Under the pieces are notes generated by a model. That model made no database searches, was not told where the DNA came from, and saw nothing but the letters and a program-made list of their open reading frames with translations. A stretch of DNA of 63,249 nt, the filler included, from Globobulimina sp. (lineage: Eukaryota), in the NCBI GenBank assembly GCA_003354225.1. It is 28 parts of 28 records of this genome, joined end to end, with 100 filler letters (N's around TTAATTAATTAA, not from the genome) between each part and the next. Parts side by side here need not be neighbours in the genome. Positions count along the whole stretch, not along the records: positions 13,582 to 15,744 come from PIVH01008516.1; 27 more parts are not named here. One strand, written 5' to 3'. The first letter of the stretch is position 1, and each line of letters starts with the position of its first letter. This document shows positions 1-63,249 of the stretch, one piece after another. The translations under genes were made by a program, and so were the position numbers.

Positions 1-11475: not shown

Positions 11476-12016
11476 AGATGTCGGTGTTGATAATGTATTG
11501 GCGTTTTATCCGATGGAATGGGAATGGGGATGCAAAGGGAAAGTTGTTTATATGGAGGAGATGCATCGGAGGGTGTTAGGCAGCGATAGGAAGTGCGAGA
11601 CTGTGCTGTATTGTGTATGGCCTGCGATAAGTCGAGGGAATGATATTTGTGGCAGTAATAAAATTGATGTTGTGGTCAAAGATGTATTTTATAGCAAAGT
11701 GAAGGAGAAAAAGCAGGCGGTGGTGTTGCATGATAATGATGCAAAAGTTGAGAATGATGTGATTGAAGAATGTGTTTCTGTTTTTGTGTCAGTCGAAAAC
11801 GATGCAATGGTTATGACTGAGTCTGACAATGTAAATATTGAAGTCGACGAAATGGATATTGTTGACAATGATGATGATAATCACGATGATGAACAGGAAA
11901 TGGATAATGAGGAGAATGATACAATAGGCATTGAGAATGATAATGAGGAGAATACAGTGCAAGAAGCCCACAATAACCATGGCGATGATTTATTGACAGA
12001 CCGTGACCATGTTTAA
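11476..12016 (+). CDS. C-terminal fragment of a eukaryotic protein with acidic tail (MIEAP-C-like VLYCVWPAI motif)
   Basis: ORF 11465-12016; VLYCVWPAISRG...KIDVVV, then D/E/N-rich tail; 5' end replaced by the neuB fragment. Confidence 0.45.
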
Positions 12017-12285
12017 CGTTAATTTGTTAATTTTAGCATTAGAATTAAAATTTAGAAACAAATGGCATTCTTGCAAGTGTAGTGTGTCGACTGTATAGAA
12101 CATGTCAACAAATTGTCAGTCTTGTCTCAAATTGTCAGTCTCTAGAAGACCAATGGACTCGTCGCTACAAATCATACCAAAGATATACCAATAATATAAC
12201 AACTAAATGAATTCAAAAAAATATGTGCTTTATCTGTTTAATTTTTATATGGAACACAGCAATACTTTTAGATTTGATGGCAATT

Positions 12286-13471
12286 TCAAATATTCAATCT
12301 TGTCTCTCCTAAATATGTGTTACAAACATTTTGCAAGTTAACTCTGACTGCTTTATCTTTGACAATATACAACGTTGTGGCCATTGAAGCATGAAAAAGT
12401 CCGAAACTCCATATTTTCCAATATACAGATTCTTCAAATTCATTATCATCATCATTCACAACTATTTCTTTTCCACCATTTGACTTATTATTTTGCTGCG
12501 ATATAATTTCTGTAAACATAAACAATGTAATTCCAGTTCCCATCACAGCGAATGCTTTATTCCAAGCAGCATTATCTTTATATCCATACAGATTAAGCGT
12601 TAAATTATAATGAAACGAGCAATTCATTGCAAACAATGCTGGGATGGATAACCAAAATCGATCTCTTCCTCCTAAAGGTTCATATATCATATAACGCAAA
12701 GCTTCGCCAGATGGACGACTCCAGTTTTTCCAAAATACTCTCAATGACTTTGATAAATAAACAAAATCATATGGTTCAATTACATCTATTTCGTCACTCC
12801 CACCAAAAATAAGCAAATGCAAATTGGACGGCACGTTTACTCCAAAAACAGTTATTGACAAAAGCAAACCTAAATAAATTGTTATTGTATAAATTCAATA
12901 AAAATTAGTAAATGTTACACAAAGTACTCTCACCTAATACTTCCATGTGAAGCATGACATTATTTTCAATCAATTCCTTTGGAATGAAACCTAACTCAAC
13001 GCATTTTGAGATACAATAACCAACACCAAATAACGCAGCGATTTTTAACAATCGTTTCATGGCTTTTTTTCTGGCATTTTTATTCTGTCTAAAATACACT
13101 TGTCCGGAACATAGAGATGAAATCAACGCTTTTTTATATGAATCGATTCCGTGTCGGATGAAGAATTGTTCTCCTCCAAATAGCGCAGATAATTGGTTTC
13201 CAAATAACATTGCAACAGACATATTCATTATTATCCAGTATGTGGATAAATTGCTATCTGTAATATATTGTGGCAATATTAATTTCCATTCTTTATAGCA
13301 TGACTGCAATATGTATCCACTGCCTCTGGCTATCGCAAAGCTAATGAACCAACGATATTTTAAATCTAATCTACGAATTTTATACGCTAACAGTACAGAA
13401 CAAGTTGATGATATATATGGCCAACAAAGAAGACCATATTTTCTGTAACTGTGATTGCCAGATCTAGACAT
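12286..13471 (-). CDS. Multi-pass membrane protein of unknown function, 2 exons
   Basis: Intron 12870-12933 joins ORFs 12905-13471 and 12286-12867 in frame (EVLG|LLLSITV). Confidence 0.65.
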
Positions 13472-13581
13472 TATTTTTTTTNNNNNNNNNNNNNNNNNNN
13501 NNNNNNNNNNNNNNNNNNNNNNNNNTTAATTAATTAANNNNNNNNNNNNNNNNNNNNNNNNNNNNNNNNNNNNNNNNNNNN

Positions 13582-14663
13582 GAATTCCAGAACCATTTGC
13601 AATTCCAACAGGGAGCAGTCGAATTAAATTTAGCTGCACCATAACCACAGTGGCTGCCACTGCAATGGATGGATTATATACTAATCCACTCAAAATTGTC
13701 ACCAATTCCCTCACAATCCATCCAGCGGATATTTGCACAGCGCCCGGCCATGACAAGCGCCAATAATCAAGCAAACCGAGTTTAGAACAAACAACATCGA
13801 ATGGCAACGGTTTAAAGATGAATGAATATCCTTTATATGATAATAAAAGTGCGGTCATAATGGTGCTAAACAATAACATTAGATCCAATACTATGGCACA
13901 ACCAATATAACCAAAATCAAACAATATCACAAACATATAATTTAAAGGGATGGACACAAAAAAACTGGTTGCTACAATCGCAAATAATTCAAAGTTATAC
14001 GATAAACTTTGTCCAACCCTTTGTAAAATGGCCAAAGTAACCATGAAATATGGAAACGGTAATAATGCCATGCAATAATTTGAAATGATTTCCATTGGAA
14101 CATTGCTGCATAAGTCAGCTGGTGAGCCAATGAAACATAGTACGTTTCCACCATAAAACAATAGCACAGATAATGGCAGTTCTACTAACATACATACTAT
14201 AAATGCACGTTGTACGTACACTGCAATCAGTTGCGTGTGATTTGAACCAACAGCCTGAGGTATTAATGTCCATAAACCTGCAGTATGTATGAGTTGATAA
14301 TCAGAAGGTTGTCATATATATATATAGATATCCAGATATAATATTACCTGAAGCAAACCCCCATGATACTCCAATTGCAGACATATTGGCGAATGAATAT
14401 GCCATTCCTGTGCCAGACAATATTTGTGATGCATTCGATAAATGGCCTAAGAATATGGCTGATATTGTTCCAATGCAAACTTCAAAGATAATGGATAGCC
14501 CGATTTGTAATGATAGTTTAAAAACGATATGTGCTTCTTTAAGGATAGACGTTTCAAAAACAAATATGTCTTTTTTATTGATTGTATGATATTCATTCTT
14601 GTTCACCAGCTTAGTTAATGGAGAAGTAATATTTACATCGAGTGGGGGTGTGGGTGTTGCCAT
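13582..14663 (-). CDS. MATE family transporter, 3'-partial
   Basis: Intron 14278-14347 gives GFASG|LWTLIPQAVGSN; FLGHL, YVQRAF, RLSWPG. Confidence 0.88.
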
Positions 14664-14854
14664 GAATTTTCAAGTTCGTGCACTTGCTTAGATGATGAAG
14701 GACATAGTTTAATTGACTACTGCCAACTAACTTTTTTTCTACTACTACTACTTAAATACTTGAAAAACACTCATCCCATTCCTCCCCTGACCAGATTATA
14801 AACTGAAAAAGTCATTTGAAAAATAGTCCTCCACAGTCCACATAGGAATTAGGT

Positions 14855-14936
14855 AAGCACCTAGCTCAATTGGTAGAGCATTGGTTTGAATGGAAAGCAA
14901 ACCAAATGGATGTAGGTTCGAATCCTACGGTGATGA
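14855..14936 (+). tRNA. tRNA-like element (pseudo-tRNA or tRNA-derived head); isotype unassignable
   Basis: A box/D arm TAGCTCAATTGGTAGAGC; T arm GTAGG-TTCGAAT-CCTAC; anticodon arm extended (TTGGTTTG/CAAACCAA, 9-nt loop); acceptor stem only 4-5 of 7 pairs. Confidence 0.7.
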
Positions 14937-15440
14937 GATGGATATGGAATGGATGAATGGAGTCTATTATTATTAAATAGATACGAGCCTCTGCTATGAC
15001 ACGCATGCTCCACAAATACAACAATAAAATTAATTATGTAGCGTGAAAATGCAGTATATCAAACTGCATCTTTATCACGTTGCATTATACAAATTATGGT
15101 GGATTGGATGGATTAATTGGATTTGTTTGTGCCGCATTAGAGAGAGAGAGATGCGGCGCAAAGTTGATTGGATAGCAAATAATTATTGGATTATTACGAT
15201 GATGGCCTAGCACATAGCCATCATCACCACAACTAACAACACAAAATTTGAAAAATTGAAAAAAAGAAAGAAAAGAGGGTGGTCTCGGATGACCACGAAC
15301 TAAATGAAAAAAAGAAAAAATTGGAAAAAAAAGAAGTAAAGAATTGGTGGTGACAAGTCACCACGGATTGAATAGGAAAATTGAAAAGAAAAAGAAAGAA
15401 AAAAAGGATTTATGGTGCAATTTAAAAGTTATTTTTTTTT
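14855..15440 (+). ncRNA. Candidate long Pol III structured RNA (tRNA-like head, hairpin array, oligo-T end)
   Basis: Hairpins at 15036-15085, 15126-15162, 15198-15225, 15279-15296, 15347-15364; no TTTT on + strand until T9 at 15432-15440. Confidence 0.5.
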
Positions 15441-15844
15441 GTGTTTTTTTTCGGTGCTTTTTTTTAACCGAATATTATGTTAATATACAAACCGTAGCAC
15501 ATACTGGTCTTCGAAGCGCAATAAAACGCAACCATACAGCCGGGAAAAATGTGCCTAAAAAGACGTTAATGATGATGTCTACCCATGCCACTGAGCAGCA
15601 CTATGACCAATACTTGGATGGGACGACCAGTCTGTATGCAATGTATAGCCAACCACTGTGTTTAACAATTTATTCGGCGTAAATGCGTGATGACAGCATT
15701 CGTGAGCAATGACCCAAACACCCGTAAAAAACGCACATGGACATNNNNNNNNNNNNNNNNNNNNNNNNNNNNNNNNNNNNNNNNNNNNTTAATTAATTAA
15801 NNNNNNNNNNNNNNNNNNNNNNNNNNNNNNNNNNNNNNNNNNNN

Positions 15845-17147
15845 AATATTTATGTTAATTTCTTCATTGTCACTGTGACTTTCTTGCGTTGACGTTACTT
15901 TCTGTTTATTTTTCTTTTTGTGTACATGTTTCCTCTTCTTTTTGGGCGAAAATGTAGCAGATTGCGGTCGAGTTAGTTCCATTTCTTCTTTTTTTTTGTG
16001 ATAATGATGGCGTGGTCTGGCAGTGGCAGATAATGGACGGGGTAAATCACCAAAGGATGAACTTCTGCGTCGTCTGTGTTTGCCATTGATTCCAAAATCA
16101 GTGAAGAAATTTCTATCCGCTTCCTCTTCTTCGCTGGTGTACGATGTATGACTTTGTGATATGGAAAAACCCTTTCTTCTCTGTGCAGAATTTATCTATT
16201 TATAATGATGTATGTATGTATATATTGTGTATATACTGCATATAAATATATATATTAACCGGAGATGATGATAGATTACGCTCAGTGCCATCAAAAAAGG
16301 CCCATCCATTCATAGTTATAGAAGCGGGTCTTTTCACTGTGATTGTCTTGTTTTTATGCTTTGGGGACAGTATGTTTTTATTGGTTCGTTCTGAATTATA
16401 TGAATTTAAATGTTTTTGTTTTGAGACAATGGATTCTGGCGAAAAAATAGCCTCATCATCGGATAATATCTGATTTAAATTCTTTGGTAATGATTTGGAT
16501 GGCAATGTATCCATTTTTGTGATTGGTATCTCAATGTTTTGGGTTAATTTTGTGTCTTTTGAGTGCGATTGTAATGTTTGTGCGATTAGTGATGGTTTTT
16601 GTTTGTCATTGTTGATTTTTTTGTATTTTCTATATGTTTTTGGGGGTAAACTAATCTTCAAATTTGGCGTTATATCTTTTGTAGGAGTGGTAGCTGCGGA
16701 GTTGGCCACAGTTTTTTGTTTTGGTTTTGGTGCTTTTTTATGTGGTTCGGATTGCTGTCGATGTAATTTTAATGTTAATTTTTGTTTGGGGTTGTTTTGT
16801 TTAATGTGGTTTTGTTGGATTTTATAATTATGTTTTTTGGGGGGATTTGTGCGATGTATATCATTGGTTCTAATCTCATTAAATTTAGTTTTTTGTGGGA
16901 ATGTATTATTATTATTATTATTAAATTTATAATGAACCAATTCAACTCGAGATATTTGTGTCAAATGAATTGAACCTTTGGCTTTATTGCGTGATTTGGA
17001 ATGTTTTTCTTTTTCAAAGTAACTGATGGTGCGATCATCAAATAATACAAAGTATCTTTTTTTCCATGCTCGATTATAGACTCCTTTTTTATATAAATAT
17101 CCTCCGTGAATACAATGACTATCCAGTTGAGAATGTAAGTTTGCCAT
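15845..17147 (-). CDS. PH-domain protein, 3'-partial
   Basis: GYLYKKGVYNRAWKKRYFVL...YF...KGSIHL; intron 16196-16259 continues frame to contig edge. Confidence 0.85.
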
Positions 17148-17409
17148 TTTATTACAGTGTTACTTGAAAAGTTTTGGAAGCGATCTGATGCCGGAAACGT
17201 TCATTCAAAAAATAAACCGCAAGGAATACAAACGATAATACCATATACAAAATCAATGATTTCAATCTGAATCCATGTACAAGCGGAACACAGAGAAAAT
17301 AAATTTAAATAAATCTGAAAGATTAACGTTATACTAGAAAAACAGAGACAACTTTTCAACTTAAATGAATAGATTACAATATATATTTTATATAAACACT
17401 AACAATAAT

Positions 17410-18007
17410 TTATTTTTTAAACAACCGATGTTTCATAGTTTGCCATACCATGGGATGCTTATTCTTCATATGATTGTTTTGTTGCCGTCGCGTCTTAAAT
17501 GACGTATTGCATATTGTACACACAAATGGTTTTTGTGCATCGTGAATTCTTTTATGTATAATCATCTCCGATTTGGCAGCAAATGCTTTAAAACATACGT
17601 TGCATTTATAAACTTTCTCCCTTTTATGTATCATCACAGAAATACATTAAATCAAATCCATAAACAAATTAACAAAAGAGATTGAATTAAAGACGTTACC
17701 TATTTGTTCCCTTTTGTCTCATAGGAGATATGAAGGACTTTCTCGTTTTTCTCATAGGAGATATTGGAGTTATTGGGGTGACTGGAGACTGTGTTGTCGA
17801 TGACTTTGTCCCTTTATATTTAATAGGAGTCACCGGGTTTGGTGCGGGTGTTGGTGACAATATTATTTGTGGATTTTGGAGGATGTTCAATAAATTGTTT
17901 ACTTCTGAATCAGTCATAGCATTCATATTAACATTCAGAGTGTTGTTAGAATTCAGATTGTTACTGTCATTTGGTAGTGATGGTAATGGGAAAACAGATT
18001 GTTGCGA
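17410..18007 (-). CDS. C2H2 zinc-finger protein, 5'-partial
   Basis: Intron 17621-17699; YKCNVCFKAF...HKRIH and FVCTICNTSF...HMKNKH. Confidence 0.85.
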
Positions 18008-18107
18008 NNNNNNNNNNNNNNNNNNNNNNNNNNNNNNNNNNNNNNNNNNNNTTAATTAATTAANNNNNNNNNNNNNNNNNNNNNNNNNNNNNNNNNNNNN
18101 NNNNNNN

Positions 18108-20201
18108 AAAAAAGGTATGTTGTCACAGAATATAACGGAGAGATTGACTGTTACTGAATGTTTGCGACATGAATGGATTGTAAATGGCGGGACCGATGAA
18201 ATGATATTAAAGCAAACCGTCATTGCGTCGCTAAACAATTTTGTGGGAACGCTTAAATTTAAAGCATTAATCACCAAATTATTTACAAAAAAAATCAATT
18301 TATCGAGCTATTCAAATATATTGCAAGTTTTTAAGAAGTATGACGTTGAAAACGACGGTGAAATCACATTGAAAGCATTCCGAGAGGGCATAAAAGAAGC
18401 TTTTACTGACGTAAATGATGAGGAATTGCATGAAATATTCAACAATTTGGATGTAAATGATTCGCGAAGCCTTTGTATCGATGAATTAATAATAAACTGT
18501 ACTTTGAATGCGTTGGTTTGTGTGGATGAGGAAATGCATCGATCATTTTGCGAATTGGATAAAAATGAAAATGGTTTGATTGGAATGAATCAACTAAAAA
18601 AAGTCATAAATGAGTTACAATGCTATGATGAAAAATATATTGAAAATATTGATGTCATAATCAAGGAGTTGGAGACCGATGTGAGTGAGTCAGGAGAGCT
18701 GAATATTAATTATGAAGAATTTCTATGTTCCGTACATCCTCAATATAAATATAATTATAATGAAAAGCTTAAGCTTGAGTTAGATATTGCTGATAATGTC
18801 GAATTTATGAATAAAAAAAGCAAAAATCGCAATATCAAAAAAATAGTGAGAAATATGATGACAATAAATATAAATGCAAAAGGAAAAAATGATGAAAAAG
18901 AAGAAATAATAATTAATGATTCAAGCTTTGGAATGAGATTTAATTACATTGATGTTAATGATGTCAATTATGTTAAAGCAAAACATGCATCGTTGAAAGA
19001 AGAAATTTTATGTGATTTAGCATTGGATCATTACGAATATTGTTTGTTAAAAGTAGATTATTTTATGGATAGCAAATCTGTTAAAAATATGCAAAGTAAA
19101 ATCAATTATAATATAATCTCAATGAGTGATACAATAACATTGCAACATATATTGGCAGTGATACTTTACTGTGATTATGATTTGTTGCATAGCAATGTTG
19201 CAAAGACATTTTATAAATTATCAGAAAAAGAAAGTTTTGAATCAGTTGCTGGGAGAAACAGTGCATATCATCATTTTTGTAAATTATTATCTGAATCAGT
19301 CAACGAATTTGGTTCAATTTGTAATGAGAATTATTATCATTGCATTATGAATGATGTTATGTTTAATCAATTTAATGTGAATATGTGTGCAATAATATCC
19401 GTCACAAAACAGATAGAAATTGCAGTTAATTGCATTGCCGATATGCGTGATGAGAGTAACAATCACAACAACAATGGAATGGTAATGGAATTATCCGCCG
19501 CAAACAAATATGTTTCCGGATTTAATTGCAATTTTTTGAGTTTTTTTAGTTATGAAAATGAAATTATATTATTTGGTGCAAATGCTTCAAACACGTTACA
19601 CATCGAATCAATTTCAATGTTATTAAATGGCAAATGGCAAAATTACGGTAAAATTATTCATTCCATCAACATTTATAAAAATGCATTAAATGGAAAAAAG
19701 ATAACTGAGAATAGTGATATTAATGAGTGTGTTTTCGACACAGTAAAAAAATTAATTGAATGTGAATTAGATAATGAGAATCATACATTGTTTATACATA
19801 AATATTTTCATTTGTGCTGCATAAAAACGACTAAAATAGTAATTGATTTAAAATATATTTTTGAATTTTATGCAGGTTTCGGTGCTAATTTAATATCGTC
19901 AGTAAATAATGAATTATTGCGATTTAATGAAATTGTAAAATTATATCCAAATTGTAAATATATAATAACCCAAAAAGACAATGGAAAAACAGCGATATTA
20001 ATTTCAAGTCAATATTTTAATCAATTATTATTAATGATGGACGAAATAAATAAGTATTCCAACTTAAAAGTAATAAATATAATCAATCCAAATACAAAAT
20101 GTTCAAAAAATAAATATATACATTTTAGAGATAAATTTAAACAAAAACAATGGATAATAAATAATGAGCATCCAGCTCTTCTATCAATTTGTAAACAATG
20201 A
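18108..20201 (+). CDS. Calcium-dependent protein kinase C-terminus (kinase end, 4 EF hands) fused to an ADP-ribosyltransferase-like domain; 5'-partial
   Basis: RLTVTECLRHEWI (subdomain XI); EF hands DVENDGEITLKAF, DVNDSRSLCIDEL, DKNENGLIGMNQL, INYEEF; then ILAVILYCDY...YYHC...ISVTK...GMVMEL...LSFFSYENEIILFG. Confidence 0.75.
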   Translation, partial: KKGMLSQNITERLTVTECLRHEWIVNGGTDEMILKQTVIASLNNFVGTLKFKALITKLFTKKINLSSYSNILQVFKKYDVENDGEITLKAFREGIKEAFTDVNDEELHEIFNNLDVNDSRSLCIDELIINCTLNALVCVDEEMHRSFCELDKNENGLIGMNQLKKVINELQCYDEKYIENIDVIIKELETDVSESGELNINYEEFLCSVHPQYKYNYNEKLKLELDIADNVEFMNKKSKNRNIKKIVRNMMTININAKGKNDEKEEIIINDSSFGMRFNYIDVNDVNYVKAKHASLKEEILCDLALDHYEYCLLKVDYFMDSKSVKNMQSKINYNIISMSDTITLQHILAVILYCDYDLLHSNVAKTFYKLSEKESFESVAGRNSAYHHFCKLLSESVNEFGSICNENYYHCIMNDVMFNQFNVNMCAIISVTKQIEIAVNCIADMRDESNNHNNNGMVMELSAANKYVSGFNCNFLSFFSYENEIILFGANASNTLHIESISMLLNGKWQNYGKIIHSINIYKNALNGKKITENSDINECVFDTVKKLIECELDNENHTLFIHKYFHLCCIKTTKIVIDLKYIFEFYAGFGANLISSVNNELLRFNEIVKLYPNCKYIITQKDNGKTAILISSQYFNQLLLMMDEINKYSNLKVINIINPNTKCSKNKYIHFRDKFKQKQWIINNEHPALLSICKQ

Positions 20202-20370
20202 ATAATACTTATAATAATACTGTTGTGTGAATTTATGAGTTGATATTTATTGTATAGTTTGAAAAACTCTNNNNNNNNNNNNNNNNNNNNNNNNNNNNNN
20301 NNNNNNNNNNNNNNTTAATTAATTAANNNNNNNNNNNNNNNNNNNNNNNNNNNNNNNNNNNNNNNNNNNN

Positions 20371-20797
20371 CGGTGTATGGGATTATTCAGAGAGTCATGG
20401 CAATGTTGGCATGTTAAAGATTGAAATTAACGGAATAAATAATGGTAATTATATTGCGTCATATTTTCAAATTGCATTAAAAAATTGGATTGCAATACTA
20501 ACGGATATCAGTCAATGTGATGTAAAATTGGTAAATTATAACTATAATAATGATACAATAAGCGTAAAAAGTGATATTTATTATTATTCTTCAGATAAAA
20601 CATGGAGTGATGTTTCTACGGCGCAATCAAAAATTGTGTTTAATAAATTATTTGATGAACAAAATTCAATTCAAATTCAAGAAGTAAAAGTATCTGACGG
20701 CACCCACTCAAATAATATTAGTGCAGCTAGAAAAGTCGAACATGCCTATTCTTCATTATTTATATTGGTCTGCGCCATCGTAAACTTGTTGCTTTAG
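20371..20797 (+). CDS. C-terminal part of a probable GPI-anchored or surface protein
   Basis: Open frame ending in small residues and a hydrophobic tail (SAARK...LFILVCAIVNLLL*). Confidence 0.45.
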
Positions 20798-20960
20798 TTT
20801 GGACTATTTTTATTATTTTATTTTTTTCTCGCCTTTTTTTCTTACTCTTTCATTTCATTTTTTCTTTTCTTTTTATTCCAAAGATATATAATTATGATTA
20901 ATGATTTTGTTTGTACTGATAAATAATCACAGTGAGGTATTAAAAAAAAACACGCACACA

Positions 20961-22449
20961 ATGATCATGTTGCTGTTAGCAGTTACCACCTCATTATATT
21001 CAGTATCCGCTCATATGGGATGCGGAACAGATCGACACAAACCTCGTGTTGTTCAGAATATGAATATAAAACCCAAGAACATGCAGAAACCTTCAATCCT
21101 TGAAGGCAGAGCCCAAGAACCAGACAATTCAGGAACATATGATAATATACGCATTACATGGGACACATCTCAATTGGAATCTGATTGGAGCGGCTACGAT
21201 GAACTACCCATTTTCGTAGACAATGCAATACCTGCTGCGTATGAATGGTTGCAAAATGTAATTTCAGTGAGACCAGGTACTGTATATACCCCTTTCCTTC
21301 TGCAGGTGCAAGGATATATACTCAGTAACTATCAATTCTATTCTATTGCACAGTGGATGGTCCGTTAACCTTCGATGTTTGCAACAGAAAGTCTGGAGGA
21401 ATTTTCATCAGTGGAGGCCCTAATGATGGCAAATGTGTGTTTCCTGAGTCGGACTGGCAAAGCTGTGGTGATACCGGCGCGACTATACCAGCGGACATGT
21501 TTGATGAAGAAGAAATTTGTGTAGAGGGGGTTTGTGCCACCACGCCTGACTACCCACAAGGAGCTGGTATGGACAATACCGATTTAATGATATATTTTAC
21601 TGGCGACGCAAGCAAGGATTACACCACAGACTGTGACGGTGCTGCCGGCTATGCTGGACCCTGTCATTCAAACTCACGAAACCGTCCAATTGCTGGATAT
21701 ATTAATTTATGCAGATATTCCATCGATAAGATGTCCATCAACTGGGAAGAAAGAATTGCATTAGTTATTCATGAGTCATTTCATATTTTAGGTTTTATAT
21801 CGGATGCATTTGACAAATTTATCTATGAAAATGGCTCTCTTCGAACCGATGTCTATCAACAAATTACTAAACGTGGCAAGTTACGCGCAGTTATAACATT
21901 GCCGACTGTGGTTGAGAAAGCAAAAGAATTTTTTGGTTGCAGTAGCATGGATGGTATAGAATTAGAGGATTATAAGCAATACGCTGGCGAAGTATCCTCG
22001 CATTGGGAGAATCGGATCGTTCTTAATGATGTTATGATAGCGTACCTGCCCCAAGCACCTTCATATGGTATATTCACGCTAGCAGTGTTAGAAGATAGTG
22101 GCTGGTATAACATTGATTGGAAATATGCGCAGGAGCCTCCCCAAGGTTTGTTTATTTGAAAACTTTTGTGTGTTGCTGTTTCTCAAATCATAATATGATA
22201 AAAGGTCGAGGGCATGGATGTGATTGGTATGACAATAAATGTATAGTGGATGGTACGAGCATTGATGAGAATGTATTCTGTGCGGAAGCGAATAACCATT
22301 CATGTGGTTCAAACTATGTTGGTCACCATTCTTGTGCCATATTGTCGTATAACACTATGTTGTATTCGTGGAACAAGGGTTTTAAGTTGGTGACTAATAT
22401 TATATCGTTTCTATATTTGTTTACATTTACAGTTTACTTTAAGTTTTAA
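20961..22449 (+). CDS. Leishmanolysin/GP63 metallopeptidase (family M8); 3' end uncertain
   Basis: Signal peptide; RPIAGYINLC; HESFHILGF; GIELED; SHWE; LEDSGWY; introns 21277-21353 and 22146-22204. Confidence 0.9.
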
Positions 22450-22633
22450 GTTTTTTAAGTTTTAGTTCTTTTTTGTTTTAAATACAGTCTCGACACAGAA
22501 ACACTAAAAGTATATTAGCAAAGTATATTAACGNNNNNNNNNNNNNNNNNNNNNNNNNNNNNNNNNNNNNNNNNNNNTTAATTAATTAANNNNNNNNNNN
22601 NNNNNNNNNNNNNNNNNNNNNNNNNNNNNNNNN

Positions 22634-23327
22634 TTCGTTTGCTTGCTTTATAAGCATTTTGTAAGCGTTTGTATATTCTTTTATAGCCATCAGATTCATG
22701 TTGTGACTTTGCTTGAAATTCAGTGTAAATGTTCCTAAAATCATTTAACTGAGATAATGAATGAACAGCTTTGAAAGTGTGATCGGTGATGGCTTGTTTT
22801 TTAATTTGATCCGCAGCAATTACCTCTGACCATAGTATCAAATCAGTCAATGCGGCTTTTGTTTGAGAATGAGCATACTTTATTTCACCATTCAATTGCG
22901 ATTCTCGTACGTTTAATTGCTGAGGAAGCCAATAAATAATCGAAAGATCATTATTTTGAATTGTGACTAATTCTTTTTGTAATTTCAATGTTGTTTCTGG
23001 ATTGTTATCTTGTGTTAAATAATAATTAATAACATCTGGCTTTGATTGTTGTGATTCTCTCCAAATTTGATCTAACAATTCATCGCCAGCACTTGATGTA
23101 AGTGGCTTGTTTTGTTTTTGTTTCCTTGCGCCACCTTTCGTTGATAGAACATTTCGTCGCAACAAATCTTTTGGTTGATTGGTTAACGTTTGATTTACGG
23201 TGAGATTAGATGTTGATTTGTGTGTTGGAGTTGAAGTTGGTGGTTGAGGATTGTTGGCGTATCTGCCGGCTGTACAACTAACTATCAATGTAATCAATGA
23301 TGTTATCAGTGGATATTGAAGAGCCAT
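22634..23327 (-). CDS. Hypothetical protein with N-terminal signal/anchor, 3'-partial
   Basis: Open frame from MALQYPLITSLITLIVSC to contig edge. Confidence 0.55.
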
Positions 23328-23373
23328 GCTCAATAAATATCTAATATCCACAAGTAATATAAATCCTAGCATC

Positions 23374-24571
23374 ATGTCGTACAAATGTGTCGTTGGTGAT
23401 GCTGTGTCCTTCACTCACGGCCAATTCAACGGTTCTGGAGTGGTAAGGTTTGTCGGGTCGTTACTGCCAAATAAAAAAGGATTATGGGTAGGTATTGAAC
23501 GCGATGTCCCTAAGTCTAAAGAGTTGAAAGACGACACACAACCCGAAGGATATAATGGTAAACTTGGCGATATGCAGTATTTTACAGTAAAAAAAGGGCG
23601 TGGTATATTCGCACCGTATGATTCTGTTGAGGTAGTTATTGATAATCACGAAGTAGTTATTGTAGCCAAACAAACCGAATTACGACAAATAGCGACAAAA
23701 TCTGAAAAAGAATATTCACCCGCTGAAGACCAAAAAATTCAGCCAGATTCTGTCCAGTCTGACACTCAAAGGCAATTACAAAAAGCGCAGAAAGTTAGCA
23801 CTTTGTTTTTTAAATATAATTACAAAGCATATACAATATATATAGTTACTGGAAGCATCATTATTATTGTTACAGAATGGAATAAATAGTGGGTCCCAAC
23901 TACAACAGCATTGTGATGAAAGCTGGGCCTTTTTGAATAAAAAATGTCCACCACCAACAACACCAATGTTGCAGGAAAATAATATGATTGCAGATGACGA
24001 AGAAAAATTTGTTAGTATCGATGTTAAACCGGTAACGATTGGAAGTTATATCAATGACATACAAATTACACAGATAAAACAGATTTTAATTGATTTTATG
24101 AGTCGGTACTCGCAATCATCAAATTGGAGCAAGTCTGATGAGAGACATTATGGAGAAAAGGTTGATTCGTACGTATTGATGTTGGACGAACACAGAAGGA
24201 TTGAAGTTCGAATGTCATTTCTTTATTCGATAATTTTATATTTAATACAGATCACTGGCTCAAATAAGCGATGTATTGCGCACGGAGCCATATTGATAAT
24301 GCCGCAAAAGCAACAAATCGAGACATTGTCGAAAGAGATGTTGATGATTTTGGAAACATTGCAGCATAATAATGATGATGGGCTATGGAAATATGTTTAT
24401 ACATTGATATCAAATATATTTACAGATTTTGCATATATCCAACCGTATTCTGGTAAACGGACTGCATTGGGTAACAGCCATGGTACGGATAACGAGGAAA
24501 ACGTATCCGAAGATAGTCAAGTCTTAAATTCAATGTTTAAACTCAAGGCGCTCCTTACAACAAAATTATAA
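23374..24571 (+). CDS. CAP-Gly domain protein, 2 exons
   Basis: GVVRFVG...GLWVGIE...YFTVKKGRGIF; intron 23794-23845 links to ORF 23867-24571. Confidence 0.8.
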
Positions 24572-25038
24572 TGTTTTTTTTTGTTCGTGTTATATTTTAG
24601 TTAATTTTATTACAAAAACTTCACTCTATTTTATTAAAAAAATGTGGTGCAGTAAGACTCAAAGTCCTGTCATTCATAAGCATTACAACATCCATACCTA
24701 TCAACATATTATTTATTTCAGTAATTCAGCACAACCAGAACCATGGAATAATCATCCAAATCCCAACCCATTTGATCATGCTCAGAGATACGCGATNNNN
24801 NNNNNNNNNNNNNNNNNNNNNNNNNNNNNNNNNNNNNNNNTTAATTAATTAANNNNNNNNNNNNNNNNNNNNNNNNNNNNNNNNNNNNNNNNNNNNACAA
24901 CAAAAAATCACGATTGGTGTATTTGGTTTATGGACGTTGCCATATAATTAAACTCATTTAATTGTGAATTCTGATCGCAAAAGTTGAAATCCGATCACCA
25001 AAAGCGTAACAAGTAACAACTCATTGTGTATAATTATA

Positions 25039-26691
25039 TTACGTGGTTTCAGTTACCTGCCACGATTGAATATAAACATTTGTCAATGCATTGAGTTCAT
25101 TTGGATTTTCAGCCCATGCCATGACCATAGTTGTAGAATTTGGTAAAATATTTGTACAAAATGAATAAATATCATCATCTGTTTCACTATTTGCGTCATT
25201 ACCAATTAACTGCACAGCTTCACCCACAAAATCAACCTGTATCGGTATCAACGAATCTGCCGTATAATGTAAATAAAATGTTTGAACATTAATTGAATGT
25301 GGCATATCATCATAAATAATTGCAAAATATTTACCAGCTGATTCGTCATCATTTAACATTGTTAATTCAATCACATCAACAAAACCAACCTGCTTCCCAT
25401 CAAATGTAGTATTAATATGATTGCCATCGAAATATCGTATATCCATATACCAAGTAACCATCACATCATTCGCATTTTGATAAAATGGTGTTTTTAAGGC
25501 CGTTACAACACAGCAATCCTCGGAGATATCCACAATTATTGATTTATACGTCGCCGTTTTATTTTCAAAGGCATTCAAATCTCCATTATCACTCTCATCA
25601 TCATACAAACCATAACTTTTATATTCTGATTGTAATCCTTTATCAATTCCATTATACGCAGTCATGCCATTACTGACATTTAAATATGACGAACCTGTCT
25701 TACTCACATTATGTGCGAGTGTCATATATATGTCTGGATAGAAATGGCCCTCTTTTGCCATAATTTGAAAATTATCAACAGCAGTCACTAAATCCACTGT
25801 GGAAAATGGAGTATATGTTTGATTGCTTAATTTCATGTTTCCTTCTAAATCAATGGTGCCATATTGTATCATATAATCACTAAAATCCATTCCATCTCCG
25901 AGATTAGAATCACCTCAGAAACAAACAACAAACATAGGTTTTTATACAGTACACAAAAAAGTGCTAAACTGGCGGCAGGATTGGTGCAGTTATGCATTGA
26001 TGGAGGTTTTTGCCGTTTGGCGTAAAGCCATGATACGAGATATCCATCATTCATGCATAATACTTGTGGTTTTTGGGTAAAACTACCCGATGCTTCATTT
26101 CCCGTAATGAAGAAATCAAAAATTGTCCAGGATGGAGTCGTTGCATCATTTTCAAATATATTGCAATTAATAAAGGCACAGCCATAACAACATGATGGTA
26201 CGACATAACATGAAAATATATCATTAGTTATGGGCGAGACACATGAATCGAAGGTTGTGTATGAATAATATAATAAATATGGTAGCTGTGATGCAAGTGC
26301 TTCATTTGTTGTATATTCATTTAATGCGTCATCAATTATTGTTACACTTGTGCCAGTTGCAATTGTTTGAGTATACCAATGATAAAATGATGGTTGAATA
26401 ACAGCTGATGGGTCAGTAAATGTATTAAATTTACAATAAGCATGTTCAAGGATATCTGAAGTTGTCATTTCTTGGGGCGATGCAGATAAATGTTTCGCGG
26501 GTGTTATTGGTTTAAATTCAACGGTTGGTAACGATTTTGCATGTAAAAAATATGCACATGCTATACATGAGGTGACAAGAACACTAAATGCCTTGCTAAC
26601 TTGCTACTTTTTTGGAGCTAGCGAAAACTTTACAACTAGTACTAGTATCACAATATGATTTGCTGATTTGCTTTAACGAAAGTTCTGTCAT
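25039..26691 (-). CDS. Secreted hypothetical protein, multi-exon; start uncertain
   Basis: Intron 25914-25969 joins ORFs 25869-26468 and 25039-25890; frame extends upstream to signal-like FSVLVTSCIACAYFLHA; candidate ATG 26691 needs a further intron. Confidence 0.55.
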
Positions 26692-26737
26692 GGTTGCAAG
26701 GAAAAAATTTGGCGAAGAAGAAAAGACAATATTAATA

Positions 26738-27059
26738 TTAATACATCTTACATGCTTCTTTTACCACATGATTGAGCAAATTATTGTGATGCTTTGCAAG
26801 CCATGGGTCAATCGGAAATGGTGCATTCCATTCTTTAGCGAATGCCTTGAGACTTTTGATGAGTGCAAAGATTGTTTCTTGTAATACATACATTTGTTTG
26901 TGTGGAACATGTTTTTCGTGCTTTAAAAAGAACTCAGTAAACAATACAGGCGATACAATCCAGAATCTGTCATTCCAGAAATCTTGTTTTGGTTTTGCTA
27001 CATGGCCGGCTCCATAAACAGTTCCGTATTTATAATAAAAGAGTTCCAGCATAAATCGA
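26738..27059 (-). CDS. C-terminal fragment of hypothetical protein
   Basis: 104-aa open frame from contig edge. Confidence 0.35.
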
Positions 27060-27159
27060 NNNNNNNNNNNNNNNNNNNNNNNNNNNNNNNNNNNNNNNNN
27101 NNNTTAATTAATTAANNNNNNNNNNNNNNNNNNNNNNNNNNNNNNNNNNNNNNNNNNNN

Positions 27160-29322
27160 ATCAATAAACACGGTGCAGATGGTTTTTTTGCGTATGATTA
27201 CCCGATAAAAGAAGGCGAACACTGCTGCATTATTGTTGCGTATAATTTAGACTCAGAAGAAGGTAAACACTCAACGAATCATAGAATTCCAGTGGTTATT
27301 GATTGGCGAAGTGGCGATTTTGACACCAAACAACTTGATACAGTGACAACTGTGCGCTTAACACACGGATTGCTAATGATTGGGCTGTTTGGTTTTTGTT
27401 ATCCAATCTCAGCGTTTATCGCACATTATTTAAAACATTATCCATGGGCGCGACAATCGCATATTCTATCTGCTAAACTTGGATTACCCACAGCTTTAAC
27501 GTCAGCCGCATTTGCTTTGAGCACAGTGCCTGAGCATAATACTACGCTGCATGCATCATTGGGTATAACTTGTCTTATTTTACTTGGTTTGCAAGCTGGA
27601 ATTGGATTTTTTATTGGTTATTGGTTAGATAATTATCAAAGAGCTTTGTATTATGATAAAATAAAATGTATTCATTTGTTTATGGCATTGTGTATATTAA
27701 TGATATCGCCTGTTACTATGTGGTATGGATGGAACACTTTGGGTTTGTATCAATTTAAAGTATTGTTGGATTGGTATACTTGTGAGATTTGGTATATTTT
27801 TGTTGTGTTAATCATAATCTGTGGAGAAATATATTTCCGTATATGGCCAAAATTGTTCAACGTTAAAAAAAAGGTCTTGTCATTGTTCAATATGCACAAT
27901 TACCATATTTTTAAATGGTCAGAAATAGGCGAAAAAGTATCAGCGGGCGCAGCTTGGGTTGTTATTGATGGTTTAATTTATGATGTAAGCAGTTGGTTGT
28001 TTGCACATCCTGGCGGTCGACGGGTGTTACTGCACTGTTTTGGTACGGATTGTACAGAGTTTTTTAATGGGCTCGAACCTGTTGGCGAAGCACATGGGAA
28101 TATTAAACATGCGCACAGCGATTATGCCAAACAGCAACTGATAAATATGATTGTTGGCGAGGTTTATACGGAAAACAATAAGAAACGCGATATTACCAGC
28201 CGGCAAGCCACAGCTTTTGAAAATAACTTATTATTTGATGCTTGTGGCGATAAATTAGAAACAAACGACAGTTATACAGACGAACAAAGTTTGAACATTA
28301 GCGCACGTACAGAATTAGAAAAGTATAATGACCCTCGTAAGCTCACAGTAATTACATTAATTAATAAAGAGGTTGTAAGTAAATTGCGTAACAGTCAACG
28401 TAAAATAGTATTATTTGAATTTGATTATGATGTTTTAGTACATAGGATTGGCTTTGACGGTGATTATATTTTATTGCATGAAGTTGATAAAAATGCAATA
28501 ACTCGGGCTTATACTCCAATTAATCCAAAATTTATATTAGCAAATAATTATAGATATTATAACAAAAACGTGATTATACCACAACAGACACAGATACTGC
28601 AAGAAAACAGATTATTTTTAATGATTAGGATATATCGAAAAGGACGAATGAGTAAAATATTAAATAAGTTACAAATTGGACATACAATAAGAATAACTGG
28701 GCCTTTCCGAAGGGAGAAGTTGTTGCCGCCGTTGCGGAATCATTTAAAATATGATATTATACCAAGTAAAGAATGGATCGATTTGTGGTTGGTAAAGTTG
28801 TTAAATAACAGTGCCTCTTTCCAGGAGACTGAACTCGCCAAACAACAATTAAAAGTACAAGAAAATTTCAATGTCAATAAATATTGGAGAAGAGTTGTAT
28901 TAATATGTGGCGGGACAGGCGTGACCCCGATGTTTAATATGATACAACACCATTTAGACAAACAGGACGATGATATTCGAGTGAATTTGATATGGCATAA
29001 TAGGACATTGAATGATGTTTGTTTTGAGCAACAATTAAAGGATTATAAATTAAATAATTTAAATCGGTTTTGGATTGATTTAAAATTTGATGTCGATCGT
29101 ATAAATATGAGCTTAGATGTGAATGTTGAAAGATTAAAATGGGCTCGCATTCATACTAAAAAATGGCTGCAAACGGATATGGTCAGAATGGTAAAATATT
29201 TTTTCAGCAAAGGAATGCCAATTAATATGGCTATTAACTCTCAAAAATCAGCAAGAAGGCAGCAAACAACAGGGAGATATTGGTCTGTCGAGGTTGATAC
29301 TGCTGGGAGGACGCCCACAGAG
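27160..29322 (+). CDS. (DOMON-like)-cytochrome b561-cytochrome b5-FAD/NAD(P)H reductase fusion, partial at both ends
   Basis: Frame open over whole contig; IIVAYN...GKH..N (DOMON-like end); four b561 His (THGLLM, QSHIL, LHASLG, CIHLF); b5 WVVIDGLIYDV...HPGG...HAHS; RAYTP; GRMS; ICGGTGVTPM. Confidence 0.88.
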
Positions 29323-29422
29323 NNNNNNNNNNNNNNNNNNNNNNNNNNNNNNNNNNNNNNNNNNNNTTAATTAATTAANNNNNNNNNNNNNNNNNNNNNN
29401 NNNNNNNNNNNNNNNNNNNNNN

Positions 29423-29541
29423 TTCCGTATACAATGCGGATATTGCTATAAACTCATTTAATATGCTTGCAATGTTCAGGTTGTTATCTTTATATATTGT
29501 TAATAATAATTGATATAAAATTTGATTATCTCTCTTTTCAT
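29423..29541 (+). repeat. 119-bp exact terminal direct repeat, copy 1
   Basis: Identical to 31467-31585; first 119 bases of the contig. Confidence 0.95.
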
Positions 29542-30667
29542 CCCATTTACAACGCACTTTATTCTCTTTCTTGATGTTGTTTGATATGGTATGGATAATA
29601 TTATTTTCTTCAAATTGTATTAAATTATCCAATATGTCGGCGGTATGCACCCAGTTATTTGCTGCAAATGTGTTATAAATACAATTGCCAATGTCAATGC
29701 AGTCGAATATTATGTTTGATGTTGTTTTAATAACAGCCCATAATTGTGCCTGCTTTTAAAATGTTGGGTGACTTATGATATTCAAAAGTAATATAAATAT
29801 GCATAAATCAACTTTGTTTGTAGGCTGCGAGTATGTCTGTGCAGCAAATGACGACATAATATGCAGTGGCTCTTCTTTTACCTCCTGAGCCATTATTTTC
29901 TGTGCCGACTGGCTTATTTTGTTTAGTTCGAAAAACTTTGTGGACTGCAATATTAAATTTAGGTGCTAAGAACAAATAAATATAAAAAGCAATGTAATTC
30001 GATATGGAAGCAAGGAATTAATGTCAACTCATCTTTGATGAAAGTGATTGCAATCGGACAAAAAAACAATTTGCAATATTTACAATATTTACAATATTTG
30101 CAATATTTGAAAATAGGTTATCAGTTGAAATTGAATCAAACATTAACAATATCACAATGGTCATCGGATAATTATTATATGAAACAAGTGCAGAAAATAG
30201 ATAAAGAGAAAAATACAAAATATCATGCAATGCTTTGCCAGTCAGTCAAGTTATTTGGTACTAAGAATTGCACCATAAATGAATTTAAAACCAGACCAAG
30301 TGACCATCACAGGAAATCCAAATCAGCGAAGATTGGGAAATTGATGTGATCGTAGAAAAAATGATCGTAGAAAAACAGAGCTTAGAATTTGATATGACAG
30401 AGCTATGGCAACATTACTTACATCATCATCTTGGCCAACATAACTATGCACAGTGCAAGTCGCATAGCTTATGTTTGTTTGTGAAGGGTCAATCTGCAAA
30501 TGCAGGTTACTATTATTATAGGAAACAGTCTTGGAACTTACTACAAACAATGCATGTTTATTTTTATCATACTGACGGTATATACTTTATTTTATACAGT
30601 ATATATATATATATTAATTAAATATATAGTACATATTTGATTTTTCTATGATATATATACAGAATAT

Positions 30668-31225
30668 ATGGAATCAAGGAATAGTTCAGCCCGAAAGCAC
30701 CGGTATCGCTACGTTGCACAAAAAACATCATATAGAATGCGAAAAAATGTTCCAACTCTTCCAAGTCCCATCAGACGCGCACATTATTCATTCGCTGGCC
30801 CAGGCACTGTTAATATTGATATTGGTCAGAGTACGGCAGGAGAAGCGAATATAAATATTCATGAAAATATGACAAAAGTGGAGCTAGGCCCTGGCTTTAC
30901 ACATCAAAATAGCAACACTAACAATGTTATAGACGATGAAGCTGATTCAGATGATGATGATTTAAATGTGAATCAAGAAACAACATTAGTACCAATTGAT
31001 TATTTGCGTGTGTTAGAATTTGGTGTTCCTTTCAGTGTAATTCGACAAGATGCAAAATATAACCATCCGAAAGCTGAGATATTAAATAATTCATATATTA
31101 CAATTAGCAAACAAAAATGGAATTACTTATTAAAATCTTGTATCGGGTATAGCAAAAAACGAAAAGCAACAGAGATTGGATTATCATTAAAGGAAATTGT
31201 TGGATTGAAGCTCTACACAGGTCTT
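30668..31225 (+). pseudogene. Truncated member of the expanded ART-like family (region preceding the catalytic core)
   Basis: LEFGVPF...KYNHPKAEILNN...EIVGLKLYT parallels SSFGMRF...KHASLKEEIL...HILAVILYC in 18108-20201; breaks at about 31225. Confidence 0.5.
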
Positions 31226-31466
31226 ACCACTCTATATTATATATATTGCTTTTGTTGAATTCATTGATAAATGTTTGTAGCCCTTTTATAAAATCATTTT
31301 GTTTGAGAGTGTTAAATGTGTGGCCATTAATTTTGTTCTCTACAAAATATTCAATGATCATGTTCCGACGCATTGCATTAATATCGCCGACTGCCAATTG
31401 TTTAAACGAGTGATGAATTAAAAGATCAATCATTTGTTTTTCAGTGCAATTTGAGAAATCAGTCGG

Positions 31467-31585
31467 TTCCGTATACAATGCGGATATTGCTATAAACTCA
31501 TTTAATATGCTTGCAATGTTCAGGTTGTTATCTTTATATATTGTTAATAATAATTGATATAAAATTTGATTATCTCTCTTTTCAT
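31467..31585 (+). repeat. 119-bp exact terminal direct repeat, copy 2
   Basis: Identical to 29423-29541; last 119 bases of the contig. Confidence 0.95.
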
Positions 31586-32391
31586 NNNNNNNNNNNNNNN
31601 NNNNNNNNNNNNNNNNNNNNNNNNNNNNNTTAATTAATTAANNNNNNNNNNNNNNNNNNNNNNNNNNNNNNNNNNNNNNNNNNNNTGTTTTTCATGAATC
31701 ATATTTCTATTTATATATATACGAAATGTGTATAATGCATTATACAAAATATAGCATATTGGAGTAGTATAAATGTATAATTTGCTTAACATATTTGTAG
31801 CATACGCAGTTGCTGGATTTGCAACAATATTTGGTAAACTTAATATATTTGTATTTGATGACTCGAATGATGGTCCAAGAGACGGTAATTTGGCTTGAAA
31901 TGAGCTAATTATTTATATTTATTAATATTACTAATTATCATATAGTCAGACAAATATATAAATGCATATATAATATAATAATATAGTTATTATTGTTATG
32001 CATTGTTTATTATCATAGATTTAACCTTTGTTTCGGTTCAAATAAATGGTTTTGTTGTGGCAATACCAATGAACTGAAATAAATAAAAGGAATAATAATA
32101 AACATATTTATTTTGTGTGTAGATAAATTTAACTTATTTTTCAATGGATTTGATGGTTTAATTGGTTCTACATTGAACAATGGTTTTTTATTTGTATTCT
32201 CTTTATCTGTATCTTTATCTGTATCTTTATCTACTTTTTTCTTTTCTTTATTTCCCATCATTTCAACAGCTTTTAATAATAATTCAATGCCATTTAAATG
32301 ATTTGATGGTTCTAAATATAAATTAATTAAGTATGGAATATGGAATTTGGTATACAACAAATTAAGAAAAAATCAGATCCATTGGTATTAT

Positions 32392-33261
32392 TTAACTTTT
32401 TGGTTTTGGCTTTGGTTTTGGTTTTATATCTTTCATTATTTCATTCAAAATATTTATACTATTCATTGTATCATTACTTGTATACTCATCACTCGATGAC
32501 ATAATGTCTGAATCGCTGCTTAGAATAAAATCACTGCTCGTATCACTATCACTATGTTTTCTTTTTGCTTTTCTTCTTGTTTTATAACTATTATTGTTTA
32601 ATTTCCTTCGCTTTGGAGCTCTGCCGCCATGGCCATTGCTCATATTATTTCCTCTTTTTTTTCTATGTTGATGGTCGTCTTTGTCTTTGTCTTCGCCGCC
32701 GCTTAAGTCATAGGTCCCCATTAATATTCGTAAATCGTCCGCCACCGTCGACCGTGAAGGTATTTTCCTAATGATATATTGGGTGTGATTCTTTTTCCAA
32801 TGCGACAATAATGAATAGATATTGGCAAAGGGCAAATTACATCCATCAATAATACAATTCCATGCCGGCGGTATCGAATCATGCGTTTGAACATGATTCG
32901 TATAATTATACCAATTCTGTGAATTTCGATCGCATTCTGGACATTCATAGCCACAGTCATTATAATGACATGATTCGTGATGATCCCTCCAATCCTCTAT
33001 CTTATTAAAATATATTTTATTTTTATTTGTCTTACATCGAGGACAATATGTGCAATATTTACATGCACCGAAACCATCCGAGTTAAAAAATTCAATCTCT
33101 ATCACTCTCTTCTTATCTTTTTTGCTTTTCCTTTTCTTATTATTATTATTATTGTTATCATTATTATGATTATGATTATCATTATGATTACAATCGCCAT
33201 TGGTATCAGAACTATTTGCTTGCTTTGTTCCGTAATTATTGCCATTTCTTGTTTTAACCAT
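32392..33261 (-). CDS. C2H2 zinc-finger protein (may continue via intron toward 32013)
   Basis: YECPECDR...HVQTH; WNCIIDGCNLPF...HWKKNH; basic NLS-like PKRRK. Confidence 0.8.
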   Translation of the reverse strand: MVKTRNGNNYGTKQANSSDTNGDCNHNDNHNHNNDNNNNNNKKRKSKKDKKRVIEIEFFNSDGFGACKYCTYCPRCKTNKNKIYFNKIEDWRDHHESCHYNDCGYECPECDRNSQNWYNYTNHVQTHDSIPPAWNCIIDGCNLPFANIYSLLSHWKKNHTQYIIRKIPSRSTVADDLRILMGTYDLSGGEDKDKDDHQHRKKRGNNMSNGHGGRAPKRRKLNNNSYKTRRKAKRKHSDSDTSSDFILSSDSDIMSSSDEYTSNDTMNSINILNEIMKDIKPKPKPKPKS

Positions 33262-33439
33262 TTGATTTCACGATGCTTGTTATACCGTAATTTTATATAT
33301 CGGATATCTGAATTTTATAATAACAGAGTTTTAGTGGGTTCAATGCAAAAGATTTTTTTCAGGTAGTTCTCAGATGACTAGCTCACTTCGTGAAAATCTT
33401 AAAATATATACTGTATACAAAACAATTATTTATATATTA

Positions 33440-33611
33440 GGGGTTCTTATATTGCGCAATATAAATTGGACCTAGGTATCATTAATTCATTTAATTGCAA
33501 TAAACTAGCTTATATAAAGGAGCGTAGTCGCATGTCTAGGCATCATTATTAATGCAATATCATGGTACCTAGGTCCCAATTTATATTAATTGCGCAATAT
33601 AAGAACAACCC
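33440..33611. mobile_element. MITE-like element with imperfect 42-50-bp terminal inverted repeats
   Basis: Left GGGTTCTTATATTGCGCAATATAAATTGGACCTAGGTATCAT vs reverse complement of right GGGTTGTTCTTATATTGCGCAATTAATATAAATTGGGACCTAGGTACCAT; ATTA on both flanks. Confidence 0.7.
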
Positions 33612-33948
33612 ATTATCCGTGTGTCATATACTTTAGAACATTTGAAACATAAATGCTTTGAAAATTTTGAAACATAGATCTCAGTTTAAAATATAAGCTG
33701 CATTTTCAAAATAAAAGTGTTTAGTGAATGCATAAAACGATATATTCCAAAAGATAACCCCCCACCGTTTGGATAACCCCCCCTTTGTATACCGAAAATT
33801 CAATTATAAATTTGTTCTGACTTTGTTCTCGATTTGCAAACCCAACACNNNNNNNNNNNNNNNNNNNNNNNNNNNNNNNNNNNNNNNNNNNNTTAATTAA
33901 TTAANNNNNNNNNNNNNNNNNNNNNNNNNNNNNNNNNNNNNNNNNNNN

Positions 33949-35089
33949 CATGGAGTAAATACACGGATGCAAGTATCGTAAATGCTGATACACCATATAT
34001 TTTTGCATTTTCTTCCCGGCATTGTAATCGAGTCATTATTTTATTCATGGCTTCCATTCTCTGCTTATATTGATGCAAATACTCTTTTGTCTGTATTTTA
34101 TAGCCATCGTACACTTTTTGTAAATTTATTACATTACATTGCAATGTATCTTTTTTTGTTTTTATTTCGGCAACTTTATTCTGCAAATTTTGTATTGTGG
34201 TTTCATTCAATGCTAGAACTGATTCGTATCTTTGCTTCATATCTTGATTTTTATCTTGATTTTGTTTCTCTAATTCATTATATATACATTGTAATCTTTC
34301 TGGTAAGCTATGAATATCATCGATATCTTCAACATAACATTCAAATTTTTGGTTACTATTTGATGCTAATAATGATTCAATTTTAATAAATTGTTTATCT
34401 ATATCTTGCCATAAAGAATCCATAAATTGAGTCATACAAAGTTCATTGTGTATATTTGGAATGTCAGCAAATACGATATCATTACATGTGAGTGATCTGC
34501 GCCTCACCGGAGTCTGTGATCGCGATATCGATGTTTTTTCTTCGCGTTCATGTACATAATGAATGCTTTCATGACGTTCGTTTTCTTCACGTTCGTTTTC
34601 GTGGTTGAAGAGTAAATCATTTCGTATTTTAAGTTCTGCATTTTCTGCCTTTAATGCTCTATTTTCTTCCGCTGCTAATTCTTTTTGCAAATCCATTGTT
34701 TCCTGCAATGATATTAACCGCATGTTTAATGATTCACAGATTGCTTTCAATTTACTTATTTCCTCTGTATATTCAATGTTTTCTTGGTCTGTTTGTTTAC
34801 ATCTTACAATTAACGCATCTGTTTCTATTTGTAGTTGGTTGTTATGATTAAAATATAGTTGTTGTTGGTTTTTGGCATTTAATAGATCCTTTTGGACTTT
34901 TTCATAATTCATCTGTAACTTGTCAAATTCACTGCATTTATTATCATATTTTCCCATATGTTCTCTCAATATTTCGTTTTCTTTGAAACAAATCTGGTAT
35001 TTACTATCAATGCTATATTCTGTTGTACTATCAACGCTACATGGTTTGAATGACATTCTGCACATTTTAGATGAAGAAACTGTTGCCAT
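33949..35089 (-). CDS. Coiled-coil protein with C-terminal hydrophobic segment
   Basis: Long E/K/Q/L heptad-rich ORF ending IYGVSAFTILASVYLLH at contig edge. Confidence 0.7.
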
Positions 35090-35523
35090 GTTGTTGAAGA
35101 TTAATTAAATTTAGGCTACAAAAAACTCTATTTATAAAATTTGATCTATTTAATTTATAATTCTGAATATTGTACCATTGTAAGATGATTCCAATTCAGG
35201 TATTTCTGAATAAAGTGCAGAAATTCGGAATACACATAATGTCAAAGAAAAGTTCCATGGAAAATAATAACTATTATAATTTATAATAAACGTAAACATT
35301 AAAACAAACAAAAAACAATCACTAAACATATAATAAAAAGATAAAAAAGTTTAAATATTTTGAAAAAATAACGCATAAAATATCATACAGATACTTGATG
35401 TGTTTCTTATTTATGTGTAAATTGGTGAAGTGGTTAAATTTAAATTCAACAAAAAATGCCACCACCAATTTAAAATAAATAACGATCAATGCTAATTAAA
35501 AAAAAAGTACGTCAAGAAAACAC

Positions 35524-36110
35524 TTAATATTTTAACCGCTTTCTAGCCGAAAAGATGGTGTTTCCACCAATATATTTACTAATTATCCAAATACCAAACA
35601 CAACGATAACTACACCACCAACAATTTTAAAAGCTTTATCGTTTAATAATGGTTTTCGTTTTTGTTTCTGCAAATTAATACTCGTTGGTGTTGTGCCATC
35701 GTCATAATACATTTCATTTATATTGTAATTATTATAATGATCGGAATGGGAAAGTGGAGATTGCAGCGATTGTGCAAGGATTAATTGATCAATTTGTAAT
35801 CTTTGTAATCCAATGATATTATTCTGTTCTTTTTCTTTGCTAATTTGCAATCGCCTCTCTTTGCTTTCAGTTTTCATATTTTTTATTTTCTCTTTATTGA
35901 GGTTAATTTGTTGGATATATTTTAAGAATTTATAATCAATATTTGCATCAATATAGTTTTCTGCGTCTTCTATTTGATCCTGAATCTGAGTTAATTGATT
36001 CTGAAAAAACAAAATTGTGTCAGTCACTTGGTTTGCAGATATATTATCAAATATATTGTTTGCATTATTTTCATTGTCTGTAGCTAATTCTTGTTGTATT
36101 TTATTAATTG
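35524..36110 (-). CDS. Tail-anchored coiled-coil protein, 5'-partial
   Basis: Coiled-coil followed by IVGGVVIVVFGIWII and a basic tail. Confidence 0.65.
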
Positions 36111-36221
36111 NNNNNNNNNNNNNNNNNNNNNNNNNNNNNNNNNNNNNNNNNNNNTTAATTAATTAANNNNNNNNNNNNNNNNNNNNNNNNNNNNNNNNNN
36201 NNNNNNNNNNATTGTAAAGGT

Positions 36222-36674
36222 TTGTATAACCCGAAAACAGCCACAATAATAAATGATAGTATTCAAGATAAAGAAAACGATGCGTTGTCGTATAGTACAG
36301 GCGGATTACGAGGCGGTGTCCAATTTAGAGGGCTGAAGAAAGCGAATATTGATGAATTTGTACAATTAGACCAAGCCATTGGTGCTTATTACCAACTATT
36401 AGGTGACGCTAATTATTTTAATGCAGAGAATGTTGGTAAATTTCTGTATTATGTCCAGGATAAAGAATTGGGCCAAGATAACCTACCCAGTGATGAATTG
36501 GATACATTTCGCACCGCAAAGGATTGCATTTACACTGGATTTGATACACAATTCCCATTTCATTATGAGGTTCAAATCATGACAAAAGAGAAAAATATCG
36601 AGTCCGATGAGATTATATTTTATATATTACAGCATTGCTATCTCCATAAATCACCGCCTTCTAAACAAGGTTAA
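36222..36674 (+). CDS. Hypothetical protein exon (lineage-expanded family-like)
   Basis: 150-aa open frame (YYQLLG..YF...GKFLYY...DCIYTGFD..FP) ending at a probable donor AG|GTTAAG at 36670. Confidence 0.5.
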   Translation: MYNPKTATIINDSIQDKENDALSYSTGGLRGGVQFRGLKKANIDEFVQLDQAIGAYYQLLGDANYFNAENVGKFLYYVQDKELGQDNLPSDELDTFRTAKDCIYTGFDTQFPFHYEVQIMTKEKNIESDEIIFYILQHCYLHKSPPSKQG

Positions 36675-36697
36675 GTTTATTAATATTATAATTTAGT

Positions 36698-37057
36698 TTA
36701 TTACATATTTTTTTTCACTTGCAAACACCTATTTGTTTTGTATTTATTTTGAACAATGTGCGTTGTAATTAGTTGGTGCGGGTTATACTTATTTCGTGTG
36801 CGGCGGTGTGCGTTTTCTATTTCGTGCGCGGGTCACTTGGTTATATTTTTATCAGTAAATTGTTTCTTTCTTATTATAGATTTGATTTTTTTGCATTTTG
36901 ATTCATGCTAAAAATATAACCCGCACACGAAATAACTCAAATAAGTATAACCCGTACACACAAAAATGAATCATCCCCGCACACCAAAAAATAGATAGCA
37001 CAATCTAAAGAACAACGCGCACAGTTTTCTTGCAAGTGAAAAAGAAATATGTAATAA
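36698..37057. mobile_element. Foldback/MITE-like element, 27-28-bp TIRs plus internal inverted repeats
   Basis: TTATTACATATTTTTTTTCACTTGCAA (36698-36724) vs TTGCAAGTGAAAAAGAAATATGTAATAA (37030-37057); internal CGGGTTATACTTATTT / AAATAAGTATAACCCG. Confidence 0.7.
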
Positions 37058-37229
37058 TGACAGTATTTTGGCGGTGCTATATATTGAATATTAATTAATT
37101 GCATCCGTTAAATCCTTAGCTTATTAAATCATGATTTAAATGGATACAATTAATTCAATTTCCATATCAATGAGCAGTCAACAAACCGACAACAATTATT
37201 TAATTTCGAGCAGTGCCAAAATGCTGTCA
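37058..37229. mobile_element. Second abutting MITE-like element, 21-bp imperfect TIRs
   Basis: TGACAGTATTTTGGCGGTGCT vs AGCAGTGCCAAAATGCTGTCA; internal hairpin AATTAATTGCATCC...GGATACAATTAATT. Confidence 0.6.
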
Positions 37230-37324
37230 ATAAATGCATCATAAACAAATGTTTTGTACTTCGTATATCGAATACTAAAAAAACAAACAGATATCCTGCA
37301 GCAGCTATCACAGTTAAATACTAA

Positions 37325-38372
37325 TATGCACAGTTCCTATGCATCATCCTCACCTTCTCCTCCTCCATCGCATTTATTAAACACTGAAATTGATTTCAGA
37401 ATATTTCAAGAAACAGACACACGCTGCGCTCAAACCATTGAAAGTTGTGCTTATTTAAAGCGGTTTATGCTATGTCTACAATATTGTAACTCATTGCAAT
37501 TGTCTTCAAATCCTAAAAACAAAGATGTATTTATTGATTTCTGTACAAATATATACGTGAATATATTGGATGATTCAACACATTTATTGACTCAGCACAT
37601 TTATTGACTTGGATGATTCAACACATTTAAATGGCATAAAATCAATATTAATTACAAAATATAGTTTTGCAGAGTGTAAATTGGAAAATTGTGTTTTCGC
37701 ATCATGGAAGTATCAGAAAGGTGGCGGTGATCTAACATTTAATTTCTACAATGATTTAATTTCACGTATTCATTGTAATATTTTTCATTTGGATGATAAA
37801 GAGTTTGGACTTCGTGTTGCTAGATTTAATAGTAATAATAATAATAAATTTACATTGAACAGCAAAGCAACTTCAAAGTTTAATGTATTCAGCAACACAT
37901 CGGTGCCAACAAGTGTACCTTCTCAAGATGCTGGTATGTATATTTGTTATTATTTGAAATCACTTATGAACCACTTAATACATCACAGCAACTGTTTTTA
38001 TGGAGACAGCAATCGATTATTTGGATTTAGATATCAATATTCCATCACATACATTGATTAAGTTACAACAATTTTTAGTAGATTTCGAGTATGATAGTGA
38101 TGCCATGCTACAAGATGTAGATTTCGAGCACGACTCAAACATTTATCACACATTTCCAAACATTACAATTGTCCGCAGATTACAACAATATGGTCATATG
38201 CATTCAACTGAGCGTATGTAATATGTAATATGTATAATTGCATGCATCCAACTAACAAACACGCGCTCTTGCAATTTTTTGATATTGTCCAAAGGCCTCG
38301 GACGCACATTGAGCACTGGCTGGAGATTCTATTATTGGCCATTTTACGAGAATTTAGACGATGAAGGCAGGC
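37325..38372 (+). pseudogene. Lineage-expanded family gene interrupted by a local duplication
   Basis: ORFs 37254-37607, 37609-38061 and 38000-38221 are colinear; TTGGATGATTCAACACATTTA duplicated at 37566 and 37609 creates a stop/frameshift; probable introns near 37934 and 38215. Confidence 0.5.
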
Positions 38373-38520
38373 NNNNNNNNNNNNNNNNNNNNNNNNNNNN
38401 NNNNNNNNNNNNNNNNTTAATTAATTAANNNNNNNNNNNNNNNNNNNNNNNNNNNNNNNNNNNNNNNNNNNNAATTATTATCATTAAATATATAGATATA
38501 TATATACACAGTACAATTAC

Positions 38521-39393
38521 TTAACTTTTTTTTTTTTTTTTATTTCCGACTCTGTCATAAATTGACAGTGCAGATCGAAACTTTTGTGTTGGTGATGTTG
38601 ACAGTGTATGAGTCTGAGTCAATATCATATCCATTTCTTCCGGGATTTTCTCCTCCGAAGCATGTTCATTCCAATTGAATTTTATTTTTCTATTTGGTCG
38701 AAAAGTATGGTTTCTCCGGTCCGTGTAATTCCAAATTGATAGATGCTGCAAAGGAATATCCGTTATTGTCGATAATTTGCTAAATAATGTTTTAAATGTG
38801 TTATCTTTAAATATTCGGTGTTGTTTAAATAATGAAAAACGATTAAAACCAATGTTATTTATATATTTATCTTTGTTGAATTGGTTTCTATTTTTAATAA
38901 TTAAATCAAGTCCATTCATATAAAAATAATCGGTTTTACGGGTTTGCTCAATTCCGATAATAGCAAATGTTCTGCATACGTTTTTGAATGATTTTGCAAT
39001 TTCTTGAATGGTTAAAAATGTGGTGATATGTTCAATACATTTTGTACCGATCTTTCTTAGATCAAATGTAACAATCTCAACGGACTCATTCTCAACTTTT
39101 TGTTTGTTTTTGTCTGTGTCATGATTATTTTTTCCATTCTCTTGCTTTGAAACATCATGTCGTTCTTGGATTTTATTGGCTTTTTCTTTTTTATTAATTT
39201 CGATTAAACATTTGTTAAGTTTGAGTGCTTCTGATGTATAGACACTGAATTGGGATTTTAATATAAATTCCAAACAGCCTCTAATACCACCAAAACATTG
39301 TAGAATATCAGCAGTGTGTTTTTGCAATATTTCATCCTCTGTTTCCTTTACAATATGTCTTGCTTTCAACCAACTCACTATTTCACAAGGCAT
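38521..39393 (-). CDS. F-box-like protein with USP7-Ubl-like segment
   Basis: ATG 39393 (MPCEIV); LRKIGTKCIEHITTFL...KNVCRTF (F-box-like); LSIWNYTDRRNHTFRP. Confidence 0.45.
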   Translation of the reverse strand: MPCEIVSWLKARHIVKETEDEILQKHTADILQCFGGIRGCLEFILKSQFSVYTSEALKLNKCLIEINKKEKANKIQERHDVSKQENGKNNHDTDKNKQKVENESVEIVTFDLRKIGTKCIEHITTFLTIQEIAKSFKNVCRTFAIIGIEQTRKTDYFYMNGLDLIIKNRNQFNKDKYINNIGFNRFSLFKQHRIFKDNTFKTLFSKLSTITDIPLQHLSIWNYTDRRNHTFRPNRKIKFNWNEHASEEKIPEEMDMILTQTHTLSTSPTQKFRSALSIYDRVGNKKKKKS

Positions 39394-39478
39394 TGTTTCA
39401 GAAAAACCATATTTTTTGAGGTTTTTGTATTTTGTTTTCACGAAATAAATTAAATAAAAAAGAATGAAGCACAAAGGT

Positions 39479-39958
39479 TTATTGTTTTGGTAAAGGTTGT
39501 ATGATGAAATCATATGATAGTTCCAATATTGTGGCCCAGTCAATCGATTCTGTATCAAATGTACGGACAGAACACGCCGTTACGTTTTTATCACACAAAA
39601 TACTTTTAATATTTTCTACATTTTCTTTAAATCCAGCCAATAAACCATGCACTGTAATATCCGATTTATCATCATATGAAATTCCTGGTGTTTCAATATC
39701 ATCACTCAAATATTTACATTCTTCACACTTTTCACTGTAAATAAACAAAAAACAAAAAATATAAACAAAGAGAGTAAAACCGAACATAATGGTCGAATCC
39801 TTGGCTGTTAATATTATGATTCTATTCGGTTTAATATTACATTTAATTAAACTTTTTGATTGATTTACAGTCCGAGGAAAACTATCCAAAACATAACCAT
39901 TTTTCAAAATATTTGTATCATTAAAAATATCATTTGCTATCATTTGAACAATTAAATC
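39479..39958 (-). pseudogene. Adenylate kinase-like C-terminal fragment lacking the P-loop
   Basis: DLIVQMIAND...NGYVLDSFPRTVNQ...PNRIIIL; an in-frame stop lies just upstream; probable intron about 39736-39786. Confidence 0.65.
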
Positions 39959-40634
39959 ATTTTAATTTAACAAAAAAATGTTTCTCATTATCTTGTTGAT
40001 TTTTCTTTATTTGATTGTTTGCATTATTCACAAGCAATGATTCTCTCAATTGAGTTAGTTTCATATCCTTCGCAGAAATACCCATTCGTTTATTAACAAA
40101 ATTATCAATATTTGGTAAAATAACAAAATACATTCTATAACAATACAACATTATCAGTATTAATATTGGCAAGTTGTAAGATATTAATATGCCAACAACA
40201 GATTTGTAACAAAAATATGCAACACACACTGCAGGAACATAAACTGCAAAAAATACAACCAATGTACAATTCCGTATATACTCAAAATCTAACACCGCAT
40301 ATAATGTTGCTTGTAATACGCTGAACACACAGTTCAAGAAACACATCAATCCGCAAATTATCATTCCTGTATCAATTTGATGAAACACATCATTGTATGA
40401 AGTAAGACTGCATTCATATTCTTGATATTCACACAATGTATCAGATACATAATAATATGGAATGCTTGATTTATAAATAATAATCACAATAAATGCTACC
40501 ATTCCAAACAATATAGATCCAGCAAAATACGCTCTAAACATCCACCTAAAAGCTCCATAATTTTTAGCTCCAATAAATCTCGATCCAGTTAATCTCATTC
40601 CATATCCTAAAGTTATTGGAAATACACTGCCTTG
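39957..40634 (-). CDS. Multi-pass membrane protein fragment
   Basis: 213-aa ORF with four hydrophobic segments, open to contig edge. Confidence 0.55.
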   Translation of the reverse strand, partial: QGSVFPITLGYGMRLTGSRFIGAKNYGAFRWMFRAYFAGSILFGMVAFIVIIIYKSSIPYYYVSDTLCEYQEYECSLTSYNDVFHQIDTGMIICGLMCFLNCVFSVLQATLYAVLDFEYIRNCTLVVFFAVYVPAVCVAYFCYKSVVGILISYNLPILILIMLYCYRMYFVILPNIDNFVNKRMGISAKDMKLTQLRESLLVNNANNQIKKNQQDNEKHFFVKLK

Positions 40635-40734
40635 NNNNNNNNNNNNNNNNNNNNNNNNNNNNNNNNNNNNNNNNNNNNTTAATTAATTAANNNNNNNNNN
40701 NNNNNNNNNNNNNNNNNNNNNNNNNNNNNNNNNN

Positions 40735-42637
40735 AAATGTCGAACGCATTTATCTGTTGCAGTCCATCCGTTCATCATATTTATATATTCTACCTTTAAA
40801 TTCATTGCTAATCTTGAGAGTTTGCAGCAATTTGATTCTTTTATTTGTTGATTGTGATGATAAAAACTTGCAAATGACTGTCCCGTAGAGGAAGGATTTA
40901 CGATTAAGATCAATAACAACGGAAATACATCAAATATACACTGTATTAAAAACTGTATAACTGCAGTTTGTAAGTAATGAGAATGTGGTAGATATGGATT
41001 ATATTCGTATTGTAAGTTTATACCAAATAAAGCAAACATTAACGGAATTAATAAAGTCGCAATATAATGTATCATAATATCATGCAGAAAATTACATTGT
41101 GCCAAAAAATGATCATCCTGAAGATTTGTGATTGAATATTCATCATCGTAATAACTGATTAATTTACAAAGCATATTATCTTCAATGATTAGAAATATTT
41201 TATTAAAGCAACGCGAGAGTATACAAAATGCAGTCACAGCAACAGCAAACTCAACAGGATCAACAAATGTGTATAACATAAGAAATACTGATAATTTAAT
41301 GATAAACATGAGAGGAATTGCAAACAATATCATTTTATTAAATGATTGCATAGAACCGTAATGCGCGTTATATGACCATGATATTGAATGTTTTGTTTGC
41401 GAATCAGATAATAAAATTGTTAGCCATCGCATTAAAATCCTCATAAATAATAATAATAACTCACCAATCAATAATGTACCAAATATTGTGATAAATAAAT
41501 GAATCAAAAAACTTTGATCAGAAAATAGATGGCTATGTGTATTATGATTTAAAATAAAAGAAAGAACAAAACGAAAATTAATATAAAAAAAGGCAATTGT
41601 TAATGTAATAATGACTGAAAATAAAATACAAATGAATACTAATTTTGAACAGGAATAGTTGTTTGCAATGGAAGCAATAATCGTTGATTTTATTTTTATT
41701 TTTTGGTAGATTTCGTGATTATTTTTGATCTGTGATGGCGACGAAGACACTGACGACTCAGATGATGATTGGATGGATAATTGATTTGCATTCCGGCTCT
41801 TTTTAATAATCACAAACAACAAAATCAATGAAAACAACATAGCAATAATTATTTCCGAGATATTTAAAATGTGATAAAAAAACGAGTATGAATATATTTG
41901 TAAAATAGAAAATGTAATATTGCTCATAATAACAACAAATATAAATAAAATAATAAAATATCTCAATAATTTTGTGTTTGAATTATCTTCGAAATTCCAG
42001 GCAATCGGAATAATCAAACACTGAATCATCAAACCTAAAAAAAATATAATATTACTCACACAAATAGCTATCCAAACCCATGACGAAAATGGTAAATACG
42101 ACAGTATTGACAATGCATATTTTGATACATCATTGATATCGCTATTTTGATTGCGTTGATATTGATAATATGAAGAAAACATAAATCTTATCCATAAAAT
42201 GGTGATAAGAAAAGTAATTGTATGTGATGTAACACTTAATGCGGATTGGAATATATATTTGATCCATGATTTAATAAATTGAATATTATCACACTGCAAC
42301 GAGATTGGACCAGGAATAATATTAATGTCAATATTCATTGTATTGAATGGGTTCGTATTCATATCGATTTTAGCAAGTGATGGTGGCATAGGGGATAATG
42401 ACTGAGTGTTTAATCTCCTTTTTTTTATTTCAACATCCAATATTAACAGAAAAGAAAAAAAGAATGAAGCACAAATGTGTTTTAATTTTACCTTATTGGC
42501 AATGATGTAAAATTTGAAGGTTCATTGCAATTGCTGTTAATGTCGATTTCTTGTGTCTCTATATCTTCGGTTTTGGAGATATGGTTGTGTTATATTGCGC
42601 AATTAAATGAAATACCTTTTGGCAGTGTTAGATCCAT
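40735..42637 (-). CDS. Polytopic membrane protein of unknown function, 3'-partial
   Basis: About 10 hydrophobic segments in ORF 40735-42440; ATG 42637 linked through two short GT-AG introns. Confidence 0.65.
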
Positions 42638-42996
42638 ATCAGTTATTACTGTTTTCAAAAGTGTTGTTTTTTTTTAGCACAATAAAAAAACTTTAAAATA
42701 GTTTTAAATGGAATTAAAGAAGATTAAAAGTAAAAAGTTTGTGGATTTTGGATCTTTTTTGTATTCCTCTTTACTCATAAACCTATAACAAACGTATAAA
42801 ATAAGTAAACAATTGTAAACAATTGTAAAAAAAAAAAAGAACAAAATAAGAACAGTTTTTTTGTTCTTCTCCAAAAACAAACTCTCGGTACAAAGANNNN
42901 NNNNNNNNNNNNNNNNNNNNNNNNNNNNNNNNNNNNNNNNTTAATTAATTAANNNNNNNNNNNNNNNNNNNNNNNNNNNNNNNNNNNNNNNNNNNN

Positions 42997-45158
42997 TCAG
43001 CCACCAATCATCGCCCAAACCTGGATACCTTTGCACAGCACCTTCCTCCGCCCAGAAAGCCAACCAAATATCAGCTCCGGTTAAAAATACTTGGCTCAGC
43101 ATTAACAAACAAATGTCGAACAACAACCATAATACGCCCACAATATGCCGCTTCCGCGGCACATAATCATTGACCACGCCATTGTGGTTAAACGGGTTCA
43201 CCGCATTGCTAAAGTATCGCAAATACGTTTTCCAGGCAACCCCCGTTTTGCCTTCGCCTTTCTTGCCACGGACTGCTTGCTCGATTGTGCCATATCCGAC
43301 AGCTTGCGGGGTGTACGTTTTCTCCTCATCCGTGTCGGTTTCTTTTTTTTTGTCATCATATTTCTGTTCTTTTTCATCGTATTTCTGCTCTTCCTCTGTT
43401 TTTTCGCGCGTATCCTCTGGTAATAAATACAAGTAACTTTCATTTTGGAGCACCTGATCGTATGTAGTTTGAACCACTAATTTTCCTTTGTCGAGGATAA
43501 TAATTTCATCCATATATTGCAATAAATGCAGATGCGAGTCCAGCACTAATAATATTGTTTTATCTGCCAACAATTGTGTGATACCGTAGGTGAACATATT
43601 GCTTCCAAAGGGACTGTCTACTGCAGACAATGGCGCATCAAACAAGAACAGATTTGTTATGTTGGCGCGATATAAAGCTCTGCAAAATGATATTCTTTGT
43701 TTTTGTCCAGCTAAATATCACAGGATATGTCAACAAAAAATGATAATATAGAATGTATTTATTTGCGTACCTGACAAATTAATTCCTTTCTCGCCAATTT
43801 CAGTCAGATCTCCGTTGGCTCAAATCTTCAGATCATGGCCCAACGAGGAAGCTTTTAGACACTGTGTATAATATTTTTCGTTGTAAGGAAGTCCCCATAG
43901 AACATTAGCACGCACAGTGTCATTGGTACAGAATGGTGTTTGTGAGACATAACCAATACATTCTTTGCTATTTCCTGTACATCCATTCACTTTTAGCACA
44001 CCATTTATTTGTTCCATTTCACGCAAAATAGCCTGAATTAGACTCGATTTGCCAGACTCTTTCGCACCAACAAGCGCATATAATTTACCTTTACATTTCC
44101 AATTAATTCGGTTTTTAATTTGTTAAAGAAAACAGTGAATATAAACCTACCGCGTTCCAGTTTAATTGTAATTTGCTCCAACAAAAATCCATAATCTTTC
44201 TCCTCTTTTTCATCGTTATAATTCCCACTCACCGTAGAAAAGAGACTTCCTCTCCGAAAGCTATCCTTTTTCCCATCTTTTTGTATCTTTGGCCATTTAA
44301 ACGATGCATTTTTCATATACACAACATATTTCTCATTGTAATCGCTATCATCCATCACATGAGTTACAACATCATCTTGTTTTGGTGCTGGCAGAATCAT
44401 ATCAATTTGGTCTGGAGCATTATAAAATTTATTCAACCGAGTAATTGCCACAATTCCTCCCACTCCAATCATCATAGCAACCGGTAAAATCCGTATGGCA
44501 AAGCCCAGCATTTGTACCAAAGTAATAACAGCAAATACAGTTTGTACGGATAAGGTGTTTCCCAAAGAAACATAAGTTCCAATCATTATCAATAACATTA
44601 CCGGCGGCGTAGCTCCATTCATCACCGCCAAGATTGAATTAAATTTTATCCGCTTAAACAATCGGTCCATTTCTTGTCTCCGATAGTTTAATACCTCATT
44701 CATTAAAGCACCTTTGATATTGATTAATGTTCAAAAAAGTTACAAGCAGAATATATATCACATAACATACGTTCCCAACTGTACAATTTTGTAACCTTAA
44801 TTCCTTTGATTAATTCATCAATAAAACTCACTCTCTTCCCGCTCTGCGTCATATAGCCCTTCCACGCCGCCATGACTCTGCCACCGAGTACAGACTGCAC
44901 CGGAAAGGAGATTACAATGACAAAGAGCCAGCCAGCCAAGGCAGAGATGCCCAGCTCGACATGTAACAAAATAATGACTGCCGCCATCATAATGTTCTGC
45001 GCGACAAAGATGGGCTGATACGCCAAGGCGTAGGCAATCATTCTTGTGTCGGCCGCCAGCAATGTCACTTTCTGTCCAGTGCACAATTCGGCGGTGGAAT
45101 CGTTAGAAATGGACATATTTATTGCTTTGTGATATATGACATAGGATAATAAGCCATT
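42997..45158 (-). CDS. ABCC/MRP transporter internal fragment (TMD1-NBD1-start of TMD2) with an in-frame TGA
   Basis: GIKVTKLYSWE; Walker A GAKESGKS; YVSQTP; TEIGEKGINLS|AGQKQRI; DAPLSAVD; WLAFW; three introns; TGA at 43820-43822. Confidence 0.9.
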
Positions 45159-46113
45159 NNNNNNNNNNNNNNNNNNNNNNNNNNNNNNNNNNNNNNNNNN
45201 NNTTAATTAATTAANNNNNNNNNNNNNNNNNNNNNNNNNNNNNNNNNNNNNNNNNNNNCATTTTCGAATTTTCCGCCTCGCCCGAAAGTTCAGTTGATTC
45301 TTGCCTCCTTTCCGGCTTGTCGTATCCATGTATGTGTGGAGTTATTTTAAAAAAATCCGTAGTCAAAACCATAGGTGTGTTGTCGGATTTCTTGGGTGGC
45401 TTTGTCACGGTTATAGTAGTTAGCGCTGTCTCGTTTCGTTTGCCTTCATTCTTGTTGCCTCCAATTTCTTTTGCTCCTACATATTCCGGTTGCCCCCAAT
45501 TTCGGTTGGCCCGAAAAACTTGAAAACATAAAAATAGTGAGTAGGTAGCTAAATGATTAATTGCAATTTTTGGTGCGGGTTTGCGGGGTGGGGCAGATAA
45601 ACTCACACAGAGTATGTAGCTTGTGGGGTTAATTGGAGAAAACGTTTTCCGACCCGCAGCAGGGTAATTTCACCTGCGCCGAATACAGGAAATCCTCTCG
45701 ACATACTATATGTACATACAAACACTTTTGGAGGTTTTTGGAAGTAACTAATCAATTGCTCACTAATAATTTTTAAATTTGGGAGTAAGTGGAAAAGGGG
45801 GCAACATGAATTGGGGTTGGGGGCAATCGGAGTTGGGGCATTCAACTTTTAGGCAATAGTCCAGTCGTTTTCCGCCTTTTCGTCCACGACGGGAAGGTTT
45901 GGGTGGGTAAAGTGTTAGGTTGGGGTCCCCAAACTCTCCCAATACTCGACTTACTACATCTGTTGCAAACTGTGGTGTCTAAGATGGATACAGTAGCTAT
46001 TCTGTATAACCATTGTTGCGTGTTGCAGTATATTTTCTTACTGTGTTACATAAGGATATTTTGTTAAGAATAATAATATCGTGATCGATATATTTTTATT
46101 GTATTTTCAGAAG

Positions 46114-47370
46114 ATGAAACGAAAAATAACGTTCAATTCTGACGACGCTCCGCAGCGAAAATTTTTCCGAGTCGATTCCTCCGTTAAAGCTTCCACTCCC
46201 AAATCTTTTCGAGATGATCCCTTTGTTAACTATGATAATAAGGATTTCATTTCTAATTTGCCAAATGGATTGATTGCAAAGATTCTTTTACTCTCTATTC
46301 CCAAAGATTGGTTTCTTCGCAGAGCAAAACGATTGGAAAAAGTCAGTAAACGTTTTTTTGAAGTTGTTCGATCTAATAGTCAACTATGGAAGGGCTATTC
46401 AAAATTCACACGTTTCACTGTTTGCGAAGATTATTGTAGAATAAACGGTGAAATTTTCTCCTCTGAACATTGGGCAAAAGTATTGGAAGCTTTTTTGAAA
46501 CGTCCTGTGTCGATCAAGTCGTTCTCAATCAACATCAGTGATGTTCCTAGAATTTACATGGCAACAAATATTATATGTAAGGAAAGAGAAAAGTTTCATT
46601 TGTCAAAAGTTCGATTTGAAATGACCGACATGTCTTGGTTGAGTACCGCTTTGTTGCAACTTGATTTGAAAGGTGTACAAGTTTTACACGTCCTCAATTA
46701 TCATTCAAACCAAGAAAACCCTATCGGATTTGTTCTCAATTATCAGTCAAATGAAGAAAATCCAATTGGTCCTTTGATTCAATCTTGCGTCTCGTTAGAC
46801 ACGTTGATTTTGGATGAAAAGAATTTCAACCAGACTTTCAGCGATTTAGACGTCCATTATCAACCTTTCCCTACCACTGTTTTGCGATACAAAAGCAAGG
46901 AAATAAATTGTATGATATTGAAAGATGCCGACATTCGTTATTCGTACATTAGAAGATTTATACCGAAATTGCGATCTCTTATGTTCCTCGAATATTTCGA
47001 AGATAGTTTTTGTACTGTTTTGTTGGATTTGTGTCGATTTATAAATGGAAGAAAAGTTTCGACGAACTTGGAACATCTTGTTCTAGAATCTTGGTTCTGT
47101 ATGGACGGTACTCATGCCAACTATTTGCCAGCCATTGTTTCCGCAATCGACGCGTTTCCCAATTTGCGATATCTTGTCATTCGATCAAATTCCGTACATA
47201 CAATCCATAATGAATTGATTCGAAAGATTATTATGTATATCTACAATCGACTCGAGGAACGACAACGATCGATCACATTGAAAATTCGCCCTACGCTATT
47301 AAAGCTTCTGTTGTATAATTTGAAGTCACTTTCGAACATTGATGAAATTGTACCTATGCACGAAGAATAG
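46114..47370 (+). CDS. F-box/LRR-like protein
   Basis: ISNLPNGLIAKIL...KVSKRFFEVV...LWK (F-box); LRR-like SLDTLILD, NLEHLVLE, FPNLRYLVI; ATG preceded by TTTTCAG. Confidence 0.75.
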   Translation: MKRKITFNSDDAPQRKFFRVDSSVKASTPKSFRDDPFVNYDNKDFISNLPNGLIAKILLLSIPKDWFLRRAKRLEKVSKRFFEVVRSNSQLWKGYSKFTRFTVCEDYCRINGEIFSSEHWAKVLEAFLKRPVSIKSFSINISDVPRIYMATNIICKEREKFHLSKVRFEMTDMSWLSTALLQLDLKGVQVLHVLNYHSNQENPIGFVLNYQSNEENPIGPLIQSCVSLDTLILDEKNFNQTFSDLDVHYQPFPTTVLRYKSKEINCMILKDADIRYSYIRRFIPKLRSLMFLEYFEDSFCTVLLDLCRFINGRKVSTNLEHLVLESWFCMDGTHANYLPAIVSAIDAFPNLRYLVIRSNSVHTIHNELIRKIIMYIYNRLEERQRSITLKIRPTLLKLLLYNLKSLSNIDEIVPMHEE

Positions 47371-47520
47371 TTTAATTTGATCAAAGGAAATTTCTAAAAC
47401 AAATTCAATCCAAAACAGGGNNNNNNNNNNNNNNNNNNNNNNNNNNNNNNNNNNNNNNNNNNNNTTAATTAATTAANNNNNNNNNNNNNNNNNNNNNNNN
47501 NNNNNNNNNNNNNNNNNNNN

Positions 47521-48510
47521 ATGTTTGCATAGATTTTTTATTTTCACACAACACCATTTGATACACAATACCAACACAATGCAAACCGACAATTATCAGC
47601 AATAACACAGATAAATTATACAACTTGTTTTTAAAATGAAATTCATTTTCATCATTAAATATAATCAAAATAAATAAAACGTTTATATAAATCATTAAAA
47701 TCAACTCAATCCAACCAAAAAGGAAAGGAAATAGAAAGAAATGTTTCAAACACTCCTCATCCACCAAATCATACCAACAATTGGATAATTTTCTTGCTTT
47801 GTGTTCTTGTGAGATAATAAACGATTCGATTCGGTCCAATATATCCTCAGATATTTCTGCTGGAACAGTATCTCTCAAATAATATTCATTTATATAAAAA
47901 CGCGTTTCTGAAAACACTTTTAACAAATTATGATAACGTTTAATATTTGCATCGTAACTCATGACCTGAGAGAAGGATAACAGTCCGAGATGATGTAAAA
48001 TGGTGTGACAAACATTTTGTTTATTATTATTTTTTCGCTTAACTGCAGCTAATACAATTTGTGTTTCTAACGCATTCTCTGTGATACTGATATTTGTATT
48101 ATTTTGGGGGATGACAGGCACTGTTTTTATAACAGGAGAGGTTTTTTCAGTATCATTGTTGGTTGTGGTTGGATCATCGTTTTTCATTTGTTGTAACACG
48201 TCAATTTCAGTCGGTTGTGGTGTACACGATTGCGTATCGCTTGGGTCTTCATCAGCAGTGATATCGCCATCACTCCATATATTGTACAGTCCATAGCCAC
48301 CGACTGTTAATGAATGGCTATCTGTCTGCTTATAATGCTGTCTCTTTTAATTTGCGGTTTATTGCCAGCTGATGTCTCTTTTTTTGATTCACTTGCCTGT
48401 GATGCATCCGCTACATTGTCAACTTCAAATGATTGGATTTGTGAGGCACTGATATTGAGGGCAACCGACTCGCTGGGAACACGTTCATGTTCGTTTGTTT
48501 CCGTTTTCAT
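47521..48510 (-). CDS. Membrane protein N-terminal part with a one-base frameshift near 48345
   Basis: ORF 48307-48510 and the frame of ORF 47465-48199 join if one A is added in ATTAAAAGAGA; hydrophobic segments near contig edge. Confidence 0.5.
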
Positions 48511-48629
48511 GATTAAAGAGGTTTTCTATGCATTTAAATTTTAAGTAAGCGAGACGTTCTCTATAAAAATTAAATTTAAAATTATTTACTTATCAATAAT
48601 TAATGTTATTATATATACGTTACAGAATA

Positions 48630-49609
48630 TTAATTGCCAAGTCCGATAACACCACAAGCAACTCTCGAGCCAGCATGTCCAGTGGTTAACGAGTCATTAA
48701 ATCCACCTTTCCCTAAATCATCTTCATCCGCATGTACCACCACCGATCGGCCAACCACAGAATTATAACCATTCAACTGCACCAACTCATCAATAATTTC
48801 ACAATTCGCCACACCTTTATCATTGGCAATGATATTCCCTAAATCGCCCACATGGCGGACTGCATCCTTTGGCCCTGCATGCGTTTTCTTGAATGGATTA
48901 TAATGTCCTTTCGCAGTCTTACAGCCACCGCTTAAATCCCCCAACTCATGAATATGAAATCCATGCTTCCCAGGCGACAGTCCCTTAACCACCGCAGTGA
49001 TCTTTGTCTTTCCCCCAAAATCTTCAAATATCACGGTCCCATTCACGCCACTCCCGCCGTCTGCATTTAATATACACACCGCCCGCGACACAGCTCCCCC
49101 TCCACCGACATCGCTCACTTTCCTGCCGCCATAAGTCACCACTTTCACACTCTTTTTTTTCGCATCATCTTTATAATCAGCCCTTCTTTGCATGAATCTG
49201 CCATTGAACTCAGCAATTATTGCAATCTTCTTCATGCCATCAATGTACGCCTCTAATTTGGGGAAATTTTGCGTGAAATAATCCTTTGGAATATGGTCCC
49301 AAAAGCCAGAGACTAACGTCGTTAAACCACCATAAAATCGGAGGTCCGCAATGGTCAATGAATCACCTACAATAAAACCATTGGAATGGCCTCTTTTTTC
49401 ATTCTCTTCCAACCGTAATACAAATTTATTTAACCAGTACGGTAAGGCGCCATCTTTGGCGATTACAGCTTCGCGCATTGTTTTTTGCTTTGCTTTGTCT
49501 TTCTCGCCTTTGAAGCTTAATACTTGCATGGCATCGCCTACTGAGTCTAATATTTCATCCACGAAGGCGGCGTGTAATATATTGGAGGGGTATAATCCAG
49601 TCAACTTTG
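48630..49609 (-). CDS. Glutathione S-transferase (sigma-like) C-domain fused to Cu/Zn superoxide dismutase; last exon
   Basis: KLTGLYP...VDEILD...[12 protein letters not shown]...FPKL (GST); [51 protein letters not shown] (all SOD1 ligands); acceptor CATAG at 49610. Confidence 0.92.
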
Positions 49610-49628
49610 CTATGATTATATGTTATTT

Positions 49629-49632
<4 letters not shown>

Positions 49633-49662
<30 letters not shown>
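49633..49662. repeat. (GA)15 microsatellite inside the GST-SOD intron
   Basis: Direct read. Confidence 0.95.
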
Positions 49663-49665
<3 letters not shown>

Positions 49666-49782
49666 CGAGGATGTATAATCTGNNNNNNNNNNNNNNNNNN
49701 NNNNNNNNNNNNNNNNNNNNNNNNNNTTAATTAATTAANNNNNNNNNNNNNNNNNNNNNNNNNNNNNNNNNNNNNNNNNNNN

Positions 49783-50855
49783 CATAATTTTCCTTTTTTT
49801 GTGAGTACAGATAATGTATCTTTTGTTTTATGTGAATCTCCAAATGCCATAGAAACAAAACAAGCATTTGCAAATATTCCTAATTTAAATGTGATTTTTC
49901 TCTGTAATTAAAATCAAAATTAAAAACGGAAAAAAAAGGAAAAATAAATTGTACCAAAGTAGAAGAAGTATTTGGTGCGTTTGCAATGCTTGCAATTGGT
50001 GCTTGATTCTTATTTTTTTTTTTATTTTTATATTTTCCGAATTTGAATTTTTGTCTTATAACATCAATGTTATTAGTCTGAGTTTGAAGGTTATTATCAA
50101 TTAATCGCCAAATGGATAAATGTCTGTTTCCTGAAGATATAAATATATTTTTATCAAACCATAAAACATCAAATAACTGTGTTTCTGTCTTGTCATTAAA
50201 ATTTGGTGAATAATTTGTAGTGTGTAGATATCCGATAATATCTAAACTGATACATTGTGCGTTTAAAGTCTTATTATTTTTATTTTCATTTTCATTTTGA
50301 TTTTGTAACAATGAATTTAATGATAATTTATGTATTTCATCAAAATTAATTTGAATTACATACAATTCATTCTTTGTAAATATAATCATTTTGTCTTCAT
50401 TTATTACGATTGATTGGGTGAGTGACGTAAATTGGGTTTTTCCTTCATTTTGCAATTGCTGATTATTGAAAGGATTATTGAGAGTAATTTTGTATTTGTA
50501 TTGGTTTTCAATCACAATGCAACTGATCAATGGTTCAAATGAATTCGAATCTATTTCATACTGTATATGATATGAACTTATTGTTGTTGACAACATATAT
50601 TTATTGTACGTGTAATGTAATGATAACTTGTATGGTAAACATATACTTGTAATTATTTGTCAGAGCAAAACATTTTATCGGAAATGAGTTATAGTTTGTT
50701 GAAATATGTCTGATTATCTTTGCTGTTCGAATGTTTAATACATTAATCACTGATCCAGATGATAAATACACTTCATTCTGGCTTTCATTCCATTCACAAT
50801 TGCCACGAGAATTGATTGTTATGCCATGAACGTACTGGAGTTGCAACAGTTTCAT
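49783..50855 (-). CDS. WD40/beta-propeller protein N-terminus (WDR90/EML-like), multi-exon, 3'-partial
   Basis: LQLQYVHG...VYLSSGSVINVLN; IKCFALT; FISSGNRHLSIWRL. Confidence 0.6.
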
Positions 50856-50998
50856 TTGTTTTTGACAGAAAGAGCGTGGCCCAAGGTCGTTTGCCGAAAT
50901 CAGTATGCATAATTTACTGTATATGACAAAATCTACTTTTTAAGGACATTCATTTAACGATATATTGAGTGATTAAAATGATCTCGTTTGTTGCAAAA

Positions 50999-51072
50999 AA
51001 ATGACGGTCATTTTATTTAAAAAAAAAATGAGGGTCATTATTGTATACAAAAAGCACAAATGACGGTCATTT
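50999..51072. promoter_or_regulatory. Three copies of palindromic AAATGAC-G-GTCATTT in a divergent intergenic region
   Basis: Copies at 50999-51013, 51026-51039 (variant) and 51058-51072. Confidence 0.45.
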
Positions 51073-51190
51073 TGTTAAAAAAAAGAACACACTTGAAATA
51101 TCTGAAGTAGATACTAGTTTCCGTTTTTGAGTCCATGTACAGTGATTCTCGTTGACGAAGTACGCAAACTGCTATCATTAATTGTGTGTA

Positions 51191-51771
51191 ATGAAATTAC
51201 ATTTGTTGGTTTTATTATGCATTTTAAACCGGTGTCATTGCAGCATAGAAATTCATTGTATCCCTGTCAGGGCCTCTAAAGCCCAAAAATATTGTGGATT
51301 AACAAATAAACAACTGGCAGTATCAGACAATGAAGATGCTATACAATTATGTCTAGAAAAATCGGAAACCAAACAAGTTTGTATTGAATATTAATTCAAT
51401 TTATTATATTACATTATGTATACTGTATACAGTGCATTGTTGAAGATGTTGATACAGGAAAAGCAGCGATATTGGATGCTACAACTAAACAAATTGAAGA
51501 AGCTATTGGCAAATGTTCTGGGCCGGTTATTTGTGTATCGCCAGCAGCTAATTATAATGCTGATGATATGCCGCAATACGAAGATGAATATAATGGTATT
51601 GATGTGAATGAATACTATGGCTTTGATCCTGAATTAGTTTGCATGAAATATCAATATTATGTTGCAATATCCACACTGATCATGGTTTGCTTTGCAACAT
51701 TTATTTGTCTGACAGTTATCATTCTAAATAAAATAAAGGACCATCAGACCATGGTTCATATCAGAATTTGA
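51191..51771 (+). CDS. Small Cys-containing type I membrane protein, 2 exons
   Basis: Signal peptide MKLHLLVLLCIL; intron 51377-51432; C-terminal TM segment. Confidence 0.65.
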
Positions 51772-52268
51772 GCAAAAATATAAAACAAGCATTATATAAT
51801 TATGCTTTTGTTTTTCATTATTATTTGTTTGTATTGTGATGGTTTCATGTCAAATATTTTTTTTTTGTACAATTTCTCATTTGTTGTGCGTGTCATTTCA
51901 TCAATATCCTTGTACAGAGGTATGTACTTCAACAAATTGCAAGANNNNNNNNNNNNNNNNNNNNNNNNNNNNNNNNNNNNNNNNNNNNTTAATTAATTAA
52001 NNNNNNNNNNNNNNNNNNNNNNNNNNNNNNNNNNNNNNNNNNNNTGGGTTAAATTCATTAATGGAAAACCGATTCAAAGTTGGCAGACTAAAGCGTAAGT
52101 GCCATGTAATTAACTTTGAAAGTATTAGCACTCAGAAAAAACTTAGTTAGCACTAGTCTAATGACGAAAGAGTTAGTGTGGTGATCCCTAATTTTCAAAA
52201 TTTGAAATAAAATAACAAAAAAACTTCCACGTTTTTCATCTCTAACTAACCGTTAGCTGCGTTGAATA

Positions 52269-53935
52269 ATGGCACAGGAAGCGCCTTCCAACGAGCAACC
52301 CAAAGGATACCCAGTTCGTATCTTTGTGTACGATCTATCGCAAGGAATGGCCTCCTCCTTTTCCCAACAATTAATTGGCAAACAAGTCGACGGCATCTGG
52401 CATACATCAATCATCGTCTACGAGAAAGAATATTTCTATGGCGGTGGCATCCAGTCGGACACACCGGGCCAAACCCCCTATGGCACGCCGTTGCGCAGAA
52501 TTGAAATGGGCCACACCAACAAAACCCAAAGCGAATTCCATGCCTATTTAAATAAGGCAGCCCCAAGGTTTTCGCCAGACAAATACGATTTGTTCAAACA
52601 TAATTGCAACACATTTGCGGATGAAGCCATGCAATTTTTAAACGCTCAGCCTATCCCTGAATGTATGCTGCAAATTGCATACTAAATACCCCATCCTTGC
52701 ACTCATATGTTTTTTTTTGTTGTTCTTTGCATGCAGATATTACAGGATTACCTGAAGAGTTTTTAAACTCGCAAGTCGGCCAAATGCTAAAACCAATGAT
52801 TGATAACATGCAGCAAACCGCCATGGCGTCGTATGGCGATTTTGGTGGAATGGGCATTGCCTCCAAACCAAATCTACCGCCAATTAATGCCAAATATGAG
52901 ACGAAAATACATATAAAACAAAAGGAAGAAAAACAAGCACCACCACCACAAGCACGGGTTCATGCGGATGATTTAAGGGCGGTGTTAAATAAATATTATT
53001 GCAAACATAGACATAAAAGCATGAAATTACATGTATTCGACAACGAATTATCGGTGAAAATAACCAATGATGACAAAAATGCGCAATTATACGTGTCAAT
53101 GATCAAACGCAACACGGAGATGGTTAATATTGTACAAGAACAGGGTTTGAATGAAATTATTAAATTTTTGGGTGCCGGGGGCGATAAACCGAAATTAAGT
53201 AATGATACATTTGAGATATTTGACGAGTTATTATTAATGACGGAAGCAAAGTATTTGTTTCCCATCGTTTCATTGTTGAGGTTGTTGTTAATGAATGCAA
53301 TGGTTTGCAGCCGGTATAGTTCGGATTTTATGATTGTGCATCAGATATTGTATAAGATTGGAATACCGTTTGAGTGCTTAAAAGAAGAAAAGGAAGAGAA
53401 AAAGGAGAGTGTTGTGGATGAGGAGATGGATAATATGAATTTAATGGATATTCATTTATTGCAATTTACCACTATTTGTGCAGTGAGTCATTTGTATCCA
53501 GGACATGGGGACAGCGTCAATGTGGAGGATAATTTTATCAATTTAGGGATCAATGCATTGTATGTCAACAATTGCAATGTCCGCTTGGCTGCGGCGAGGT
53601 TGCTATTTAACATTGTTTATGAAATTAAAAGACAGATCATATTGAATGAGAATGCGAATGTGGGAAATGATGGATTAAGTAATAAATTGAAGCAGATTAT
53701 TGATGCGGTTTTTAAGTATTTTAATCTACAAAAAAATAGTAAAACAGAAATACATATCCCGACGTTTTATAGATTGTTATCCATTTTGGGATTGGTGGTT
53801 TATTGTAATACTGATCATGGCAAAGCATTGGATATAAATGCTCATAAAATAAAAGAGATTATTAATAATATAGGTTATGATGATGACAATGATATTAATA
53901 ATCTACAGCATGATATTATTTCTCTTCTTTCCTAA
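52269..53935 (+). CDS. PPPDE/DeSI-1 desumoylase with C-terminal PUL-like helical domain
   Basis: VYDLSQG, GIWHTSI, YDLFKHNCN (His-Cys dyad); intron 52663-52736; LFPIVSLLRL and RLAAARLLFN (PUL-like). Confidence 0.9.
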
Positions 53936-54422
53936 CTCTAGAGTCTACACAACTATTTTAGACAAGCGTTACTGTGTTATGTTGAATTATTTAATTTTTT
54001 TTATCGTCACCAATGACACAGTAACTGCTTTCCCCTTTGTTTTTTTGTTCATCGTTGTACGTTTTGTCCAATGTCCATGCAAAGATCATGCAGCTACCGC
54101 CTAAAGTTATACTAATTGTCAAAATCATTGTCGCTCAGTTTCTTTTCATAATCATTGTCGTTTTTTAGGAATTCCAGGACTTTTAGAACTTTGCGTCTGT
54201 ACAGANNNNNNNNNNNNNNNNNNNNNNNNNNNNNNNNNNNNNNNNNNNNTTAATTAATTAANNNNNNNNNNNNNNNNNNNNNNNNNNNNNNNNNNNNNNN
54301 NNNNNAAAAGCAAAAAGTTAAATGTGACCTATTTTCCTTCCGGAATTTTGGAACTTTGGACTAAAATTGATCATTTCTATTTCATCAAAAAACTAGCATC
54401 AAAGTAGAAAACCTCAGTAACC

Positions 54423-55750
54423 ATGTTACAATCAGCAACTCTTGCAATTGCGTTTTATATTGCCGCAGTCCATGGTCAATGTAACTCATATTATCCAACC
54501 GGATGTACTTCAGAAACCCCAGCGCCCAGTTAAAACCGCATTGTCATCCCCACCAAAACCAAAACACAAATGAAATATTTGCATGCTGTCGATTTAATAG
54601 GTTGCACACCAACACCAGCACCGACGCCGTATCATTGCAACGAAGAAGGGATCCCCATTATTGGTGGCACGCCATGCGTGGATCATGCAGACATATGTGA
54701 TGCCTGTATTAGATCTTGTACCATATCCTATTATTCCACTCTGTCTCCAACCATCCCCACAGCAACAGGTAGCAACATTAATTGTTTTTATATATTCACA
54801 ATACATACAGACACGTACACATACATACAGCCGATGAAATTTTCGACAGCACATCCTGCACAACCGGCGTCTGTACGGCACCGCCCACTGACTCCCCAAT
54901 AATGCCTGGCACGCCAACAGGACCTCCAACTATATCACCTACAAATTTGTGCGATGCATATACTTGTGACCCCACGCAAGCGCCCACTGTGTGGTGCACT
55001 GCGCAGACTGCGCAGCCATATTCTTGTCAGGGCAGTTCATGCACAAACGAACCCGATGAGTGTTCTGCGTGTTGCCGTGCAGACGCTATAAATGTAAATG
55101 ACTTCCAAGGCTTTGCTGATCGACAAAGCATATTTGATGGTACTACTGTAATACCAACCTATCGTTGTAGTGTTGACACTGTCTGTCCTACAATGGATCC
55201 ATCTGTTGCCCCCACACAAAATCCTTCTTCTTCGCCTACAAAAAATCCTTCAGTTCCACCTACAAAAAATCCATCCGAGTCTCCCACTCGAGCTCCAACA
55301 AAAAACCCGTCAAGTGCGCCAACTAAAAATCCTTCAACATCCCCTACTAAAAATCCTTCTGCTTCACCTACGCAAAATCCTTCAACGGCCCCTACCAAAA
55401 ATCCTTCGACATCACCTACAGTAAGGCCTACGAGATCGCCTTTACGTCCTGGACAGACTCATCCTCCTTCAACGCCTCCCACCGGGAATCCAACTGTAAC
55501 GCCTACACAGAATCCGTCTGTATCGCCATCGGGAAATCCAAGTGCAACTCCATCCGGATCACCCACAAATGATCCAAGTACAGCTCCATTGGTGTCGCCT
55601 TCGGAGAGTCCCGCAATGGTACAAGAACCGACAAATGCGCCCAATTGTAGTGGTGGTGGAGAAGGTTGTGATGGTGATGACGGTGATGATGGTGTTGTGC
55701 TTAGTGTTATTGTATCAATTATGTTTGTAATTGTCTTGTTTATATCGTAA
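54423..55750 (+). CDS. Secreted/membrane-anchored Cys-rich protein with PT-repeat stalk, 3 exons
   Basis: Signal peptide; introns 54529-54600 and 54769-54830; 8-aa PTKNPSxx repeats at about 55196-55420; hydrophobic C-terminus. Confidence 0.85.
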
Positions 55751-56101
55751 TTTAATAGAATAATTATGTAAATATAATGTAATATATAATTTATCTTTTG
55801 CATGTTTTTAATATTTTTTATATGTACGTATGGTATTTGTTTTCTTTGTTTGTTTTTTTTTGATTTTTACGTTCATATTAAATTAGTAAGTTTGTTAGCA
55901 AACGTTTTTCCCAAATCTGACTTTATAGCGATGATCAGGAGGTAAGTCCGATTCCATATGGCCCGTAAACAGAGTCAGTTTCAGTGATCATAACTTTGGT
56001 GCACAACTTTTACGCCCCTTTAAGATTACTGAAACACGTATGATTGAATTTTGGAGGGGGGGTTGTTATCTATCTGAATATACAGTGAAGTTATTTTAGG
56101 A

Positions 56102-56466
56102 ATGAAGAAATTAAAGAATGAAGAAATTAAAGCATCAGATGATAATATAATATCAGTTTTAACAGTCAGAAAGCAATCAATAGCGGTTTATGGATACATT
56201 AGAGAATTTTCTGCGCACAATAAACGATTAATCATTCCCAATCCAATATATTCTGTTTGTAACAGATTTTATGTGGAATATAATATTTGTGATAAATGGG
56301 ATAAGCGCATGATTAACATTGGTGGAGAAGAAGGATTGCAAGTAACAGAAACATCCGTTTTTCATGATGAAGGTCAGTATTGCTTTGCAGATGTAAACGA
56401 TGGCTGGCCGTTTTATCATCGCAACGCATACGGAATGCAACGTATTGGCAAATTGAAAAAGCAAAA
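56102..56466 (+). CDS. Hypothetical protein, 3'-partial (VYGYIR...IIP..I...C..FY family)
   Basis: Open frame to contig edge; N-terminal motif typical of an expanded foraminiferal family as I recall it. Confidence 0.55.
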
Positions 56467-56568
56467 NNNNNNNNNNNNNNNNNNNNNNNNNNNNNNNNNN
56501 NNNNNNNNNNTTAATTAATTAANNNNNNNNNNNNNNNNNNNNNNNNNNNNNNNNNNNNNNNNNNNNAT

Positions 56569-58656
56569 ACACCAAGGGGGTGGTTACAGGACAGCGAAGA
56601 GAATGTTGTAGCATCAACACTGAATTCAATCATTAATTTTGGACCAGGATTAGAAGAACCAGAAGATCTGAGAGAACAAAGTCTGCCACTATTTGGGAAT
56701 GCATGGGACCCACCAGACAACAAAAAGACATTTGACGTTACCGGTATGATACTGCATGCAAGTGCACATATAGTTGTTTTTCGGTTATCAGACGGATCAT
56801 GGAAGAGAGTCAGTGCATTAAGTCGTATGAGGGATGATTCGAAACCATACGTCTCAAATATTGGATGGATATCCTATATACAGTACTATCATGGACAGGC
56901 ATTGAATGGAAAAGGGTATTGTTTGAAATGGTTTCCAGCAAAAGCGGAAAAAGCACAATATTGGGGAGGACCAGAACGCGCAACAGTGGATTTTACAAAA
57001 CCTTATGTATCTCAGTTTGTTCGAGATGACAAAGTGATGTTGAGAATACGCATTCAAGAAGAACCCTATGACGTTTGGGACAGCAAAGGATTGCCAGGAA
57101 GACCATTGTTAACACCCAGAGAAATGCATGTGCGATTGTATGCAGAGGCAGGACAATTTACAATTCGAAAACGAATCGAAGAAACCATTGGGGTTGTCAC
57201 CAAGTTTGTCCGATCGAAACCTACACGAACAGCGGATGTACGGTATGAAGGGTATGATACACCAAAGGACTTGATACTATGGGAAGTAGTTTTGGCAACC
57301 AATCAAGGGGAACAAGTATTGATGGAGGTCCGGCCCTGCTACATGTACCCAGAAAGAGAGACCTACAATGCTGACTGTGTTGGAATTGGAGCTTTTGTAT
57401 ACGTATACTACGTACCAGGAAGAAAAGTAAAACAAAGTATACCAAGAGAAAGGAGAGTCGTCAGTGCAGGGAATCAATCTGTTACGGAAAGTGACACATC
57501 GGAAGAAGAAGGCGCCACACCAAAACATCAAATGATCGACATCAAGCCGTATTGTGTCCAATGTGTTGTAGGACCGGAAGCTTGGTTACGCGTACAAGCT
57601 TGGGCAGCACCATCAGAAGCATCGGAAAGAATGATTCCAGCAGTCTGGCGATTCCTGAGACCAAACTTTAAGGTATTTGATTTTTTAATACAAATGTTTG
57701 CACGGGCACAGACATTGCTAGCAGTAAATGAACAACGAATAGAGATGAAACAAGCAGAGAAATTGAGAATTAAAGTCGAAGGGGTAATAACACAGAAATA
57801 CCCAAGTTTAAATGTAAAGACATACATTCCAAGTGCAAAACATTGCCCAAACAAGGAACGACAGAAAATTTTGCAACAATTTGCATTCCACTTGCATCGT
57901 CCCATTACAGTAAAATTGATGAAGGAGACAGGACGTGAAGAGGACGAGCATAGAACATTTGAAATCCTTGAACAAATGCATGGAAAAACAGCATTCGTGA
58001 CCAATTCTGTTCAAGCATATGGTTCGCGTACCGCCGTGGGAGATCCTAATAGCGCTTATTGGAACGACCGGGTATTGGACGTACCAAAGAATTCAAATGT
58101 GTCTACAATACGAACAGCGGGAATGGATCAAGTAGCTGCAGGAAGAGAAATCACTTTGAGTTTGAATGCCAGAGCAGCACTTGTATTTATACAGGCAGCC
58201 AAAGAGAAGAACTCCTTGTTTCTGCACTTGTCACCAGTGCTAAGTAATACGGCTCGAAAGAAGATAATGCAACAAATCAGCGAACAACGAATCGTAGCAA
58301 CAATGCAACCAGCAGGTGATAAAAAGAAAAGAGCCAAGAAAGGAAGAAAGTCGGAGATAACCGGGGTTGCAGATCCAGAAGCCAATGTAAAGAACATGAT
58401 TATTGCTACGTTTTTGGGACAACATTTCCCAGGGAACTTGACAAAATTTCCACAGTTCGCAGGGAAGTACTACTATGATGTGGGCTGGGAAAAGAAAACA
58501 GAAATGACAGACAGCCAAAATCGTCTAATACAAGCAGTATTCCAGATGTGCGAAGACGGACAAACAGCACTACGAGTATGTCTGAATTTGCTAGGACCAC
58601 CAGGTACAGGGAAATCATATGTTCTGTTCCTATTAGCAAAATTGTATTTGGGTTAA
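56569..58656 (+). CDS. Large intronless ORF ending in the start of a Upf1/DNA2-like SF1 helicase
   Basis: Frame open from contig edge; TDSQNRLI (Q motif) and LLGPPGTGKSY (Walker A); TAA at 58654-58656, frame open again to 58727. Confidence 0.7.
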   Translation, partial: TPRGWLQDSEENVVASTLNSIINFGPGLEEPEDLREQSLPLFGNAWDPPDNKKTFDVTGMILHASAHIVVFRLSDGSWKRVSALSRMRDDSKPYVSNIGWISYIQYYHGQALNGKGYCLKWFPAKAEKAQYWGGPERATVDFTKPYVSQFVRDDKVMLRIRIQEEPYDVWDSKGLPGRPLLTPREMHVRLYAEAGQFTIRKRIEETIGVVTKFVRSKPTRTADVRYEGYDTPKDLILWEVVLATNQGEQVLMEVRPCYMYPERETYNADCVGIGAFVYVYYVPGRKVKQSIPRERRVVSAGNQSVTESDTSEEEGATPKHQMIDIKPYCVQCVVGPEAWLRVQAWAAPSEASERMIPAVWRFLRPNFKVFDFLIQMFARAQTLLAVNEQRIEMKQAEKLRIKVEGVITQKYPSLNVKTYIPSAKHCPNKERQKILQQFAFHLHRPITVKLMKETGREEDEHRTFEILEQMHGKTAFVTNSVQAYGSRTAVGDPNSAYWNDRVLDVPKNSNVSTIRTAGMDQVAAGREITLSLNARAALVFIQAAKEKNSLFLHLSPVLSNTARKKIMQQISEQRIVATMQPAGDKKKRAKKGRKSEITGVADPEANVKNMIIATFLGQHFPGNLTKFPQFAGKYYYDVGWEKKTEMTDSQNRLIQAVFQMCEDGQTALRVCLNLLGPPGTGKSYVLFLLAKLYLG

Positions 58657-58828
58657 ACAGCCGATGATTCAGGAATCGTTAGAAGCACAAAGGTGTTGGA
58701 GCGCGAAATTGTAGGAGATCAAGACTTNNNNNNNNNNNNNNNNNNNNNNNNNNNNNNNNNNNNNNNNNNNNTTAATTAATTAANNNNNNNNNNNNNNNNN
58801 NNNNNNNNNNNNNNNNNNNNNNNNNNNC

Positions 58829-60961
58829 GGCACGGAATCTTTTCACCGCTTTATAAGTAAATGTGTATTCGAAGCCGACACTAATACGGATGTCAAATAT
58901 TTTAACGAGAAAATCATCCAAAAACTAGGGCGCAGCCGCTTCACCAAAGCGCAACCAACGCCTTTTCTCAATAACAAAGACTATGTCATATCGCACGAGT
59001 TTGCCTGTCCCAGTCCGTATATCTCCGATTTGGAAGCAGATAAAAAGTATATATACCCAGAATGGCCGAAATTGGATCCAAATTTGTATTGCAAAGCCAG
59101 GCGAAAATATAAACACATAAATAAAGCCAGCAAATCAAGCAAAGATATCACAAGCAATTACATGCTGCATTCCATCAACGATGAGGAGAACAGCATCACT
59201 TTCGAACCCAGCAAGTCGCAGACTATCACCTCCACCATCTTCAAATCACCGCCACCTAACAATGCTAACAACAATAATAACACCATTACGCCCGCGGACC
59301 GCCACAACAATGATTATAATATCATACGTGAAGAGGATGAAAATGCACACGGCGATAATGACGAAGACCGGGATATCATTGTATTGCAATTAGGTGACAA
59401 AGAAAGAGCAGATAGCAATCCATTCAGCCATGACAGGGTGACCTATCATTTGTGGTTTTATATATTTATACGAACCCTGCATAGAGATGGCGACGATGAC
59501 AATTCGCAGCAGAGAGCCTTGCATTTAATGATGAAGATAATGGCGCAAATGAAGAATGAGAGCGTGGGGTTGCCGGACAAATGGGTGTTCCGCGAGATTA
59601 TTGAAGCTATGGACCGGATGAAATGGGGGCATCATGTCATCAAATTGGTGGAAGTGATGCATGAATTGCAATATAATTTGGACGCGACTATATATTCCTC
59701 GTTGTTGGCAGTATTGACCAAACAATATGGCGCCTTAGAGACTGCGTATAATATATTGGGTAATTTGCCCACCTCTGCCGACGCGCAGGTGCCTGACACG
59801 CAGGTACGGGATCGGAATAATTCTTTGCTTACTAATTGCAGTGTTAAGCCCGAGAGTAAACGGAAAAAGTATTATGAAACCATCAAAGAGCTGAAAAATA
59901 GATTTAGTGCAACGTTCCCTGAGCGACGTATTGTTATCAAACAAGAGTGTCCGCACTGTGAGGAGGCCATTCACGACGTACATATTCGAATGGGGTGGCG
60001 GAATAATGATAAATCTCTGGATACGCAATGTCCGAAATGTAATAAACGATTTGATGCTAAGTTTTTAATTAAAGAATCGGAGCAATATAAAGTGTGGTTT
60101 CATGATGTTAACTCGTTGAAATGTTTGCAATTCTTTAAGATGAGAGGCGATGTTGGTACCTATGTGCAAGATATTAATTTTGAGGGCATCGGCAATTATA
60201 CGAGAAACAAAGAGATTGAGGATGCTATTATTAATATGATATGTGTTGGTGATCAGATTGTGGATATAAATGGATTGGATGTGACGGATAAGTCATTGTT
60301 GAATATTTATCAAATCATGAAAGATCCGCCACGTACAAATAATAGCAATTTAATGCAAATACCGGATATTGAAGAAAGTTTATCGAGTCAGAACTCAAAA
60401 TCGCATGATATTGAAGCAAAGCGTAATAATAATAATGAGGAAGTAGCGAGAAAACAACATAGTAAATTAAAAAAACAATCGACCAAATCAAAACTGATGA
60501 AATTGATGAAATTAAATGATAAATCGGATCGATCGCGAGGATATGACCCGATTTGTGTGACCTTTCGGAGAGTTGTGTTGTGTCCGTATTTCAGTCCATT
60601 GATATTGTATCGCGAAATTAAGAAAGTGATCCAAAATCATGCATTATCGTCAATGGAGAGGGTGGTGGCGATGATGGATGTGGCTGAGGATGAGAATGAA
60701 AACAATAGTTATCGAAAGAATAAAAATAAGAAAGATATCAAAAAATTATTACAACAGAGTGGAATATCAGCAATATCATCAATTGATTTTCGGCTGAAAC
60801 ATTGTAAATTATTTTGGAACTTAGCGTGGCATTTTAGTAATTTGAGATTGCCATTGCATTTCTTGCAAACTGCTTTTGATGATAAAAATGAAATGAATAC
60901 GCCGCAAATTGATGAGTTGATTGATTTTGTGCCATTACAGCAAAATAAATACGTTGATTGA
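58829..60961 (+). CDS. DENND4-like Rab GEF C-terminal part (dDENN, PPR-like, Zn motif) with PDZ-like insert; 5'-partial
   Basis: TESFHRFI...YFNEKI (dDENN); PPR-like LPDKWVFR/LDATIYSSLL; CPHC...IRMGW...TQCPKC; PYFSPLIL; FWNLAWHF..LRLP; VGDQIVDING. Confidence 0.75.
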   Translation, partial: GTESFHRFISKCVFEADTNTDVKYFNEKIIQKLGRSRFTKAQPTPFLNNKDYVISHEFACPSPYISDLEADKKYIYPEWPKLDPNLYCKARRKYKHINKASKSSKDITSNYMLHSINDEENSITFEPSKSQTITSTIFKSPPPNNANNNNNTITPADRHNNDYNIIREEDENAHGDNDEDRDIIVLQLGDKERADSNPFSHDRVTYHLWFYIFIRTLHRDGDDDNSQQRALHLMMKIMAQMKNESVGLPDKWVFREIIEAMDRMKWGHHVIKLVEVMHELQYNLDATIYSSLLAVLTKQYGALETAYNILGNLPTSADAQVPDTQVRDRNNSLLTNCSVKPESKRKKYYETIKELKNRFSATFPERRIVIKQECPHCEEAIHDVHIRMGWRNNDKSLDTQCPKCNKRFDAKFLIKESEQYKVWFHDVNSLKCLQFFKMRGDVGTYVQDINFEGIGNYTRNKEIEDAIINMICVGDQIVDINGLDVTDKSLLNIYQIMKDPPRTNNSNLMQIPDIEESLSSQNSKSHDIEAKRNNNNEEVARKQHSKLKKQSTKSKLMKLMKLNDKSDRSRGYDPICVTFRRVVLCPYFSPLILYREIKKVIQNHALSSMERVVAMMDVAEDENENNSYRKNKNKKDIKKLLQQSGISAISSIDFRLKHCKLFWNLAWHFSNLRLPLHFLQTAFDDKNEMNTPQIDELIDFVPLQQNKYVD

Positions 60962-61088
60962 TTTTGTGACAATACATAAATCAAATTCNNNNNNNNNNNN
61001 NNNNNNNNNNNNNNNNNNNNNNNNNNNNNNNNTTAATTAATTAANNNNNNNNNNNNNNNNNNNNNNNNNNNNNNNNNNNNNNNNNNNN

Positions 61089-62166
61089 TTTGATGAAATT
61101 TGCGTTTTCTAGACTTATTTGTGTTACTTTTAGTAGAAAAAAACGACATTAAGTTGGTCTGTTTCCCAGAAAATTCAGGCACAAATCTACTGGCTAATTT
61201 CGGTATTGTTATGTCATTATTTTCATCCTTGGCAAAGCCAATAATTTCGCACAAAATTGGACAATGATCACTGCCCTTTACTGACTGCATTACTTTTGCA
61301 TCTGTGATTTTTATGTCGTTGTTAATCATCTCATTGTTGGCAAGAATATAATCGATCCTCGTGCCGTAATTTGAGGACCTCGCAAATGTATAGGTGTCCC
61401 AACAGGTATATGGCATTTTGGATAATTTAGTAAAATCGGGATGGATATATTGAAACGTATCGATCATATTTAATCCCTGCGTATCTTTTACTAAATACAT
61501 GAACCATTCCGTCGATTTCCGTTGATAGAATTCCTGCGCTTCGATCTTTTTATCACACACATCGATCAATTGATATTTTGCATTCATATCACCCAACAAT
61601 ATGACATTTTGCTTCTTGGATTTAATAAAATATTCAATCACAATTCTAATGCATTGATGGTAGTCAGTTTTGAATAAAACTCGATTCTCAGACATTCCAT
61701 TTGGAAAATAAATGTTAAATAGCAAAAAGTCGCTATGTTGGGTTATCAAACACCGACCTTCGTTGTCCAACTGTTTTAGGCGTTGTTCACTGAAATGTTG
61801 TTTTAATTTATGTAATAACTCATCGGTTGTGATTAACGACGATGGATTATTACTTTTTAGGATTCCCGTAAAACCGTCCTGTGCTTTAATTGGTGTTAAA
61901 GAGGTCTCTGATTCGCGAATATGTGTAGAGACGCCAGAATATCCAGACTTAGTATTGCAAAACGAATAAAATGTAATATATCCGTTGACTGTGCTTAAAT
62001 TTGTGGACAACTGATCGCGGCTTATTTTGGTTTCTTGGAAGCAGATTATATCTGATTCGAAGAATTCAAGCATTGCATGCAATCGCTCATGTTCTTTGGC
62101 ATGGCACCACGGTGAATAACCAATGACCGAACGCAAACCGTTGACATTCCAAGACACAATCTTCAT
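61089..62166 (-). CDS. APEX2: AP endonuclease 2 (ExoIII family, Apn2/APE2), 3'-partial
   Basis: SWNVNGLR, CFQETK, GYSGV, EGR, GDMN, RIDYIL, GSDHCP; PIP box KQTNLMSFF. Confidence 0.9.
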
Positions 62167-62224
62167 TTTTGGTGATGTTTTTTAAGTAAAGTAAAAAAAA
62201 AAACTTTTTGTTTGTGTTTTCAAG

Positions 62225-63249
62225 GAAAATATTCGATATCGAAGGAAATTTGCAGCGAGGTTTTTATTGGGTGGCTGGAATATTTCCCGTAATTTGAATA
62301 TTATTCGACAACAATTAAAGTTAATTTTTACGCAGTTAGATAAAGAAAATGAGGAAGCAACACAACGGTTATTAATTCATGATGAATTATCTGGATTATT
62401 CCCACAAAAAGATGATAACAAAAAATCCAGACTTGCTTCTAAAGTCACAATGCATCGTAGATTACTACCAAAAGATGCAAATGAATCCGAATTATGGATT
62501 GATGAAATCAGCGCCATCAATGAAAATATCCCTCAACATTATCATTATGAATGTGGTTCAATTGGATTAAAAACACCATCCCAACTCTCCTATTTTGCTA
62601 AATTTACAACCTATTGTTTAAAAGCAGCAAATGATTTAAAAAAGGGGAAAAATGATAAAAAACGAAGAAAAGACACAGAGTATGAACATTATTATAACAA
62701 TTTCTTAGTTTCCTGGATACGAACACCAAAATGGTACACAATCTCGCATGATATAATTTTGCTGCGATTAGCGTTATTATACAATTTGAATGAAAAGCAA
62801 TATGTCTCCGAATTGAATGGTGACAATTCCTTGGATTATCAACAATTATTAACCTCCTCTGCTTATTATGATAATGATAAACCATTCCATGAATTCAGTG
62901 CTTGGTGCGAGCGATGGGAAAATATATTCCATCGTTTGCGATATTTAACCCATTGTATTGCATTAATATTATCACAATGTTCGCCCTCCATAATCAATAA
63001 ACGTATTCCTCAAGAAACAGACCGTCCATTTACATTAGATACAAAATTGAATAGTATTGTTTTTTTAGATTCCATTATGTACGAAACCCATTTAAAATAT
63101 TGCAAAGATGAAAAAGATTCAATTTCACGCAATCGAGATAGTGATTTTAGTGATTATCAATACAGCGTATTACCGGTTGCACGGAGGAGAGATCCCTTTA
63201 TTGTTCGGAATCTTTTATTTGAATTTAAAGAAGTTTTATATGCTTTTGA
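62225..63249 (+). CDS. Hypothetical protein, open to window end (absent from ORF track)
   Basis: Manual translation ENIRYRRKFAARF...PKWYTISHDIILLRLAL...FKEVLYAF with no stop over about 340 codons; start unclear. Confidence 0.6.

Follow-up and report, generated by a model that had tools for sequence, protein, structure and literature searches.

The Globobulimina sp. assembly GCA_003354225.1 holds a locus at which a tRNA-like sequence with internal Pol III promoter elements is followed by a regular string of hairpins and, far downstream, by a T-run. The question that such an arrangement raises is whether it marks a single RNA gene or a unit of another kind. A sequence-only reading had favoured one novel structured ncRNA of 580 nt, and had listed a polycistronic small-RNA precursor and an unusual tRNA-derived SINE as further options. 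The window, which is the whole 63,249-nt stretch of DNA that was analysed, consists of ~28 contigs of ~2.16 kb each, separated by linkers of the form N44-TTAATTAATTAA-N44 (for example at 15745-15844), and the feature lies on the contig at 13582-15744. Because the stretch is made of joined contigs and does not represent a single locus, gene neighbourhood beyond 13582-15744 is meaningless. Eukaryotic-type proteins in the stretch include a cytochrome b561/b5 reductase fusion, a PUL protein and an EF-hand protein. The evidence set out below indicates that 14700-15417 is probably one truncated arm of a many-copy, foldback-like, SINE-like interspersed repeat of an AT-rich eukaryote.

Copies of the locus are numerous. 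An exact 27-mer that spans the head/linker junction was found in a metagenome contig (L001) and in a contig (L002) of a 3.1-Mb MAG (G001) that is titled 'Gammaproteobacteria bacterium isolate Glo_16'. This MAG gave 18 matches on 13 contigs, and matches to the central core of the repeat lie on 3 further contigs. Since L016, one of the repeat-bearing contigs, holds a gene for histone H3 (Pfam 4.4e-20) beside its copy, the repeat contigs of G001 are eukaryotic sequences inside a bacterial bin, and were probably binned there for the high coverage of the repeat. The copies compared here come from L001 and from ~13-16 short eukaryotic contigs of that one public MAG (541-2791 nt), a small sample of short contigs from probably one host, in which the assembly of repeats is poor and no unit was seen complete with both outer ends. 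The L001 copy is 92.5% identical to the window copy over 14895-15416. Within the window, a blastn search of 14700-15480 against all 63 kb returned only low-complexity matches and the internal repeat of the tail, and the remaining 27 contigs contain no copy of the repeat. In run X1 the word depth is 6.39 over the single-copy flanks (13582-14676), and the summed depth over 14750-15406 is 880-20,900, a figure that does not equal copy number because all matching contigs are summed, tRNAs of other organisms included. Genuine tRNAs of such organisms may contribute to the X1 peak at the B box. The X1 contigs that match the 2163-nt stretch number 238, fall into identity bands of 80/65/53/40, and lie mostly over 14750-15406.

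The contig that carries the window copy begins with a divergently oriented MATE transporter gene (Table 1), whose protein is 52% identical at best to its closest database relatives. The gene has a 70-nt intron with GT..AG borders (14276-14345), and contigs from runs X2, X6 and X7 are joined across it, for which reason these contigs may be cDNA. Of the runs listed as containing the sequence, none is registered as RNA. At the other end of the contig, a desaturase-like fragment reads HECCHH where the first histidine box would normally stand, and its frame is broken after ~40 residues. A version of this sequence that is 6-8% different is covered very deeply in runs X2, X6 and X7, and the fragment looks like a decayed paralogue.

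Table 1. Features of the feature-bearing contig and of one related contig (window coordinates unless a contig is named)
Feature	Position	Strand	Basis or remarks
MATE transporter gene	13582-14663	-	Pfam MatE; ATG at 14663
Block A, outermost common part, TAATTGACT..CTAACTAACTTTTTT..TACTTAAATAC	14700-14762	+	85% to L004, 79% to L010
Block B, subfamily-specific leader upstream of the head	14763-14854	+	81-83% to L002, L004, L007
tRNA-like head	14855-14936	+	Rfam RF00005, ARAGORN with introns allowed, RNAfold
A box TAGCTCAATTGG	14862-14873	+	Direct reading of the sequence
B box GGTTCGAATCC	14915-14925	+	Direct reading of the sequence
GGAT/GGAAT-rich microsatellite-like linker	14937-14962	+	Direct reading; copies vary in length; (GGAAT)n in L016
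Conserved body block, ..GAGCCTCTGCTATGACACGCATGCTCCACAAAT..	14963-15035	+	94% to L001, 80% to L002
Hairpin 1, 11-bp outer and 7-bp inner stem	15036-15085	+	-20.6 kcal/mol, z -6.21; inner stem identical in L001
Hairpin 2, (GA)n loop	15126-15162	+	z -6.44; duplicated or missing elsewhere in the family
Hairpin 3, GATGATGGC/GCCATCATC	15198-15225	+	z -4.29; in L006 and L009 stem kept, loop changed
A-rich tail, ~65-nt tandem modules	15226-15417	+	Carries hairpins 4 and 5; 95.7% to L001
Hairpin 4	15279-15296	+	Within the A-rich tail
Hairpin 5	15347-15364	+	Within the A-rich tail
Non-family flank with T9 run at 15432-15440	15418-15440	+	Without alignment to the family core
Desaturase-like fragment	15582-15743	-	Pfam E-value 6.6e-4, below cut-off; right contig end
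400-aa open frame	L016 1588-2790	-	Tail to tail with a tRNA-headed element

The flanks of the copies are unrelated to one another, being the MATE gene in the window, the histone H3 gene on L016, and other sequence on L004, L007 and L010, which fits dispersal and does not fit arrays. These observations bear on the possibility of a non-mobile repeat, satellite-like or produced by segmental duplication (for example subtelomeric), with a tRNA pseudogene inside. Modularity, tandem sub-repeats, higher-order repetition and inverted arrangements are all found in the family and would be at home in such a repeat; its copies, however, stand beside different single-copy genes (MATE in the window, histone H3 on L016), and the explanation is very improbable. 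The interspersed repeat preferred here is also distinct from a textbook SINE insertion. Many dispersed copies with target-site duplications had been named beforehand as the mark of an ordinary SINE; the dispersed copies exist, in unrelated flanks, whereas a search for target-site duplications at the 3'-truncated window copy and at L016 gave only chance-level, low-complexity matches of at most 9 nt. Neither the 400-aa frame of L016 nor a 54-aa frame of L010 belongs to a Pfam family, and no LINE partner or other partner enzyme was identified, nor were element termini; the string ..KFKYLGL.. in the L016 frame may recall LINE reverse transcriptases.

The head of the window copy matches the Rfam tRNA model RF00005 at 47.6 bits on the + strand (gathering threshold 29), and its cloverleaf score passes the curated threshold. 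The fold read from the sequence, with intact A and B boxes, an aberrant anticodon arm and a weak acceptor stem, was borne out. Two acceptor pairs are non-standard in the RF00005 alignment, and the anticodon loop has 11 nt against 3 model positions. No seven-pair acceptor stem is formed, and the minimum-free-energy (MFE) structure from RNAfold is a cloverleaf whose acceptor stem has 4 pairs only and whose anticodon arm consists of an 8-bp stem and a 9-nt loop. ARAGORN at default settings made no tRNA call at the head; with introns allowed, it called one with an 8-nt 'intron' at 36/37, off the canonical 37/38. The head has neither a seven-base anticodon loop nor an intron at the canonical site, and while it keeps the A and B boxes of Pol III genes, it cannot be a working tRNA. 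The same defects are shared across the family: the heads of L002, L004 and L008 score 37.9-40.7 bits with an identical 11-nt loop insert in the Rfam tRNA model, the two acceptor mismatches of the window head recur in L002 and L004, and the acceptor stems of L008 and L010 have 4 pairs only. The L010 head is more diverged, in L007 and L012 the head is reduced to its 5' part, and L013 has another type of tRNA-like head on a tail and core that it shares with the window type.

A genuine intron-containing tRNA gene that happens to be followed by unrelated chance palindromes is for these reasons extremely improbable. The Rfam score above threshold and the 8-nt intron that ARAGORN can model speak for a gene; against it stand the acceptor stems, with two mismatches in the window, L002 and L004 and 4 pairs in L008 and L010, and an intron position that would be non-canonical. 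Chance palindromes are likewise a poor description of hairpins that are enriched 44-fold (4 perfect stems of at least 7 bp with at least 3 G-C pairs in 504 nt, against 11 in the ~60.4 kb of the rest of the window) and that form part of the same repeat as the head. As a separate observation, L011 carries an AT-rich tRNA-like gene at 541-614 (+) with a score of 35.3 bits, a perfect 7-bp acceptor stem and TTTT directly after it, ~200 nt upstream of a 5'-truncated repeat arm.

All five hairpins that had been reported downstream of the head are present, with single-hairpin z-scores of -3.05 to -6.44, and against shuffles the 504-nt body gives z-scores of -4.43 on the + strand and -5.61 on the - strand. 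Their stems are 6-12 bp long, except for the 18-bp stem of hairpin 1, which has a bulge, and hairpin 1 begins 100 nt after the head. The statement that several stem mismatches are G-U compatible on the + strand only holds true for the window copy. Hairpins 1, 2 and 5 of the window copy fold 3-5 kcal/mol better on + than on - (-20.6/-15.8, -18.3/-13.0 and -13.0/-9.9 kcal/mol, respectively); the mean energies of body shuffles are -87 (+) and -71 (-), and the folding advantage of the + strand lies within composition, because an excess of G over C on + already favours that strand. Across copies, G.T mismatches in stems number 17 against 20 A.C mismatches, and of 11 copy segments 8 fold more stably on +, as composition predicts. 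Thus z-scores, the G.T/A.C count and MFE by strand gave no strand-specific structure beyond composition.

Comparison of copies gave a similar picture. A MAFFT alignment of eight rows, poorly in register at hairpin 4, yielded no significant covariation; 79.1% of cells are paired against 77.8% after shuffling, and 84 of 500 shuffles reach as high a value, so the compensatory changes looked for in the stems did not materialize as a signal. By eye, hairpin 4 shows a change from C-G to G-C in L002 and L006 and from T-A to C-G in L009, and such double changes that keep pairing are suggestive only as a sign of conserved structure. The absence of TTTT before the T9 run at 15432 was confirmed, the + strand being free of TTTT from 14736 to 15432. 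This stretch of 697 nt is the fourth longest of its kind in the window and mildly unusual, with 93 of 2000 dinucleotide shuffles of 14855-15431 likewise lacking TTTT, and the absence follows from the A-richness of the strand. Rfam searches gave best snoRNA scores of 13.5 bits, where 100 is the threshold, and of 11.5 bits, where it is 50, and a best miRNA score of 18.9 bits (threshold 45, on the - strand), and with scores so far below the thresholds an identity as snoRNA or miRNA was rejected.

These data also weigh on a functional multi-copy family of Pol III ncRNAs or small-RNA precursors, in which RNase P/Z would cut off the head and the hairpins would give rise to small RNAs. Hairpin arrays recur after the same head with unrelated sequences (window type and L016 type), hairpin 4 has the pairing-preserving changes seen by eye in L002, L006 and L009, and hairpins 1, 2 and 5 are more stable on + in the window copy. 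Such a precursor is nonetheless distinctly improbable, as the pair count is at shuffle level (84 of 500 as high), the strand bias does not exceed composition, no Rfam snoRNA or miRNA family comes near threshold, and modules appear and vanish among copies. Stems of 6-12 bp are, in addition, too short for Dicer-type precursors. The narrower proposal of a single novel 580-nt structured ncRNA gene was not upheld, given the many dispersed copies, the lack of significant covariation and the absence of strand structure beyond composition.

The turnover of modules is better accommodated by the repeat-arm reading, under which the hairpins would be palindromic sub-repeats that multiplied in tandem, rather than RNA genes in their own right. 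Joints in X1 contigs skip modules at 15098-15177, 15166-15250 and 15271-15308, and back-joints from 15164/15168 to 15119 point to a doubled hairpin 2 in part of the copies; on L005, hairpin 2 occurs two times, and hairpins 3 and 4 are lacking. On L016, (GGAAT)n comes after the same head, and then six 39-nt modules whose hairpin is another one (GCCGTC..GGCGGC), and L013 joins its other head type to GGTGGTGAT..CACCACC modules. The motif ACACGCATGCTC of the body block is present in L010 too. Within the A-rich tail of the window copy, 15251-15352 and 15316-15417 are 70.8% identical. Hairpins are modules that have been gained, lost or duplicated among copies, and the body is a mosaic.

Family homology in the window runs from ~14700 to 15417. 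On the left, homology starts ~90-155 nt upstream of the head and not at the head itself. Of seven copies with a visible 5' flank, four have block B (window, L002, L004 and L007) and three have block A (window, L004 and L010), and L008 and L010 share only ~20 nt with the window immediately before the head. Block B has a summed depth of 1516 in run X1 (14750-14822), against 6.39 for the flank. Beyond block A homology ends and the flanks differ between copies; a unique X1 contig stops at 14740, and the X2 contig of the MATE gene stops at 14698. Block A lies 37 nt from the MATE ATG, with the gene divergent to the repeat, and the repeat copy is located in the promoter region of the MATE transporter. 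Block A adjoins the start of a divergent frame in two copies, the MATE gene in the window (block A at 14700-14762) and a 54-aa ATG frame on L010 (block A at 158-212), and its minus strand carries the motif TATTTAAG; block A may be a promoter or part of one. Upstream of the copy on L004, positions 1-290 hold a GTAAAT-rich minisatellite and a ~90-nt palindrome (197-287) that are unrelated to the family.

On the right, ATGGT is followed in other copies by additional modules and, after these, by the core, whereas the window continues with unrelated sequence. The right flank of the window copy does not match the family core, and the core palindrome is absent from the whole window with up to 3 mismatches allowed. 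The T9 run at 15432 is accordingly flank and lies outside the family, since the window past 15417 is unrelated to the core and the palindrome is absent. The window copy consists of one arm only, which ends at 15417 without a core, and it has lost the core and the second arm. None of the listed contigs crosses 15417/15418, which by itself is uninformative about the junction, and the junction may be an assembly join. Run X1 has no cover at 15407-15625, and runs X2, X6 and X7 have little or none over the head, with missing cover being evidence in neither direction.

What the window copy lacks is visible in its relatives. At the end of the tail, L001, L005, L009, L011 and L013 have a ATGATGATGAG..CATCATCAT hairpin, beyond which lies a core of ~130 nt that is conserved, and these five contigs, which are all those that follow the tail far enough, reach a core with the exact palindrome CTGACAGTTAACTGTCAG. 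L018 likewise has the 18-nt palindrome without a mismatch, and L019 and L020 hold part of the core. On both strands, the invariant palindrome is surrounded by T5-T10 runs, and the core is asymmetric, in identical fashion in all copies. All four contigs that continue beyond the core (L001, L009, L013 and L018) enter a second arm in reverse complement, and the unit is therefore foldback-like, with two heads that point inward; on L013, a tRNA-like head stands at either end of the contig in this orientation. As in foldback elements, the arms of the family are built of tandem sub-repeats. Identity between the arms within a unit is 92.7%, 90.2% and 92.2% in the three units tested, and cross-unit arm pairs are mostly at 85% identity or less. 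Because the arms match within each unit, the dimer evolves as a unit and not the monomer, and, judged from these sequence comparisons, the dimer is probably also what spreads. That the arms are 90-93% identical argues against an assembly artefact.

In 12 of 12 arms, T4-T10 runs occur on the sense strand 20-75 nt before the palindrome centre, and in 11 of the 12 these are T5 or longer. Arms of the window type (L001, L005 and L009) are otherwise free of T4, a single T5 in L001 (right arm) being the exception. T4 runs inside arms occur in L001 (+220), L002 and L004 (+59), L010 (+246) and the L013 modules.

Of the three options raised by the sequence-only reading, the unusual tRNA-derived SINE comes closest. 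The conserved head with A and B boxes and the largely T4-free arm that ends in T-runs agree with it; the 90-155-nt leader and the inverted dimers do not. An ordinary tRNA-derived SINE, that is a Pol III transcript copied by a LINE enzyme, would have to treat dimers and leader as secondary, produced by insertion into the tails of other copies or by a master copy with read-in. Several features are those expected of a SINE: A and B boxes that are kept while the acceptor stem decays, A-rich arms mostly without T4, homology that begins only ~20 nt upstream of the head in L008 and L010, a 5'-truncated arm on L011, and window-type and L013-type heads on one tail and core, which is typical SINE logic. 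Set against these are the summed depth of block B, which is about that of the body, and its presence in 4 of 7 copies; a conserved asymmetric core and arms matched in three of three units, which argue that the dimer spreads; the lack of target-site duplications at the window copy and L016; and the loss of the 3' head with retention of the 5' head in L007 and L012, the reverse of LINE-type truncation. An ordinary SINE is thus unlikely, although the two head types on one tail keep classic retroposition a live alternative. Mobility at the DNA level is the more likely process, and a foldback type of it is preferred because the asymmetric dimer is the unit.

Pieced together from related copies, a family unit begins with a leader of ~90-155 nt, followed by the tRNA-like module, the conserved body, a string of G+C-rich hairpins with A-rich spacers, the ~130-nt core and then the second, inverted arm. 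Each head would drive Pol III transcription through its arm, inward, with a stop at the T-runs of the core. It is plausible that Pol III would transcribe from the head, and the long Pol III transcript proposed earlier would be a reasonable model for an arm of the repeat. The unit may spread whole, as a non-autonomous mobile element.

Comparison with known systems places the element between categories. Foldback transposons of the Drosophila FB type have long inverted arms of tandem sub-repeats around a middle segment. The family resembles them in its long inverted sub-repeat arms and in the match of arms within a unit, and differs in that its arms hold a tRNA-like Pol III module and its middle is an 18-nt palindrome flanked by T-runs. 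In Entamoeba, working tRNA genes lie in tandem arrays with short tandem repeats between them. Both systems combine tRNA-type sequence with short tandem repeats at high copy number, but the heads of the present family are defective and its copies are dispersed inverted dimers. In plant tRNA-snoRNA dicistrons a tRNA is followed by a snoRNA of the box C/D or H/ACA class, and a dicistron of this type was rejected on the snoRNA scores given above. In the tRNA-miRNA RNAs of murine gammaherpesvirus 68 (MHV68), hairpins abut the head and have stems of pre-miRNA length. A gene of this type was likewise rejected, as no hairpin of pre-miRNA length stands behind the head and the best miRNA score falls well short of threshold. 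These viral tRNA-miRNA-encoding RNAs (PMC4337559) share a tRNA-like Pol III head, hairpins and a T-run with the window copy, and differ from it in that its first hairpin lies 100 nt downstream, its stems are 6-12 bp (18 bp and bulged in hairpin 1) and its locus is a repeat.

Two further comparisons concern SINEs and their domains. The tRNA-derived SINEs include modular 'jigsaw' superfamilies (PMC4758252), and the family shares with these SINEs a tRNA module with A and B boxes, swapped body blocks, an A-rich tail, diverged and dispersed copies, and differing heads on one tail. It departs from SINEs in that homology starts 90-155 nt upstream of the head and not at it, in that its arms lead into a common core and a mirrored arm where a SINE would have its 3' tail, and in that neither target-site duplications (window copy and L016) nor a LINE partner were found. 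The V domain in MER6 (PMC6887750), a SINE domain inside a non-autonomous DNA transposon, sets an example of SINE-type sequence that is spread by a DNA element which carries it. In MER6 the domain is central and is conserved in mammals; in the present family the whole of head and tail makes up the arm. The element is SINE-like in parts and foldback-like as a whole.

A bolder version of the foldback reading would make the family an undescribed mobile element, a foldback unit whose arms are convergent Pol III units that run from the head to the T-runs flanking the palindrome, with the hairpin arrays kept as part of the design. The arrays would in that case be kept across subfamilies whose hairpin sequences are unrelated, for example as small-RNA substrates or for the element's own propagation. 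This joint claim is tentative and, taken as a whole, rather unlikely. Among the papers that a limited literature search listed, none deals with foldback units that have tRNA-like heads, and the word 'undescribed' is weakly founded.

For the interpretation of such loci, the pattern of a tRNA head, regular hairpins and a distant T-run is the signature of a repeat family and not of a unique structured RNA gene, which removes a false lead. It also reveals that a public bacterial MAG contains binned contigs of the repeat. The family is a hybrid repeat of an unusual sort, from a eukaryote that has been little sampled; a tRNA-like Pol III head, an A-rich modular tail and swapped heads are combined in a foldback-type unit, at the centre of which lies a palindrome with perfect conservation. 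If true, the design of convergent Pol III units would be a new way to build a non-autonomous element.
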